Below, piece by piece: positions 1 to 64,000 of a stretch of 64,000 nt of DNA. This DNA is from Candidatus Entotheonellaceae bacterium (GTDB taxonomy: Bacteria > Tectomicrobia > Entotheonellia > Entotheonellales > Entotheonellaceae), in the NCBI GenBank assembly GCA_965238075.1, contig OZ250173.1, forward strand, positions 3,104,001 through 3,168,000, in the 5' to 3' direction. Position 1 is the stretch's first letter, and the number at the start of each line of letters is the position of its first letter. Position numbers and translations under genes: made by a program. The notes under the pieces were generated by a model, which worked only from the letters and a program-made list of their open reading frames with translations, did not search any database and was not told the origin of the DNA.

Positions 1-788
1 AGAGATGACAGGGACAATTTCAGTTCGACGGGTCGCTGGTCTCTGGTTACATGCAAAACGACTTCTTCACCCGCCGCCTTGTTCTGGCAGAGGCTTTGAA
101 AGTCCTGAACGGTGTTGATCTTCGTTCCATCCGCCTCCGTAATCACGTCTCCACGGCGCACGTCATGACCCTCGGCATGACGCTCCGGCTCAGCCGAGGC
201 CACCAAAACCCCGTCCGTCGTGGTCAGGTTGAAGATGCGGGCGAGTTGTGGGGTAAGGTCTTGAACAAAAATGCCGCACATCTTGGCGGAATGCTCCGGC
301 GTCTCCGGTCCGGCGAGGATGACGGTACGCGTGGCATCCAACACCTTGCGGGCGACGAATATTGGCGCATTTGTACGGATGGCGAGCGCGATGGCGTCGC
401 TGGGGCGAGCATCGATGGTTATTGTTTCGGAACCGCGTTGCAAGTCAATCTTGGCGAAATAGGTGTTGTTCCGAAGGTCATTGATGAAGATGCGTCGCAC
501 GCCAATTTTCAAATTGACTAGTATATTGTTGAGGAGTGCGTGGGTCAGCGGCCGGGGCGTGTCCACCCCCTCAAGCTCCAAGGCAATGGCACGCGCCTCG
601 GGCAGGCCGATCCAAATGGGAAATGCCTTGTGCCCCTGACTGTCCTCGAGGATGACGATAGGGGAATGCCTTTCGGGGTCCATGGTGACGCCTCTCACCT
701 TCATTTCGACTGCGTCGTCGGCGTGTCCGAGAATGCCAAAGCTGATCATCAATAGGCTTATCAAAAAAACGAGGCTACGTCGTTTCAT
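1..788 (-). CDS. Signal peptide + DUF151 (bifunctional nuclease family) + PDZ domain protein; 3' end runs off the window
   Basis: Manual translation from ATG 788 (RBS GGAGAAAACGTA): MKRRSLVFLISLLMISFGILGHA-DDAVEMKVRGVTMDP...FPIWIGLPEARAIALEL...PRPLTH...IDARPSDAIALA...GIFVQDLTPQLARIFNL...GVLVAS...GDVITEADG. Open for 262 codons to the window edge. Absent from the ORF track because there is no stop in the window. Confidence 0.85.
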   Translation of the reverse strand, partial: MKRRSLVFLISLLMISFGILGHADDAVEMKVRGVTMDPERHSPIVILEDSQGHKAFPIWIGLPEARAIALELEGVDTPRPLTHALLNNILVNLKIGVRRIFINDLRNNTYFAKIDLQRGSETITIDARPSDAIALAIRTNAPIFVARKVLDATRTVILAGPETPEHSAKMCGIFVQDLTPQLARIFNLTTTDGVLVASAEPERHAEGHDVRRGDVITEADGTKINTVQDFQSLCQNKAAGEEVVLHVTRDQRPVELKLSLSS

Positions 789-889
789 TACGTTTTCTCC
801 AGGAGAATTAAAGGCACAGTGCTAAGGTATCTTGACATGACAGGTGTACGACAATCCAAAAACTAAATTACCTCATTTTCTATGTTTGC

Positions 890-918
890 ATGCTAGCTTG
901 TCCCAAAGATCAAGTCAA
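890..918 (-). promoter_or_regulatory. Putative sigma70 promoter for the DUF151-PDZ gene
   Basis: TTGACT-17 nt-TAGCAT on the minus strand in the AT-rich divergent intergenic region. Confidence 0.45.
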
Positions 919-977
919 AGAAAGAGAAGGTGGGGTGGTTGGAAATATGTTATGTTCAAGTAGTGTGATAGTGGTTA

Positions 978-3872
978 TTGATTCCTAGGGTGAGGAGCAT
1001 CAAGTATATGCTTGTTATGACTAGGCGCATGAGTCAGTTGATGGGTTTTCTCATTCTGGTAAGCATGATCTTTGTTCTTCTGAGCGTCGGTTCTTATTCG
1101 CTGGACGATCCGGCCTGGAATCACTACACGAGCCGAGAGGTGATTGACGTCGATAATCTTGGCGGGCGAGTTGGTGCTTTTCTTGCCGATTGGGGATTGC
1201 AGTTGTTCGGGAGCACGGTGTTTGTCTTCATTGCCTGCACGGCATTGGGGGCGATCTGCCTGATGCGTGCCCGCCTAAGACCTATCGTAGGAGCGGCATG
1301 GCGTGGCCTTCTGCTGATTGTGGCTCTCAGCACGCTGGCGCATTTGTATTGGATTGACGACCCATTTTTCAAAGCCGGATTGTTGGCGGGCGGGGCAAGT
1401 GGTCAATGGCTGGCCGAATTTCTAATCCCCTATCTCGAGTTGCCGGGCACTTATGCCGTGGCAGGATTGTCTGTGCTGTGCGTTCTATTGAGTTGCGCGC
1501 GGCTGTCTTTGCTCAAGGGAGTCAAGCATGTGATTGCCCCTGTCAGATTGACGAAAAAGCATCGTGAGTCTGACGATTCGGTCCTGTTCGATGAGGATTC
1601 GGTCCTGAGAGCCTACCCTTCTGCCTTCCAAGACGACGATGACCGAGGTGTATCTACTGATGAAACGAATTCTGAAGAAAGTAACCGGATGACAGGGCCT
1701 CGCGTCAGACGGCTTGCGACAGAGACCAGCGTCGCTGACCCGAATTTGGAGCAGGCGACTCCTGCGGAAAGCCGCCCATCAAAAATTCCCAATCCACCAT
1801 CGTTCCTTGCGCAGCGTGCGAGGAAGTCTCAGCAGTCCCACCAAGTGCCCACACGCGAAACGATTTCTGAAAAAAGTGACCCGGAGGAAACGCCCCGCGT
1901 CGAGCCGTCCGCGTCCAAAAACAGCACTGCTGAACTGGGCAAGAAACCGGCGGCTTCTTCCGAACACCGTCCATCGAAAATCCCCATATTGCCGTCGTTC
2001 CGTGCAAAGTACGTAATGGAACTTGAGCGGAGCATCCAAAAGCCCGCACGCCAAGAGGTCCCTGAAAAAAACGATGAGGTGGAAGTGCCTCTAGTCGAAC
2101 CGCATGTGACTGAAGATAACGTTGTTGGTCCGAGCACGGACAAGTTGGCCCCTTCGGAAGCCCGTGCATCGCAAGCCGCCAAACGGCCGTCGTTTCGTGC
2201 CAAGCGAGCGACGGAACCTCCGCGGATCGTCGAGGCCCTTCCGCGCGAAACGATTCCCGAAGACATCGACCGGGAGGAAGTGAGTCCTGCCGAACGGCCT
2301 GTGCCCGAAGGCAGCGTTGCTGAGCCGATTGAGGAGCAAGCGGCTTCTTCAGAAGCTCCCGCGCCGCAGGTCCCCATATTACAACCGCTTCCTGTCAAGC
2401 ACGTGACGCCGTCTCAGCAGCCCCAACTGCCCTCACTGGATTTGCTAGAAACCCCTTTAAATACCGAGGAGGGTCAAAGCGAAGAGGAACTCATGCAGCA
2501 GGCGCGCTTCCTCGAACAAAAGCTGCGGGAATTTGGCATTGAGGGGGAAGTCGTCCAGGTTTCACCGGGCCCGGTGATTACGATGTACGAGTTTGCTCCC
2601 GCTGCCGGCGTCAAGGTCAATAAAATTACCAATTTACAGGACGATTTGGCTCTCGTGATGCGGGCTCTCAGTGTGCGGATCGTGGCACCGGTTCCCGGCA
2701 AAGCTGTGGTGGGCATCGAGGTTCCCAATGTACGGCGGGAAACGATAGCGTTGCGGAGTCTGGTGGATACCGAGGAGTTTCAAGGCTCATCGTCAAAGCT
2801 GAACATTGTTTTGGGCAAAGACATCCTGGGTCAGCCGGTCATCACAGACCTTGCGCTTATTCCCCACCTACTGGTCGCAGGGGCCACCGGTTCCGGCAAG
2901 AGTGTCGGACTCAACAGCGTGATTTGCAGTCTGCTGTTTCGGGTGACGCCGGCCGAGGTCAAACTGATCATGATTGATCCCAAAATGTTGGAATTTTCGA
3001 TCTACGACGGCATTCCGCATCTGCTCGTACCGGTTGTCACCGATTCCAAGAAGGCCGCCGTGGCGCTACGGCGTGTGGTCGCGGAAATGGAAAGACGCTA
3101 CCAGCTTCTGGCCGCCAAAGGCGTCCGCAGTATGGCGCAATATAATCAGAGAATCAGGGATGAAAAGGCCCGTATCGAAAGCAATGGGGCGGACGCCGAG
3201 AACCAAGCGCCACCGGCCGAGCCGTTGCCCTATCTTGTTGTAGTGGTTGACGAGCTCTCCGACCTGATGATGGTTTCGTCACGTGAGGTTGAGGACTCGC
3301 TGATGCGCATCGCCCAGATGGCACGGGCTGCGGGTATTCACCTCATTGTTGCCACGCAGCGCCCATCGGTCGACGTGCTGACGGGCGTCATCAAAGCCAA
3401 TTTTCCCGCCCGCCTGTCGTTCCAGGTCACGTCCAAAATCGACTCTCGTACGATCCTTGACGCCAATGGCGCGGAAACGCTTTTGGGGCGGGGCGATATG
3501 CTCTTCCTCGCGCCGGGGACGTCCAAGCCGCAGCGCGTACACGGCGCGTACGTGTCGGAGGAGGAGATCACGCGCTTGGTGGAGGCGTGGAAGGCGATTG
3601 AACAGCCGAACTACAACGATAGCTTTCTGGAGCCCATCAACGAGCCGACGGATGACGAGGACAGCGAATACGACGAAAAATACGACGAGGCCATTGCGCT
3701 TGTGGCGCGTACCGGACAGGCGTCCATTTCCATGCTGCAGCGGCGCTTGCGGGTTGGTTACAACCGTGCGGCGCGCATGATCGAGGTGATGGAGAAAGAA
3801 GGGGTCGTGGGTCCGGCGGATGGCGTAAAGCCGCGGGAAGTGTTGGTGCGGGATACGTATGATGAGGTGTGA
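978..3872 (+). CDS. ftsK: DNA translocase FtsK (true start may be a downstream ATG)
   Basis: N-terminal membrane domain, long P/E/S-rich linker, HLLVAGATGSGKS Walker A, VVVVDE Walker B, ATQRPSVDV, C-terminal gamma domain SISMLQRRLRVGYNRAAR. Confidence 0.97.
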   Translation: MIPRVRSIKYMLVMTRRMSQLMGFLILVSMIFVLLSVGSYSLDDPAWNHYTSREVIDVDNLGGRVGAFLADWGLQLFGSTVFVFIACTALGAICLMRARLRPIVGAAWRGLLLIVALSTLAHLYWIDDPFFKAGLLAGGASGQWLAEFLIPYLELPGTYAVAGLSVLCVLLSCARLSLLKGVKHVIAPVRLTKKHRESDDSVLFDEDSVLRAYPSAFQDDDDRGVSTDETNSEESNRMTGPRVRRLATETSVADPNLEQATPAESRPSKIPNPPSFLAQRARKSQQSHQVPTRETISEKSDPEETPRVEPSASKNSTAELGKKPAASSEHRPSKIPILPSFRAKYVMELERSIQKPARQEVPEKNDEVEVPLVEPHVTEDNVVGPSTDKLAPSEARASQAAKRPSFRAKRATEPPRIVEALPRETIPEDIDREEVSPAERPVPEGSVAEPIEEQAASSEAPAPQVPILQPLPVKHVTPSQQPQLPSLDLLETPLNTEEGQSEEELMQQARFLEQKLREFGIEGEVVQVSPGPVITMYEFAPAAGVKVNKITNLQDDLALVMRALSVRIVAPVPGKAVVGIEVPNVRRETIALRSLVDTEEFQGSSSKLNIVLGKDILGQPVITDLALIPHLLVAGATGSGKSVGLNSVICSLLFRVTPAEVKLIMIDPKMLEFSIYDGIPHLLVPVVTDSKKAAVALRRVVAEMERRYQLLAAKGVRSMAQYNQRIRDEKARIESNGADAENQAPPAEPLPYLVVVVDELSDLMMVSSREVEDSLMRIAQMARAAGIHLIVATQRPSVDVLTGVIKANFPARLSFQVTSKIDSRTILDANGAETLLGRGDMLFLAPGTSKPQRVHGAYVSEEEITRLVEAWKAIEQPNYNDSFLEPINEPTDDEDSEYDEKYDEAIALVARTGQASISMLQRRLRVGYNRAARMIEVMEKEGVVGPADGVKPREVLVRDTYDEV
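1767..2393 (+). repeat. Degenerate 195-nt (65-aa) tandem repeat, 3 full units plus a partial unit, in the FtsK linker
   Basis: Units start at 1767, 1962, 2157 and 2352, exactly 195 nt apart: ESRPSKIPNPPSFLAQ / EHRPSKIPILPSFRAK / EARASQAAKRPSFRAK / EAPAPQVPIL; unit ends PAASS / KLAPS / QAASS. Confidence 0.85.
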
Positions 3873-3896
3873 GCGCAAGGCATCGGAGAATGTCGG

Positions 3897-4118
3897 GTGA
3901 TCACGAAGCGAGGCGGCAAATGGCGCGCCTTATGGATTTGTGGTGCCGTGTGGTTCAGCCTGCTTGTACTCGCAATGACCACCGGCTGTGGGCGCAAGAA
4001 GCCCCCGATGCCGCTTAAACAGGACACTGCCCAACTGGTTGTTAGCGCTGGAAAGCATGAGGGAATGGTCGGCGGGCGAAGGGTGTCAACGGGAACGCAT
4101 AGGAGGATGAATCGTTGA
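3897..4118 (+). CDS. Small lipoprotein, LptM/YifL (LPAM_2)-like
   Basis: Hydrophobic signal and lipobox followed by GCGRKKPPMP, similar to the GCG(Q/K)KGPL motif; overlaps the dapB start by 4 nt. Confidence 0.55.
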   Translation: MITKRGGKWRALWICGAVWFSLLVLAMTTGCGRKKPPMPLKQDTAQLVVSAGKHEGMVGGRRVSTGTHRRMNR

Positions 4119-4918
4119 TACGGGTCGTTGTCACAGGAGCAGCCGGAAGGATGGGGCAGCGGGTGATCGCCATGACGCAAGCTGACGCGCAGTTCACCCT
4201 CGCTGGCGCTGTGACACGCCCGCAGCATCCGGCCGTGGGCCGTGATGTCGGGGAAGTTGTAGGGGGCGGTGCTGTCGGTGTACAGGTCACCGACGATGCC
4301 GTGCCGGCATTGGTTCAGGCGGACGTGGTAATTGACTTTTCGGTGCCGGAAGCCGGGGTGGCCTATCTGAAAATGGCGAGTGACCTTGGTAAGGCCATGG
4401 TCATTGGTACGACAGGTTTTACGGCTGTTCAACACGACGAAATTCAACAACTGAGCCGAAGGGTGCCCTGTTTCCTGGCGCCCAACATGAGCGTTGGTGT
4501 GCACGTAATGTATCAGGCTCTACGACAACTGGTGACTCTGTTGGGGCCTGACTACGACATCGAGATTCTCGAAGCCCACCATCGAACGAAAGTTGACGCG
4601 CCTAGCGGCACGGCGCTTCGGATGGCGTCCATCGTCGCCGAGGCGCTTGGTACAAACTTGGACGATGTGGCGGTGTATGGACGGCAGGGCAGGGTGGGGC
4701 AGCGACCTGATTTAGCGATTGGCATTCAGGCCGTGCGGGCCGGTGACATTGTTGGCGAACACACCGTGCTGTTCGGCGGCATCGGCGAGCGAATTGAGCT
4801 GATACACCGTTCTCAGAGTCGGGATACGTTTGCCCGTGGCGCGGTGCGGGCTGCGGGATGGATTGTCCGGCAGAGCCCCGGCCTTTATGGCATGGATGAT
4901 CTCCTGCGTCCCTCCTGA
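4115..4918 (+). CDS. dapB: 4-hydroxy-tetrahydrodipicolinate reductase
   Basis: GAAGRMG, IDFS, IGTTG, APNMSVG and EAHHRTKVDAPSGTA motifs. Confidence 0.97.
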   Translation: MIRVVVTGAAGRMGQRVIAMTQADAQFTLAGAVTRPQHPAVGRDVGEVVGGGAVGVQVTDDAVPALVQADVVIDFSVPEAGVAYLKMASDLGKAMVIGTTGFTAVQHDEIQQLSRRVPCFLAPNMSVGVHVMYQALRQLVTLLGPDYDIEILEAHHRTKVDAPSGTALRMASIVAEALGTNLDDVAVYGRQGRVGQRPDLAIGIQAVRAGDIVGEHTVLFGGIGERIELIHRSQSRDTFARGAVRAAGWIVRQSPGLYGMDDLLRPS

Positions 4919-5363
4919 CATGCTTCTTTGAAAGCGGTTGATTCCAAGTCGCGCATAAATGCTCCGCTATTCATTGCATCAAGCAGCATGCGTGCGACGG
5001 CGCCCATTACCTGACCTTGAAGGTGTTGCCGAACCAGTTGGAGGACGATGGCTTCACGGTTTATAACGAGTCGGCGGTCGGCGGACTAGGGAGATTGTTA
5101 CCGAGGCCTTGCGGTGTACGTTTCAGGAGGAGCGCCAACGTATCGGCGTTCACCTTGATGGTATTGCACGCAGACGATTCACGTCTTGTGCGATGCCATT
5201 GTATGTCATGGCATGGGTGGTGTTGACCGAAGCAGATGAGGAGGCCTGCGAGCGGGGTCGATTCTGTTTCAGCATTGCCGAATGCATCGGGGGGGAGGAG
5301 CGCAAGGCGCAGACTCGGCAACGTTGTTGTATGTGATCACTCGTTAAGGAAGGGACGAATTTA

Positions 5364-6002
5364 GTGGACTATACGGGACAGGAAATGGAAACGTCCAGCA
5401 TCAAGAAAATCTACGCGTCCTATTCGCGAATATACGACTTCATCTTCAAGCGTTGGTTTTACCCACGCCAACAGCACGTCATCCGGTCGTTATCTCTGCA
5501 GGAAGGGCAGCGCGTGCTGGACCTGGGTGTTGGCACCGGCCTGTCGCTGCCTCTGTATCCTCGGCATGTGCAGGTCACCGGGGTCGACCTCTCCAACAGT
5601 ATGTTGCGAGAAGCTCAGAAGAAGATACGGCAGGAGGGCTTGGATCATGTCACGCTGCTGGAGATGGATGCCGGACAACTGGCGTTTGCGGATGACGTCT
5701 TTGACGTCGTCATCGCTGCTTTTGTGATTAGCGTGGTTCCCGATCCGATTCAGGTCATTGCGGAAATCAAACGGGTGAGCAAGCCTGACGGGAAGATTGT
5801 GATCATCAACCATTTCCAAAGTCAGAATAAACTTATTGCGCAGGTCGAAAAATGGCTGTCCCCATTGTGCAAAAAAATCGGTTGGCGTTCCGACCTGGCT
5901 TTGGAGTATCTGGTGCACTATGCGGGGTTGAGCGTCCAACAAATGTATTCGCTGAACAAGATCGATCTGTGGAAAGTGGTGTACGTGAGTAACAACAAGT
6001 AA
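5364..6002 (+). CDS. Class I SAM methyltransferase, phosphatidylethanolamine N-methyltransferase (Rhodobacter PmtA-type)-like
   Basis: VLDLGVGTGLSLPLY, GVDLS..ML, ISVVPDP, RVSKPDGKIVIINHF, IGWRSD. Confidence 0.7.
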   Translation: MDYTGQEMETSSIKKIYASYSRIYDFIFKRWFYPRQQHVIRSLSLQEGQRVLDLGVGTGLSLPLYPRHVQVTGVDLSNSMLREAQKKIRQEGLDHVTLLEMDAGQLAFADDVFDVVIAAFVISVVPDPIQVIAEIKRVSKPDGKIVIINHFQSQNKLIAQVEKWLSPLCKKIGWRSDLALEYLVHYAGLSVQQMYSLNKIDLWKVVYVSNNK

Positions 6003-6018
6003 GAAGCGGGATCAAGCC

Positions 6019-8664
6019 TCAACTGCCGCAACACCTTTTGTACTTCTTTCCACTGCCGCACGGACAGGCGGAATTCCGTCCCACCTTTTCGCCTTGGCGC
6101 CGTACGGTTTTTGCTACGGCGGTTTCGCCACCGTCGCCCAGTGCGCCGCGATGTTCGACGTTTCGCGGGGAATGGGGCCGCTGGTGAGCGACCGGCACGC
6201 TCTCAGCGCTCGCCAATTCAACCTTGAATAGATATTCAACCACATCATTCTTGATGCGGTCCGTCATGTCGACAAACATTTCAAATGCTTCACGCTTGTA
6301 CTCATTCAAAGGATTTTTCTGCGCGTAACCTCGCAAGCCAATGCCTTCCTTCAAGTGGTCCATGGCCAGCAAATGGTCTTTCCAATGCTTGTCGATGACC
6401 TGCAGGACGATGAAGCGCTCCAGAGCTCTAAACGGCTCCGTGCTCGCTTCCGTTAGTTTGGCCTCGTAACTGGCGTCCAGATGTTCGCGAAGGTGTTCGA
6501 GAAGCTCTAAACGCCCGAAGTCTGCGAGGCTCGCCGGCGTCAAAGGCATTTGCACCCCATAGCGCTGGCGTACAGCATCCACAAGACCTGGGATATCCCA
6601 ATCATCGGCATAAGCTTCAGGGTCGATATGGATGTCGAAAATGTCCTGCAGCACCTCGCCGGACATCTCAACGACCAGGGCGTGGATGTCGTCCGTTTCC
6701 AGCACTTCGCGGCGCTGGTTGTAGATGACCTCACGTTGTTTGGTCATCACGTCATCGTATTCCAGAAGATGCTTGCGGATGTCGAAATTGTGGGCTTCGA
6801 CCTTGCGCTGGGCGTTTTCAATGGCTCGGGTGATCATGCGGTGTTCAATGGGTTCGCCTGCCTCCATACCCAACTTCGCCATTACGCCAGATATGCGTTC
6901 CGAACCGAAAATCCGGAGCAGATCATCCTCCAACGACAGGTAAAAGCGAGAAGATCCCGGGTCGCCCTGACGCCCCGAACGCCCGCGAAGCTGGTTGTCA
7001 ATACGGCGGGCCTCATGGCGTTCGGTGCCCAGAATGTGGAGCCCCCCACAGGCAACCACTTCCTTATGCTCCGTGGCGCACTGCGAACGCATTTTGGCGA
7101 GCTGTGCCGGGTACTCCGGATCGTTGATCTCGAGCTTGCAGGCTTGGCGCGCCAGAAATTCGGGGTTGCCGCCCAATAAAATGTCGGTACCGCGCCCGGC
7201 CATATTGGTAGAAATGGTCACGGCGCTCTTACGCCCAGCCTGAGCCACGATCTCCGCCTCTCGCTCATGGTTCTTGGCGTTGAGAACATTGTGCGAAATG
7301 CCGCGACGTTTGAGGTGGGTGCTCAACGCTTCCGACTTTTCGATGGAAATGGTTCCCACCAGGACAGGTTGTCCCTTGTCGTGGAGCGCTTGGATTTCTT
7401 CGCTGACAGCCTGAAGTTTCTCCGCCTCGGTGCGGTAGATGACATCCGGATACTCAAGCCGAAGCAGTTCGCGATTCGTCGGTATGACGGCGACGTCCAG
7501 TTTGTAGATCGTGTGAAACTCGACGGCTTCGGTATCAGCCGTCCCCGTCATGCCGGCCAATTTGTTGTACATACGGAAATAGTTCTGGAAGGTAATCGAG
7601 GCGAGGGTCTGGTTTTCATTAGCGACTTTTTGACGTTCCTTGGCTTCCAAGGCTTGGTGCAGCCCGTCGCTGTAGCGCCGCCCGGGCATGAGCCGTCCGG
7701 TAAACTCGTCAACGATAATGACCTCGCCATCCTTGACGACGTAATCGACGTCGTGCTTGAACAGGACGTGTGCTTTGAGGGCTTGGTTCACATGGTGCAG
7801 GGCTTCGATATTGCCGGGGTCGTAGAGATTGTCGACGCCTAGGAGTTGTTCCGCGGTTGCCACGCCTTCCTCGGTCAGAGCCACTGAGCGCGTCTTTTCG
7901 TCGAGCGTGTAATGGGGATCTTGCTTCAAACGAGGGATAATGCGGTTGATGCGATAGTATTTGTCGGTGGATTCCTCGGTAGGGCCGGAAATAATCAGCG
8001 GGGTGCGGGCCTCGTCAATAAGAATGCTGTCCACTTCATCAACGATGGCGTAGTGCAACGATCTCTGGACAAATTCGCTCTGGCTGAACTTCATGTTGTC
8101 ACGCAGATAATCGAAGCCAAACTCATTGTTGGTGCCGTAGGCGACATCCGCTCGGTAAGCGTTGTGCCGCGCCTTGTCGTCCATGTCATGTTGAATGATG
8201 CCGACGGAGAGCCCAAGGGCTTGGTACAGTGGCCCCATCCATTCGGCGTCTCGCCGCGCGAGGTAATCATTGACCGTCACGACATGCACACCTTGACCAA
8301 CGAGGCTGTTCAGGTACACCGGCAGCGTTGCGACCAGGGTTTTGCCTTCCCCCGTTTTCATCTCCGCGATGCTGCCTTCGTGCAGCATCATGCCCCCGAG
8401 GAGTTGCACGTCGAAATGACGCATGTTGAGCAGACGTTTGGAGACTTCCCGCACGACGGCAAAGGCTCCGGGGAGCAAGCTGTCGAGGGGGGCTCCATTG
8501 GCCAGCTGCTCCCGGAAGGTATTGGTCCGTCCACGCAGGTCGTCGAGTGTCAAGTTGGAGAGAGATGACTCGTGTTGGTTGATTTGCTCTACTCTGGGCT
8601 GCAGCCGTTTCAGTTCCCGCTCGTTTTTGCTGCCAAATACTTTGTGTAATACCGTCTCTAACAT
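6019..8664 (-). CDS. secA: Preprotein translocase ATPase SecA
   Basis: [37 protein letters not shown]-terminal SEC-C motif [13 protein letters not shown]. Confidence 0.99.
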
Positions 8665-9014
8665 GGTCGCATCCTATTGCCAGAGTGGATTTCATTTGAC
8701 GTATGACGAGTATAGCAGATACACCGATTACGCCGGTATCACGACAAGTTATGATTGGGCGAGGGAAATCTTGGTGACCAGCGATTTACGTGGCCGAAAA
8801 TTGGCACACGCGGTCATGCTGGTCAGCGCGGTGCGTGTAAGTCGTTTTCCGTGCTGATGGAGGAAGCGCCGCCCGAAGTGGGCGTGCGCCCAGCGACTTT
8901 GATGAATGCTATGGACTCACGGGACATGGGACTGCACGCCCTGGCCGCCCAACGGCACATTTTGAGTTTGGCACAACAAGCCATCAGTTTTCCTCTGTCC
9001 TATTGAAGCCTTGC

Positions 9015-9043
9015 TTGACAAAGGCACAGGGCCTCAGTATATT
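9015..9043 (+). promoter_or_regulatory. Sigma70 promoter upstream of the DUF151 gene
   Basis: TTGACA-17 nt-TATATT. Confidence 0.65.
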
Positions 9044-9131
9044 AACCAAAATCTCGGCAAGTGAAGCGTTTATAGAGGGTTAGAGGCTAGCGAAAGCGGT
9101 GGAGCGGTGCTTTCGCGTAAGGAGAAAACGC

Positions 9132-9614
9132 ATGCTTGAGATGAAAGTGCGTGGACTTACACTAGACCCGCTATCGAACATGGCGTTGGTTATCCTTCGC
9201 GACCTTGAAGATACTAAAGCATTACCTATTTGGGTTGGTATCCCCGAAGCTAACGCAATTGCCCTGGAGCTTGAACAGGTTCCGACTCCCCGCCCCATGA
9301 CCCATGATCTAATAAAGAATATCCTTGAAGGTATCCATGCTTCTGTCATACGGATTGTTGTTAATGACCTGCGAGACAGTACATTTTATGCAACGATCTT
9401 TCTATCGTTGCAAGAACAGGAAGTCTGCATTGACGCCAGGCCGAGTGATGCAATAGCAATTGCGCTTCGCGCGAAAGCCCCAATTTATGTTGCTTTGGAC
9501 GTTATAGAACGTGTTGGAAGCATTGATGTAAGCACACAAAATATTGCCGAAGATACTGAAGGCTTGAAAGAATGGCTCGACAACATTAAACCTGAAGACT
9601 TCGGCAAGTTGTAG
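9132..9614 (+). CDS. DUF151 / bifunctional nuclease family protein (cytoplasmic, stand-alone)
   Basis: LPIWVGIPEANAIALEL, PRPMTHDL, IDARPSDAIAIALR; ATG 9132 follows RBS AAGGAG. Confidence 0.92.
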   Translation: MLEMKVRGLTLDPLSNMALVILRDLEDTKALPIWVGIPEANAIALELEQVPTPRPMTHDLIKNILEGIHASVIRIVVNDLRDSTFYATIFLSLQEQEVCIDARPSDAIAIALRAKAPIYVALDVIERVGSIDVSTQNIAEDTEGLKEWLDNIKPEDFGKL

Positions 9615-9737
9615 TTCTTCCATAGCGGTCCTTTGTTTCAGCAATGCAATCCTCACGAATCGAGAGAGATGTATCTGTAACGTATAGTCTTGTCAGAAAT
9701 TTGTTCGCAATAATATGCAGTAAGGAGAGCAAAGTTC

Positions 9738-10253
9738 ATGGCCAGAGCGGCGGAGGCCTTATCAGCGGAGGAGCGGGGAACTAGGCGGCGTCTACTGAGT
9801 TTCTTGGGCTGGGGGAGCTTCGCTTCATTTTGTGGCGGTGTCACGGTCGGGTCGTTACGGTTTTTCTTCCCGAGGATTCTCTACGAACCTCCACAACAAT
9901 TTATAGCAGGCAAGCCGGAGGATTATCAGATCGGTGAAGTCAGCACCCGAATGAAAAAAGAACAGCGTGTCTGGATGATTCGTGATCAAAAGGGAATCTA
10001 TGCCCTTATATCCATCTGTACTCATCTTGGCTGTACGCCGATCTGGCACTCGACGGAGAATCGTATCAAATGCCCGTGCCACGGAAGCAATTTCCTGGTA
10101 GACGGGCAGAATGTTGCCGGTCCCGCGCCAAGCCCGCTTTTTCGGGCTGCCATTTCTCTGGACTTGGCTGGGAATATCATGGTGGACAAGAGCCAGCAGG
10201 AAAACCAGCCTGGAAAGCGTGATGAGCCACCTTTTATCCTTCCTTTGTCGTAG
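9738..10253 (+). CDS. Rieske [2Fe-2S] subunit of a Rieske/cytochrome b complex
   Basis: Tat-like TRRRLL plus a TM anchor; CTHLGC and CPCHGS boxes; GPAPSPL. Confidence 0.95.
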   Translation: MARAAEALSAEERGTRRRLLSFLGWGSFASFCGGVTVGSLRFFFPRILYEPPQQFIAGKPEDYQIGEVSTRMKKEQRVWMIRDQKGIYALISICTHLGCTPIWHSTENRIKCPCHGSNFLVDGQNVAGPAPSPLFRAAISLDLAGNIMVDKSQQENQPGKRDEPPFILPLS

Positions 10254-10426
10254 GACATTAGGTATTAGACCAAACAACGATCAATAATGCCATGCTCTCG
10301 CAGCGCATGGATTGTCGCCGTGTGCTGGTGTGCTCGAGAAGTATATCTTGTCTGAGACAAGATTGTTTCGTAACGTTTGTTCTGCCCCGGTAACTGTTAA
10401 CATCCGTGCGATCAAAGGAATGGTTT

Positions 10427-11212
10427 ATGGCAAACCTGAGCCTGAAAAATGTCCCGCAGGCTATTGTTGAAAGCCAAATATGGAAATCGATCTTTCGACA
10501 CGGCTATACGATGAACCGTCGGAATCGTTTATTGGCAATCACAAACAATGTCTTCTATCATATCCTTCCGACGAAAATCAGCAAATATGGCGTGCGGATG
10601 CGCTTCCACTGGGGTGCCGGAATTATTACGTTTTACCTTTTCTTAATACTGACTTTTACTGGCGTCTTGTTGATGTTTTATTATGTTCCGACCGTGCCCC
10701 GCGCCTACTATGACATGAAAGACTTGCAGCATGTGGTGCCGTTTGGAAACATTCTCCGTAATATGCATCGGTATGGCGCGCACGCCATGGTCTTTATGGT
10801 TATGGTTCACATGGCGCGCACGTTTTATACGAGTTCCTACAAGCCGCCACGCGAATTCAATTGGGTCGTAGGCGTTATTCTCCTCAATTTCACCTTCCTC
10901 CTAAGCTTTAGCGGATATCTGTTGCCCTGGGACCAATTGGCGATTTGGGCAGTGACGGTCGGAACCAATATGGCGCGGGCGACACCCCTTATCGGGCATG
11001 AAGGGCCTTTTGCCAACGTTCTTGGAATGAAGATCAACAATGACATCCGTTTTGCCTTGCTTGGCGGCACTACCGTGGGTTCCGCGACCTTATTACGTTT
11101 CTATGTGCTGCACTGTATTGGCTTCCCGATTATCTTGACCGTCTTTATTGTGGTTCACTTTTGGCGTGTACGTCGCGACGGTTTTTCGGGCGACGTGCCG
11201 GTTCGAGAGTAA
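10427..11212 (+). CDS. Cytochrome b6-like N-terminal subunit (4 TM)
   Basis: Haem ligands in [18 protein letters not shown] and [35 protein letters not shown]. Confidence 0.95.
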
Positions 11213-11275
11213 TGCGCCAGGTCCAGCAAGACAGGCAGGAAATTGGTCGTTTTGCGCAGATAATAAGGTGAGGTT

Positions 11276-12100
11276 ATGGCAACTACCGAAAAAAGCGGGA
11301 AGACTGAACAGGCCACAAGAAGGGCAGCTCGAGCGGTGCCGACGGCCAGTTCGGAGAGGTTTGAGCTGACGTGGCCGTACTTCATGTACACGATCGTCAT
11401 CTGTTTCCTTTTAACGACGATCGTCCTGTGGGTTTGGTCCATGGTCGCCCCGGCGCCATTGGAGCCGATTGCCGACCCCAACAGGACGCCCAATCCCTCC
11501 AAGGCGCCTTGGTATTTTGTGGGGTTGCAGGAACTGCTGGTTTACTTCGATCCATGGATAGCGGGCGTGGCGCTGCCGGGTCTTATTCTCGGTGGTCTCA
11601 TGGCCATTCCTTATATCGACAAGAACACCCATGGTATTGGCGAGTATAACTATAAGGATCGAAAGTTCGCGGTGTGGGTGTTTTCCTTGGGAACGGTGTT
11701 TTGGTTCCTTATGATTATTATCGGATATTTCTTTCGCGGACCCAGTTGGCAGTGGTATTGGCCCTGGGAGAGTTGGGAAATCCACAAAGAATCCAACGTC
11801 GTTACCCATAGCTGGAGTCTACTTGTGGGCTCACTCTTCTTAATTGGTTACACCGCTATTGGTCTCATTATCCCTGTGGTGATTCCCTACTTGATCGGCC
11901 CAAGAGTCAAACCCGCTTCTTGGATTAAGAAGTTCTGTGACGCGCTGCAAGAATTCTACGAGAAGCGTGGTGCAATCATTTATACGATTGAAATGCTGTT
12001 GCTACTTGCCATGCTCGGCATCCCGGTTAAGATGATTCTGCGGCTGTTTTTCAACGTCAAATATATCCTGGAAATCCCTGCGATTAATCTAAATATCTAG
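11276..12100 (+). CDS. Cytochrome b C-terminal subunit (subunit IV-like) with extra C-terminal TM helices
   Basis: ADPNRTPNPSKAPWYFVGLQELL (variant of the PEWY motif), IPYIDKN. Confidence 0.9.
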   Translation: MATTEKSGKTEQATRRAARAVPTASSERFELTWPYFMYTIVICFLLTTIVLWVWSMVAPAPLEPIADPNRTPNPSKAPWYFVGLQELLVYFDPWIAGVALPGLILGGLMAIPYIDKNTHGIGEYNYKDRKFAVWVFSLGTVFWFLMIIIGYFFRGPSWQWYWPWESWEIHKESNVVTHSWSLLVGSLFLIGYTAIGLIIPVVIPYLIGPRVKPASWIKKFCDALQEFYEKRGAIIYTIEMLLLLAMLGIPVKMILRLFFNVKYILEIPAINLNI

Positions 12101-12189
12101 CCAGCTTCCGTATTGATCTGTCCGGAGTGAGGCAGAGCTTTGTTTGACGTCCGATAAAGGCAAGTGCGTAGTTTGGAAAGGAAAACGTC

Positions 12190-13509
12190 ATGGCAGAAAA
12201 GAAGGTTAAGCTGTTTAGCAACACCTTCATGGCTGCAGCGTTTGCTCTTGGTAATTTTGCATTGCTATTGCTGCTGATGTGGACAGTAACGTATGAGTAT
12301 GGGCCGGAGTGGAAGAAGTACCAGCGTCAGTATTATCGTTTGTTGTCGGAACGGACAGATGATGTCGAAGCCAGACAAAGAATCCTTTCTACACCTCTCG
12401 AGATAAAGCAGGTGTGGACACCTAAGTTGGAAATCATTGACCGCTGCATGACCTGTCACCTTGGTGTCAAGAATCCCAAGATGATTGACGTGCCTCAACC
12501 TTTCCGAGTCCATCCCGACTTCCAGCAGCACGCCTTTAATGAAATTGGATGCGCCGTTTGCCATGAAGGGCAGGGGTTCTCTACAACCGTGCATGCGGCT
12601 CACGTTATGGAAGACCTTGAGGCACGTTTTGGTCCCTTCGATGAGCAGCACTCGGGCTGGAGCCGACCCATGCTGCCATTGGAGTACACCCAGGCTTCAT
12701 GTCAAAAATGTCACAATGTGATGGAGGCACCCATCCCCGGCGCCGAACACCTCAACATGGGTTGGCAGCTGGTGCAAGAGAAGGGCTGCCGAACGTGCCA
12801 TTACATCGTTGACGGCGGTGCGAAGCAGGCGCCCGAACTCAGCATCGCAGGCTCGACCTTCTTCAATGAATCCGGCCATTCTGAGTTGTTCCGCCACCGA
12901 CGTTTTGGCTACCTCAAGGAATCTCTCCGTTGCCCGCAGGCGAATCTCAGCCACGTGGCCGCCGAGGCCTGCCCGGACCCGCCACCTGTGACCCCTCCAG
13001 ACAGCACGTCTGCGAACGGCGACGGTGGTGCGACGCCTGCTGTTACAGCGGTTGTTGCGATGCCCAACTTTGGGCTTGATGATGATGAGCTGCGGAACGT
13101 GGTCATTTTCCTCTTGAGCTTGAAAGAGGCGACGGTGACTTGGCCTCAGAAGTCTTTTGCTGAGATCGCTGAGGGTAACGGACAAGCCGCCGCAAGCGAT
13201 GTGCCTGCCTGGGCTGGAAAGAGCGGCGCGGAGTTGGTGCAAGCTGCCGGATGTATTGCCTGTCACAAGTTCGATGGCCCGGAACGCATGGTGGGCCCGA
13301 GTTTGTGGGATATTGGAGTGAGGAAAGACAAAGGTTACATTCGGGAATCGATTCTTGAGCCTGACAAAGTGATTGCCGCCGGCGATCCCCCATACGCTCC
13401 GGGGGTCATGCAGGCAACGCTGACCAGCGTGGGTTTTTATCAGCACATAACTCTGGAAGCATTGGAGAGTATCGTCGAATATCTCGCCAGCCTGAACGGC
13501 GAAACCTAG
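12190..13509 (+). CDS. Membrane-anchored pentahaem cytochrome c
   Basis: N-terminal TM; five CxxCH motifs (CMTCH, CAVCH, CQKCH, CRTCH, CIACH). Confidence 0.92.
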   Translation: MAEKKVKLFSNTFMAAAFALGNFALLLLLMWTVTYEYGPEWKKYQRQYYRLLSERTDDVEARQRILSTPLEIKQVWTPKLEIIDRCMTCHLGVKNPKMIDVPQPFRVHPDFQQHAFNEIGCAVCHEGQGFSTTVHAAHVMEDLEARFGPFDEQHSGWSRPMLPLEYTQASCQKCHNVMEAPIPGAEHLNMGWQLVQEKGCRTCHYIVDGGAKQAPELSIAGSTFFNESGHSELFRHRRFGYLKESLRCPQANLSHVAAEACPDPPPVTPPDSTSANGDGGATPAVTAVVAMPNFGLDDDELRNVVIFLLSLKEATVTWPQKSFAEIAEGNGQAAASDVPAWAGKSGAELVQAAGCIACHKFDGPERMVGPSLWDIGVRKDKGYIRESILEPDKVIAAGDPPYAPGVMQATLTSVGFYQHITLEALESIVEYLASLNGET

Positions 13510-13556
13510 GGAGAAACACTGTTCAGGGAGATATCATACATCGACCAAGGGTTTCC

Positions 13557-13627
13557 GCATCGGGCGTTCGAGGAGCCCGATGCATAAGTGGCAACAGGTT
13601 GCCGCGGTTGCTCCGGTGGTTTGGAGC
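13557..13627 (+). promoter_or_regulatory. Three consecutive stem-loops in the atpE leader
   Basis: GCATCGGGC/GCCCGATGC (13557-13583), GTGGCAA/TTGCCGC (13588-13605), GCTCCGG/TTGGAGC (13610-13627). Confidence 0.5.
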
Positions 13628-13663
13628 TGCTTCATCGTTAAGTAAAGAGAGGAGAAAGTTGTT

Positions 13664-13894
13664 ATGGCTGACGTTGTCAATCTCGGACATCTCGCAGCGG
13701 GTTTTGGAGCGGGTGCGGTAACGGTTGGTGCAGGTTACGGCATTGGCCGCATTGCCGGGGCAGCCATGGAAGGCAGCGCACGCAACCCGCAGGCGGCAGG
13801 CGATGTGCGGACTTCGATGATTATCGCGTGCGCTTTGATCGAAGGTGTGGCGCTCTTCGGTGAAGTCATTTGTCTCCTTTTAGCTCTCAAGTAA
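13664..13894 (+). CDS. atpE: F-type ATP synthase Fo subunit c
   Basis: GAGYGIG glycine motif, ARNP loop, ALIEGVALF with the ion-binding Glu. Confidence 0.96.
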   Translation: MADVVNLGHLAAGFGAGAVTVGAGYGIGRIAGAAMEGSARNPQAAGDVRTSMIIACALIEGVALFGEVICLLLALK

Positions 13895-13903
13895 GTACAC
13901 ATC

Positions 13904-14398
13904 ATGCTAACGATAGAACCCGGGCTATTAATCTGGACCATCATTACGTTCGTCATTCTGTTGGCCGTGCTGGGCAAGTTAGCCTGGAAGCCGTTGCTTG
14001 GGGCTTTGGAACAACGCGAGACGACGATACGCGAGTCGCTGGAAAAAGCTGAGCAGGCGCGTCTTGAAGCAGAGCAATTGATGGCTCAGAACCAGCAGAT
14101 TCTAGCTGAGGCGAACCGGCAGGCGAACCGTATTCTCGCGCAGGCGCAGGAGGAGGGCCAACGCCTCCGTGATTCTCTTGCTGAGCAGGCGCGTCAGGAT
14201 TCCCTACGCCTTCGGGAAGAGACCCGCCAGGAGCTTGCAAGGGAGAGGCAGCTTGCCGTGCAGGATCTGAAACGAACTGCCAGTGACTTGGCTCTCGCTG
14301 CTACGGAACGACTTCTGAGTACGGTTGTATCCAGTGATGATCATCGCCGTTTGGTCGACGAGTTCCTGGATCGCTTTCCCGACGGCCTAGATGGCTAA
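13904..14398 (+). CDS. atpF: F-type ATP synthase Fo subunit b
   Basis: PGLLIWTIITFVILLAVLGKLAWKPLL...LEQRE, then a long coiled coil. Confidence 0.95.
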   Translation: MLTIEPGLLIWTIITFVILLAVLGKLAWKPLLGALEQRETTIRESLEKAEQARLEAEQLMAQNQQILAEANRQANRILAQAQEEGQRLRDSLAEQARQDSLRLREETRQELARERQLAVQDLKRTASDLALAATERLLSTVVSSDDHRRLVDEFLDRFPDGLDG

Positions 14399-14440
14399 AA
14401 CCCATATCGTCGCGCTGTTTGCGATGACCCCTGTTCTGCC

Positions 14441-14494
14441 AAACGGCGGGTGAAGGACGTAACTCCCCGTAGAGTTGTCCTATTCCCGCCGTTT
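14441..14494. other. Long imperfect hairpin downstream of atpF
   Basis: AAACGGCGGG/CCCGCCGTTT outer stem with AGGAC/GTCCT and AACTC/GAGTT inner stems. Confidence 0.45.
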
Positions 14495-14590
14495 CCTTCA
14501 GTACGCAATACGCCTACCTCGTTCGTTTTTCCTGACCCTTCATAGAAGTCATAATCCATTGTCACGACGTTTCCAATGTGCTTCTTGCTG

Positions 14591-14606
14591 GGGCACTTTC
14601 GTTGCA
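14591..14606 (+). promoter_or_regulatory. Possible sigma54 -24/-12 promoter upstream of xerD-glnD
   Basis: GGGCAC-TTTCG-TTGCA (GG-N10-GC spacing; consensus TGGCAC-N5-TTGCW). Confidence 0.3.
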
Positions 14607-14668
14607 GGCAGGTATGCGTTATGCTCTGCTGACACGTGAGAGTTGCGTTTATCCAGGGGAGTCCATAT

Positions 14669-15592
14669 ATGCCTTCTTCCCTCCGCGAGAAGGGATCAGC
14701 ATTATTTGAACATCACCTCGACAGGCTGCAGCAATATCTTATCGTCGAGAAAGGTCTTTCGCGTAACACCCTCGCCGCCTATCTCTCGGATTTACAACGT
14801 TTCAAGGACTTCGTTCAACAAGAACGCCTCCCTGCCTTCCAGGACCTCACGCCTGACCACATCACTGGCTATCTTGCAAAGCGCCGACAGCAAGGGGTTG
14901 CCGCGCGCACCTTGGCGCGCGAACTGGTTTCCATCAAAACGCTGTATCGCTTCCTCCGAGAGGAGGGGACTCTGGCGGTTGATCCCACCGAGCAGATATC
15001 CACGCCGCAGCAAAGACAAGTTCTCCCTGACGTGCTCAGCCTGGACGAAGTCGAACAGCTTCTCGAGGCGCCTGATACGGACACGTCTTTGGGTAAGCGC
15101 GACGCCGCCATGCTCGAAGTTCTCTACGCTACCGGCTTGCGGGTTAGTGAATTGGTGGAATTGCACCTTGGGGATGTACACGCCATAACCGGTTACATAA
15201 AGGTGCGCGGCAAGGGTGGAAAAGAACGCCTGGTGCCCATGGGAGAGGTGGCGGCATGGCGAGTGGAAGATTATGTGTTGGCAGGACGCCCCGAGCTCGC
15301 CAAAGGCCGCCAAGCCGCGGCCCTTTTCATCAACCGTTCTGCCCGCGGGTTGACCCGGCAGGCGTTATGGAAGATCGTGAAGAAGTACGTGCAGCAGGCG
15401 GCAATTCATAAATCCATAAGCCCTCATACCCTGCGCCATTCCTTCGCAACGCATCTCCTTGCGGGTGGAGCCGACCTGCGGTCGCTTCAGCATATGCTGG
15501 GTCATGTCGATATTTCGACCACTCAGATATATACCCATGTTGTGCAGCATCGCCTGCGGGCAGTCTATACGGAGCATCATCCCCGTCCATAG
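14669..15592 (+). CDS. xerD: Tyrosine recombinase XerD
   Basis: EKGLSRNTLAAY, LYATGLRVSEL, GKGGKERLVP, SPHTLRHSFATHLL, LGHVDISTTQIYTHV, HHPR C-terminus. Confidence 0.93.
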   Translation: MPSSLREKGSALFEHHLDRLQQYLIVEKGLSRNTLAAYLSDLQRFKDFVQQERLPAFQDLTPDHITGYLAKRRQQGVAARTLARELVSIKTLYRFLREEGTLAVDPTEQISTPQQRQVLPDVLSLDEVEQLLEAPDTDTSLGKRDAAMLEVLYATGLRVSELVELHLGDVHAITGYIKVRGKGGKERLVPMGEVAAWRVEDYVLAGRPELAKGRQAAALFINRSARGLTRQALWKIVKKYVQQAAIHKSISPHTLRHSFATHLLAGGADLRSLQHMLGHVDISTTQIYTHVVQHRLRAVYTEHHPRP

Positions 15593-15602
15593 GATCAGGC
15601 GT

Positions 15603-18305
15603 ATGGCAACCTCCACCACCGCGTACGACATGCAAGGGGGGCCACATTCCTTTGCACCGCTTTTGGATCGCGGTTTTGAGCGGCCGCAGTTTCTTCAAGG
15701 CTTGAAAACGTTGACCGCCGCCGCAAATGGGCGCATCCGTCAGGAGCACGATGCCGGGGCGCGGGGTCGGAATGTCGTGCGCCACCTTTCGGCCTTGGTT
15801 GATGATGTGGTGCGCACCGTTTTTCAGTACGTTGTCGGCCATCATTCCAGTCCGGCGGAACCCTGTGCGCTCTTAGCCTTGGGGGGGTATGGCCGGGGGG
15901 AGATGAACCCCTATTCGGACATCGATCTGATGTTCCTCTGCCACAAAACGGCGCCTGGAGATGTGGTGCGAGAAACACTCTATTTGCTTTGGGACGCCGG
16001 GTACACCCTGGGCCACAGCGTACGAACTCGGCGCGACGTGATCAAAATGGCCGATGCGGACCTGACCGCCCAGACGGCGATGCGCGAAGCCCGTTTCCTT
16101 GAAGGCGATTCCCAGTTGTATCGCTGGTTTGAAGAGGAAATTCACCACAAGCGTTTCAGCCCGCGCAGGCGGCGTAGTTTCATACAGCGCAAGATCGCGG
16201 AGTGTCGTGAGCGCCACGCGACCTTCTCCAATACTGTCAATGTGATGGAACCGAACGTCAAGGAGAGCCCAGGAGGGTTACGCGATTACCATACGGCGCG
16301 TTGGATTGCCGCGGCATTTTACCGTGCCGAAACGGCGGCGGACTTGGAGAGCGAAGGGCTGTTAACCCAAGAGGACCGGCAGGCGGTGGAAGCAGCGCTG
16401 GATTTTCTGTTCCGAGTTCGTAATGCGCTGCATTATCACTACGGTCGCAAGAACGACTTGCTGTCCGTAGACGTGCAGGAGACTCTGGCAGCCGCGTTGC
16501 AGTTTGAGGCTAGTGACGAGAAGCTGGCGGTCGAATATTTCCTCAAGGCTTATTACGTTCATGCCAATGTGATCGCCCATTTTTGTCAAACTGTCGTGGA
16601 AGCTGTGTCGCGCATGTATCGGCCGCGCCTCTGGTCGATGTTACACCGTACTCGGCGGGTCGGGGATGGCTTCGTTATTCGGGACGGTTACCTGGGTTAT
16701 GAAGCTGCGGCCCTTGATGAGGTTTTCACAACTCAGCCGGCGCTCATGATGCAGGTCTTTGTGAAAGCGTATGACTGCCGAGTACCAATGGAGCCAGTGC
16801 TGTCCCGCACCATCAAGGCTAAGGCCGGCCTGTTCGCGGATGAAACCACCCGGTGCTCATCTGAAGTGCGGGCAACCTTTTGGCACATCTTGTCCCAGCC
16901 CCATTCAGCCTCCATTCTGCGTGCGCTGCACTGGCACGGCTTGCTGAACGCGTATATCCCGGAGTTTGCCCCCTTGACCTGTTTGCCGTCATACGATCTG
17001 CATCATTGTTATACGGTCGACGAACACACGCTTCTCACGATTGAAAAGATCGAAAGCCTTGCAGAAACCACAGTGCCCATGCTACGTCCGTTGGCGCGGC
17101 TTTACGAAGAAACGTCCGACTCGGACAAGAAATTGTTGAAGCTGGCCTTGTTGTTGCACGATCTGGGTAAGGATGTCGGGCCGGGCAAAGCCTCGCACGT
17201 GCATCGCAGTGGCGAGCTTGCCGAAGAGGCGTGTGAACGATTTGAATTGCCGGCTGAGCAACGCCACGTCATCCAGGTGTTGGTTGTGCATCACTTGGCG
17301 ATGAATCGATTGGCTCAGCGGCGGGACATTGCCGATAAGAAGGTTATCGCGGAATGTGCCAGCCTTGTCGAGACGCCATCCAATCTGCGGCAACTTTACC
17401 TACTGACATTTGCGGATACATCTGCGGTGGGGCCTGACGTGTGGACCGTCTGGAAGGGTACCCTATTGGCGGAACTTTACCACCGCACCCACGACTACCT
17501 TGTTCAGCAACGGCCGGTCATCGCACCGTCCAATGACGAACTCCGCAGCCGCGCCCGTGTGGGCCTGATGGCGGCCCTGAATGGCCAGGGGAGCCCTGCC
17601 GAAGTCGACTATTTCCTCGCCTCCATGCCGGCCAGGTACCTGATGGCCACGGCTCCCGGTCAGATGGCTATTCATCTGAGCATGGCGAAAAAATCCCGGC
17701 AATTGCCCGTTGTTCTGTATGCGGAACAGCACGCCTCGGCAGGGTTTAGCAGCGTAACGATCTGTGCCACGGAGAGACGTGGCATCTTTTCCCTGATAGC
17801 CGGGGTCTTGAGCCACAACAGACTCAATATCTTGGGCGCTGAAATTTATACCTCCCAGGACGATTTGGCCCTTGATATTCTGCATGTGGAGACGCTCGAT
17901 CAAAGAGCCGTGACGTCTCCGCAGGTGTGGCAGCGTGTCGAAGCGGCTTTGCGTGATGCTCTCGGCGATGTGCGTCACGTTGAGCAAGTTCCCTTGCCAG
18001 GACGGCGCCCCCTCAAGAGCCAGAAGTTCGACGTATTTGTGAAACCGCCGCATATTGTGATCAATAATAGTCACTCCGATACCCACACCATTCTCGAGTT
18101 GCAGGCTCAGGATAGCCTAGGGCTGCTTTATCGGCTCACGCGCGTCCTCTATGAACAGGATGTAGACATTGCGTTGGCAAAGATTTCTACAGAGGGAAAC
18201 AAAGCGATTGACGTTTTCTATGTGACGGATGCAGATGGGCGAAAGATCGTAGAGGAAACGGCGCTGGAATCCATACGACAGGCACTCTTGGCAGCGGCCG
18301 TTTGA
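15603..18305 (+). CDS. glnD: PII uridylyltransferase/uridylyl-removing enzyme
   Basis: ALGGYGRGEMNPYSDIDL, EPNVKESPGGLRD, YTVDEH, LLHDLGK HD domain, two C-terminal ACT domains; start set at ATG 15603 just after xerD. Confidence 0.96.
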   Translation: MATSTTAYDMQGGPHSFAPLLDRGFERPQFLQGLKTLTAAANGRIRQEHDAGARGRNVVRHLSALVDDVVRTVFQYVVGHHSSPAEPCALLALGGYGRGEMNPYSDIDLMFLCHKTAPGDVVRETLYLLWDAGYTLGHSVRTRRDVIKMADADLTAQTAMREARFLEGDSQLYRWFEEEIHHKRFSPRRRRSFIQRKIAECRERHATFSNTVNVMEPNVKESPGGLRDYHTARWIAAAFYRAETAADLESEGLLTQEDRQAVEAALDFLFRVRNALHYHYGRKNDLLSVDVQETLAAALQFEASDEKLAVEYFLKAYYVHANVIAHFCQTVVEAVSRMYRPRLWSMLHRTRRVGDGFVIRDGYLGYEAAALDEVFTTQPALMMQVFVKAYDCRVPMEPVLSRTIKAKAGLFADETTRCSSEVRATFWHILSQPHSASILRALHWHGLLNAYIPEFAPLTCLPSYDLHHCYTVDEHTLLTIEKIESLAETTVPMLRPLARLYEETSDSDKKLLKLALLLHDLGKDVGPGKASHVHRSGELAEEACERFELPAEQRHVIQVLVVHHLAMNRLAQRRDIADKKVIAECASLVETPSNLRQLYLLTFADTSAVGPDVWTVWKGTLLAELYHRTHDYLVQQRPVIAPSNDELRSRARVGLMAALNGQGSPAEVDYFLASMPARYLMATAPGQMAIHLSMAKKSRQLPVVLYAEQHASAGFSSVTICATERRGIFSLIAGVLSHNRLNILGAEIYTSQDDLALDILHVETLDQRAVTSPQVWQRVEAALRDALGDVRHVEQVPLPGRRPLKSQKFDVFVKPPHIVINNSHSDTHTILELQAQDSLGLLYRLTRVLYEQDVDIALAKISTEGNKAIDVFYVTDADGRKIVEETALESIRQALLAAAV

Positions 18306-18342
18306 GGCGAATCGATACTGAGAGAAGACGTACGGCAGGGGC

Positions 18343-19350
18343 ATGGAACACATTCTTGAGTTGCCACGCGGGCGGGTGATTCCCCAGTTGTTCGGCATTC
18401 ACGATGCCAATTTGCGCTACATCGAGGAACATCTTTCCGTTGCGATCCGGGCGCATGAAAACATCGTAACCATTGCCGGAAGTGCCACCTCGGTTGAATT
18501 AGCAGCCAAGTTGCTGGAGGGGGCATATCGCTTGTTGGAGGCCGGTATTCGGCTCGATATCGCCGACCTGGGGTTTTTGACAAGCCTCATAGAAAATGGC
18601 GAGGAATTGAATCCCGGCACCATACGGTCTGAGCGTATCGCGATTCCGGGCAAGAAAGGTTTTGTGAGTCCGAAAAGCCTTGGACAGCGACGATATATTC
18701 AGGCCATACGACGTCACGATATCGTGGTGGGTATCGGCCCGGCGGGAACCGGAAAAACCTACCTCGCCATGGCGATGGCTGTGGCGGAGCTGGAGCAAAA
18801 GAGGTGCAGTCGCATCATTCTTGCGCGTCCGGCGGTGGAGGCCGGCGAGCGACTCGGATTTCTTCCCGGTGACCTACTGGATAAGGTGAACCCCTACCTG
18901 CGACCTCTCTACGATGCCCTGTATGATATGGTGGAATTCGACGAGGCCCAGCGTCTCATCGAACGGGGGGCCATTGAGGTCGCTCCGCTGGCGTTCATGC
19001 GCGGCCGCACACTCAATGACTCCTTCATCATCCTCGATGAGGCCCAAAACGCCACGAGCGAACAGATGAAAATGTTCCTGACGCGGCTGGGCTTTTATTC
19101 CAAAGCCGTCATCACCGGTGACATCACGCAGGTGGATCTGCCCAATCGCAAGGAATCGGGCCTGATCCAGATTCAGCGAATTCTGCATGGCATCGACGGG
19201 ATTGATTTCGTCTATTTTTCCGAGCGCGACGTGGTGCGTCATCCCCTTGTGCAAGAGATTATCAAGGCTTATGACCGCTACGGTAACGGGGCGGAGAAAA
19301 CGGCCGAGGAGCCGGGGGAGGAAACGTCGGGCTCCGTTTCGGACCGCTGA
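18343..19350 (+). CDS. phoH: PhoH/YbeZ-like ATPase
   Basis: GIGPAGTGKTYLA, RPAVEAGERLGFLPGD, LAFMRGRTL, DEAQN. Confidence 0.96.
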   Translation: MEHILELPRGRVIPQLFGIHDANLRYIEEHLSVAIRAHENIVTIAGSATSVELAAKLLEGAYRLLEAGIRLDIADLGFLTSLIENGEELNPGTIRSERIAIPGKKGFVSPKSLGQRRYIQAIRRHDIVVGIGPAGTGKTYLAMAMAVAELEQKRCSRIILARPAVEAGERLGFLPGDLLDKVNPYLRPLYDALYDMVEFDEAQRLIERGAIEVAPLAFMRGRTLNDSFIILDEAQNATSEQMKMFLTRLGFYSKAVITGDITQVDLPNRKESGLIQIQRILHGIDGIDFVYFSERDVVRHPLVQEIIKAYDRYGNGAEKTAEEPGEETSGSVSDR

Positions 19351-19356
19351 CGCGTT

Positions 19357-19824
19357 ATGGCCATATGGATCAACAATCGCCAGCGGCGCGTGGCACTCAA
19401 TACGCCGTTTGTGAAGAAACAAGCCCTGCGGATGATGGCCTACCTTGGGTGCAGCGAAAACGAGCTCAGCGTGGTCTTCGTGCATGACGAGCGCATGCGG
19501 TCGTTGAATCGCGCTTACCGCTGCAAGGACCGTCCCACCAACGTGCTGGCTTTTCCACAATGCCCAAGCTATGAAGGCGAGCCCCAGACCCTTTTGCTAG
19601 GGGATGTCGTGATTTCGCTGCCGACTGCGGCGCGTGAGGCCTTCGAACTCGGCCAGACGCTTGAGGAACGCGTCGTGTTTCTTCTTGCCCATGGCCTGCT
19701 TCACCTATTGGGCTATGACCATGAGCGGTCCGCTGCCCAACGTCGCCGGATGGAATGTCGCGAACAAGATATTTTCTCGCACCTGAAGGGACAGCCGGCA
19801 TCAACAGAGCGCTGTCAGCCCTGA
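19357..19824 (+). CDS. ybeY: rRNA maturation endoribonuclease YbeY
   Basis: LNRAYRCKDRPTNVLAF, LGDVVIS, HGLLHLLGYDH. Confidence 0.96.
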   Translation: MAIWINNRQRRVALNTPFVKKQALRMMAYLGCSENELSVVFVHDERMRSLNRAYRCKDRPTNVLAFPQCPSYEGEPQTLLLGDVVISLPTAAREAFELGQTLEERVVFLLAHGLLHLLGYDHERSAAQRRRMECREQDIFSHLKGQPASTERCQP

Positions 19825-19847
19825 CCCTGATCAGGACACACCATGTC

Positions 19848-22535
19848 ATGAACACATCAGGTTCAAGCCATCCGCCTCATAGCACTGTTGCCAATCCTCA
19901 ACTCACGCCCATGATGGAGCAGTATGCGAATTTGAAGGCCAAGGCCGGCGACGCGCTGCTCTTTTTTCGCATGGGAGATTTTTACGAGTTGTTTCACGAT
20001 GATGCCATCATCGCCGCCAAAGCCCTCAACATCACGCTGACATCGCGCCAGAAACACCAGGATGATCCGATACCCATGTGCGGGGTTCCTTACCACAGTG
20101 CTGAAGGGTATGTGGAACGCTTGTTGCAGCAGGGATTGAAAGTCGCCATTGCCGAACAGATTGAAGACCCCAGACATGCCGAAGGCTTGGTGAAGCGGGA
20201 CATTATTCGCATCGTCACGCCGGGAACTATCGTCAGCGCGAACTCACTGGAGCCCAAGGTCCACAACTTCCTGGCCTGCATCGCAATTACAACCGACGGG
20301 GCCGGGTTCGCATTTGTCGATGTGTCCACCGGTACCTTCGCGGTCACAACATGGACGTCCGAAGGCCCTTGGCAGCAGGCGCTCAGAGGTGAATATGAGC
20401 GCCTGCAACCGCGGGAAGTCCTCATCCCGAAGCCCCTTGCGATACCTGTCGATATCGTCGAACGCCCTGCAGATCATTTCCCCAACACGCTCCAACCGTG
20501 GGATTCCCAGCATTTCCGCGTAGACCGAGCCTACCGCCGCTTAACGCAGCACTTCTCCGTGCGCTCACTGGAGAGTTTTGGATGTGAAGAACAACCACTC
20601 GCCATTGCGGCGGCCGGTGCCTTGTTGGCCTATGCGTATGAGACGCAGCAAAAAAACATGGTGCACGTACATGGGCTGAATTATTACAACACGGGCGATT
20701 ACATGGTGCTTGACAAGACCACGAGACAAAACTTGGACTTGTTGCCGTCGCCCGCCACACAGGGACGCAATGGGTCCCTCTTGGAAGTCATTGATACCAC
20801 GGTTACGGCCATGGGGGGACGCCTCCTACGCGAGTGGCTGTCGCAGCCCCTGTGTCGGTTGGAGCCCCTCCAAGAGCGACAGGATGCGGTTGCGAACATC
20901 GTCGAGCAATCCGATAGGAGGGCGCGCCTGCGTGACGCTCTGGGAGCCATCGCCGATCTTGAGCGGCTTATGGGTCGGCTGTCGCTCGGCACGGTTAACC
21001 CACGCGAACTCGTGGCCTTGCGCCGCTCTATTGAGGGACTTCCGGGTATTGAAAAGGCGTTGCAGGGTGCCGATAGCGCGCTTCTGACCGGTTTCGGGTC
21101 ACAATGGGACTCTCTGGCCGATCTGGCCGTTCTGATCAAGGAGGCGCTTGTTGATGATCCCCCGGCGACTTTGCGGGACGGGTGGGTCATACGTTCGGAT
21201 TCCTGTCAGGAATTGAAAACGCTTCGGGAGGAGAGCACGTCGGGCAAGAATTGGCTGAGTGAATTGGAAGCACAAGAGCGCGAACGAACGGGCATTTCTT
21301 CACTGCGGGTCGGATTCAACAAGGTGTTCGGGTATTACATCGAGGTGCGCAAGACGTATCTGAACCAGGTGCCGGACAATTACGTGCGCAAACAAACCCT
21401 GGTGAACGCCGAACGTTTCATCGTACCGGTGCTGAAAGACCGTGAAGTACAGATGTTGCGGGCGGCGGAAGAGGCCATCAGTCTGGAGCACCAACTCTAC
21501 GATGCTCTGGTGAAACAACTGGTAGACAACGCCGGACGCTTGCAGCAGATGGCGCGGATTGTGGGCCAGATCGATGTCATTGCTGCACTGGCCCACACGG
21601 CAACGATTCGACGGTATTGTCGCCCGACGCTTGATATGGGTGATGAATTGGCGATTGCGGACGGCCGTCACCCGGTTCTGGAGGTCGTATACCAGGAAGA
21701 GCGTTTCGTGCCGAATGACACCCTGCTAGACCGGGAGGATCAACAGATTCTGCTGCTGACGGGTCCGAACATGGCAGGGAAATCGACGTACATGCGTCAA
21801 GTGGCGCTCAATGTCGTGCTGGGCCAAATCGGCAGTTACGTGCCGGCGCGCAGGGCTCACATCGGCCTGGTTGACCGGATATTTACCCGTGTGGGGGCGC
21901 AGGACGTATTGTCAAAAGGGCAGAGCACCTTCATGGTGGAAATGACCGAAACTGCCAATATCCTGCACAATCTCACGGCTCGGAGTCTCATCTTGCTGGA
22001 TGAAATTGGCAGGGGTACCAGCACCTATGATGGTATGAGCATCGCGTGGGCCGTCATTGAATACATCCACAACCATCGGGGCCTGCGTCCGCGAGCGCTT
22101 TTCGCCACGCATTATCATGAATTGACGAATCTGGCTGAGTGGCTTTCACGGTTGCATAATTTCAACGCTTTGGTTCAGGAGGAGGGGGAACAGATCGTTT
22201 TTCTGCGACACATCGTACCGGGAAGCGCTGATCGCAGCTATGGCATTCAGGTTGCGCGGTTGGCGGGACTTCCGACTTCCGTTGTGTGCCGGGCGAACCA
22301 ATTATTGACACGCCTCGAATCGAGATCAGCCTCTAGCGAATCCGCAGGGGACCACGCCCGCCCTCAGTCCGCCGCTATTCCCGCCCAACAGCCCTATCGA
22401 CAACCTACGCTCTTTGATGATCTTTCGACGCAGTTGTTGGATGAACTGCGAACGACCGCCATAGATGAATTGTCACCGCTGGAAGCTTTGAACAAGTTGG
22501 CGGAGTATCAAGGCAGGGCTCGCCGCCTCCCATAG
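19848..22535 (+). CDS. mutS: DNA mismatch repair protein MutS
   Basis: TPMMEQY, FFRMGDFYELF, TGPNMAGKSTYMRQ, DEIGRGTST, FATHYHEL, SYGIQVARLAG. Confidence 0.98.
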   Translation: MNTSGSSHPPHSTVANPQLTPMMEQYANLKAKAGDALLFFRMGDFYELFHDDAIIAAKALNITLTSRQKHQDDPIPMCGVPYHSAEGYVERLLQQGLKVAIAEQIEDPRHAEGLVKRDIIRIVTPGTIVSANSLEPKVHNFLACIAITTDGAGFAFVDVSTGTFAVTTWTSEGPWQQALRGEYERLQPREVLIPKPLAIPVDIVERPADHFPNTLQPWDSQHFRVDRAYRRLTQHFSVRSLESFGCEEQPLAIAAAGALLAYAYETQQKNMVHVHGLNYYNTGDYMVLDKTTRQNLDLLPSPATQGRNGSLLEVIDTTVTAMGGRLLREWLSQPLCRLEPLQERQDAVANIVEQSDRRARLRDALGAIADLERLMGRLSLGTVNPRELVALRRSIEGLPGIEKALQGADSALLTGFGSQWDSLADLAVLIKEALVDDPPATLRDGWVIRSDSCQELKTLREESTSGKNWLSELEAQERERTGISSLRVGFNKVFGYYIEVRKTYLNQVPDNYVRKQTLVNAERFIVPVLKDREVQMLRAAEEAISLEHQLYDALVKQLVDNAGRLQQMARIVGQIDVIAALAHTATIRRYCRPTLDMGDELAIADGRHPVLEVVYQEERFVPNDTLLDREDQQILLLTGPNMAGKSTYMRQVALNVVLGQIGSYVPARRAHIGLVDRIFTRVGAQDVLSKGQSTFMVEMTETANILHNLTARSLILLDEIGRGTSTYDGMSIAWAVIEYIHNHRGLRPRALFATHYHELTNLAEWLSRLHNFNALVQEEGEQIVFLRHIVPGSADRSYGIQVARLAGLPTSVVCRANQLLTRLESRSASSESAGDHARPQSAAIPAQQPYRQPTLFDDLSTQLLDELRTTAIDELSPLEALNKLAEYQGRARRLP

Positions 22536-22648
22536 GCGAGGATGCATAAGGACTTATTGGCTTGCCTTTTCCTCGGTGTCCGTTTAGTGTGTGCGCGCAA
22601 TGTTTCATAACGGCATCGAATTCCTGCCTTTACATCTCCCTGTAATCT

Positions 22649-23035
22649 ATGTCTCTTAGACGACAGAACCAAGGATCAAACGAGGCTTTGTTTTGGTCAC
22701 TGCTTGCGAGGGCGCGGGTTATGCGCTTGGTCAGGTGTGGGCTATTGGTTTTGGTTCTCGGGGTAGGAGTAGAACTCTATGTGCCTCTTGGTGGTGAAGC
22801 TTCTACCTTCCGCTGGCACGATTTTTCCATCACACTGCCTCTCACCGCATTGATTGCCCGGATCGGATTAGGACTCGTAGGTGGGATGGCTTTGGACGAG
22901 CGCCGCAGAGTTGTCGAATGGTGGGAAATGACCGAGGAGTTCCTGCATGGCATAAGGGACGTTTTGAATTCGCTTCAACTGTCGCCTCGTATTGAACTGC
23001 CTATAGGCTCAACGAGGGCAGGGGACCTTTCATGA
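22649..23035 (+). CDS. Small membrane protein ending in an NtrY-like His-box (DHp helix 1), without a kinase ATPase domain; alternative start ATG 22721; could be a pseudogene remnant
   Basis: Two hydrophobic segments, then EWWEMTEEFLHGIRDVLNSLQLS, which aligns with NtrY-type AWREVARRIAHEIKNPLTPIQLS; 10 nt upstream of the REC-LpxC gene. Confidence 0.5.
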   Translation: MSLRRQNQGSNEALFWSLLARARVMRLVRCGLLVLVLGVGVELYVPLGGEASTFRWHDFSITLPLTALIARIGLGLVGGMALDERRRVVEWWEMTEEFLHGIRDVLNSLQLSPRIELPIGSTRAGDLS

Positions 23036-23045
23036 GGCGAGTCGA

Positions 23046-24344
23046 ATGACGGAAAGCATACACATGGGAATACGTCGCGTCTTAATTGTTGATGACGACG
23101 CAAGCCTGTCGAGGGCATTAGCTGGCGCACTTAAGGAAGAGGGCTTTCAGGCAATTTGCAGCGTCGATGGACAGGAGGCTCTGAGGCTTGTCCACAGTTT
23201 CCGCCCGGACGTGATGCTCCTTGACATCTGGCTGCCCGGCATGAACGGTATCGAAATCCTGCAAGCTTTGCAGAGCACGGATGTCGCATGTCCAGTCATC
23301 ATGTTGTCAGGCTACGGCACGATTGCCATGGCCGTGAAGGCGATTCAACTTGGAGCTTTCGATTACATTGAAAAGCCTTGTTCGCTCGATAGGCTGGTGG
23401 ATAGCATTAGACAAGCCTGTCCTCCGCGCGATGTCGCAGTCATTTCCCAGTCGTCTTCCGCAACCTCTTCGCTATCGATGGGTCATACCCGTTCAGGCTC
23501 ACCATTTGCGGTTCACCATCCCCAGCGCACGCTGCGCTGCAGTGTGGTTGGATACGGACTGGGACTGCAATCCGGTGTTAAGACGGGCATTATTCTTGAG
23601 CCGATGCCGACCGACAGCGGCATTGTCTTCAGGAACGTTGCAACAGGTGAAACGTTACCGGCCGCTATTGATTTCGTTACGTCCACCAACTTTTGTACGA
23701 CGTTGCATCGAAAAGGTGTCACGGTCAGAACAATCGAGCATCTCATGTCGGCCTTGCACGCTTATGGCATTACCAATTTACTGGTCCAAGTTGGCGACGA
23801 AGTGCCCATTATGGACGGCTCAGCCACCTCCTTCTGTCAGCTTATCGAAGAGGGCGGCGTCGTCGAGCAGGGGGGTGAACTGGAAGAATTCGTTGTGGAC
23901 CGCTGTTATCACGTGGGCCAAATCGACCCGGCGTCCAAATTCATTCTGGTCGAGCCTTACGATGGATTTAAGGTCTCCTACCGCTTGCATTACCCTCAGC
24001 CGTTAGGCATTCAAGAGTTCACGTATGAGCACCGGAATGGGGCGAGTTATCGCTTTGAGATTGCCCCAGCGCGCACCTTTGCGTTTGTGCGTGAGGTGGA
24101 AAAGATGCACGACATGGGACTAATCGCCGGCGGGCGCCTGAATAATGTCATTTTACTGGGCGATGAAAAAATCGTAAATAACGTACAGTTGCGGTTTCCT
24201 GATGAATGTGTTCGGCATAAGGTACTCGACCTCATTGGAGATTTGTACCTGCTTGGCAAAAGTTTGCGCGGGCACGTGCGGGCGAATATGACCGGGCACA
24301 CCGAAAATGTGGCTCTGGTGAAACAGCTTTCCGACGCCCTGTGA
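23046..24344 (+). CDS. lpxC: Fusion of a response-regulator receiver domain and UDP-3-O-acyl-GlcNAc deacetylase LpxC
   Basis: N-terminal REC: LIVDDD, LLDIWLP, MLSG, YIEKP. C-terminal LpxC: QRTL, TIEHLMSAL, EVPIMDGSA, IAPARTF, RHKVLDLIGDL, TGH. Single uninterrupted ORF. Confidence 0.93.
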   Translation: MTESIHMGIRRVLIVDDDASLSRALAGALKEEGFQAICSVDGQEALRLVHSFRPDVMLLDIWLPGMNGIEILQALQSTDVACPVIMLSGYGTIAMAVKAIQLGAFDYIEKPCSLDRLVDSIRQACPPRDVAVISQSSSATSSLSMGHTRSGSPFAVHHPQRTLRCSVVGYGLGLQSGVKTGIILEPMPTDSGIVFRNVATGETLPAAIDFVTSTNFCTTLHRKGVTVRTIEHLMSALHAYGITNLLVQVGDEVPIMDGSATSFCQLIEEGGVVEQGGELEEFVVDRCYHVGQIDPASKFILVEPYDGFKVSYRLHYPQPLGIQEFTYEHRNGASYRFEIAPARTFAFVREVEKMHDMGLIAGGRLNNVILLGDEKIVNNVQLRFPDECVRHKVLDLIGDLYLLGKSLRGHVRANMTGHTENVALVKQLSDAL

Positions 24345-24353
24345 GTTGTTGCG

Positions 24354-25094
24354 GTGACCGCTGGAGGAGAGTGCCATTTGAAGGTAAGGTGCAGCGATTG
24401 GCGACGTAAACAGATCAGGCAGCTGCGTCTACCGATCAGTTGTCTATTGGCCGTGTTCATCGGCATGGTGGGGTTCATCGGAGACAGCAGGGGCCTGGAA
24501 CTTGGTACGTTGATTGACAGAATCCAGGTCGCTTATGACCGCATGCAAGCCTTGACCGCTGACTTTCAGCAAGTTGCAACCCTCACATCGATCAACCGGC
24601 AACAGTTTTCGTCAGGCCGTCTGTATATTGAGAAACCTCACTGGATTCGTTGGGAATATGACAACCCGGAAAAACAGACCATCCTTTATAACGGTTCGGC
24701 CTTGCGCATTTACACGCCCAAGCGGCGGCAACTCTTGCAAAGTGTCATCGATGAGAGCACCCGTTCCAGTGTCGCCCTTCTATTTCTTGCCGGAGTCGTT
24801 AAGCTCCGCGATGTTTTCGCCATAACGGCCCTGCCCGAAACCGAGACAGGGCAGATGCTGATCCGCTTATTGCCACGTTCGCGTTTGGCTGGTTTCACTG
24901 AGTTGCGTGCGGCGATTAACCCGCGGAGTTACTTTATAGAAGGTCTGTGGATACATGACCCGATTGGGAACTTTACGGAAATCCGTCTTTCAACGCTCAC
25001 CGTTCACGCAACTTTACCTGCACATACCTTTGAGCTTGATTTGCCTCCAGATACAGAAATACTCAGCCCCAGCGACTTCGCAACCCCCCAGTAA
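24354..25094 (+). CDS. lolA: Outer-membrane lipoprotein carrier LolA family (start uncertain)
   Basis: Signal-like segment, ADFQQ, SGRLYIEKPHWIRWEY..PEKQ, D..GN.TEI. Confidence 0.85.
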   Translation: MTAGGECHLKVRCSDWRRKQIRQLRLPISCLLAVFIGMVGFIGDSRGLELGTLIDRIQVAYDRMQALTADFQQVATLTSINRQQFSSGRLYIEKPHWIRWEYDNPEKQTILYNGSALRIYTPKRRQLLQSVIDESTRSSVALLFLAGVVKLRDVFAITALPETETGQMLIRLLPRSRLAGFTELRAAINPRSYFIEGLWIHDPIGNFTEIRLSTLTVHATLPAHTFELDLPPDTEILSPSDFATPQ

Positions 25095-25213
25095 TGGATG
25101 AGCGTCCAGCTTCGGCGGATTTGTCGAGATAAGTCCATCCGAACGGACAGACCTTGGCATGGCAGGACGCGGCGCGAAAATTGACCGCGGGGTTTTTGTA
25201 AAGGGACAACACG

Positions 25214-26284
25214 ATGGAACCGACAGTGGCAGTTTTTATCTTTACGGCATTGCGATTCCTTGCGGTGCTTGGAGCCCTCATCGCCGTGCATGAGTTCGGT
25301 CATTTCATCGTGGCCAAGAAATCCGGCGTGCTTGTCGAACGATTTTCTATTGGATTTGGGCCGCCAATCTGGCGCAAGAAATCGGGTGACACGGAATACC
25401 GCCTTTCGGTAATCCCGTTGGGTGGCTACGTCAAGATGTACGGAGAGGATTTGGATGCCGAAATCAAGGAGAGCGAACGAGAGGGGTCGTTTCAACATCA
25501 ATCGGTGTGGAAACGGATTCCGATTGTAGCGGCAGGTCCGGCATTCAACATTTTCTTTGCGATTGCTCTCATCGCCTTTGTCCAGGTGGTTGGCTATCCG
25601 GTGGAGCAGTCGGTCCATATCGGCCGCATTCTCGAGGGTTCGGCGGCGGCCGAGGCTGGATTGCAAGCGGACGACGAGGTAATCAGGCTGAATGGCCAAG
25701 TCATCAGGCGAATTGAAGATCTCAAGCAACAAATCGTGGCAAGCAGGGGTAGCACGCTTTCCATGCAAATTACTCGAAACGGGCAGGAGCAAAGTCTTCT
25801 CATAACCCCACGCCAGGTTCAGGATGCTGAGGAATGGCGTATTGGCGTGGAACTGCGTCCGGGTAATTTCGTCTTGCAGCGCACCGATCCGTTTTCGGCG
25901 CTCGTTCGCGGTTGCGTTTGGACTTGGCGGATAACGCAGTTGACGTTCACAGGCTTCGGACAGATCATCTCCGGTGCCATCCCGGTTTCGGAAAGTCTTG
26001 CAGGTCCGCTCGGTATTGCGCAGGAAATTAGCCGACAGGCTGACAATGGTTGGCGCAATGTGGTCTTTCTGACCGCTGCCATCAGCGTAAGTTTGGCTAT
26101 TTTGAACCTTCTTCCCATTCCTGTCCTTGATGGTGGCCACTTGCTCTTTTTCGTGATCGAAATCGTTCAAGGAGGGCCTCTCAGCGTGCGCAAACGGGAG
26201 ATTGCTCACCAAGTAGGACTGGTGATATTGGTGTGCCTGATGCTCTTTGCTTTCTACAACGACCTCATGCGTTTGTTCTCCTGA
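25214..26284 (+). CDS. rseP: RIP metalloprotease RseP
   Basis: VHEFGH, FSIGFGP, IPLGGYVKM, AGPAFN, PDZ domain, NLLPIPVLDGGH. Confidence 0.97.
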   Translation: MEPTVAVFIFTALRFLAVLGALIAVHEFGHFIVAKKSGVLVERFSIGFGPPIWRKKSGDTEYRLSVIPLGGYVKMYGEDLDAEIKESEREGSFQHQSVWKRIPIVAAGPAFNIFFAIALIAFVQVVGYPVEQSVHIGRILEGSAAAEAGLQADDEVIRLNGQVIRRIEDLKQQIVASRGSTLSMQITRNGQEQSLLITPRQVQDAEEWRIGVELRPGNFVLQRTDPFSALVRGCVWTWRITQLTFTGFGQIISGAIPVSESLAGPLGIAQEISRQADNGWRNVVFLTAAISVSLAILNLLPIPVLDGGHLLFFVIEIVQGGPLSVRKREIAHQVGLVILVCLMLFAFYNDLMRLFS

Positions 26285-26345
26285 TGATGTTGTTGTCGGG
26301 TGCATGCGAATACGCAGTCATTTTTCGACGGAGCGGACTTTTCTC

Positions 26346-26374
26346 TTGCAGTAGAATAAGGCATTTGCCATACT
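26346..26374 (+). promoter_or_regulatory. Putative sigma70 promoter of the rimP-nusA-infB operon
   Basis: TTGCAG-17 nt-CATACT with an extended -10 TG. Confidence 0.45.
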
Positions 26375-26439
26375 CACCAACCACCTTTTCAATACCTTAG
26401 ACAGCATATCGGCCTATAGCATCACCTTAATGAGCCCTC

Positions 26440-26907
26440 ATGCAACGCGAAACATTGTCTCAACACGTTAGTGAAGCGATAAAACCTTTCCTCGATGCCC
26501 AAGGTGTCGAGTTTGTTGAATTGCAACTGCAACAACATAAGGGCCGATGGTTGGTACGAGTCTTCGTGGATAATAACGGTGGCATATCATTGGAAGATTG
26601 CCGCATTCTAAGTTTTGAGATCGGTCAGTTATTGGATGCAGAGAACCTGGTTCCGGCATCATATGTGCTCGAAGTATCTTCTCCCGGTTTAGACAGGCCC
26701 TTGAAAAATTTGCGGGACTTCCGACGCCAATGCCAGCGTATGGTGACTGTATTCTTGCATTCTCCATATCTGGATAAGGCTCAGTATACTGGCCGGGTGG
26801 CCGCAGTAACGGAATCGCATCTCTTTCTGCACAGCGACACCGAAGCGCCGATTACGATCCCATTTCAATCTATCGACCATGGGGTTGTCGAATTGGAGTT
26901 CAAATGA
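26440..26907 (+). CDS. rimP: Ribosome maturation factor RimP
   Basis: GISLEDC, YVLEVSSPGLDRPL; lies before nusA. Confidence 0.96.
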   Translation: MQRETLSQHVSEAIKPFLDAQGVEFVELQLQQHKGRWLVRVFVDNNGGISLEDCRILSFEIGQLLDAENLVPASYVLEVSSPGLDRPLKNLRDFRRQCQRMVTVFLHSPYLDKAQYTGRVAAVTESHLFLHSDTEAPITIPFQSIDHGVVELEFK

Positions 26908-26973
26908 GCGTGTCCGGTTTTGAACGGGTCTCATGCAAAGTGCAGCCTGATGCCTAGGAGGAATGCATAGCTT

Positions 26974-28155
26974 GTGAATCCAGAACTGTTACGTCTCATT
27001 GATCAGATCAGTCGTGAAAAGGGAATAGAGAAAGAGACCCTGGTCGAGGCGATCGTCTCGGCCGTCCTGTCAGCCGGTCGTAAACGATTCGGCACGGCTG
27101 ACAACATGGGGGTGCGCCTGGATGAGGAAACGGGTGCCATTACCCTGTACTTTGAGAGGAAAGTCGTTCCGGTGTCGGATGTTTCTGATGACACGCTTGA
27201 GATCAGCCTTGAAGACGCCAGAGAGATGTATCCGGACGCGAATTTGGATGAAACCGTTGAAGTCCCGTACGAACTTGAAGATTTTGGCCGCATCGCAGCA
27301 CAGACAGCAAAACAGGTGATTATTCAGAAAGTCCGTGAAGCCGAACGCGACATGGTCTATCGCGAGTTCAAGCATCGCCAGGGCGATCTCGTGAATGGGA
27401 TCGTCACGCGGGTAGAGCGAGAGGATAACTTGATGGTTGACCTCGGCAAGACGGAAGCTCTTTTGCCGCGCCGAGAACAATCTTTTCGCGAGGTCTTCAA
27501 GCGAGGTGACCGAATCCGGGCGCATATTATTGAGGTCAAACGCTCTTCAAGCGGGCCTCAGGTCATTCTTTCCCGTACGCACCCTGTTTTCCTGATGCGC
27601 CTGTTTGAAATGGAAGTGCCAGAAATTTACGAAGGAATCATTGAGATCAAGGCCGCCGCGAGGGATGCCAGCGGCCGGGCAAAGATCGCCGTCATGTCTC
27701 ATGATAAGGACATCGACCCCATTGGCGCCTGCGTGGGTATGCGGGGCATGCGTGTGCAGTCTGTTGTGCAAGAACTGCGGGGGGAAAAGATCGATATCGT
27801 GCAATGGACGGAAGACGCCGTGCAATTCGTGCACAATGCTCTCAGCCCCGCCAAGGCGGTGCGGATAGAGGCGGACGAAGCTGAGAAAACAATGCAGGTC
27901 CTCGTTGCGGAAGACCAATTATCTCTGGCCATCGGCAAGCGCGGCCAAAACGTTCGTTTGGCAGCAAAGCTCACACAATGGAAAATCGATATCAGGAATG
28001 CTCAGGGGGCTGAATCGGACAGCCAGCGTCAGGAAGCTTTACGCCTTGCGGAAAGCGTCTTCCAGCCTGCCAAGGCTGTGGACAAAGAAGATGCTTCGGC
28101 GGCAGAGGAACAGAGCGAAGCCTCACCCCCAAACACGTTGTCTCCTGAGTGCTGA
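26974..28155 (+). CDS. nusA: Transcription factor NusA
   Basis: FGRIAAQTAKQVIIQKVREAER, S1 and KH domains, DPIGACVGMRG, LAIGKRGQNVRLA. Confidence 0.98.
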   Translation: MNPELLRLIDQISREKGIEKETLVEAIVSAVLSAGRKRFGTADNMGVRLDEETGAITLYFERKVVPVSDVSDDTLEISLEDAREMYPDANLDETVEVPYELEDFGRIAAQTAKQVIIQKVREAERDMVYREFKHRQGDLVNGIVTRVEREDNLMVDLGKTEALLPRREQSFREVFKRGDRIRAHIIEVKRSSSGPQVILSRTHPVFLMRLFEMEVPEIYEGIIEIKAAARDASGRAKIAVMSHDKDIDPIGACVGMRGMRVQSVVQELRGEKIDIVQWTEDAVQFVHNALSPAKAVRIEADEAEKTMQVLVAEDQLSLAIGKRGQNVRLAAKLTQWKIDIRNAQGAESDSQRQEALRLAESVFQPAKAVDKEDASAAEEQSEASPPNTLSPEC

Positions 28156-28255
28156 GGAAGAACATTCAAAGCCGTAAGACGAAATCAGAGGCACGGCGTG
28201 TCGCGCATACAAGATGGGATCGATCAAACGGTTTCTGATCATGGCATGAGGACGT

Positions 28256-28843
28256 ATGCCTCCAGAACGCACCTGTATCGGATGCAAAGCCAAGCGAGGC
28301 CAAACCGAATTGCTTCGCCTTGTATGTGCTGCTAGCGGCGAAGTGGTGTTTGACCACACAGGACGTGCTCCGGGGAGAGGGACTTACGTCTGCTGTGACG
28401 CACGATGCTTTCGTAGGGCCTTCAAGTCCCCACGGCTGACTTCCGTGTTCCAGCGGGCCGTTGTCGTGCCGACGCTTGACGCTGCATGTGGAACAAACCT
28501 GTCATCTCTCTACGACCGTCTCGGTGGCTGCCTCAGTATTGCGCAAAGAGCCGGTGGGTTGGCCTCTGGCTACATGTCGCTGCGTCGGGCGTGCAGCCGG
28601 AGCCGGGTCGTGTACATGGTTGTGGCGGAAAATGCCGCTGCCCAGCGTGCCGCGGAATATCGTGTGTGGTGTGCGGAGCAGGAAGTTCCGTACATTACAC
28701 TGTTTACGAAAGAGGAATTGGGGCGGCGCATCGGTAAGACGAGTCGAAGTGCGGTCGGTTTGTTGAATCCACATTTCCGCGTTTCTTTTTGCGCGACGCT
28801 GACCTTATTGCAGACATTGGAGGCGTCACTGGATTTTCTTTAG
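28256..28843 (+). CDS. YlxR (DUF448) fused to an L7Ae/YlxQ-like domain
   Basis: PERTCIGC...LLRLV...GRGTYVC; C-terminal half IAQRAG...SG...FTKEELGRRIGK. Confidence 0.88.
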   Translation: MPPERTCIGCKAKRGQTELLRLVCAASGEVVFDHTGRAPGRGTYVCCDARCFRRAFKSPRLTSVFQRAVVVPTLDAACGTNLSSLYDRLGGCLSIAQRAGGLASGYMSLRRACSRSRVVYMVVAENAAAQRAAEYRVWCAEQEVPYITLFTKEELGRRIGKTSRSAVGLLNPHFRVSFCATLTLLQTLEASLDFL

Positions 28844-28920
28844 GTTAAGGGTGACGTTTGCCGCAATTGAAACAGGCGGCTTAAGGACAAAAGATTTTTT
28901 ATTGCGGGGGGGGGATATGC

Positions 28921-30939
28921 ATGCCGAGTGTAAGAGTCTACGAATTAGCACGGAATTTGGGCATTCCAAGCAAGGATTTTGTTGAAGTACTACGCTCCCA
29001 GGGTATTGAAGTCAAAAGCCATATGAGCGGTCTCGACGAGGAGACAGCCGGCCTTGTATCTGAGCTGTACCGTGAACGAGAAACATCTGACGAGTCAGAT
29101 GTTTCTCCTGCCAGTGATGACTTGACCGCGGAGGTCGAGGCCCCGTCATCGGTTCCCGCAACGCCCAAGCCGGCGGAGCCGAACGGAACAACTGTCGTAA
29201 GGGTGCCCGAAGCCTTAACCGTGAAGGACTTGGTCGACACTGCCCAGGTCAAGGCGAAAGACGTATTCTTGCAGTTGATGAGCTTCGGAACGCTTCCTTC
29301 CATCAACACAGTTATCGACATCGATATTGCCAACAGCGTCTTACTGAATATGGGCAAAAATATCACGCTTGTTTCGGAGCAGGCCGAAACGCTTGAATCC
29401 GTGGGCGACCCTTCTGCATCGGAAGCCCTGGAGCCGCGTGCGCCTGTCGTAACGATTATGGGGCACGTTGACCACGGTAAGACCTCACTACTCGACGCCA
29501 TCCGGGCGGCGAATATCCAGGCCACCGAAGCTGGCGGCATCACGCAGCATATCGGCGCCTACGAGGTTGAGACGGATAAAGGCAAGATTATCTTCCTAGA
29601 CACTCCAGGCCACGAAGCCTTCACGGCCATGCGTGCACGCGGTGCCCAAATTACCGACATAGTTGTGTTGGTGGTGGCGGCGAATGATGGCGTGATGCCG
29701 CAGACGCGCGAGGCTGTTGCCCATGCGCAGGCGGCGAACGTACCTATTGTTGTTGCGATTAACAAGATTGATCTGGAGGATGCCAATCCAGATCGTATCA
29801 AACAACAACTCACCGAATTGGATTTGGTTCCCGAGGAGTGGGGTGGTCATACCATTTTTGTGGAAGTTTCCGCCAAGCAGAAATATGGATTGGATGACCT
29901 GCAGGAAATGCTTTTGCTCCAAGCCGAGATACTGGAATTACGCGCCGATCCGCATCAGATGGCAAAGGGAACAATTATTGAGGCCAGGCTTGACAAGACG
30001 CAAGGTCCCGTTGCGACCGTGCTCATCCAGAAGGGCACGTTAGGGGTCAGTGAGGCATATGTCGCCGGTAACCATTACGGCCGTGTGCGGGCGATGAAAG
30101 ATGATCTGGGGCGGAAGATCAAGGAGGCAGGTCCTTCAACGCCCGTAGAAGTGCTGGGGTTTGCCGCCGTGCCGTCTGCCGGCGACGCTTTCACGGTTGT
30201 TAAAAATGAACGGCGGGCACGTCAGATAAGTAGTGTGAGGCAGGAGAAACAGCGCACAAAACAGCTTTCCCAAAGCGGCAGGGTGACGCTGGACGATCTG
30301 TATCGTCGTATCTCGGCCGGTGAAGTCAAAGATCTGAATTTGGTGATCAAGGGCGATGTTCATGGTTCTATCCAGGCCCTGTGGGATTCACTTTCCAAGT
30401 TGGAGAGCGAGAAGGTCCGGTTGCGTTTGATTCATGGTTCAACAGGCGGCATTACGGAGTCGGATGTCATGCTCGCGTCAGCCTCCAATGCCATCGTAAT
30501 TGGCTTCAATGTTCGTCCGATACCAAAGGCTGCGGAACTAGCTGAACACGAGCAAGTCGATGTTCGTCTCTATACAGTTATCTATGAGGCGATCTCCGAT
30601 GTCGAGAAGGCGATGCTCGGATTGCTGGCTCCCACGTACAACGAAAAAACGCTTGGACGCGCGGAGGTCCGAGCGATCTTCCGCATCACGCGTGTAGGGG
30701 CGGTGGCGGGATGCTACGTGCAGGAGGGCGTCATGCGGCGCAACGCGAAGGCGCGTATTATCCGGGATAGTGTGGTGATCCATGAGGGACGGATCGCTTC
30801 ACTCCGCCGTGTCAAGGACGATATCGAGGAGGTCTCGATGGGCTTCGAATGCGGTGTCGGTTTAGGGCGCTATCAGGACATCAAGGAGGGCGACACGATT
30901 GAGTCCTTTATGTTCGAGGAGATCGCGCCACACCTTTAA
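28921..30939 (+). CDS. infB: Translation initiation factor IF-2
   Basis: [41 protein letters not shown]. Confidence 0.99.
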
Positions 30940-30969
30940 ACACCGGCGGCCTCCGAGGCATTTACGATC

Positions 30970-31251
30970 ATGATTATAGGTGTGTGTACGATTGAATTAC
31001 GTTTGCGGGAGACGCGATCCCTCAAGGGTAAGAGACAGATATTGAAAAGTATTACGACGCGCGTCAAAAATAATTTCAATGTGGCGATTGCCGAGGTTGA
31101 TTATCAGGACAAATGGCAGCGCGCCTTATTGGGTGTTGCCGTGGTGAGTACGGCGCACGATCACGCAAACGGCATTCTGAGCAAAGTCGTCAATTTCGTC
31201 GAGTCGATGTATTTGGCTGAAATGCTGGATTATCATATCGAGTTCTGGTAA
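30970..31251 (+). CDS. DUF503 (YlxP) family protein
   Basis: SLKGKRQI, FNVAIAEV, DKWQRA; lies between infB and rbfA. Confidence 0.92.
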   Translation: MIIGVCTIELRLRETRSLKGKRQILKSITTRVKNNFNVAIAEVDYQDKWQRALLGVAVVSTAHDHANGILSKVVNFVESMYLAEMLDYHIEFW

Positions 31252-31257
31252 CCCCCT

Positions 31258-31641
31258 ATGCAAAATTATCGTCCAACGCGCGTGGCGGAATTATTGCAGT
31301 CAGAAATCGCCGACCTCCTGTTGCGTCAACTCAAGGACCCGCGTCTGAGTATGGCGACGATTTCGCGTGTCGATGTGTCGCCGGATTTGCGTGAGGCTCG
31401 CGTGTACGTCAGCAGGGTAGGCGACGAAAACGAGCAGAAGGAAGCCATGGAAGGGTTCGCACGCGCCGTGGGGTTCATTCGGAGTCAATTGGGCAAACGC
31501 GTAAAGTTGCGCCATACGCCCAGTCTAACCTTCATATTAGATACGGCGATCGCCGATGGCGTTAGGATATCGCGGCTTTTGCACGACTTGACCTCTGCTT
31601 CAGTCACAGATGCCGATGAGAGCGATCCGCCGCATGCCTGA
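31258..31641 (+). CDS. rbfA: Ribosome-binding factor A
   Basis: RVAE, LKDPRL, VSPDL..ARVY, LRHTPSLTF. Confidence 0.96.
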   Translation: MQNYRPTRVAELLQSEIADLLLRQLKDPRLSMATISRVDVSPDLREARVYVSRVGDENEQKEAMEGFARAVGFIRSQLGKRVKLRHTPSLTFILDTAIADGVRISRLLHDLTSASVTDADESDPPHA

Positions 31642-32539
31642 CGGCATTCTCAGCGTTGATAAACCCCGAGGCATGACATCCCATGACGCCGTGGAGATTG
31701 TGCGGCGGGCGTCGGGTATCCGCGCCGTGGGACACACCGGAACACTGGATCCGGAGGCCAACGGCGTACTCCTTTTGTGCCTTGGGCGGGCGACAAAGTT
31801 CGCCAAGGTCTTTGAAGCGTTGGAAAAAATGTATTGGGTGGTCTTGCAGTTGGGTGCCTGCACGGACACGCAGGACGCCGCAGGCAAGGTTGTTCGCATC
31901 CGAACCGTGCCAGCGTCGCTTTCGCGTGGGGAGGTTGAATCGGTACTGCCGCAGTTCACAGGTTGTCTCAAGCAAACGCCACCCATGTACTCTGCCCTCA
32001 AGCAGGGTGGGCAGCGTCTTTATCGTCTGGCCCGACAGGGGTATACCGTTGACCGACCGGCGCGAGACATTTTCGTGCGGCGGCTGCAGCTGCTGGAGGT
32101 GCGGGGGACGAAAGTGACGCTGGCCGTTACCTGTTCCAAAGGAACCTATGTCCGTACGTTGGGCGAAGATATCGGCTTGGCATTGGGTTATGGCGCGCAT
32201 GTGACTCACTTGCAGCGCTGTCGCGTCGGCGCTTACGCTTTGCGGAATGCCTACTCGCTCACTGGCGAAGGGCGGCATATGCGGGGGCAGGCTCTGAACT
32301 CGTTTCTAATTCCGACCGCTCAGGCGGTGGCGTTTCTCCCTTCTCTGTCTCTTTCCGCGCAACAATTCGGCGACTTGCAAAAGCAACGCGGCGCAGTTCT
32401 GCCTGCTATTTTGAGCGAAGCGTGTCCTGGTCGGTTATCCTCTCCACATTACCGGCTCTGTACTTCACCAGATAACACTGTGGCGGTAATACAACGTCGG
32501 ACAGGCGACTCGGCCAAATGGAAGCTCCTTATTCCGTGA
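31634..32539 (+). CDS. truB: tRNA pseudouridine(55) synthase
   Basis: DKPRGMTSHD, GHTGTLDP, PPMYSALK, CSKGTYVRTL. Confidence 0.96.
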   Translation: MPDGILSVDKPRGMTSHDAVEIVRRASGIRAVGHTGTLDPEANGVLLLCLGRATKFAKVFEALEKMYWVVLQLGACTDTQDAAGKVVRIRTVPASLSRGEVESVLPQFTGCLKQTPPMYSALKQGGQRLYRLARQGYTVDRPARDIFVRRLQLLEVRGTKVTLAVTCSKGTYVRTLGEDIGLALGYGAHVTHLQRCRVGAYALRNAYSLTGEGRHMRGQALNSFLIPTAQAVAFLPSLSLSAQQFGDLQKQRGAVLPAILSEACPGRLSSPHYRLCTSPDNTVAVIQRRTGDSAKWKLLIP

Positions 32540-32572
32540 AATGGTTGTGCTCGTAACGTGAAAGGAAGCGTT

Positions 32573-32842
32573 GTGGCTTTGTTGAAAGAGGAAAAAGAGG
32601 CGGTCATGAGTGATTTTCGCATGCACCAGTCCGACACCGGTTCGTCGGAGGTGCAGATCGCTATTTTGAGTGCACGTATTACGTATCTGACCGAGCATTT
32701 CAGGACGCATAAGAAAGATCATCATTCCAGGCGGGGCTTGCTCAAGCTCGTGGGTCGCCGTCGTCGTTTGCTGGATTATGTCAAGAAGCACGATTTTGCC
32801 CATTATCAGGACGTGATCGGTAGACTGGGAATTCGGCGCTAG
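32573..32842 (+). CDS. rpsO: 30S ribosomal protein S15
   Basis: [28 protein letters not shown]. Confidence 0.98.
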
Positions 32843-32880
32843 AGTTTTTGGGATCATCCGTCTAAGTCAATAATGTTGTT

Positions 32881-35013
32881 ATGTTTGGAGGCAAAACATT
32901 GAATTACCAAACAGCAAGTTGCGTGATTAACGGCCGCACATTAACCATTGAAACGGGCGAAATTGCCAAGCAGGCGAATGGTTCTGCCTTGGTGAGGTAT
33001 GGCGATACGGTTGTATTGGCTGCCGTTACCGCCGCTACGAATGACCGCGGCGAGATTGATTTCTTCCCGCTGACTGTTGACTACCGCGAAAGGACTTACG
33101 CGGCGGGAAAAATTCCTGGTGGTTTTTTCAAACGTGAAGGACGGCCAGGGGAGAAGGAGACGGTAACCTCGCGTATCATCGACCGTCCGCTGCGGCCGCT
33201 TTTCCCCAGTGGTTTTAACAAGGAAACGCAGATTCTCTGCACCGTACTTTCCGTGGACAACGAGAATGATCCAGACGTCGTGGCCCTTATTGCGGCTTCG
33301 GCCGCGCTGACCGTTTCCGACGTGCCGTTCCTAGGACCTATTGGGGCCGTGCGCGTGGGGTACACGGATCAGCAGATCGTCATCAATCCAACCAGCGAAG
33401 AACTGGAACGTGGTCAATTGAATATGGTGGTGGCCGGAAGCCAGGAAGCCATCGTCATGGTGGAAGGCGGGGCGCTGGAGCTTCCCGAAACCATCGTCTT
33501 GTCGGCTCTGGAGACGGCCCACCAAGCCTTGCAAGCCTGTATTGATATACAGCTTCAATTGCAGCAGAGGGTAGGCAAAGCTAAGCTGCCGGTTGTTCCT
33601 CCGGTCGTCGATGAGACGTTGCAGCAAAATGTCCATGCGATGGCCCATGAGCGGCTTAAAACCGCTTTGGCAATTCCGGGGAAATTGGAGCGTCAGGAAG
33701 CGGTAGCCACGCTTGAGCAGGAGGTGGTGAAAGCGTTCGAGGATTCAGACGAATCGGATACAGCGCCCAGTGTCAAGACAATCAAGGCCTTTCTGCACGA
33801 TATGGAAAGTGCGGAGATGCGTCGGCAGATTCTCGAAGGGGGACGTCGTGCCGATGGTCGGGGTCTTACTGATATTCGACCGATCAGTGGCCGTGTGTCC
33901 ATGTTGCCGCGCACGCACGGTTCGGCGTTGTTTACCCGTGGCGAAACGCAAGCCCTTGTGGCCGCAACGTTGGGAACGCAGAGTGATGAGCAGATCATAG
34001 ACGACCTAGGGGGCAGGACCTCGAAGCGCTTCATGCTCCACTACAATTTCCCATCCTACAGCGTCGGTGAAGTGCGGCCCTTGCGCGGCCCTGGGCGGCG
34101 CGAGATCGGTCATGGGGCTTTGGCTGAACGCGCCATACGACCCGTCCTTCCGCCCCATGAAACCTTTCCATATACGTTGCGGGTGGTTTCGGACATTATG
34201 GAGTCCAACGGCTCTTCATCCATGGCGACGGTGTGCGGCAGTGCGCTTGCCCTTATGGATGCGGGAGTGCCCATCAAAGCGCCAGTTGCCGGTATTGCCA
34301 TGGGACTGATCGCGGAAGGGGAGGGTGTAGCAATATTGTCGGATATCCTCGGGGTGGAAGATCATCTGGGCGATATGGATTTCAAAATTGCCGGAACGGC
34401 TGAGGGTATTACGGCTATCCAGATGGACATCAAGACCACAGGCGTGTCCCGCGAGATTATGGCTCAGGCTTTGGAACAGGCGCGGCAAGGCCGCATGCAT
34501 ATATTGCAAGAGATGCATAGCATCTTGGGTGTGCCGCGAGTCGAAACTTCAGCTTATGCGCCGCGAATTGTCACCTTGAAGGTTAAGAAGGATAAAGTAC
34601 GCGAGGTCATTGGACCGGGTGGCAAGACGATACGGGGCATCATTGAAGCGACCGGTGTAACCATCGACATCGAAGACGATGGAACTGTTTTGATCGCGTC
34701 AGTCAATGAAATGGCCTCGCAGGAGGCGGTCCAGATGGTCCGGGATATAACCAAGGAGGCTGAGATCGGCCAGATCTACATGGGGACTGTCAGGAAGATC
34801 ATGGACTTCGGCGCATTCGTGGAAATTTTCCCCGGCACTGACGGTCTGCTGCATATCTCGCAGATCTCAGAGAAGCGAGTGAACAAGGTAAGCGACGAAG
34901 TCCGGGAAGGGGATCAGATTGTGGTGAAGGTGCTGGAGGTCGACCGGAACGGCCGTATCAAGCTTAGCCATAAAGAAGCCATACGAGACCAAGAAGCGGC
35001 TGAAATTGGCTGA
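32881..35013 (+). CDS. pnp: Polyribonucleotide nucleotidyltransferase
   Basis: DFFPLTVDY, GKIPGGFFKREGRP, HGSALFTRGETQ, SNGSSSMA, GDMDFK, KH and S1 domains. Confidence 0.99.
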   Translation: MFGGKTLNYQTASCVINGRTLTIETGEIAKQANGSALVRYGDTVVLAAVTAATNDRGEIDFFPLTVDYRERTYAAGKIPGGFFKREGRPGEKETVTSRIIDRPLRPLFPSGFNKETQILCTVLSVDNENDPDVVALIAASAALTVSDVPFLGPIGAVRVGYTDQQIVINPTSEELERGQLNMVVAGSQEAIVMVEGGALELPETIVLSALETAHQALQACIDIQLQLQQRVGKAKLPVVPPVVDETLQQNVHAMAHERLKTALAIPGKLERQEAVATLEQEVVKAFEDSDESDTAPSVKTIKAFLHDMESAEMRRQILEGGRRADGRGLTDIRPISGRVSMLPRTHGSALFTRGETQALVAATLGTQSDEQIIDDLGGRTSKRFMLHYNFPSYSVGEVRPLRGPGRREIGHGALAERAIRPVLPPHETFPYTLRVVSDIMESNGSSSMATVCGSALALMDAGVPIKAPVAGIAMGLIAEGEGVAILSDILGVEDHLGDMDFKIAGTAEGITAIQMDIKTTGVSREIMAQALEQARQGRMHILQEMHSILGVPRVETSAYAPRIVTLKVKKDKVREVIGPGGKTIRGIIEATGVTIDIEDDGTVLIASVNEMASQEAVQMVRDITKEAEIGQIYMGTVRKIMDFGAFVEIFPGTDGLLHISQISEKRVNKVSDEVREGDQIVVKVLEVDRNGRIKLSHKEAIRDQEAAEIG

Positions 35014-35035
35014 TTTTAGGGCCTATATAATAAAA

Positions 35036-35063
35036 AGTTTACATAATATAACTTATCAGAAGT
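35036..35063 (-). other. dif: dif-like chromosome dimer resolution site (XerC/XerD)
   Basis: Minus strand ACTTCTGATAA-GTTATA-TTATGTAAACT: 11-6-11 layout; right arm matches the XerD arm recalled for Bacillus subtilis dif (ACTTCCTAGAA-TATATA-TTATGTAAACT); AT-rich gap between convergent genes. Confidence 0.88.
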
Positions 35064-35779
35064 TATAGAACATGTTCGATATTTGCGAGGCGTTCTTCCA
35101 CAATCTGGCGTGTGAGTTCGTTAACCTCGGCATCGGACAAGGCGCGGTTATAAACTTCAGCCGCCATCTCCAGAGCGTTGGATTGCTCATGGCAGCGACC
35201 CATCCCCAAGTAAGCCTCACCTCGCAACCACGTCGCCGTTGGAGCCTGTAGCACGGTCTGGAAATTCTCCAAAGCCCGTGCGCAGGCGCCTTGTGCTTCT
35301 TCAGCGTAGGCCATATTCAGCGATATCAAAGCACGCATTAAAGCGGATCGATTGTTGTTGCTGGACAGCCGTTGTCGGGCCTGCTCGTACGCCTCTACTG
35401 CAGCCACGTAATCGGCGCGGGTATAATAAAGGCGCCCGAGATACCAATAGGCCTGGGCCGCGGCGGGCGTGCCGTCATAGTCGCGCACAAGAGTCTGCAA
35501 CGCCTCCACCATTGGATTAGGCTGTGATGTGTTCTGCAACGCATCGCCGTTGTCGTCTGCATTGATTGCTTTGTACAATAGTGTCTCGGCCCGCTGATGC
35601 CGGTTTGCCTGCCACACAAACCATCCCCCAACCAGAGCCCCAGCAAGTACGACAGCCCCGATACCATAAAGGATGGACGAAGCATTCGCTTCTGCCCACT
35701 CGATGATCCGTGCGCTGCGCTTAATGAATTGGTCTGGTTGGCGCAGTAACTCCTTACGTGTTATACGCTGTCTTGCCAC
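35063..35779 (-). CDS. Single-pass TPR protein (YfgM-like)
   Basis: ITRKELLRQPDQF N-terminus, one TM helix, TPR-like helices (AYWYLGRLY, AYLGMGRCHE). Confidence 0.8.
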   Translation of the reverse strand: MARQRITRKELLRQPDQFIKRSARIIEWAEANASSILYGIGAVVLAGALVGGWFVWQANRHQRAETLLYKAINADDNGDALQNTSQPNPMVEALQTLVRDYDGTPAAAQAYWYLGRLYYTRADYVAAVEAYEQARQRLSSNNNRSALMRALISLNMAYAEEAQGACARALENFQTVLQAPTATWLRGEAYLGMGRCHEQSNALEMAAEVYNRALSDAEVNELTRQIVEERLANIEHVL

Positions 35780-35820
35780 AACAAGAGCCTTTCATTGTTC
35801 GTAAATGTGCAACCCGGCAA

Positions 35821-37845
35821 TTACGACTCCACAGTTTTCGCAGCTGTGACAACCGTTTGCATCAAATGCTGCGGAAGAACTTCATAGCGCAGAAATTCGG
35901 TGGCGTATGAACCCTCCCCTCCCGTTACCGACTGCAGAAAGGCGCTGTACTGTTGCACTTCGGCTAGGGGTACCTCCGACCGAACAATCTGCAGGTTGCC
36001 GATGCTATCAATGCCGCTTACCCGGCCGCGTCGGCTGCTGATGTCGCCGGTAATGTCGCCCATGTATTTGGACGGCACCGTAACCTCAAGTTTGACAATG
36101 GGTTCCAGTAAAGCAGGCGTGGCTTGCTGAACGGCTTCCTTTATTGCCTCGCGCCCGGCGATCTGAAATGCGATGTCTTTACTATCCACGGGGTGCTCTT
36201 TGCCGTCGTAAAGCTCGACCTTGATGTCCACCACGGGATAATCCGTCAGCACGCCTTCCGCCATCTTGTCCTGGATACCTTTGTCAACACTCTGCCGGAA
36301 CGATTGGCTAATAACGCCGCCAAATATTTTGTCGACAAACTGGTATCCGGTTCCGCGAGGGGTTGGTTCGACCCGTATTGCGCACTCAGCGAACTGCCCG
36401 GCACCGCCCGTCTGTTTCTTATGGCGATAGCGAATATCGGCTTTGCTGCTTATCGTCTCGCGATAGGCAATTTTCGGAAGTTTCGTCGTTACTTCCACCC
36501 CGCGGCGCTGCAACCGGTTCAGCATCAAGCCGATATGTTGCTCACCGATTCCCGATATGACGAGCTCCTTGGTTTGGGAATTCATTCCCACTTGAAAAGT
36601 CGGATCCGCCTCGGCGAGACGCCGCAAACTTTCGGAAATCTTTGCCTCGTCGCCGCGACTCTTGGGTTCAACGGCCCGCGAAACCATGGGGAGCGGGTAA
36701 CGCGGCACAACGAACGGCTTTTGGTCTTTGCTCGCTGCCAAGGTGTCGCCGACCCGGAACTCCTCAACTTTTGCGGTGGCGATAATGGCCCCAGCCCCAG
36801 CCTCGTTTATTTCCCGCTGATCTTTGCCCTGAGGACGAAAGAGCTTGGGGATTTTGACCGGTCTGCCGGAATGGGCCAAGGTGACGGTGTCCCCTGCCCG
36901 TACGAGACCCGAATAGACGCGGAAAAAGCTGACTTTGCCCACGAATTCATCCGATATGATCTTAAAAACCTGCGCCTCAAGGGGGCCTCCGAGATCAATG
37001 CTATGCGCTTCCGCCCCGCTATCACCCAAGACTTCTTTCGTCGCATAGTCCGGAGACGGCGCATAACCGGCAATAAAGTCCATGATTTCGGTAATTCCCT
37101 GGTCCGACTCGGCGGCGCAGCAAAGAATGGGAACGATCGAGCGATCAATCAAGACTTGGACAAATACGTGTTCCAGTTCCTCTTGAGGGATGGTTTCACC
37201 TTCCAGGTAACGCTCCAGGAGGGCGTCGTCGCCGGAGATTACCGACTCCATGAGTACGCCGCGCTGTTCTTCGACGGTATCGGCCAAATTGGAAGGAATG
37301 TCGCCGGGATGCAGTAAATTAACGATCCCCGAGAAGGAACTGCCACTGCCGACAGGAAGCATCAAGGGTGTACAGGCCGATCCAAAATTCTCCTGCAGAG
37401 ATGCTACCACCTCGTCATATTGAGCGTTGTCGGCGTCCATTCGCGTTATCACAAACATGCACGCGCAGCCTTGTTGCTGCGCCAGGTCCCATGCTTTGCG
37501 GGTGCCGGCTTCGATGCCCGACGCGGCGTTAACCGTGATAATGGCGAGCTCGACGACCGAAAGCGCACCGTACACTTCTCCTACGAAGTCGGCCGCTCCG
37601 GGGGTGTCGATGATATTGATGTCCCGACCTTTCCACGTGGTGTGAAGCACGGAGGAGTGAACGGATTTCTGGCCTTCTTTCTCGTCTGTATCGCAGTCAC
37701 TCGCAGTCGTTCCGTCGCTTATCCTGCCAAGACGGTTAATCTCCCCGCCCTTCAGAAGTATCGCTTCACTCAACATGGTTTTTCCATTGCCTGAGTGCCC
37801 CACAAGAGCCACGTTGCGGATTTTCTGCGCGTTATTCTCAGCCAC
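35821..37845 (-). CDS. Elongation factor G-like paralogue (EF-G2 type)
   Basis: IRNVALVGHSGNGKT, DTPGAADF, IAYRETI, KKQTGGAGQF, LLEPI; GTG 37845 follows RBS GGGGAG. Confidence 0.92.
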   Translation of the reverse strand: MAENNAQKIRNVALVGHSGNGKTMLSEAILLKGGEINRLGRISDGTTASDCDTDEKEGQKSVHSSVLHTTWKGRDINIIDTPGAADFVGEVYGALSVVELAIITVNAASGIEAGTRKAWDLAQQQGCACMFVITRMDADNAQYDEVVASLQENFGSACTPLMLPVGSGSSFSGIVNLLHPGDIPSNLADTVEEQRGVLMESVISGDDALLERYLEGETIPQEELEHVFVQVLIDRSIVPILCCAAESDQGITEIMDFIAGYAPSPDYATKEVLGDSGAEAHSIDLGGPLEAQVFKIISDEFVGKVSFFRVYSGLVRAGDTVTLAHSGRPVKIPKLFRPQGKDQREINEAGAGAIIATAKVEEFRVGDTLAASKDQKPFVVPRYPLPMVSRAVEPKSRGDEAKISESLRRLAEADPTFQVGMNSQTKELVISGIGEQHIGLMLNRLQRRGVEVTTKLPKIAYRETISSKADIRYRHKKQTGGAGQFAECAIRVEPTPRGTGYQFVDKIFGGVISQSFRQSVDKGIQDKMAEGVLTDYPVVDIKVELYDGKEHPVDSKDIAFQIAGREAIKEAVQQATPALLEPIVKLEVTVPSKYMGDITGDISSRRGRVSGIDSIGNLQIVRSEVPLAEVQQYSAFLQSVTGGEGSYATEFLRYEVLPQHLMQTVVTAAKTVES

Positions 37846-37954
37846 TATTCTCCCCTTCCATGTTCCGAAATGACTGTCCTTTGAGGAATTACGAACCGAC
37901 CCCAAATTGGCCTTGTGTCTCGCCTCCCCTCCTGCGACTTCTACGCGTAGCGAA

Positions 37955-38028
37955 TGCCCCCGGCAGGATTCGAACCTGCGACCTGCGGATTAGGAATCCG
38001 CTGCTCTATCCTGCTGAGCTACGAGGGC
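37955..38028 (-). tRNA. tRNA-Arg(CCU)
   Basis: GCCCTCG/CGGGGGC acceptor stem, anticodon arm GCGGA-TTCCTAA-TCCGC, GTTCGAATC T-loop; CCA not encoded. Confidence 0.95.
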
Positions 38029-38109
38029 AGGCTTATCTTCCCGCATTCAGGGACTTGAACCGGTTTCCTGTGGAGCAAAGCCACTATTCTATCATCGTAT
38101 GGCGCATGG

Positions 38110-39219
38110 TCAATCTTGCTGAGCGTGTTGAGATAAAGCGCGTTTGAGGCGCTGACGCTGGCTCGCATAGTAATGTGGGAAACTGGTAGGAAATACCAAG
38201 CACCAGAGCGAACGCAGTATCGTGCAATAGACAGCTTGACGAGAGATTTTCACCCGTTCCTGATGAGACAATAAGCCCTCTGATCGGCAGACCTCTTCTA
38301 ACGTTTGGACCGCAAATAACAACGGCCACATACAGCTCAGTCGGACGCGCAGCGCCCTGAGCGGCAACAGCCGCACATAACAACTGGCGTGATCAAGGTG
38401 TTCCAAGGTGTAATCAATCAGGTGGATAACCAAAGGCCGAATCTGAGGTAGCAACGTTGGATCAAGCAGGTCATGCGCTTGCAAGCCGAGCCGGCGGAGT
38501 TCGTCTGCAGGGAGATAGCAGCGGCCACCTTGTAGGTCTTTGCCCACGTCTTTAAGAATATTCGTGAGCTGTAACCCTCGACCGAAATGCACACCTAAGA
38601 CGCTGAGTTGTTGGCTGTTACGGTGATTTCTGAAGGCACGCAGGTTGGCGCTGCAAAGCATTGTCCAGAATTCGCCCACAACCCCAGCTACGTAATACGT
38701 ATACCGTTCAAGCGAAGCCATATCCGGCAGAGCGCAAACGTCTGCGGGCGTATCCCCTGGAAAACAGGTCAGATCCATCTCCATGCCGCGCGTTAGGGTC
38801 AATACGAGATTCTTTACGAGGCATTGGTCGCCAGAGGACAGACGGTGGTATATCCGAAAACAGTCAGGCAGATGCAGCAGCAGTTGGCGCTCCCCCTCGG
38901 AAGCTTGTGACGGGTGGTATTGCATCATTTGCTGCAACTGGTCGATGCCAATTCGTGAGGGCGAATCTTTCTGGAATTGGGCGCGGAAAGCATGGAGGGC
39001 GGGCAGACGTTCGTGGTACGGCAGAATGCGCGTGTCAGCGATGGTATCAGCCGCACGGCAAAACAGATAAGCCAAGCCCATCTGTCCCCGAACGGGTCTC
39101 GGGAGAACAGTCAGGCTCAAATAGAATGACCGGGAAACTTTCTTCAGGATGTTGCGTATTAAGACGGCTTCCTCAGGTCGGTTCTTTCTGCGCCCTTGCA
39201 ACCATGTGGAAGCCAGCAT
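38110..39219 (-). CDS. Squalene/phytoene synthase family, squalene-synthase-like
   Basis: KKVSRSF, YLFCRAADTIAD, YTYYVAGVVGEF, FGRGLQLTNILKD, GRCYLP. Confidence 0.88.
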   Translation of the reverse strand: MLASTWLQGRRKNRPEEAVLIRNILKKVSRSFYLSLTVLPRPVRGQMGLAYLFCRAADTIADTRILPYHERLPALHAFRAQFQKDSPSRIGIDQLQQMMQYHPSQASEGERQLLLHLPDCFRIYHRLSSGDQCLVKNLVLTLTRGMEMDLTCFPGDTPADVCALPDMASLERYTYYVAGVVGEFWTMLCSANLRAFRNHRNSQQLSVLGVHFGRGLQLTNILKDVGKDLQGGRCYLPADELRRLGLQAHDLLDPTLLPQIRPLVIHLIDYTLEHLDHASCYVRLLPLRALRVRLSCMWPLLFAVQTLEEVCRSEGLLSHQERVKISRQAVYCTILRSLWCLVFPTSFPHYYASQRQRLKRALSQHAQQD

Positions 39220-39247
39220 GGAGAGTTCTCGGCGAAATCAGTCGATC

Positions 39248-39766
39248 TCAATCTTGTAAAAGTGAAAAGACCTGGTGGTCCTGCAAGCGTGCACGACCAT
39301 TCAGATCACACAATTCAATGAGAACAGCAACTTCGATGATCTTGCATTGGAGTCTTTGAAGCAAGCCGAGCGTTGCGCAAATGGTTCCACCCGTGGCGAG
39401 AACGTCGTCCATTAGAACGACGCGCGAGCCTGGCACAGCCGCATCGCGATGTACTTCCAATTCGCCCACGCCGTACTCGAGTTCGTAAGAGGTTTTCAGC
39501 GTCTCGGCCGGTAATTTGCCTGGTTTGCGTACCAACGTGAGACCGGCCTTGAGCTTATAGGCCAGAGCTGCCGCAAGAACGAACCCGCGGGCCTCAATGC
39601 CGACAACTTGGTCAACGCCTTGTCCGGCATAGCGGTCTGCGAATGAATTGACTACTGCATGGAAAGCGTCGGGGTTGGCCAAGAGTGGGGTAATGTCCTT
39701 AAATGCAATGCCCTCTTTGGGGAAATCGGGAATCACTCGAATTTTCTCTCGCAAAGTATCCAGCAC
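39248..39766 (-). CDS. apt: Adenine phosphoribosyltransferase
   Basis: IPDFPKEGIAFKDITPLL, IEARGF, RKPGKLP, YELEYG, DDVLATGGT; GTG 39766 follows RBS AGGGGAG. Confidence 0.97.
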   Translation of the reverse strand: MLDTLREKIRVIPDFPKEGIAFKDITPLLANPDAFHAVVNSFADRYAGQGVDQVVGIEARGFVLAAALAYKLKAGLTLVRKPGKLPAETLKTSYELEYGVGELEVHRDAAVPGSRVVLMDDVLATGGTICATLGLLQRLQCKIIEVAVLIELCDLNGRARLQDHQVFSLLQD

Positions 39767-39933
39767 AGGCCTCTCCCCTTTTGGATTTGGACGATGCGTT
39801 TTAGCAGGACGGAACCGAAGCGGTTTCTCAAAGCTGTGCAGGGAAGTAAAATTCCGGGTGGGCGTGCCTTCTAAAACCGTGATGTCGATACCATCGCGGT
39901 GCTGAAGGCATTTTGTGCAATACCAAGGCATGA

Positions 39934-40007
39934 TCGGGGCGAGAAGATTTGAACTTCCGGCCTCCTGCTCCCGAAGCAGGCGCGCTACCAGGCTGCGCTA
40001 CGCCCCG
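39934..40007 (-). tRNA. tRNA-Pro(CGG)
   Basis: CGGGGCG acceptor stem, anticodon arm CCTGC-TTCGGGA-GCAGG. Confidence 0.95.
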
Positions 40008-40049
40008 ATTCATGTGCTTTAAAAATAAATTCATACATTCCAAAGAGAG

Positions 40050-40123
40050 TCGGGGCGAGAGGATTTGAACCTCCGACTCCTTGCACCCCATGCAAGTGCG
40101 CTGCCAGGCTGCGCCACGCCCCG
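40050..40123 (-). tRNA. tRNA-Pro(GGG)
   Basis: CGGGGCG acceptor stem, anticodon arm CTTGC-ATGGGGT-GCAAG. Confidence 0.95.
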
Positions 40124-40124
40124 A

Positions 40125-40562
40125 TTATATGGGATGTTTCTTTTGCAATAAGGTCATCATTTCATGGATGTTTTTCTTCAACAATGCAAGTGCTGCTCTA
40201 AGGTCGGAAGGTGCCGACGTGTCAGCGGCAAGGCTGTGCGACTCATCCCTTCCTCGGTGATCTGACAAGCCGTTGACCGTTTCATGAAGAATTCCAGTAA
40301 TTCCCTTTCGAGCCTCCTGGGACGAGCTGCGCTGATAGGCTAACAATTGCCTCGCCCCAGAGATTGTATAGCAATCCGTGTAAAGGAGATTCTTGATCTC
40401 CATAAGCGTATCAATATCCGCTTTGGCATACAGACGTTGCCCGGAGGGATTCTTTTTTGGCTTTAGGCAGGGAAACTCCGATTCCCAATACCGCAACACA
40501 TGCGGCTTTACGCTAAGCAATTTTGCGACTTCGCCAATTTTGAAAAAGGGTTTTGTTACCAA
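40125..40562 (-). CDS. MerR-family HTH protein (type usually found between ihfA and tRNA-Pro)
   Basis: FFKIGEVA...[16 protein letters not shown]...GQRLY, YTISGAR. Confidence 0.9.
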
Positions 40563-40687
40563 AGGTTGTCACCTGCCCCGATGATTCGGCTCTCTTGTTG
40601 TCTCGCTCGAGGTGGGAGGGACCTTATCACCTGCCCCCGGTTCTGTCAATTTGGCAGGGCCTTTACAATGCGTAGCCGACCGAAGTC

Positions 40688-41998
40688 TCATTTGTGCCTT
40701 AGATGCAAGCGAATCGGGGTGCCAGCAAATGTAAAGTGTTGCCGAAATTGATTTTCCAAGTACCGCTGGTAATAACCTTTGATGCCCTGAGGGTAATTCA
40801 CAAAACATAGAAAAGTCGGAGGTTGGATCGCTGTCTGTAAGGCAAAGGAGAATTTTACAAATTTCCCGCGATACGACGCCGGCGGATGTTGACGGGTAAC
40901 AGCCTTCAAACATTCGTTCAAGGCGGCTGTTGGTATGCGGCGCTTTGACGCCTCAACAACCGTATCAATTAGCGGAAACAGCTTGACGATCCGCATGCCA
41001 CTAAGGGCCGAGATGGTAACGACCGGCGCGTGCGACATGAAGGGTATGGCCTCACGAATGGCACGTACGGAAGCGTCAAACGTCTTGGACGTCTTGTCGA
41101 CGGCATCCCACTTGTTGACAACGATGACGCATGCCTTGCCCTGCCGCTCAATGTAGCTGGCGATTCGGACATCCTGCTCACCCACCTCTGTCGTGGCGTC
41201 TAGCATCAGAACGGCGACTTCGCAATGCTGAATGCGGTTCAGGGTAACTGCCACAGTCGCTTTTTCGAGCACGGCGCCGATGCGGCGCGGCTTGCGCATG
41301 CCGGCTGTGTCCACCAGGGTATAGAACTGCGAATTGGTGCGGACCTGGGTATCAATCGCGTCTCGTGTGGTGCCCGGCGCATCATCCACCAACAGGCGGT
41401 CTTCCCGCAGTATGCAGTTGACCAGCGAAGATTTGCCGACGTTTGGCCTGCCAACGATGGCAACCGACACCCCGGCAGATTCGGCCTCAAGGTCCGAGGC
41501 GGCAGGCAGAACTGTCAAGATCGCGTCGAGCAAATCGCCTAAACCCTGACCATGTTCGGCGGAAATCCAATGCGGGGTGCCGAAACCCAGGCGATGCAGG
41601 GGCGTCAATTCAACATCTGCAGTTGCCCTTTCAGCTTTATTGCCGACGAGTAGCACGGTCTTGCCGGCTTTATGCAGTTGCAACGCAATATCCTGATCCG
41701 CGGCGGTGATTTCCTCCCGACTATCGAGCACAAAGAGAACAACGTCGGCCTCGCCAATCGCTTGCAGGGTTTGATCGTGAACGGCTTCCAACAGGCGGCT
41801 CGTCTCGGTGGGCATGATGCCGCCCGTATCAATCAGACGGAAGGAACACCCAAGCCATTCCGCCACGCCATAATGGCGGTCTCGCGTAACTCCAGCGGTC
41901 TTATCCACCAGTGCGGTGTGGCGGCCAATGATGTGGTTAAACAGGGTGGATTTCCCCACATTGGGGCGTCCGACGATGGCAACGGTAGGCGGTGACAT
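40688..41998 (-). CDS. der: Ribosome biogenesis GTPase Der
   Basis: Two GRPNVGKS P-loops, GVTRD and GTTRD, C-terminal RYLEN..R..F.F.GTP. Confidence 0.98.
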   Translation of the reverse strand: MSPPTVAIVGRPNVGKSTLFNHIIGRHTALVDKTAGVTRDRHYGVAEWLGCSFRLIDTGGIMPTETSRLLEAVHDQTLQAIGEADVVLFVLDSREEITAADQDIALQLHKAGKTVLLVGNKAERATADVELTPLHRLGFGTPHWISAEHGQGLGDLLDAILTVLPAASDLEAESAGVSVAIVGRPNVGKSSLVNCILREDRLLVDDAPGTTRDAIDTQVRTNSQFYTLVDTAGMRKPRRIGAVLEKATVAVTLNRIQHCEVAVLMLDATTEVGEQDVRIASYIERQGKACVIVVNKWDAVDKTSKTFDASVRAIREAIPFMSHAPVVTISALSGMRIVKLFPLIDTVVEASKRRIPTAALNECLKAVTRQHPPASYRGKFVKFSFALQTAIQPPTFLCFVNYPQGIKGYYQRYLENQFRQHFTFAGTPIRLHLRHK

Positions 41999-42037
41999 TG
42001 AACGTTTACCTGAGTTAGAGCACTTGGGCGGCAGAAC

Positions 42038-43456
42038 CTAGGCGTCAAAAAGCCGCCTGCGGCGACTGGCGGGCGGAATGTGCAGCTCCTGGCGGTATTT
42101 TGCAACCGTGCGCCGGGCGATATTGATGTTCTTATCTCCCAACATGGCCACGAGCTGTTGGTCCGTCAAGGGCTTACGGGTATCTTCTGCCCCCACCATC
42201 TTGCGAATTGTATCCTTGACACTGACGGAGGACATCGCGTCGCCCTGGAAAGATTTCAAGCCGCTGTGGAAGAAGAACTTGAGCTCGAAGACGCCTTGGG
42301 GCGTATGGATGTATTTGTTCGTCGTCACCCGGCTAACCGTTGATTCATGCATGCCGATGTCGTCCGCCACATCTTTCAAGACCAACGGATTCAGATACGC
42401 CAGGCCTTTGTCGAGAAAATCCCGCTGAAACATGCACAAGCTCTTGGAGACCTTCATAAGCGTCTGCCTGCGCTGCTCGATACCCTTGACTAGCCATACC
42501 GCCGACCGAAACTTCTCTTCCAGATAATCCTTCGCGTCCTCTTGCAGCCCAGTGTCGCGGCGTAGCAGTCGTTGGTACTGTGCGTTAATGTTTAGCTTCG
42601 GCACATCGTCGTCGTTGAGCATGATCTGGTAGTCGTCTCCAACCTTTACGACGTATACATCTGGCACAATGTACTCGACCCGACTGGAGACGTATCGATT
42701 GCCGGGTTTGGGGTCCAACTCACGGATGGCCCTGACTGCGGCGAGCACATCCTCAAGCGGGGCATGGAGTGTTTTGGCGATCTTTCTGAAGTTGCGTTCG
42801 TCAATCTGATCGAGATGATAGCGGATGATGCAGGATGCCAGGGAAGCATCCATATCAAGCTGTTGGAGTTGGATGAGCAGGCATTCGCGCAAGTCTCGCG
42901 CGCCTACCCCGGCAGGGTCGAAGCCTTGAATGACCTCCAAGACACCTTCGACCTCGGCGCATGGCACCCCGAAAGTTTCCGACACTTCTTCGGTTTGGCA
43001 GTTCAGGTAGCCGTTCTCGTCGATGTTGCCAATAAGATAAATGCCAATCTGCTTTCCCTGGCCGCTTTGCACCGCCAGGGAAAGTTGCCATAAAAGGTAT
43101 TCTGTTAGCGAGGTTTCGTTGCTTATGGTGGATTCGAGGGAGGGAACCTCCCTGCCAATCTCGGTGGGGAAATTCTCATAACTTCCCTCTTCTTGCAGAT
43201 AGGCCTCCCAGCCCGTTTCAAAATCTTGGCGTCCATCATCGAGGGGTGTTTCGGCAGTTTCCTTTTGTGCTAGGTCGTTGTCAGATTCCTCGGTGGTCGG
43301 AACCTCCTCAAGAAACGGATTCTCAAGCATTTCTTGTTGGATTCTCTCTACCAATTCCAGGCGGGACAGCGGCAAGAGTTTGATCGCCTGCTGCAGGGCG
43401 GCCGTCATGACCAGCCTTTGCGCTGTTCTCAGCGATAGCTTTGCTTCAAGTGCCAC
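42038..43456 (-). CDS. rpoN: RNA polymerase sigma-54 factor
   Basis: LQQAIKLL, GVGARDLRECL, HESTVSRVTTNKY, RpoN box ARRTVAKYR. Confidence 0.98.
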   Translation of the reverse strand: MALEAKLSLRTAQRLVMTAALQQAIKLLPLSRLELVERIQQEMLENPFLEEVPTTEESDNDLAQKETAETPLDDGRQDFETGWEAYLQEEGSYENFPTEIGREVPSLESTISNETSLTEYLLWQLSLAVQSGQGKQIGIYLIGNIDENGYLNCQTEEVSETFGVPCAEVEGVLEVIQGFDPAGVGARDLRECLLIQLQQLDMDASLASCIIRYHLDQIDERNFRKIAKTLHAPLEDVLAAVRAIRELDPKPGNRYVSSRVEYIVPDVYVVKVGDDYQIMLNDDDVPKLNINAQYQRLLRRDTGLQEDAKDYLEEKFRSAVWLVKGIEQRRQTLMKVSKSLCMFQRDFLDKGLAYLNPLVLKDVADDIGMHESTVSRVTTNKYIHTPQGVFELKFFFHSGLKSFQGDAMSSVSVKDTIRKMVGAEDTRKPLTDQQLVAMLGDKNINIARRTVAKYRQELHIPPASRRRRLFDA

Positions 43457-43475
43457 GGTCTGACCTCAAACCGTC

Positions 43476-44225
43476 TCATGACGGGTCATAAGACAGATTA
43501 AATCCTTCCCCCAGATATATCTGCTTGACCTCAACATTTTCTACCAGTTCTTCAGGGGTGCCGTCATACAACACACAGCCGTCGTGTAAGATGTAGGCCC
43601 TGTCGGTAATCTTGAGCGTTTCTTGTACCCGATGATCCGTAATTAGGATGCCAATCCCCTTCTCCTTCAAAGAGCAAACAAAGGTCTGAATGTCATTTAC
43701 CATAATCGGATCAATACCGGTAAAGGGTTCGTCCAACAGAACAAAGCGGGGCGATGTGGCAAGCAGGCGGGCCAGCTCCACCCGGCGCCGTTCGCCGCCC
43801 GATAACGATTGCCCGGGCGTGTCTCGCAGGGCTGTTAAGCGAAACTCCGTCAAAAGTTCCTTCAAGCGTCGGAGACGTTCAGCGCGATTGCCGGAAACCG
43901 TTTCGAGAATGGCGAGAATATTCTCGGCGACCGTCATTTTGCGAAAAATGGAGGCTTCCTGCGGCAGATAGCCGATCCCCAAGCGGGCCCTCTGATGCAT
44001 CGGCAGATGCGTCAGCGCCCTCCCCTCCAAACACACGGTTCCTTTGTCCGGGCGAATCAAGCCCACGACCATGTAAAACGTGGTCGTCTTGCCAGCGCCG
44101 TTGGGTCCCAACAGGCCGACGATCTCCCCGGCCTTTACGTCGATACTGACGTCCTGCACAACCGCCCGGCCCCGGTACGTTTTCCAAATTGCGTGCGTTG
44201 TCAGATGTCCTTGCGAAGGTTTCAT
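43476..44225 (-). CDS. lptB: LPS export ABC ATPase LptB
   Basis: [39 protein letters not shown]. Confidence 0.96.
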
Positions 44226-44755
44226 GGTTCGCTGCCGGGTGATTGGTTTGGATGGAAGCGTACCCGGGCTCCCTTGACGAGAATTCTTTCTTCTTCAAGG
44301 AAGACGATAATCTCATCGCCAATCAATTCATTCTGTTCGCCGCTGTCCCAAGCACGGGGGTTGCCCACCAGAACAAGCTTTTGATCAGCCTCATAATAAT
44401 CGGCACGTTCGGCGACGGCGCGGCGGGTGCCATCCTGAAAGCGCACGTTGCCGGTGGCAATGATATGTTTGATCTTATTTTCATCAGCATCTCGGACAAC
44501 GCGTAAATGATCGCAGTCGATGGTGAGGCTGCATCGCGTTACGCGGACCCTTTCCTTGAATATGAACGTGTTAGTATCTTGGTCAAACGTCATCTGTTCC
44601 GAAGTTACGTCCAATGTCGCTTCGGATCCTTCGCAATCCGACTGCTGCAAACGCTCCGAAATGGCTGGTTTATCGGATTGCGACTGACTTGCGATGTAAA
44701 CAGGAAGCGCCAGCACCGCCGCGATCACGATGGCAATCCGTTGCAAGGGCATCAC
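44222..44755 (-). CDS. lptA: LPS export periplasmic protein LptA
   Basis: Signal peptide, OstA-like beta-jellyroll ([17 protein letters not shown]); lies before lptB. Confidence 0.88.
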
Positions 44756-44773
44756 CCTAACCTCTCACCCACC

Positions 44774-45346
44774 TCAAGGCTGCGGTTGATGAAAAGAGAC
44801 CCTGACTTGTCGTTGCAGGGCAAAGCGCTGCTGATCCACACTGCCGGAAAAACCTGTGCCCACGATATCTATCGCTTCGGCGCTTATCCTCACTTCCGCA
44901 TCCGTGCGCAACGTGCGATTTGCCGCGTCCCAATGGAGTACCGCCGTTTCGAGGTCATATCCCCAAATGGGACGAAGCAGAACGCGACCTTCAACGGTCA
45001 TGTCTCCGGTGGAACTATTAATCTGGCCGCGTTCAGCGGTCAAATGCAACGTTTCAACGTTATGCGGAAAGAATTCGGCTTGCAATTGTTTCACAAGGGC
45101 TAGCCGCCTGGCGTCGTAAAATGCAATTTCCTTCGCAAACAGCTCCCATGACTTTGACTGCTCGGCAGTCGCCTGTTCAATAACGAAAACATCCTGCACC
45201 CACATGCCCGGCGTATCGTCGTTCAGCAATGGATCCGCATACTCAGACTTCTCGGAGCGACCGAGAAACAAGAACTGGAGACGGCTCTCAAGGGTTAGTA
45301 CGACCGCCATTACGCATAAGGCGCCCACAAAAAAATACCATTTCAT
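44774..45346 (-). CDS. lptC: LPS export protein LptC
   Basis: N-terminal TM, WELFA, LTAERG, V.G.V, L.W, GTGF; lptC-lptA-lptB order. Confidence 0.82.
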   Translation of the reverse strand: MKWYFFVGALCVMAVVLTLESRLQFLFLGRSEKSEYADPLLNDDTPGMWVQDVFVIEQATAEQSKSWELFAKEIAFYDARRLALVKQLQAEFFPHNVETLHLTAERGQINSSTGDMTVEGRVLLRPIWGYDLETAVLHWDAANRTLRTDAEVRISAEAIDIVGTGFSGSVDQQRFALQRQVRVSFHQPQP

Positions 45347-45833
45347 CCTGGCGCAACCCCTCAACAGGAGGATTGAAATATCTCGCATAGGTAGTGTCGT
45401 GTGACGTGCATCGCACGGTACGGCGTTCGGAAGGTGCGATCTCAATGCGGACTTGGAGCGGTGATGCGGAGAAAAGAGATGGAAATTTATCGGCCCATTC
45501 AACAATCACGACGCCTCCCGATTCGACATATTCTTCAAAGCCGAGGTCCCAAACATCGTCAGGGCTTGTAAGCCGGTAGAAGTCGAAATGATAAAGGGGG
45601 ACAGACCCTTGATATTCATTCACCAAGGTAAATGTCGGGCTGCGCACGTAGACGGTAGAACTGATGCCCAAACCCTCGGCAAATCCTTGCACAAGCGTTG
45701 TTTTGCCTGCACCCAGCGGGCCGCAGCATGTAATGACATCGCCGCCGCGGGCTTGACTCCCCAAGTAAACACCTACCGCCTTGGTTTCTTCAGCACATGA
45801 TGTGTGCCAGTGCTGTTCGAGGGTAGTCGGCAT
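45288..45833 (-). CDS. tsaE: tRNA t6A biosynthesis ATPase TsaE
   Basis: GPLGAGKT, SPTFTLVNEY, HFDFYRL, VEWAD. Confidence 0.96.
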   Translation of the reverse strand: MPTTLEQHWHTSCAEETKAVGVYLGSQARGGDVITCCGPLGAGKTTLVQGFAEGLGISSTVYVRSPTFTLVNEYQGSVPLYHFDFYRLTSPDDVWDLGFEEYVESGGVVIVEWADKFPSLFSASPLQVRIEIAPSERRTVRCTSHDTTYARYFNPPVEGLRQDEMVFFCGRLMRNGGRTNP

Positions 45834-45839
45834 AATGCC

Positions 45840-47219
45840 TCAACAATTTGCCGAGGGGTTCTCTGGCGTGCCCAGTTCGGCCTCAATAGCCTGGCAAATG
45901 TTGCTGGCTAAGGGCGTGAGCGTCGAAACCTCCAGGCCCTCCAGTAAAACACGAGCCACAGGTTCCGTTCCGGATAGTCGGACGAGCACGCGACCGGTAT
46001 CGCCAAGTGTCCGCTCGGCGGTGTCTATGGCAAGCCGAATACTCGGAAAGCTGAGGGGATCACGGCGCTCGGAAAGCCTGACGTTGGTTAACACTTGGGG
46101 AGACCTGTGAAAGCTGCGGGCGAGGTCAACCATAGAGGTCTGACCCATTTGCATGGCTTGCAAGAGTTGTAAAGCCGTAAGCAATCCATCACTCGTTTCG
46201 AGATATTCGGAAAAGATAATGTGTCCGGAGGGTTCCCCTCCTACAACGGCTCCCGTTTGCCGCATCCCCTGCACGACATGTTTGTCACCAACTTGTACGG
46301 TATGCAGGGTGCAATCCAAACGCTGCAGGGCTTGCTTCAAACCCCAGTTGGCCATCACGGTGCTGACGACAGCCTGGGGCGTAAGGTCGCCAACCTTCGA
46401 GAGCATCTCGGCGCAGATGGCGAGGATATTGTCACCGTCGAGCACTTGACCGGTGTGATCCACCACGGTGAGTCGGTCAGCGTCACCATCAAAGGCAAAT
46501 CCGACGTCCAGCTTGCGCGCAACCACGTGCTGCTGGAGAGATTCTGGATGCAATGAGCCGCACTGCTGATTGATGTTGGTCCCGTTTGGTGCCGTGTGCA
46601 GTGCCCAAACCTCAGCTCCTAGCTTTTCAAACAACGCGGGAGCGATCTGGGACGCAGCGCCGTTCGCACAGTCTAGGCCGATACGCGACTGTACCGGGCA
46701 TGTACCGCGAAAGGTGGATTTCAGAAAGTCGACGTAGCGTTGTGCCGCAGTTGAATAGGGTTGGGAACGGCCAACCGCTTTGCCGGTCGGGCGTGGGAGG
46801 GTATCTGGTGAGTCTTGAAGGCGAGCCTCGATTTCCTCTTCAAGGCCCGTTTCGATCTTGGCTCCTGACGGCGAGAAAAATTTGATCCCGTTGTCGGCAT
46901 AGGGATTATGAGAGGCCGAAACCATGACGCCGGCAACTGCCTGTAACTGCCGGGTCAGGTGCCCCACGCCGCCCGATGGGATCACGCCAAGTTGAAGTAC
47001 GTCAACGCCAGCCGAACATAGACCAGCAGTCAGAGCGGCTTCGAGCATTGTCCCCGATAAACGGGTGTCTCGCCCGATGACGAAGCGTGGTCTCGCTTCA
47101 TAACCCGGAGTCGTCAGGATTTCAGCCGCCGCCCGGCCGATGGCCATGGCCGCTTCCGGTGACATCGGCTCAACGTTCGCAACGCCCCGAACGCCATCTG
47201 TGCCAAACAGGTTAGCCAT
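45840..47219 (-). CDS. glmM: Phosphoglucosamine mutase
   Basis: LFGTDGVRG, GRDTRLSG, SASHNP..DNGIKFF, FDGDADR, VRLSGTEP. Confidence 0.97.
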   Translation of the reverse strand: MANLFGTDGVRGVANVEPMSPEAAMAIGRAAAEILTTPGYEARPRFVIGRDTRLSGTMLEAALTAGLCSAGVDVLQLGVIPSGGVGHLTRQLQAVAGVMVSASHNPYADNGIKFFSPSGAKIETGLEEEIEARLQDSPDTLPRPTGKAVGRSQPYSTAAQRYVDFLKSTFRGTCPVQSRIGLDCANGAASQIAPALFEKLGAEVWALHTAPNGTNINQQCGSLHPESLQQHVVARKLDVGFAFDGDADRLTVVDHTGQVLDGDNILAICAEMLSKVGDLTPQAVVSTVMANWGLKQALQRLDCTLHTVQVGDKHVVQGMRQTGAVVGGEPSGHIIFSEYLETSDGLLTALQLLQAMQMGQTSMVDLARSFHRSPQVLTNVRLSERRDPLSFPSIRLAIDTAERTLGDTGRVLVRLSGTEPVARVLLEGLEVSTLTPLASNICQAIEAELGTPENPSANC

Positions 47220-47279
47220 AAGGCGCCTCTCGTCTCCCCCGCCACGGGCAGATCAACCCAAAAGGCTTCCCCTGTCTTC

Positions 47280-49145
47280 TCACGAAACCGTATTGGAGTC
47301 ATTGGGCAACATGGAAGGAACGACGCCGTTGCCGTTGTTTGACTTGCTGCACTCCGCGACAAGTGCGGCGATCTCGTCGGCATTCAGTTCTTCGCGCTCA
47401 ACGAGGGCTTGGGCAAGGGCGTGCAGGATGTGGATGTTGGCAGAAAGAATGGATTTCGCGCCTTCATAGCCATTGTTCACAAGCCGTTTAACTTCTTCAT
47501 CGATGGCAATGGCCGTGACCTCGCTGTAGTCCTTGTGCTGGGTAATCTCACGCCCGAGGAAAATCTGTTCCTCCTTCATTCCAAAGGCCAGAGGGCCCAT
47601 GCGGTCGCTCATGCCCCACTCGCAGACCATCTTGCGGGCAAGTTCGGTGGCCCGCTCAATGTCATTGCCGGCGCCCGTTGTCGGGTCTTTGAAGATGATT
47701 TCCTCCGCGGCCCTGCCTCCCATGTATATGTGAAGGTTGTTCACCAGGTATTCGCGTGGGTACGCGTGTTTTTCCTCCACAGGGAGTTGCTGCGTAATAC
47801 CTAGGGCCATGCCTCGGGGAATAATTGTGACCTTGTGAATGGGGTCGGTGCCGGGCAGGAGTTTCGCCACCAGCGCATGGCCGGCCTCATGATAGGCGGT
47901 GACCTTCTTTTCCTCATCGCTGATGACCATGCTGCGGCGTTCGGCGCCCATCATGACTTTGTCCTTGGCGCTTTCAAAATCTCGCATGTCAACCTGAGCT
48001 TTGTTATGCCGAGCAGCGAATAGCGCCGCTTCATTGGCAAGGTTGGACAGATCCGCCCCCGAGAACCCCGGCGTGCCGCGCGCCAAGATCGCCAAATCGA
48101 CGTCGCTGGCGAGGGGGATGTCCTTCGTGTGCACAGTCAGAATGCCGGCCCGACCGCGTACATCGGGTCGGGATACCACCACCTGTCGGTCAAACCGTCC
48201 GGGGCGCAAAAGAGCCGGGTCGAGGACATCCGGGCGGTTTGTCGCGGCGATCAGAATGACGCCTTCGTTTGACTCGAAGCCATCCATTTCCACCAAGAGT
48301 TGATTCAGGGTCTGTTCGCGTTCATCGTGTCCGCCGCCCAAGCCGGCGCCCCGATGACGCCCAACCGCGTCGATTTCGTCAATAAACACGATGCACGGTG
48401 CGTGTTTCTTGCCTTGTTCGAACAGGTCCCGCACACGAGACGCGCCCACGCCCACAAACATTTCGACAAAATCCGAGCCGCTGATGCTGAAGAACGGCAC
48501 ATTCGACTCACCCGCAATCGCCCGGGCCAACAACGTCTTACCCGTCCCTGGGGGGCCCATCAACAGAACACCTTTGGGAATTTTCCCGCCCAGTTTCTGG
48601 AAACGTTGCGGATCTTTCAGAAAATCAATGATCTCTTCCAATTCAGCTTTCGCTTCATCGGCCCCCGCGACGTCAGAAAAGGTGGCTTTTTTCTTCTGCT
48701 CGGAAAGCAAGCGGGCGCGGCTTTTTCCGAATGACAGGGCCTTGCTGCCCCCACTCTGCATTTGCCGCATGAAGAACACCCATAGACCGATCAATAACAT
48801 GACCGGTGCCCAGGACAGGAGAAACTGTACAAGGTAAGAGTTCTTTTCCGGGGGTTCGACTTCGATGCCGACTTGGCTGTCGCGGAGAAAGGGAATCAGG
48901 TCGGGGTCTTCCGGGGCATACGTTTTGAACTGGCCGTCAGCACCCTCGCCGCCGACGTACTCACCGGTGATTTCCTCTCCCTGGATGTGTACCGTACGGA
49001 CACGATTCTGCCGTACTTCCTCGATAAAATCGCTGTATGAGATTTCTTGTATGGGCTGACTCGCTGTATTGAAGTAACTCCAGGTGAAGACAAGGATGAG
49101 GCCAAAAACCAACCACAGAGCAAGTTTTTGATAGAATTGGCTCAA
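47280..49145 (-). CDS. ftsH: ATP-dependent zinc metalloprotease FtsH
   Basis: Two TMs, [38 protein letters not shown]. Confidence 0.99.
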
Positions 49146-49208
49146 GAGAGGCTCCTTAACAGCCGGGATTAATTAAGCCTTGGCTAATCAGCATTTTGCA
49201 ATGCGCGC

Positions 49209-49238
49209 ATCATAACACACCGGTCTTTTCCATGACAA
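49209..49238 (-). promoter_or_regulatory. Putative sigma70 promoter of ftsH
   Basis: TTGTCA-18 nt-TATGAT with an extended TG. Confidence 0.45.
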
Positions 49239-49273
49239 ACAACGGCGGGTGGTTCCGTATGCCCTGTCCTGCC

Positions 49274-50671
49274 CTAACGCGTTATTTCAGAGCACGCCAA
49301 TTCCAACACCTGCCGCGTTTTCGGACGGAGCTTGAAGGGCTCTGCGATCCGATATCCAACGACCCACAGGATTTTCGCTCTAGCCAATACCAGAGGGACA
49401 TACGGCCGCATGGCCTTGGGCACCTTATTGTTGACAAAGAAGTCCTGCAGCTTTTGGGAGCCTGCCGCTCCGAGGGGATGAAAGCGGTCGCCGGGCTGAG
49501 GGAATCGTATAGACAGCGGGGACGCAGCCGCGTCCAAGTCCAAGAAAACACGGCGAGGTTCCACTTGGTCCTGCCACCCTTGGGTGAGGCCAAGCGCTCT
49601 GGCGGTGAGTGACAAGGCAAGACCGTGCAGGGTCAGGGTGCCGGGGACTGGCAGGAGGACGGATAAAGAAGTCGGCGGCAGCGCCCTTGCCTGCCATAAC
49701 AAGACGACATCACTGTGCCGTTCGGCTATCAACTGACCTGCAAGCGTTAAGCGTCGTCCAACCTTGTCGTCGTTAACAGCAAACTGCCACAATGCTTCTA
49801 TATCACGAAAGCCCGCCGCATTGCCCGAGTTGGGCAACCGGTCCATGGCATATCGCAGGAGGCGACGTTGCATGGCGAGGGGGGCAGCGGCAAATGGCGC
49901 GCGCCTTATGGCAAGCATCGTGTTGCCAACTCTCCAACTCAGCACTTGCTTTGCCAAATCCTCGGTTCGCTGCTCGAGAACATCGTTGTCGGCACGTAGC
50001 ATGTCGGCCACATGATGCAGCCGCTGGGCGATGTTGGGGTGATATGCCCGCAACGTGGGTATCAGGTCGAGGCGAATCCGACTCCGCAAATAATTTCGGC
50101 TCATATTTGAACTGTCCTCCACCCACGGAATGCCAGCGGCCCGGAGATACTCCAGGATGGAATGCCGATGCACCTCAAGCAGAGGACGAATAAACGGCAT
50201 CCGTTTGGCCGGAATGCCCGCCAATCCGGCAGGGCCGCCCCCGCGCAGCAGCCGCATGAGCAGGGTTTCGGCTTGGTCGTCGGCTGTATGGCCTAAGGCA
50301 ATATGGGTGGCTGCAAGCGAACGGAACAGCGACTGTAGAGCGCCATATCGTAACTGACGGGCGGCGTGCTGCGGCGACAAGCCGGTGCGTCGCTTCAGGG
50401 CTTTGACGTCAACGTTTGTTTTGTGGAAGGGCAAGCCCAGCTTATCTGCGTAGCGTTCGACAAACCGGGCATCTCGAGCGGCCTCCTTGCCTCGAAGCTG
50501 ATGGTTGATGTGGGCCACGATTAACGTCAGGCGGTAAGTCGATTCAAGCCTGTGCAGCAAGGAAAGCAGAGCCATGGAGTCTGCGCCGCCAGAGACTGAC
50601 ACAATGACCTTGGCTCCGGGACATAACAACTCGTGTGCCTCGACAAACCTCTGGACCTCAGCGACAAGCAT
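49274..50671 (-). CDS. tilS: tRNA(Ile)-lysidine synthetase
   Basis: SVSGGADSMAL, HINHQLRG, GHTADDQAET, IRPLL, C-terminal TilS domain. Confidence 0.97.
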   Translation of the reverse strand: MLVAEVQRFVEAHELLCPGAKVIVSVSGGADSMALLSLLHRLESTYRLTLIVAHINHQLRGKEAARDARFVERYADKLGLPFHKTNVDVKALKRRTGLSPQHAARQLRYGALQSLFRSLAATHIALGHTADDQAETLLMRLLRGGGPAGLAGIPAKRMPFIRPLLEVHRHSILEYLRAAGIPWVEDSSNMSRNYLRSRIRLDLIPTLRAYHPNIAQRLHHVADMLRADNDVLEQRTEDLAKQVLSWRVGNTMLAIRRAPFAAAPLAMQRRLLRYAMDRLPNSGNAAGFRDIEALWQFAVNDDKVGRRLTLAGQLIAERHSDVVLLWQARALPPTSLSVLLPVPGTLTLHGLALSLTARALGLTQGWQDQVEPRRVFLDLDAAASPLSIRFPQPGDRFHPLGAAGSQKLQDFFVNNKVPKAMRPYVPLVLARAKILWVVGYRIAEPFKLRPKTRQVLELACSEITR

Positions 50672-50742
50672 AGCTGCCCCGCCAATTCACGCCTGTGACG
50701 ACGCCTTGGCAAACCGATGTGAGGGAGGATCAAAAGGAAGGA

Positions 50743-50816
50743 TGGCGGTGCAGGGACTTGAACCCCGGACACTGCGGATATGAGCCGCATGCTCTGACCA
50801 GCTGAGCTACACCGCC
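50743..50816 (-). tRNA. tRNA with CAU anticodon; most likely elongator tRNA-Met, Ile2 not excluded
   Basis: GGCGGTG/CACCGCC acceptor stem (G1-C72, so not initiator), anticodon arm TGCGG-CTCATAT-CCGCA. Confidence 0.9.
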
Positions 50817-50875
50817 GAGAAAAGGCTAATGAATCCTAAAGTCAGAAGAGGGTGAAGGATGGGAAAAGCGGCGAA

Positions 50876-50904
50876 ACTATAGTCCACTGTCCCTACAACG
50901 TCAA
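50876..50904 (-). promoter_or_regulatory. Sigma70 promoter for tRNA(CAU)-tilS
   Basis: TTGACG-17 nt-TATAGT. Confidence 0.65.
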
Positions 50905-51020
50905 CTCGTTGATCTCTTTGGTTTCTGAAAGCCCACAGGTCATCCGACATGGCAGTTTTGTTGAGAGATTAGATAAACTATTGCCATTTTAGAAGAATAG
51001 AATGATAAGGATTTTATGAT

Positions 51021-51042
51021 TGATATTTCGTTTGAAATATCA
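51021..51042. terminator. AT-rich inverted repeat after the mutase gene (terminator or operator)
   Basis: TGATATTTC-GTTT-GAAATATCA. Confidence 0.3.
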
Positions 51043-51074
51043 TAAACACAGTGGAAATCAGCCTGTCGATATTG

Positions 51075-52751
<1,677 letters not shown>

Positions 52752-52778
52752 GGTAGATTCCCTTCCGTTGCCCTCCAA

Positions 52779-52955
52779 CTATACGCTGCCCTTTTTGGAG
52801 GCATCGTTAGCGGCGATAGCGTTGTCCAACTGGGCCCGCAGGGCTTCGATATCCTGTTTCAGCGCACGGTTAGCCTGCGACAGGTAGACGACGTAAGCCC
52901 ACAGGGCGGTCCAGATGATCGTATACGCGGAAAACAGATACCAGAAATTCTTCAC
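52779..52955 (-). CDS. ccmD: CcmD-family haem exporter small subunit (58 aa)
   Basis: Manual translation VKNFWYLFSAYTIIWTALWAYVVYLSQANRALKQDIEALRAQLDNAIAANDASKKGSV*; one TM plus a charged tail, directly after ccmC; below the ORF-track size cutoff. Confidence 0.82.
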   Translation of the reverse strand: MKNFWYLFSAYTIIWTALWAYVVYLSQANRALKQDIEALRAQLDNAIAANDASKKGSV

Positions 52956-52970
52956 GCTGTCTGCCCTTCC

Positions 52971-53690
52971 CTATCCAAACAACGCCTCGTCGACCTTGTG
53001 CCGCAGGACTTCAAGTTCGTGTCGTCTGCGCGCGACCGCCATACGTTGGCGCAGCAGAAAGACAAACAGGAGCAGAAAGGCCGCCAAGGATACCAAAAAG
53101 GTCAGCATCATGGCAGGCGGCAGCCCCGTTGTTCCATCCGATTGAACAACCACCGGCTCGGGGTGGAGATTGCGCCACTTTTCGATGCTCCAGCGAATCA
53201 GCGGCACGTCGATGAAGCCGACAATGCCCAGGACCGCCGCAAACCGGGCTCGCCTCGGATCCGTCGCATCCGCCCGCAGCATGAGATAAGCCACGTAAAT
53301 CAGCCACAGCACCAGGGTCAGTGTGAGGGTCGGATCCCAGGTCCACCAGACGCCCCAAATCGGCCGTCCCCAAATCGGGCCCGTTATGAGCACAAGGGTG
53401 CAGAAAAGCACGCCGAGCTCGGCAGCGCTCATGGCCGTCTGATCCCACCAGTCGGCGTGTTTCCACAAGTAAAGGATGCTGGCGACAAATACTACGAAGA
53501 AAGCCACGAACATGGTCATCGCCGAAGACACGTGAAAATAGAAGATGCGCTGCACGATACCCTGCGCCTTTTCCGTAGGAGCATAGACAAAGATGCACCA
53601 GAGCGCGGCCACCATCACCACGTAGGTCAGCGTCGCGTACCAGCCCGGCCAAAGGCTGACTGGGCGCCCATTCTTTTCTCCACCGGCCAC
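52971..53690 (-). CDS. ccmC: Haem chaperone/exporter CcmC
   Basis: QRIFYFHV, TGPIWGRPIWGVWWTWDP (WWD domain), WRNLHP. Confidence 0.95.
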   Translation of the reverse strand: MAGGEKNGRPVSLWPGWYATLTYVVMVAALWCIFVYAPTEKAQGIVQRIFYFHVSSAMTMFVAFFVVFVASILYLWKHADWWDQTAMSAAELGVLFCTLVLITGPIWGRPIWGVWWTWDPTLTLTLVLWLIYVAYLMLRADATDPRRARFAAVLGIVGFIDVPLIRWSIEKWRNLHPEPVVVQSDGTTGLPPAMMLTFLVSLAAFLLLFVFLLRQRMAVARRRHELEVLRHKVDEALFG

Positions 53691-53694
53691 CGTG

Positions 53695-54363
53695 TTACTC
53701 CTCCACGACGTAATCAAAAATCAACACCGCCAGCACCAGGAAAACAACGTCAAAGACGGTTATCAGGATAACGTAGTCCCGGATGTCCGCCAATGTCTTG
53801 CCGTCAATGAGGTCTCCGGTGGCATACACGGCGGCGATCAGCAACGGCACCGACACCGGAAGAAACAGCAGCGGCAGCATGACCTCCCGCATTCGGATGT
53901 TCAACACAATGAGGGAAAACAATGTCCCCAGAACGCTCAGTCCCACGATTCCCAACGCCAGGATGACACCGAGTGCGGGCAGGCTGGCCGTCAGGTCGAC
54001 GCGGAACCAGAGCGCGAAGAGGGGCAAGATGCAACCGGATACGACGAGCAGATAGATCATGTTGGCCAATGCCTTCGCCAGGAACAGCGCCGAGCGGTCC
54101 TGAACCGCTAACAGCACGCCCTGCAGGCAATCCTCCTCGCCTTCCATTTGCACGGCTCGTTGCAACCCTATCACGGTGGCGAACAGGAGCGCGACCCACA
54201 ACACGCCGGCGGCCACCTCGCGGATCAGAGCCGGATTGGAGCCAATGGTGAACTGGAATACTACAACGACCAACACCGTGAAAACGAACATGGACGTAAA
54301 GACTTCGCGCGCCCGCCACTCGGTCTTCAAGTCCTTGGCCAGAATGGCGCCCGCTTGCCGCAT
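53695..54363 (-). CDS. ccmB: Haem ABC exporter permease CcmB
   Basis: KDLKTEWR, GVLWV, LFLAK, REVMLPLLFLPVSVPLLI. Confidence 0.93.
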   Translation of the reverse strand: MRQAGAILAKDLKTEWRAREVFTSMFVFTVLVVVVFQFTIGSNPALIREVAAGVLWVALLFATVIGLQRAVQMEGEEDCLQGVLLAVQDRSALFLAKALANMIYLLVVSGCILPLFALWFRVDLTASLPALGVILALGIVGLSVLGTLFSLIVLNIRMREVMLPLLFLPVSVPLLIAAVYATGDLIDGKTLADIRDYVILITVFDVVFLVLAVLIFDYVVEE

Positions 54364-54373
54364 GAAGACACCC

Positions 54374-55069
54374 TTAACCGACATGATGACTGTACAGTTG
54401 TGAAAAAGAGTGCAGGGTGTCCTGTGACGTCGAAACGTGGTGCACGATTTTGCCGCGGCGTTGAATGGCAATTTCGTCGCACAATTCAAACCCGCGGGGC
54501 AAATCGTGTGTGCTGATAATGATGGTGCGCCCGTCTGTGCACAGTTGCCGCAGGAGGTTCTGCAACCGCGCTGCGGCTTGTTGATCGAGGGCGTTGTACG
54601 GTTCATCGAGAAGGAGCAGCTTAGGGCGGTGCAGAATGACCCGCGCAATGGCCAAACGCTGTTGCATGCCACGGGAGTACGTCCGAACCAACTGGCGCGT
54701 GAGCGCCTCCAGCCCGACTATTTCCAGCACTTCCCGGATGCGCTCGGTGAGGTGCGCGACGCCTAACATACGCCCATAAAAATGAAGATTCTCGAACGCC
54801 GTAAGGTGGCCATAAAGAAAGGTGCGGTGGCCCAAGACGCCCAAGAGCGGGCGAATGCGTTCCGCAGCGCGTGACGCATCGTGGCCTGCAATGGTCACCG
54901 TGCCGCTGGAGGGCAGTGTCAGGGTGGAAAGGATTTTCAGCAAGGTGGTCTTGCCGGCCCCATTCGGACCGACCAAGCCCAGGCACTTGCCGGACTCGAG
55001 TTGCAAATCGACGCCCTGCAGAGCGAGAGAGGCGCCGAAGTGTTTGGTGACGCGGTCCAGATGGACCAT
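54374..55069 (-). CDS. ccmA: Haem ABC exporter ATPase CcmA
   Basis: [33 protein letters not shown]; lies in the ccm cluster. Confidence 0.9.
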   Translation of the reverse strand: MVHLDRVTKHFGASLALQGVDLQLESGKCLGLVGPNGAGKTTLLKILSTLTLPSSGTVTIAGHDASRAAERIRPLLGVLGHRTFLYGHLTAFENLHFYGRMLGVAHLTERIREVLEIVGLEALTRQLVRTYSRGMQQRLAIARVILHRPKLLLLDEPYNALDQQAAARLQNLLRQLCTDGRTIIISTHDLPRGFELCDEIAIQRRGKIVHHVSTSQDTLHSFSQLYSHHVG

Positions 55070-55103
55070 CAATGGCCGACCTTCCGGTGGGTCTTGGACG
55101 CGG

Positions 55104-56333
55104 CTAGACACGTTGGTTCTGATGCTCCCCAATCTGCTGGAGTTGCCGCAAGAGACTGCAAAGCTGCGTTTTGTAATCGCGGCGGCGGGGATGATAATCC
55201 ATGTCGTCAATCGCGCCGGCTTCCCATCGCCTGTCAATCTGCGAGATGCGTTGCAGCAACAGTTGCTCGGCCGCGCGCAAGTCGTGTATCTGTTGCGGTG
55301 TTGCCTGCAACTGCGGCGCGGCAATTGGCTTGGCACGCCGCCGTCGTGCGTAGGGCGCCGCCATGCCTGTCAATGAAAGAACCACGACGAGACCGTAAAC
55401 CCCCACGCGCAGGGCTGGCAACGCTGTCGCTCGTTGCGCCAGTTGCAACCAGGAGCGCGACCGCTCCGGCAAATCAACGCCGCGGAAATGAGTGAATACG
55501 TGGGGCTCAACGGACACGCGGCCGGCGAACGACAAATCACTGGTTGCCGCGAGGGACTCTTCCTCGACAAGAACGTCGAGCACGTCCGTTGGCAGGGTGC
55601 GCCGGGGCAGGATGATCATCACCCTGCCCTGCAAAGGAAGCGCATAGGTAAACATCACATTGTGTTCGCCAGGTTTCAATGGGGCCGTGTAAATCAGTCC
55701 GGTAGCGTGTTGCCGGACCAGGGACAGGTCCAGCCCCTCAATCCCTTGCAGTTCGTAGTAGCCTTTAGGCAGGGAAAGATGGAACGAGCCGTGGGGACTG
55801 CCCGAGTCGGCGTCTGCAGAACCGGCGAACGCTGTCGTGCCGCGGTTGACGATTTTCACGATCTCGCGCACTTCGAGCCGTTCATTGCGCTTGACGATCA
55901 CTATCAGGTGACTGATGACCTGCAACGTTGGCGCAACGGGCTTCGCCGGCAAGGCTTGCGCGGACCGGTCGTCCAGGTTCAGGACAAGATCCGCCCGGTG
56001 CGGCGTATCTTGGAGGGAAATTGGCTCGCTTCGGTGTAATTGGTCTTGGTAACGAATACCGACGAAGTACGTGAAGCCCCCGCCGGTTGACAGATTCTCG
56101 AACAGAAACTCCCCCTGAGCGTTGGTCTCGCCTGGCGTGCGCTGTACGTCGTTGTCGGGTCCAAACCGGATGAGCATGATGCGGTGCGCACCCACCACTT
56201 CCCCGCCGGACCGAATGACACCGCCAATACTGCCCTCCTCCGCCCTGACCGAGGTTGACAAGGCGCTGAGCAGGAGCAGGCCGCACACGAGAGCGGCGCA
56301 GCTCCTAAATTGTGAGATGTTGTTGTGCGGCAT
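55104..56333 (-). CDS. Exported beta-rich protein with C-terminal TM and helical tail (ccm accessory)
   Basis: Signal peptide, TNAQGEFLFENL (carboxypeptidase-regulatory-like pattern), C-terminal TM, then LLQRISQID...GAIDDMDY. Confidence 0.75.
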   Translation of the reverse strand: MPHNNISQFRSCAALVCGLLLLSALSTSVRAEEGSIGGVIRSGGEVVGAHRIMLIRFGPDNDVQRTPGETNAQGEFLFENLSTGGGFTYFVGIRYQDQLHRSEPISLQDTPHRADLVLNLDDRSAQALPAKPVAPTLQVISHLIVIVKRNERLEVREIVKIVNRGTTAFAGSADADSGSPHGSFHLSLPKGYYELQGIEGLDLSLVRQHATGLIYTAPLKPGEHNVMFTYALPLQGRVMIILPRRTLPTDVLDVLVEEESLAATSDLSFAGRVSVEPHVFTHFRGVDLPERSRSWLQLAQRATALPALRVGVYGLVVVLSLTGMAAPYARRRRAKPIAAPQLQATPQQIHDLRAAEQLLLQRISQIDRRWEAGAIDDMDYHPRRRDYKTQLCSLLRQLQQIGEHQNQRV

Positions 56334-56396
56334 TGGAAGGCACCGGGAAAGTGTAGGCGGGGTCGAGCAGCAGAAGCAGAAGCGCGCCGTCACGTC

Positions 56397-56843
56397 TTAC
56401 AGGGCTGGCTTCAGTAGCTGACCACAGATGGGACAATAGGTTGCGTCGGCTGCCAAGCCGGTTCCGCAAGTCGGGCACGTGTCCTCGGAAGCGGCGTCTT
56501 CCTTTTGGCGATAGGCCAGAATTTCTCGCTCCGCGACGAGATCCAGGTCAGCCAGCGGATCAGCCAAGTCCAATTGCCGCAGGATGTCTGCGGCCTCTGC
56601 CTCCATCTGGCGGCGTAGCGCGGCATGGTCCTCGGCGTCCACCTTGCCGGTCTGATGATCAAAATCCAGATCTCGAATGGCTGTGTACAGCGTTTCCTTT
56701 TGCAGCGTCAGGCGCTCAATGGCATCGCCCTGCGCATCCGCCTCAGCTTCCTGCATGCGACCTCGGCGGACAAGAGGCTCTCCGATCCATGCGACAAGCC
56801 CAATGGCCATGACGACGATGACGACGAGGTCGGCCGTGTTCAC
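56397..56843 (-). CDS. CcmI N-terminal-like membrane protein with a zinc ribbon
   Basis: N-terminal TM, LYTAIRDLDFDHQTGKVDAEDH, C-terminal CPTCG...CPICG. Confidence 0.8.
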   Translation of the reverse strand: MNTADLVVIVVMAIGLVAWIGEPLVRRGRMQEAEADAQGDAIERLTLQKETLYTAIRDLDFDHQTGKVDAEDHAALRRQMEAEAADILRQLDLADPLADLDLVAEREILAYRQKEDAASEDTCPTCGTGLAADATYCPICGQLLKPAL

Positions 56844-56849
56844 AACACC

Positions 56850-58844
56850 TCACCCCTGCTCTGCGGCTGTCCCGGCCGTTGGCGTTCCACGCGCGCCAAT
56901 CCTGGCGGGTTGCCGGCGCTCGGGCCAGATGGCAATGAGTGTGCCAACGATCATCACAAGGCCGCCCAGCCACAGCCATATCACCAATGGGTTGACAAAT
57001 ACCTTGAAGGTGGCGGTGCCCGAGGGCTCAAAACCCGCCAGGATGATGTAGAGATCTTCGAGCAGCGACGTCCGCAGGGCGACTTCCGTTGTCGGCTGGT
57101 TCTGGGCGAAATAGAAACGCCTTTCCGGGAACAACGTGGTCACATGCCGTCCGTTCCGGCTCACCTCCACCTTGGCCCGTATCGATTCATGGGTTGGCTG
57201 CAGGTCGCTCTCGAGCGTTTCGTATCGCAGTGTAAAGTCCCCTACCGTGGCCTGTTCCTTGGGGTCCAGAACGATGTCGCGTTCGATCTTGTAGGCCGAG
57301 GAGCCGGTGATCCCCACGAAGATCAGAACCACGCCAAAGTGAATGATGTAACCTCCGTAACGGCGCCGATTTCGGGTCATCAGGGAGAAAAACGCCTGCC
57401 AGGCGGTCCCCCCCGTCGACGCGCGGCGGGCCCGCGTGCCGCGATAAAATTCCAGCACAATCGTCGAGAAGGTAAATAGACAGATGGACAGGGAAATCAA
57501 GGCAACCACGTGTCGGATGCCGCTGCCGTAGAGAACGGCCACGCCCAGGAGGGATACGACGAGCGGGTTGAGGAAGTTGCGCTGGAAGTTGCGAACGCTG
57601 CCCTTGCGCCACGCAATCAGCGGGCACACGCCCGAAAGCAGAAGCAGGGCGAGGCCCAAAGGCACGTTGACCTGATTGAAGAATGGCGCTGCAACGCTGA
57701 TCTTAACGCCCCGGACCGCCTCCGAGATGATTGGGAACATGGTGCCCCAAAGCACCGAGAACATGATGCCGACGAAGAACAAGTTGTTGAATAAAAAGCT
57801 GCTTTCGCGCGACAGAACAGACTCCAGACGATGGTCGCTGCGCAACTGAGGCAGTCGCCACACCAGCAGGGCCACGGCAACCGTCAGCGCAATCGCCAAG
57901 TAGATCAGGAAATACACGCCCAGGGACGATTCGGCAAACGCATGGACAGAGGAAATGATGCCGCTGCGCGTCAGAAACGTGCCAAAAATCGATAACCCGT
58001 AGGTCAGAATGACAAGGGACATGTTCCATACTTTCAGCATGCCCTTTTTTTCCTGGATCATCACCGAATGAAGGAACGCAGTTGCGGTGAGCCACGGCAG
58101 CAGCGAGGCGTTCTCGACCGGGTCCCACGCCCAATAGCCGCCCCACCCCAATTCCACGTAGGCCCACTTCCCGCCCAGCAAAATGCCGACGGTCAGAAAC
58201 AGCCAGGGGATGAGCGTCCAGCGCCGGATGCTGCGTATCCATTGGCTGTCCAGACGCCCGCTTGCCAAAGCGCCGATGGCAAAGCTGAACGGCACGGCAA
58301 ACCCTACAAAGCCCAAATAGAGGTTGGGCGGATGGATCACCATCAGGGGGGTTTGTAGCAGTGGGTTCAGCCCTTGGCCGTCGAGGGGTGCCTGGGCCAA
58401 TTCGTGGAAGGGATTTTCGGCGAAGATGAGAATGGCCAGAAATAGAATCGACGTGGCCATGAGGGTGGGAACCACGTAAGGCATCAGTTTCCGGTTGCGG
58501 TGCAGGTTCTGCGCCACGGCGATGGCGCTGTACAGGGTCAGAACCCACAACCACAGCAGCATGGAGCCCTCTTGCCCACCCCACAAGGAGGCAATGAGGT
58601 AAAAGATAGGCATGGAAAGGTTGGAAACACTGGCGACGTACTGAACGCGGAAGTCGTGGGTCAGTATGGCAAAAAGAAGCGCGATCATCGCGACGGAAAC
58701 CAGGGCGAAAACACCCAACGCTGCCCGCTCAGCGCTGCGAATCATTTCCTGGCGCCCGGTGCGAACCCCGATCAAGGCCGTGGCAATCGCGTAGAGGGCT
58801 GCTACAAGAGCAAATTGCAAGGCCGCGCCGCCGACATCGTTCAT
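56850..58844 (-). CDS. ccmF: Cytochrome c haem lyase CcmF
   Basis: WGGQEGS, GLNPLLQ, HPPNLYLG, WAYVELGWGGYWAWDPVENAS, TRSGIISSVHAF. Confidence 0.98.
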   Translation of the reverse strand: MNDVGGAALQFALVAALYAIATALIGVRTGRQEMIRSAERAALGVFALVSVAMIALLFAILTHDFRVQYVASVSNLSMPIFYLIASLWGGQEGSMLLWLWVLTLYSAIAVAQNLHRNRKLMPYVVPTLMATSILFLAILIFAENPFHELAQAPLDGQGLNPLLQTPLMVIHPPNLYLGFVGFAVPFSFAIGALASGRLDSQWIRSIRRWTLIPWLFLTVGILLGGKWAYVELGWGGYWAWDPVENASLLPWLTATAFLHSVMIQEKKGMLKVWNMSLVILTYGLSIFGTFLTRSGIISSVHAFAESSLGVYFLIYLAIALTVAVALLVWRLPQLRSDHRLESVLSRESSFLFNNLFFVGIMFSVLWGTMFPIISEAVRGVKISVAAPFFNQVNVPLGLALLLLSGVCPLIAWRKGSVRNFQRNFLNPLVVSLLGVAVLYGSGIRHVVALISLSICLFTFSTIVLEFYRGTRARRASTGGTAWQAFFSLMTRNRRRYGGYIIHFGVVLIFVGITGSSAYKIERDIVLDPKEQATVGDFTLRYETLESDLQPTHESIRAKVEVSRNGRHVTTLFPERRFYFAQNQPTTEVALRTSLLEDLYIILAGFEPSGTATFKVFVNPLVIWLWLGGLVMIVGTLIAIWPERRQPARIGARGTPTAGTAAEQG

Positions 58845-58882
58845 TACCGGTCCTCATGCTTCAACGACAGGTTTCTGTCGCA

Positions 58883-59284
58883 TCATGACGTGGGCTTTTC
58901 TTCCTCATACTTGGATGGGCAACTGGTCATCAGATGTGAAGCAACCAAGATGCCGTCCTGACCGATCTGCCCTTCCACAATAACGTCCGCGCCTGTCTGA
59001 AACATGTCCGGTTTGACGCCCTTGTACGACACGGGCACGCTTGCCTCTCCTTCTCCCATCGTGAAGGTGAGCTGCAAATTGCGCACGTCCCAGTGAATCG
59101 GGTCTGCCGTTACCTTTCCCGATACCCTGATGGCTTCACCCTGCATGGCGGCGACCTGTTGGTGCAGTTCGGGCACCGTCATGTAATACATCGTGCTTCC
59201 GGTCGCACCGGAAAACATCAGATAGACTATCGACGCCACGACAATGGCTACCCCGATTGACAGTTTGACGTGTTGTTTCGACAT
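58883..59284 (-). CDS. ccmE: Haem chaperone CcmE, CxxxY variant
   Basis: N-terminal TM, OB fold (PDMF, VIVEG), TSCPSKY in place of the HDENY motif. Confidence 0.93.
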   Translation of the reverse strand: MSKQHVKLSIGVAIVVASIVYLMFSGATGSTMYYMTVPELHQQVAAMQGEAIRVSGKVTADPIHWDVRNLQLTFTMGEGEASVPVSYKGVKPDMFQTGADVIVEGQIGQDGILVASHLMTSCPSKYEEEKPTS

Positions 59285-59302
59285 CCTCCGCACCCTTCCC
59301 TT

Positions 59303-59608
59303 TTATTTCAAAGTTGTCTTGATCTTGCCGGATTCGTCTACACGCCCAACATGCTCTTCTTCAAGCTTGCGCATTTCCTCGATAATCGTGCGGTAAATGC
59401 GCTCAATGGCGTCTCCGTGCAGTGGCCCGGGATTGTCCGTCTGCAGGCGTTTGACAACGCTGCTTTCACGCTCCGGCACATGGATGGGGAGACCATGCTT
59501 GCGCTTGTAATCGCCGATGTCCAGAACCGCTCGGGCGCGCTCCGAAAGCAACGCGAGAGCCTGACCGTCGATGGCATCGAGACGCAAGCGCAATTGGTCA
59601 AGATCCAT
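59303..59608 (-). CDS. Stand-alone chorismate mutase (AroQ type)
   Basis: LDQLRLRLDAIDGQALALLSER, IGDYK, PERE, GPL, IERIYRTII. Confidence 0.88.
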   Translation of the reverse strand: MDLDQLRLRLDAIDGQALALLSERARAVLDIGDYKRKHGLPIHVPERESSVVKRLQTDNPGPLHGDAIERIYRTIIEEMRKLEEEHVGRVDESGKIKTTLK

Positions 59609-59823
59609 AAGTGCCGCCCCTCTTCACACCGCTTTACAGGTTGCTTGCGGGACGCAAGTATAGTCCAGATGGTTCTGACAGCACAACCACGACGCGGCGC
59701 CTTGTGACTCGGAAAGGCGTTGTGCTACCATCATGCTCGTCTGGTCGGAAGACCCTCTACACGACCCTCGGCAAAGCAATGGCAACGTCATCGCAGTCTT
59801 CGTTTTCTCTATGAGCCTCACAC

Positions 59824-60201
59824 ATGTTCAACGGTTTTCTGAAGGTTGTCGGTTTGGCAACTGTGCTGGCTTGGCTCCTTCTGGCGCCGCTGCTGTACGT
59901 TTTCACCACCCCGGATGTCCTGTGGTGGGCCGCAGCAGGATGCCTTCCCGCCGTTCTGTTCTTCATTTATGAGTTTTACACGCTTAGCAAAGCCGACCAC
60001 CAAGACCTGATTTTGTTCATGCAGGCGTTCTTGGGCGGTATGATTGTAAGGCTGCTCGTCGTTGGCGTGATTATTTTCTTGCTGATCAAGTTCACGAATG
60101 TCCATCTAACAAGCTTCGTATTTTCTCTTTTTGGTTTCTACATGCTCTACCTGGTCATTGAGTTGTACTTCGTTGTCAGGGGATCAAGAAAACACGCTTG
60201 A
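59824..60201 (+). CDS. atpI: ATP synthase protein I-like (4 TM)
   Basis: Hydrophobic 125-aa protein with FLGGMIVRLL directly upstream of atpB. Confidence 0.7.
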   Translation: MFNGFLKVVGLATVLAWLLLAPLLYVFTTPDVLWWAAAGCLPAVLFFIYEFYTLSKADHQDLILFMQAFLGGMIVRLLVVGVIIFLLIKFTNVHLTSFVFSLFGFYMLYLVIELYFVVRGSRKHA

Positions 60202-60213
60202 GGAGACGTGACG

Positions 60214-61041
60214 ATGGGAATTGCTTACGCTGCCACCGAAGGCGGCGGCCACGGCGAGGAGCACAGCATCGGCGAAACGATCCTGCACCACGTGCAGGAC
60301 TCGCACGAACTCGATCTGTGGCCTTTGGGGCACTTGCCATTGCCGGAAATACATCTCTTTGGAATCGATTTTTCAATTACCAAACATCTTGTCATGATGT
60401 GGATTGCTTCGGTCTTGCTGGTTGCCGTATTTCGGCTCGCTTTCCGCCGTCAGGCCGCGGTGCCCAGTGGTATCGCCAACATGCTAGAGGCTCTCGTTGT
60501 TTACCTGCGGGATGAGGTCATCTTGCCGAATACAGGCGAGGCCGGTCGGCGTTACCTGCCTTTCCTGCTGACAACGTTCTTCTTCATTCTGTTCTGCAAT
60601 CTCTTAGGGCTCATTCCCTACGGCGCCACGGCCACTGGCAACATCACCGTCACCGCGGCCCTGGCGCTCATCGCGCTGACCATGATTCAATTGAGCGGCA
60701 TTAAAGAGCACGGCCTTAAGCACCACCTGCAGAACTTGGTGCCGCACGGCCTGCCCGTGTGGCTCCTGCCCATCATGCTCCCGGTCGAGATTCTCGGCCA
60801 GTTCACCAAGCCCTTTGCCCTGTGCGTTCGTCTCTATGCCAATATGACGGCGGGGCACATCGTCATCCTCTCCTTTATCAGCTTGATCTTCATTTTCGAA
60901 AGCTTCCTGATCTCTCCCGTCGCCGTCGGCTTTGCCCTGTTCATCAACCTGCTGGAAATATTCATTGCCTTCCTGCAGGCCTATATATTCACCCTGCTTA
61001 CGTCCCTTTTCATGGGCATGTCCATCCATCCCCAGCATTAG
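60214..61041 (+). CDS. atpB: F-type ATP synthase Fo subunit a
   Basis: ILHHVQDSH, SITKH, FILFCNLLGLIP, TATGNI, KPFALCVRLYANMTAGH, LQAYIFTLL. Confidence 0.97.
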   Translation: MGIAYAATEGGGHGEEHSIGETILHHVQDSHELDLWPLGHLPLPEIHLFGIDFSITKHLVMMWIASVLLVAVFRLAFRRQAAVPSGIANMLEALVVYLRDEVILPNTGEAGRRYLPFLLTTFFFILFCNLLGLIPYGATATGNITVTAALALIALTMIQLSGIKEHGLKHHLQNLVPHGLPVWLLPIMLPVEILGQFTKPFALCVRLYANMTAGHIVILSFISLIFIFESFLISPVAVGFALFINLLEIFIAFLQAYIFTLLTSLFMGMSIHPQH

Positions 61042-61078
61042 AGGGCTTGCCGCACTCGCAAGCAGCGCACCGCGTTTC

Positions 61079-62926
61079 CTACGCCGTGAGTGACAGCGAG
61101 CGCCGCTTGATCACTTGGCTGATCAGCTTCTCGAACTCGTCCACCGCCACCGGCCCCAGATTTTCGTCGCTGCGCAGGCGCACGGACACGGTTTGATCCG
61201 CCACCTCCTGATCCCCTACCACCAGCATGTATGGAACCTTCTGCAATTTCGCCTCGCGGATTTTGGCGTTCATGCGCTTGTCACTGACGTCGGCCTGCAC
61301 GCGGAAGCCGAGGTCGAACAGCCGTTTCACCACCTCTTGGGCGTAGTCCACGTGGCGGTCGGCGATGGGAATCACGACCGCTTGCGTGGGCGCCAGCCAG
61401 ACCGGGAAGGCGCCGCCGTACATCTCGATCAGATAGGCGGTCATGCGCTCCATGGTGCTGACCACGCCGCGGTGGATCATCACCGGCTGATGCTCTTGGC
61501 CGTCCTCGCCGATGTAGATGAGGCCGAACTGGTTCGGCAAATGGAAATCGATCTGGATGGTCGAGATCGTTTCCTCGCGGCCGAGGATGTCCCGCAACTG
61601 AATGTCCAGCTTCGGGCCGTAGAACGCCGCCTCACCCGGTGCTTCCGTGTAAGGAAGTCCGAGCGCGTCCATGGCCTCGCGCAGCACGTTTTCGGCCATG
61701 TCCCACATGGCGTCGTTGGCCACGTACTTCTCGGTGTTGGCCTGATCCCGCAGTGACAGACGGTAGGTGTATTCCTGGATGCCCAACGTTGCGTAGGCCC
61801 GCTCGACGAGGCGCATGACGTTGGAAAATTCCTCCTTGATCTGAGCCTGCGTGCAAAAGATGTGCGCGTCGTTCAGCGTCATCGTGCGCACCCGGCTGAG
61901 CCCCCCCACGACACCCGACTTCTCGTAGCGGTACATCGTTCCCAATTCGGCGATGCGGATAGGCAGTTCGCGGTAGCTATGCCGCTTTGACGCATAGATG
62001 AGGATGTGGTGCGGGCAGTTCATGGGCCGCAGCACGAGGTTCTCGTACTCCAGCTCCATGGGCGGGAACATGTCGTCTTTGTAATGCGACCAGTGACCGG
62101 AGGTTTCGTACAACTCCTGCTTGGCCAGGTGGGGGGTATACACGTGCTGGTACCCGTCCCGCCGTTCTTCTTCGGTGATGTACGCTTCGAGCTCCCGGCG
62201 TATGGTGGCGCCTTTCGGGAGCCATAGCGGCAGGCCGGCGCCGATGAGCTCGTGGCTGGTAAACAGCTCGAGCTCACGGCCCAGGCGGCGGTGGTCGCGT
62301 TGACGGGCTTGCTCCAGCCGTCGCAGATAATCGTCGAGGCCGGCTTTGTTCTCGAACACCGTGCCATAGATGCGCGTCAGCATCGGGTTGCGCTCATTGC
62401 CGCGCCAGTATGCCCCGGCGGTGCGCATCACCTTGACGGCATTCGCCTTGATCCTGCCCCCATGCGTTACGTGGGGGCCGCGGCACAGATCGACGAATGC
62501 GTCATGTTGATAAACGGTGATCCGATTGCCCGCTTCCGGGGGCAACTCATTGCCGTAATCGTCGTACTGCCCCTCCGCTATGCCGTCGATCAATTCCAGT
62601 TTGTAAGGCTGATCACGAAACAGGTCGCGGGCCTCCTGCAGGGTCACTTCGCGCACGTGAAAGGCATGTCTTTGCCGAATGAGCGCCTTCATGCGGTCCT
62701 GGATTATTGCCAAGTCCTCTTCGTTCGGGACACGGGACAGATCGAAATCGTAATAGAAGCCGTTTTCAATGGGCGGACCGATGGCCACCTTGGCCTCGGG
62801 AAAGCTCTCGATCACCGCCTGCGCCATAATATGGGCCGTCGAATGCCGCAGCTTGTATAACTCCGGGTCATAGCCGGAGGGAATGTATTGCTCAGCATCT
62901 GCCTTCAACCGTTCTTCATCGCTCAC
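61079..62926 (-). CDS. thrS: Threonine--tRNA ligase (lacks the N-terminal TGS domain)
   Basis: RHSTAHIMAQA, DLCRGPH, RDHRRLG, LRPMNCPHH, AAFYGPKLD, KVPYMLVVGD. Confidence 0.98.
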   Translation of the reverse strand: MSDEERLKADAEQYIPSGYDPELYKLRHSTAHIMAQAVIESFPEAKVAIGPPIENGFYYDFDLSRVPNEEDLAIIQDRMKALIRQRHAFHVREVTLQEARDLFRDQPYKLELIDGIAEGQYDDYGNELPPEAGNRITVYQHDAFVDLCRGPHVTHGGRIKANAVKVMRTAGAYWRGNERNPMLTRIYGTVFENKAGLDDYLRRLEQARQRDHRRLGRELELFTSHELIGAGLPLWLPKGATIRRELEAYITEEERRDGYQHVYTPHLAKQELYETSGHWSHYKDDMFPPMELEYENLVLRPMNCPHHILIYASKRHSYRELPIRIAELGTMYRYEKSGVVGGLSRVRTMTLNDAHIFCTQAQIKEEFSNVMRLVERAYATLGIQEYTYRLSLRDQANTEKYVANDAMWDMAENVLREAMDALGLPYTEAPGEAAFYGPKLDIQLRDILGREETISTIQIDFHLPNQFGLIYIGEDGQEHQPVMIHRGVVSTMERMTAYLIEMYGGAFPVWLAPTQAVVIPIADRHVDYAQEVVKRLFDLGFRVQADVSDKRMNAKIREAKLQKVPYMLVVGDQEVADQTVSVRLRSDENLGPVAVDEFEKLISQVIKRRSLSLTA

Positions 62927-63107
62927 GTTGAGTCTCCTTCAAATCTGCTTCCTGACAGCCTTACAAGAGCGCCGCAAATTGCAGGTTCCGATCCCTGGGG
63001 GTAAATTCAGCGTTCAGGATCAAATGGCTGGATTTTCGGAGTGAATCGGTCCTACCTGAATTGGGGTAAGTAAACATGCAGACGGCAACAGGGAGGCATC
63101 GCAGATC

Positions 63108-63734
63108 ATGAGGCATCTTGCCTGGACCTTCCTGTTTCTGCTGTTGAGTTGTGCTTGGGGGCAAGAACTGCCGCAGCCGCAAATCGGGCAAGTGCAGGAG
63201 AAGCTCCGGGCATTGGGGTTCGAGGTGGGCGATGCGGAAGACGTCCTTGATCCGCGCACCATCAAGGCGCTGGAAGCCTTTCAGCGAACCCGCCGACTGG
63301 CCGTCACCGGCGAACTCGATACGGCGACCTTGCGCGCCCTCGGGCTCGCCGCCGGACTTCCGCAAGCCGAGGTCGAGAGGCAACCTTCGCTCCTGCCCGC
63401 CTCATCTCCCTGGCGGCCGGTGCTGGAATACTTGCGCTTCTACGACTCGCAGCCGGCCCGTGTGGCGCTACACGTCACGTCACGTTTCCGCAGTGACATG
63501 CCTCCCGCGGACTGGGTCAATCACCTGATAACCAATCCAGACACCCGCCGTCCCCGACTCGCTTGGCAAATCGACAAGGTCGAGACAGGTAACGCCACTG
63601 CCACCGTGTACGTCCGCTCACAAATCCGGGTTGACGGGATTCAACAACCGCAACTGGAAACGTTCTCTCTCGTTCGCTCCCCCGATGCGCGGTGGCTCAT
63701 CGACGCTTGGCACAGCTACGATATCAGCGATTGA
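63108..63734 (+). CDS. Exported peptidoglycan-binding domain protein with an uncharacterised C-terminal domain
   Basis: Signal peptide; VQEKLRALGF...T..AL..FQ...L.VTGELDTATLRAL (PG_binding_1 pattern); C-terminal FSLVR...WLID pattern is NTF2-like. Confidence 0.78.
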   Translation: MRHLAWTFLFLLLSCAWGQELPQPQIGQVQEKLRALGFEVGDAEDVLDPRTIKALEAFQRTRRLAVTGELDTATLRALGLAAGLPQAEVERQPSLLPASSPWRPVLEYLRFYDSQPARVALHVTSRFRSDMPPADWVNHLITNPDTRRPRLAWQIDKVETGNATATVYVRSQIRVDGIQQPQLETFSLVRSPDARWLIDAWHSYDISD

Positions 63735-63749
63735 GCACCGGCTGTCCAC

Positions 63750-64000
63750 TTAATTGCTGCCGGGTCCGAGCCCCATTCGAGCCTTCAACTCCCGCAATTT
63801 ATCCTGGGCTGCCGCCGGTTGCGTGCCCGCCAAAGCGCGGTCGATTTCGGCGTCAGCCGACACTTCGACCTGTCCGACCTCCCCATACGCCAGCGCCAGC
63901 GCTTCGTCCTCTTCCACCTTTTCCTTCATGCGCTCGAGCATGGCAATCGTACCGGAGGAATCCACATTCGCCAGTTGCTGATTGATCTTCTTGGTTGAGG
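63750..64000 (-). CDS. pspA: PspA/IM30 family protein, C-terminal part (5' end outside the window)
   Basis: Frame open to the window edge: STKKINQQLANVDSSGTIAMLERMKEKVEEDEALALAYGE...LRELKARMG. Confidence 0.8.
   Translation of the reverse strand, partial: STKKINQQLANVDSSGTIAMLERMKEKVEEDEALALAYGEVGQVEVSADAEIDRALAGTQPAAAQDKLRELKARMGLGPGSN

Follow-up and report, generated by a model that had tools for sequence, protein, structure and literature searches.

The window (the whole stretch of DNA analysed, 64,000 nucleotides) carries a gene in which the only LpxC of the organism is joined to a receiver domain (REC). LpxC catalyses the committed step in the synthesis of lipid A for the outer membrane. 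The best overall explanation, to which we give an even chance of being right, is that this LpxC is fused to an orphaned and largely phosphorylation-independent REC that acts as its partner in cis. The features of the locus are as follows.

19755–22535, + strand: mutS, the conserved upstream neighbour (phmmer hits in L088–L093, E ≤1.5e-255)
22536–23045, no strand assigned: spacer of 510 nt between mutS and the fusion gene, from the locus comparison; the sister family has ntrY, a DUF4390 gene and a gene for an epimerase in this interval
23046–24344, + strand: REC–linker–LpxC coding sequence, 432 aa, stop included (ORF list, translation and Pfam)
23079–23408, + strand: receiver domain (REC), aa 12–121, of NtrX ancestry (PF00072)
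23223–23225, + strand: GAC codon of D60, the predicted phospho-acceptor (read from the sequence)
23421–23516, + strand: Ser-rich disordered linker, aa 126–157 (AF2 model and dN/dS)
23523–24332, + strand: LpxC deacetylase domain, aa 160–429 (PF03331)
23568–23570, + strand: CAA codon of Q175, at the position of P. aeruginosa LpxC His19 (sequence and alignment)
24354–25094, + strand: lolA, the conserved downstream neighbour in the family (PF03548, 7.3e-26)
25214–26284, + strand: rseP, an M50 protease with PDZ (PF02163, 4.9e-67)

The fusion gene is a single uninterrupted frame encoding REC, the Ser-rich linker and a full LpxC. This anatomy had been read from the letters in an earlier note, and it is borne out by translation and Pfam, as are the lolA and rseP genes placed downstream. 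The junction is intact in the public data, where contigs from four out of four runs, belonging to four studies, cross the stretch with no indel. The ATG at 23064 (M7) may be the true start of the coding sequence. The relatives P0019, P0020 and P0022 start at the residue aligned to M7, and a GAGG is located 9–12 nt 5′ of position 23046. The linker contains nine serines and is modelled with pLDDT <50 over aa 128–154. In long relatives its position is occupied by Sigma54_activat, AAA_lid_14 and HTH_8; AAA+ and HTH_8 are absent from the window protein, in which Pfam finds REC and LpxC only.

The LpxC domain matches PF03331 at 5.7e-83 over model positions 1–267 of 268, scoring 278.9 bits where the cut-off is 27. 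The EH, HK..D and GH motifs that the earlier note had picked out all pair with the P. aeruginosa enzyme: E231-H232 aligns with E77-H78, H391-K392..D395..D399 with H237-K238..D241..D245, and G417-H418 with the glycine and H264. The zinc ligands H232, H391 and D395 and the catalytic pair E231 and H418 are thus present, corresponding to H78, H237, D241, E77 and H264 in the P. aeruginosa LpxC, whose roles are given in an excerpt of PMC11877204. Zinc and catalytic residues are invariant across 54 fusion proteins (alignment A1). The fold is that of LpxC, with Foldseek matches to the P. aeruginosa, A. aeolicus and E. coli enzymes (E 1e-30, target-normalised TM 0.79–0.92).

The motif GLGLQ, seen earlier in place of the usual GxGLH, pairs as GLGLQ(175)SG with P. 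aeruginosa GVGLH(19)SG, so that Q175 takes the place of His19 at the mouth of the active site. This histidine is common at that position and is not catalytic. In P. aeruginosa it is hydrogen bonded to inhibitors (PMC11877204, in excerpt). Glutamine is a clade-wide trait here, occupying the position in 111 of the 121 proteins P0001–P0121 and in all eight Tectomicrobia loci L002–L009; every other genome locus in which the motif could be located has histidine. The deep mutational scan of PMC9842644 was set aside as a source on tolerance of H19Q; its ‘H19’ is a residue of FabZ, not of LpxC.

A stand-alone lpxC elsewhere in the genome, raised earlier as a possibility, is not found: the fusion is the sole LpxC match in the 3.35 Mb of the organism's own genome. 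Across Tectomicrobia, a single LpxC match is present in each of 16 of the 17 genomes, and a second copy in none. LpxA and LpxB are encoded elsewhere in the same genome. From the sole copy alongside LpxA and LpxB, the intact residues and the LpxC fold, the fusion enzyme is very probably active.

The fusion is not confined to this genome, recurring in the genus, the phylum and the wider database. The same frame is present in five other genus-level genomes. In the phylum scan the LpxC match lies within an open frame of 392–758 aa in 15 of 17 genomes; of the other two, one has its match truncated where the contig stops and one has no match. Of 8,000 candidates scored in the database search, 7,959 matched at E ≤0.001, and both domains are present in 119 of the best 120 clusters listed. 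The fusion clade is monophyletic (SH-aLRT 100 for the branch separating 66 fusion-side rows from 41 stand-alone rows) and spans Tectomicrobia, Nitrospinota and Thermodesulfobacteriota. One locus, L011, comes from an uncultured Syntrophobacterales bacterium. A describing paper for a REC–LpxC fusion, or for LpxC as the output of a response regulator, was not found in the literature search.

The full form of the protein comprises REC, an AAA+ domain without GAFTGA, HTH_8 and LpxC, equivalent to an NtrX with LpxC attached, and its gene often lies directly behind that of an NtrY kinase. AAA+ is found in the relatives L018, P0041 and L088, and HTH_8 in L088 and L027. Every subclade of the tree holds long forms with the short ones nested among them; short REC–LpxC proteins arose several times, each time losing the central domains. 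The sister-family fusion is 742 aa long, and its N-terminal 460 aa give a full-length match to Brucella NtrX (5m7n, 3e-56), the best among solved structures. Directly 5′ of this gene is ntrY (746 aa), itself preceded by the DUF4390 gene. Of the 39 genome loci of the fusion clade, 16 encode NtrY directly upstream, as do the two loci of the sister family (L088 and L089). Judged by sequence, the window protein is a descendant of NtrX but not a member of that group, having neither AAA+ and HTH_8 nor an upstream ntrY.

The order of genes is consistent with this history. The window has mutS, fusion, lolA and rseP in succession, while the sister family has mutS, then ntrY directly followed by the fusion, and then rseP. 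LolA is encoded downstream of the fusion in L003–L009 and L090–L093. The rseP gene is common to short-form and long-form loci, with RseP hits in L088–L093. No relic of NtrY was detected in the spacer (22536–23045), where tblastn with the sister-family NtrY gave a best E of 0.17. The spacer contains an ORF of 128 aa (22649–23035) that is 47–68% identical in L006 and L003. It was rejected as a gene, since it matches no Pfam family, is spread over three frames in L002 and is absent in L004, and also as an NtrY relic, having no similarity to NtrY. The upstream spacer has no Rfam match at E ≤1, and promoter-like and terminator-like sites occur in it about as often as by chance (2 found for 1.4 expected and 1 for 2.0, respectively). 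Run X7 is filed as RNA and contains a 47-kb contig, so is probably DNA. Run X16 (RNA) includes a 1,774-nt contig over 22653–24400, which attests the presence of the sequence only, not its expression.

Loss of the kinase accompanies the short form in this lineage. NtrY_N has no match in the organism's own genome. Full-length NtrY orthologs are confined to families f2 and f3; in the own genome and in 12 of 13 genomes of its family (f1) there are only generic partial kinase matches at 24–38% identity, and the f1 genome G002 retains fragments of NtrY. By its sequence record, therefore, the own lineage is one that has lost the ntrY kinase. No kinase gene adjoins the window fusion, and all of the approximately eight kinases of the genome have a receiver nearby, so that none is an orphan. 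The best NtrY-like match (1e-37, 29% identity) is a HAMP-PAS-HisKA-HATPase kinase that adjoins its own OmpR-type regulator. The closest relative of the fusion REC among the other receivers of the genome is only 37% identical; there is thus no close paralog and no kinase can be nominated by similarity. Acetate kinase was not found in the genome.

The receiver itself is well preserved. PF00072 matches aa 12–121 at 7.7e-30, with 103.8 bits where 30.2 is the cut-off, and the AF2 model has five strand–helix units with pLDDT >90. The phospho-pocket of the window protein is complete and canonical, comprising D16, D17 and D18, D60 (in LLDIWLP), S88, Y107 and K110 (in EKP), and so agrees with the intact receiver described earlier. 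Within the genus dN/dS is 0.07–0.25 for REC, 0.08–0.20 for LpxC and 0.30–1.84 for the linker. REC is under purifying selection like LpxC, and the linker is near-neutral.

How far the pocket is maintained beyond the window protein bears directly on the role of phosphorylation. Among the 120 close homologs listed, S88 and K110 are kept in all, Y107 in 119 and D60 in 112; in the part of the clade that has GxGLH, D60 is likewise kept in all 30 rows. Retention of D60 at this level would exceed expectation if phosphorylation were irrelevant, and counts against the orphaned-module reading. Other changes point the opposite way. Non-canonical residues at D16, D17 or D60 occur in 36 of the 118 full-length close homologs listed, 10 of these, all among the 21 nearest clusters, have the acidic pair changed to G, S, H, E or N, glutamate replaces the phospho-acceptor (D60E) in L090, L092 and P0121, and L002, the nearest genome, has K110R. 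When pairs are matched for divergence in the remainder of REC, identity in helix α1 is 0.29 for orphan forms and 0.53 for NtrY-adjacent forms, a comparison of non-independent pairs over 13 columns only. This kinase-docking helix thus appears to have diversified in the orphan forms, and together these differences suggest that the phospho-pocket is relaxing in close homologs. D18 might take over metal binding in relatives with a substituted D17. Relatives that have a substituted pocket or glutamate at the phospho-site depend on the fusion as their sole LpxC, so they cannot require its phosphorylation.

A contact between the two domains is suggested by the predicted structures. The window protein is modelled with a pTM of 0.86, and L013, an independently shortened relative, with 0.81; by our own arithmetic for these models, both values are above what one confidently placed domain could give. 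Judged from pTM alone, the two AlphaFold models suggest that REC packs against LpxC in cis. When REC (aa 1–128) and LpxC (aa 158–432) were modelled as separate chains, the complex score was 0.14 against a mark of 0.32; the comparison has no controls and speaks neither for nor against docking. The model has a stretch of low confidence at aa 350–380, covering Insert II and the acyl passage.

The preferred explanation connects these observations in the following way. An NtrX-type regulator (REC, AAA+ without GAFTGA, and HTH_8) became fused in frame to an lpxC gene lying downstream of ntrY–ntrX. In the own lineage the AAA+/HTH part was deleted, leaving the disordered linker, and the ntrY gene was lost. 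REC has been kept by purifying selection, most likely as a conformational partner of LpxC in cis. In NtrY-linked relatives phosphorylation of REC probably sets the output of LpxC. In the organism studied here we infer that REC most likely works without a dedicated kinase, and that LpxC has come to depend on it. The earlier note had proposed a phospho-switch on LpxC, probably derived from an ntrY–ntrX–lpxC locus. The derivation is well supported by the sister family, which retains ntrY and the REC-AAA+-HTH_8-LpxC protein between mutS and rseP, and the anatomy also stands. The phospho-switch is not secured in this organism, where NtrY is gone and relatives have pocket variants. The cognate kinase for which the note had called is likewise missing, there being no NtrY and each remaining kinase having its own regulator nearby.

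A working phospho-switch is nevertheless a serious, if lesser, possibility. Here a rewired or branching kinase of the organism would phosphorylate D60, and S88, Y107 and K110 would alter the contact with LpxC or else drive dimerisation via the α4-β5-α5 face; lipid A synthesis might in this way be tuned to an envelope or redox signal. The result would be a two-component system with LpxC itself as the output, whose window copy might tentatively be regarded as having stayed responsive to some kinase that is not NtrY. The full canonical pocket of the window protein, the purifying selection on REC, and the conservation of D60 and of the near-invariant switch residues in the 120 homologs are all in keeping with this, and NtrY upstream of those 16 clade loci and of both sister-family loci indicates that the family began under kinase control. 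Diversification of α1 would also be expected from rewiring to a new kinase. The HAMP-PAS-HisKA-HATPase kinase is kept, and the input could be a non-cognate kinase or a phosphodonor other than acetyl phosphate made by AckA. Against it, that kinase adjoins its own regulator, no kinase is orphaned, no receiver of the genome is >37% identical to the fusion REC, and the nearest clusters and sister genera have the substituted acidic pairs and the glutamate at the phospho-site.

It is improbable that REC instead sets the amount of LpxC, by offering a protease or an adaptor (such as FtsH or Lon) something to grip and so replacing the enterobacterial route of C-terminal degron and LapB. Turnover of LpxC is the usual control point in proteobacteria, according to an excerpt of PMC12444477. 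The fusion protein ends 3 residues past the LpxC domain, compared with ~30 residues past the aligned part in E. coli LpxC; the only match to the LapB zinc ribbon (PF18073) in the genome is RadA/Sms, and there are two FtsH genes, one of them within the window. The LapB model is however unspecific, matching in 11 of 14 control genomes including Gram-positives, so that absence of LapB carries little weight. Receivers do serve as degradation handles in RssB and CpdR, but both are adaptors and not substrates. That the gene is a chimeric assembly or a read-through pseudogene of two genes is scarcely credible, given the same frame in the genus and both domains in nearly all of the best clusters, the indel-free junction in every run, purifying selection on both domains and the lack of any other LpxC.

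The fusion can be compared with several known systems. It resembles NtrY/NtrX of Brucella abortus (5m7n), Rhodobacter sphaeroides and Caulobacter crescentus in that the long relatives share REC, the GAFTGA-less AAA+ and HTH_8, and are encoded directly behind a kinase with NtrY_N, HAMP, PAS, HisKA and HATPase_c. It differs in that the output is an enzyme in the same polypeptide rather than DNA binding; the window protein moreover has no AAA+ or HTH, and its genome no ntrY. In CheB, PleD/WspR and RpfG a flexible linker connects REC at the N terminus to an enzyme at the C terminus, and the window protein is built in the same order. By analogy, a CheB-like mode of working is plausible, with REC packed on the enzyme and phosphorylation changing the contact. 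Unlike these proteins, the window fusion has no kinase.

LpxC is controlled post-translationally by FtsH, LapB and YejM in E. coli, by MurA activation in P. aeruginosa and possibly by Lon in alphaproteobacteria. In contrast to control of the FtsH/LapB/YejM type, the window LpxC has no C-terminal tail, its genome has RadA as the only LapB-like match, and the regulatory module is built in. Excerpts of a 2025 review (PMC12444477) name Lon, MurA, LapB homologs and transcriptional effects of NtrYX and ChvGI in control of LpxC; the review nowhere uses the terms ‘response regulator’, ‘fusion’ or ‘fused’. In Desulfovibrio vulgaris the single mapped target of DVU2931/DVU2934 is lpxC, and in Syntrophobacter fumaroxidans lpxC adjoins the orthologous regulator operon (PMC3333781, in excerpt). 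This is likewise a two-component system devoted to LpxC, but a transcriptional one with a separate DNA-binding regulator, and it is likened to the fusion by description, not orthology.

A REC within the sole LpxC of whole phyla would constitute a direct route from sensor kinase to outer-membrane synthesis. If the window copy is switchable, sponge symbionts would tune outer-membrane synthesis post-translationally to a signal. Within one phylum there is a series running from ntrY with a full NtrX–LpxC, through kinase-less REC–LpxC, to a degenerate pocket or glutamate at the phospho-site, and the relatives offer the natural variants D17G/S/H, D60E and K110R. The series shows how a signalling domain can persist after its input is gone, when an essential enzyme has become dependent on the domain.

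The fusion gene is an open reading frame in which an N-terminal receiver domain (REC) is joined to a complete LpxC domain:

23046-24344, + strand: REC-LpxC reading frame, 432 codons, uninterrupted
aa 12-121 of its product: receiver domain (Pfam, 7.7e-30)
aa 160-429 of its product: complete LpxC domain (Pfam, 5.7e-83; model positions 1-267 of 268)

The receiver carries D16-D17-D18, D60, S88, Y107 and K110, and its acidic pocket is complete. It is followed by a Ser-rich linker of 32 residues that is disordered in the AlphaFold model (pLDDT <50 at aa 128-154) and near-neutral within the genus (dN/dS 0.30-1.84). In a residue-by-residue alignment with Pseudomonas aeruginosa LpxC, E231-H232 pair with E77-H78, H391-K392, D395 and D399 with H237-K238, D241 and D245, and H418 with H264, while Q175 is located opposite His19. 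PMC11877204 is the source for what each of these residues does in P. aeruginosa. The modelled LpxC part matches solved LpxC structures with TM scores of 0.79-0.92 (target-normalised). An earlier note had described an intact receiver, a Ser-rich linker, a full LpxC with its Zn and catalytic residues, Gln in place of the usual His of GxGLH, and lolA and then rseP downstream; this description is correct in each detail that can be checked by Pfam, alignment, residues and fold.

The 60 or so nucleotides before the start codon (22985-23045) are nearly identical in loci L002 (of the nearest genome), L003, L005 and L006, with the remaining spacer diverging; L004 differs over the same stretch. The stretch could be a conserved leader or a ribosome-binding region; Rfam gives no match to it, and promoter-like sites are absent. 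A 433-aa frame at 25004-26305 (- strand) is antisense to rseP, and was rejected as a mechanical frame because rseP has strong Pfam support.

The fusion gene is real, well conserved and the organism's only LpxC. It gives the single LpxC match in its genome (one contig of 3.35 Mb, 93% complete), where LpxA and LpxB are encoded elsewhere, so that the second, stand-alone lpxC for which a search had been suggested is not found. Of 17 species-level genomes across the phylum, 16 show a single LpxC match and one, which is 82% complete, shows none; 15 of the 16 matches fall within open frames of 392-758 aa, and a contig end truncates the other. In each of five fusion-bearing genomes of other phyla the fusion is likewise the only LpxC. 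Contigs from four public runs of four studies, two of the runs labelled sponge metagenome, cross the junction without a single inserted or deleted letter; they include a DNA contig over 23033-23868 and an RNA-library contig over 22653-24400. The genomes nearest to the window, at 89-96% identity, are filed as uncultured Candidatus Entotheonella.

The architecture is general among close homologs, both REC and LpxC being present in 119 of the top 120 database clusters, 19 of which (685-746 aa) add a sigma-54-type AAA+ domain. Of 80 genome loci, the 39 with the LpxC part most similar to the query (LpxC domain E <1e-80, 43-96% identity) all have N-terminally extended frames; the 41 stand-alone LpxC genes do not exceed 44% identity to the query. 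A tree of 107 LpxC domains sets the fusion clade apart on one side of a branch of length 0.6 with SH-aLRT 100. The 39 loci comprise 15 short forms (REC and LpxC), 21 long forms (REC, AAA+ and LpxC) and three that are contig-cut or frameshifted. Long forms occur in every subclade with the short forms nested among them, and the short-form label requires a minimum of six changes on the tree, the starred branches alone forcing at least three. GAFTGA is found in none of 33 long forms; Walker A is kept in most of them, and the Walker B Asp-Glu in only two (clusters P0042 and P0067). For the first 460 aa of the long form from the sister family, the best solved structure is Brucella NtrX (5m7n), matched from end to end at 3e-56; NtrC-family regulators come next (1e-46). 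In 16 of the 39 loci the gene immediately upstream encodes an NtrY-type kinase (NtrY_N, HAMP, PAS, HisKA, HATPase_c). Clade, NtrX match and ntrY adjacency together indicate, from sequence, that the ancestor was an in-frame fusion of NtrX to LpxC, encoded behind ntrY, in support of the origin from an ntrY-ntrX-lpxC locus proposed earlier.

Four of the 15 short forms are 514-516 aa long. The one scanned, Nitrospinota L027 (5933-7474; also L028-L030), encodes a 514-aa REC-HTH_8-LpxC protein directly behind ntrY, having lost AAA+ and retained the DNA-binding helix-turn-helix. Locus L014 (3,163 bases in all), assigned to a Promethearchaeota (Asgard archaeon) MAG, carries a REC-AAA+-LpxC gene that hardly differs from its counterpart in Thermodesulfobacteriota L015 (end branches 0.0068 and 0.0067); the contig is probably bacterial and mis-binned.

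In the sister family the order is mutS, epimerase, DUF4390, ntrY (746 aa), the fusion (742 aa; REC, AAA+, HTH_8, LpxC), one small gene and rseP. The NAD-dependent epimerase and DUF4390 genes that precede ntrY there are seen at L088 (3802-5685); in proteobacteria, a DUF4390 gene commonly precedes ntrYX. In the window and four other genera of its family the order is mutS, REC-LpxC, lolA, rseP, and the 510-nt spacer between mutS and the fusion contains no NtrY relic. A full-length NtrY ortholog is found only in the sister family and one other family; the organism's own genome and 12 of 13 genomes of its family hold just generic, partial kinase matches (24-38% identity), and a search of the own genome for NtrY_N gave no match. 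The exception is G002, where ntrY and a long REC-AAA+-LpxC occur as pieces in shifted frames (L009 4195-8861, in G002:C79). These may reflect real decay of kinase and fusion within the family, or long-read indel errors; cluster P0042 is an intact, near-identical twin of that fusion. The change of His19 to Gln, read in the Tectomicrobia loci L002-L009, marks the Tectomicrobia branch.

At the level of transcription, a connection of NtrYX-like systems with LpxC is already known: lpxC is the only mapped target of a Desulfovibrio vulgaris two-component system and adjoins the orthologous regulator operon in Syntrophobacter fumaroxidans (PMC3333781), and two alphaproteobacteria are reported in which NtrYX reduces transcription of lpxC (PMC7240162; 2025 review PMC12444477). 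The words 'response regulator', 'fusion' and 'fused' are absent from that review. Neither a description of a fused REC-LpxC protein nor the name was found in the literature searched, subscription journals, domain-architecture databases and supplementary files lying beyond its reach, and the listed matches among papers on fusion-bearing taxa do not mention LpxC; the fusion is apparently undescribed in print. It resembles response regulators with enzymatic output in joining REC to an enzyme, and known post-translational control of LpxC in providing a post-translational handle.

The reading we favour, with evenly balanced confidence, is a partnership in cis. REC would pack on LpxC. Enzyme output would, in NtrY-linked relatives, depend on whether REC is phosphorylated, as in CheB; in the window lineage the input would have been lost. 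The AlphaFold models of the window protein and of the independently shortened Nitrospinota L013 have pTM values of 0.86 and 0.81. With LpxC making up about 60-64% of residues, both exceed, by our own arithmetic, what one confidently placed domain could yield, so that the model appears confident of the position of REC relative to LpxC. At fourteen LpxC-domain positions, including M415-T416 and E420 around the catalytic H418, at least 90% of the fusion clade shares a residue that stand-alone enzymes seldom have.

The main rival, somewhat less probable but substantial, is that a kinase, rewired or shared with another pathway, continues to phosphorylate the intact REC of the window. Besides its complete pocket, it is under purifying selection as strong as that on LpxC (dN/dS 0.07-0.25 versus 0.08-0.20), and close homologs conserve S88 and K110 in 120/120, Y107 in 119 and D60 in 112. 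Against this, the receiver is an orphan. The genome encodes 13 receivers and about eight kinases, and the cognate kinase that had been sought did not emerge: every kinase has a receiver within a few kb, the most NtrY-like adjoining an OmpR-type regulator. No other receiver of the genome is more than 37% identical to the fusion REC, and acetate kinase was not found. Moreover, D16, D17 or D60 is non-canonical in 36 of the 118 full-length close homologs, among them 10 of the 21 nearest clusters (VDGD, VDED, ADSD, ADHD, VNDD), and the nearest genome has K110R. The GxGLH part of the clade differs: of its 30 rows, all have D60 and 29 have D17. Glu occupies the phospho-site in L090 and L092 (G006 and G003) and P0121, from sister genera with genomes of 7-8 Mb, in their only LpxC; the same change makes NtrC constitutively active. 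As the fusion is the only LpxC of these pocket-variant relatives, phosphorylation, to judge by sequence, cannot be required for activity there. In helix alpha1, the kinase docking site, identity is 0.53 across 83 pairs of NtrY-adjacent forms and 0.29 across 41 pairs of orphan forms, the pairs being non-independent and matched in divergence (0.52-0.56 identity over the rest of the domain).

A role of REC in proteolysis is improbable. An FtsH (Peptidase_M41) gene, one of two in the genome, lies about 23 kb downstream of the fusion (47364-47930, - strand). An artefact is scarcely credible given the contigs that cross the junction.

A phospho-switch is more likely in the NtrY-linked relatives than in the organism of the window. 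Under the partnership in cis, REC would persist here owing to the dependence that the enzyme has acquired on it.
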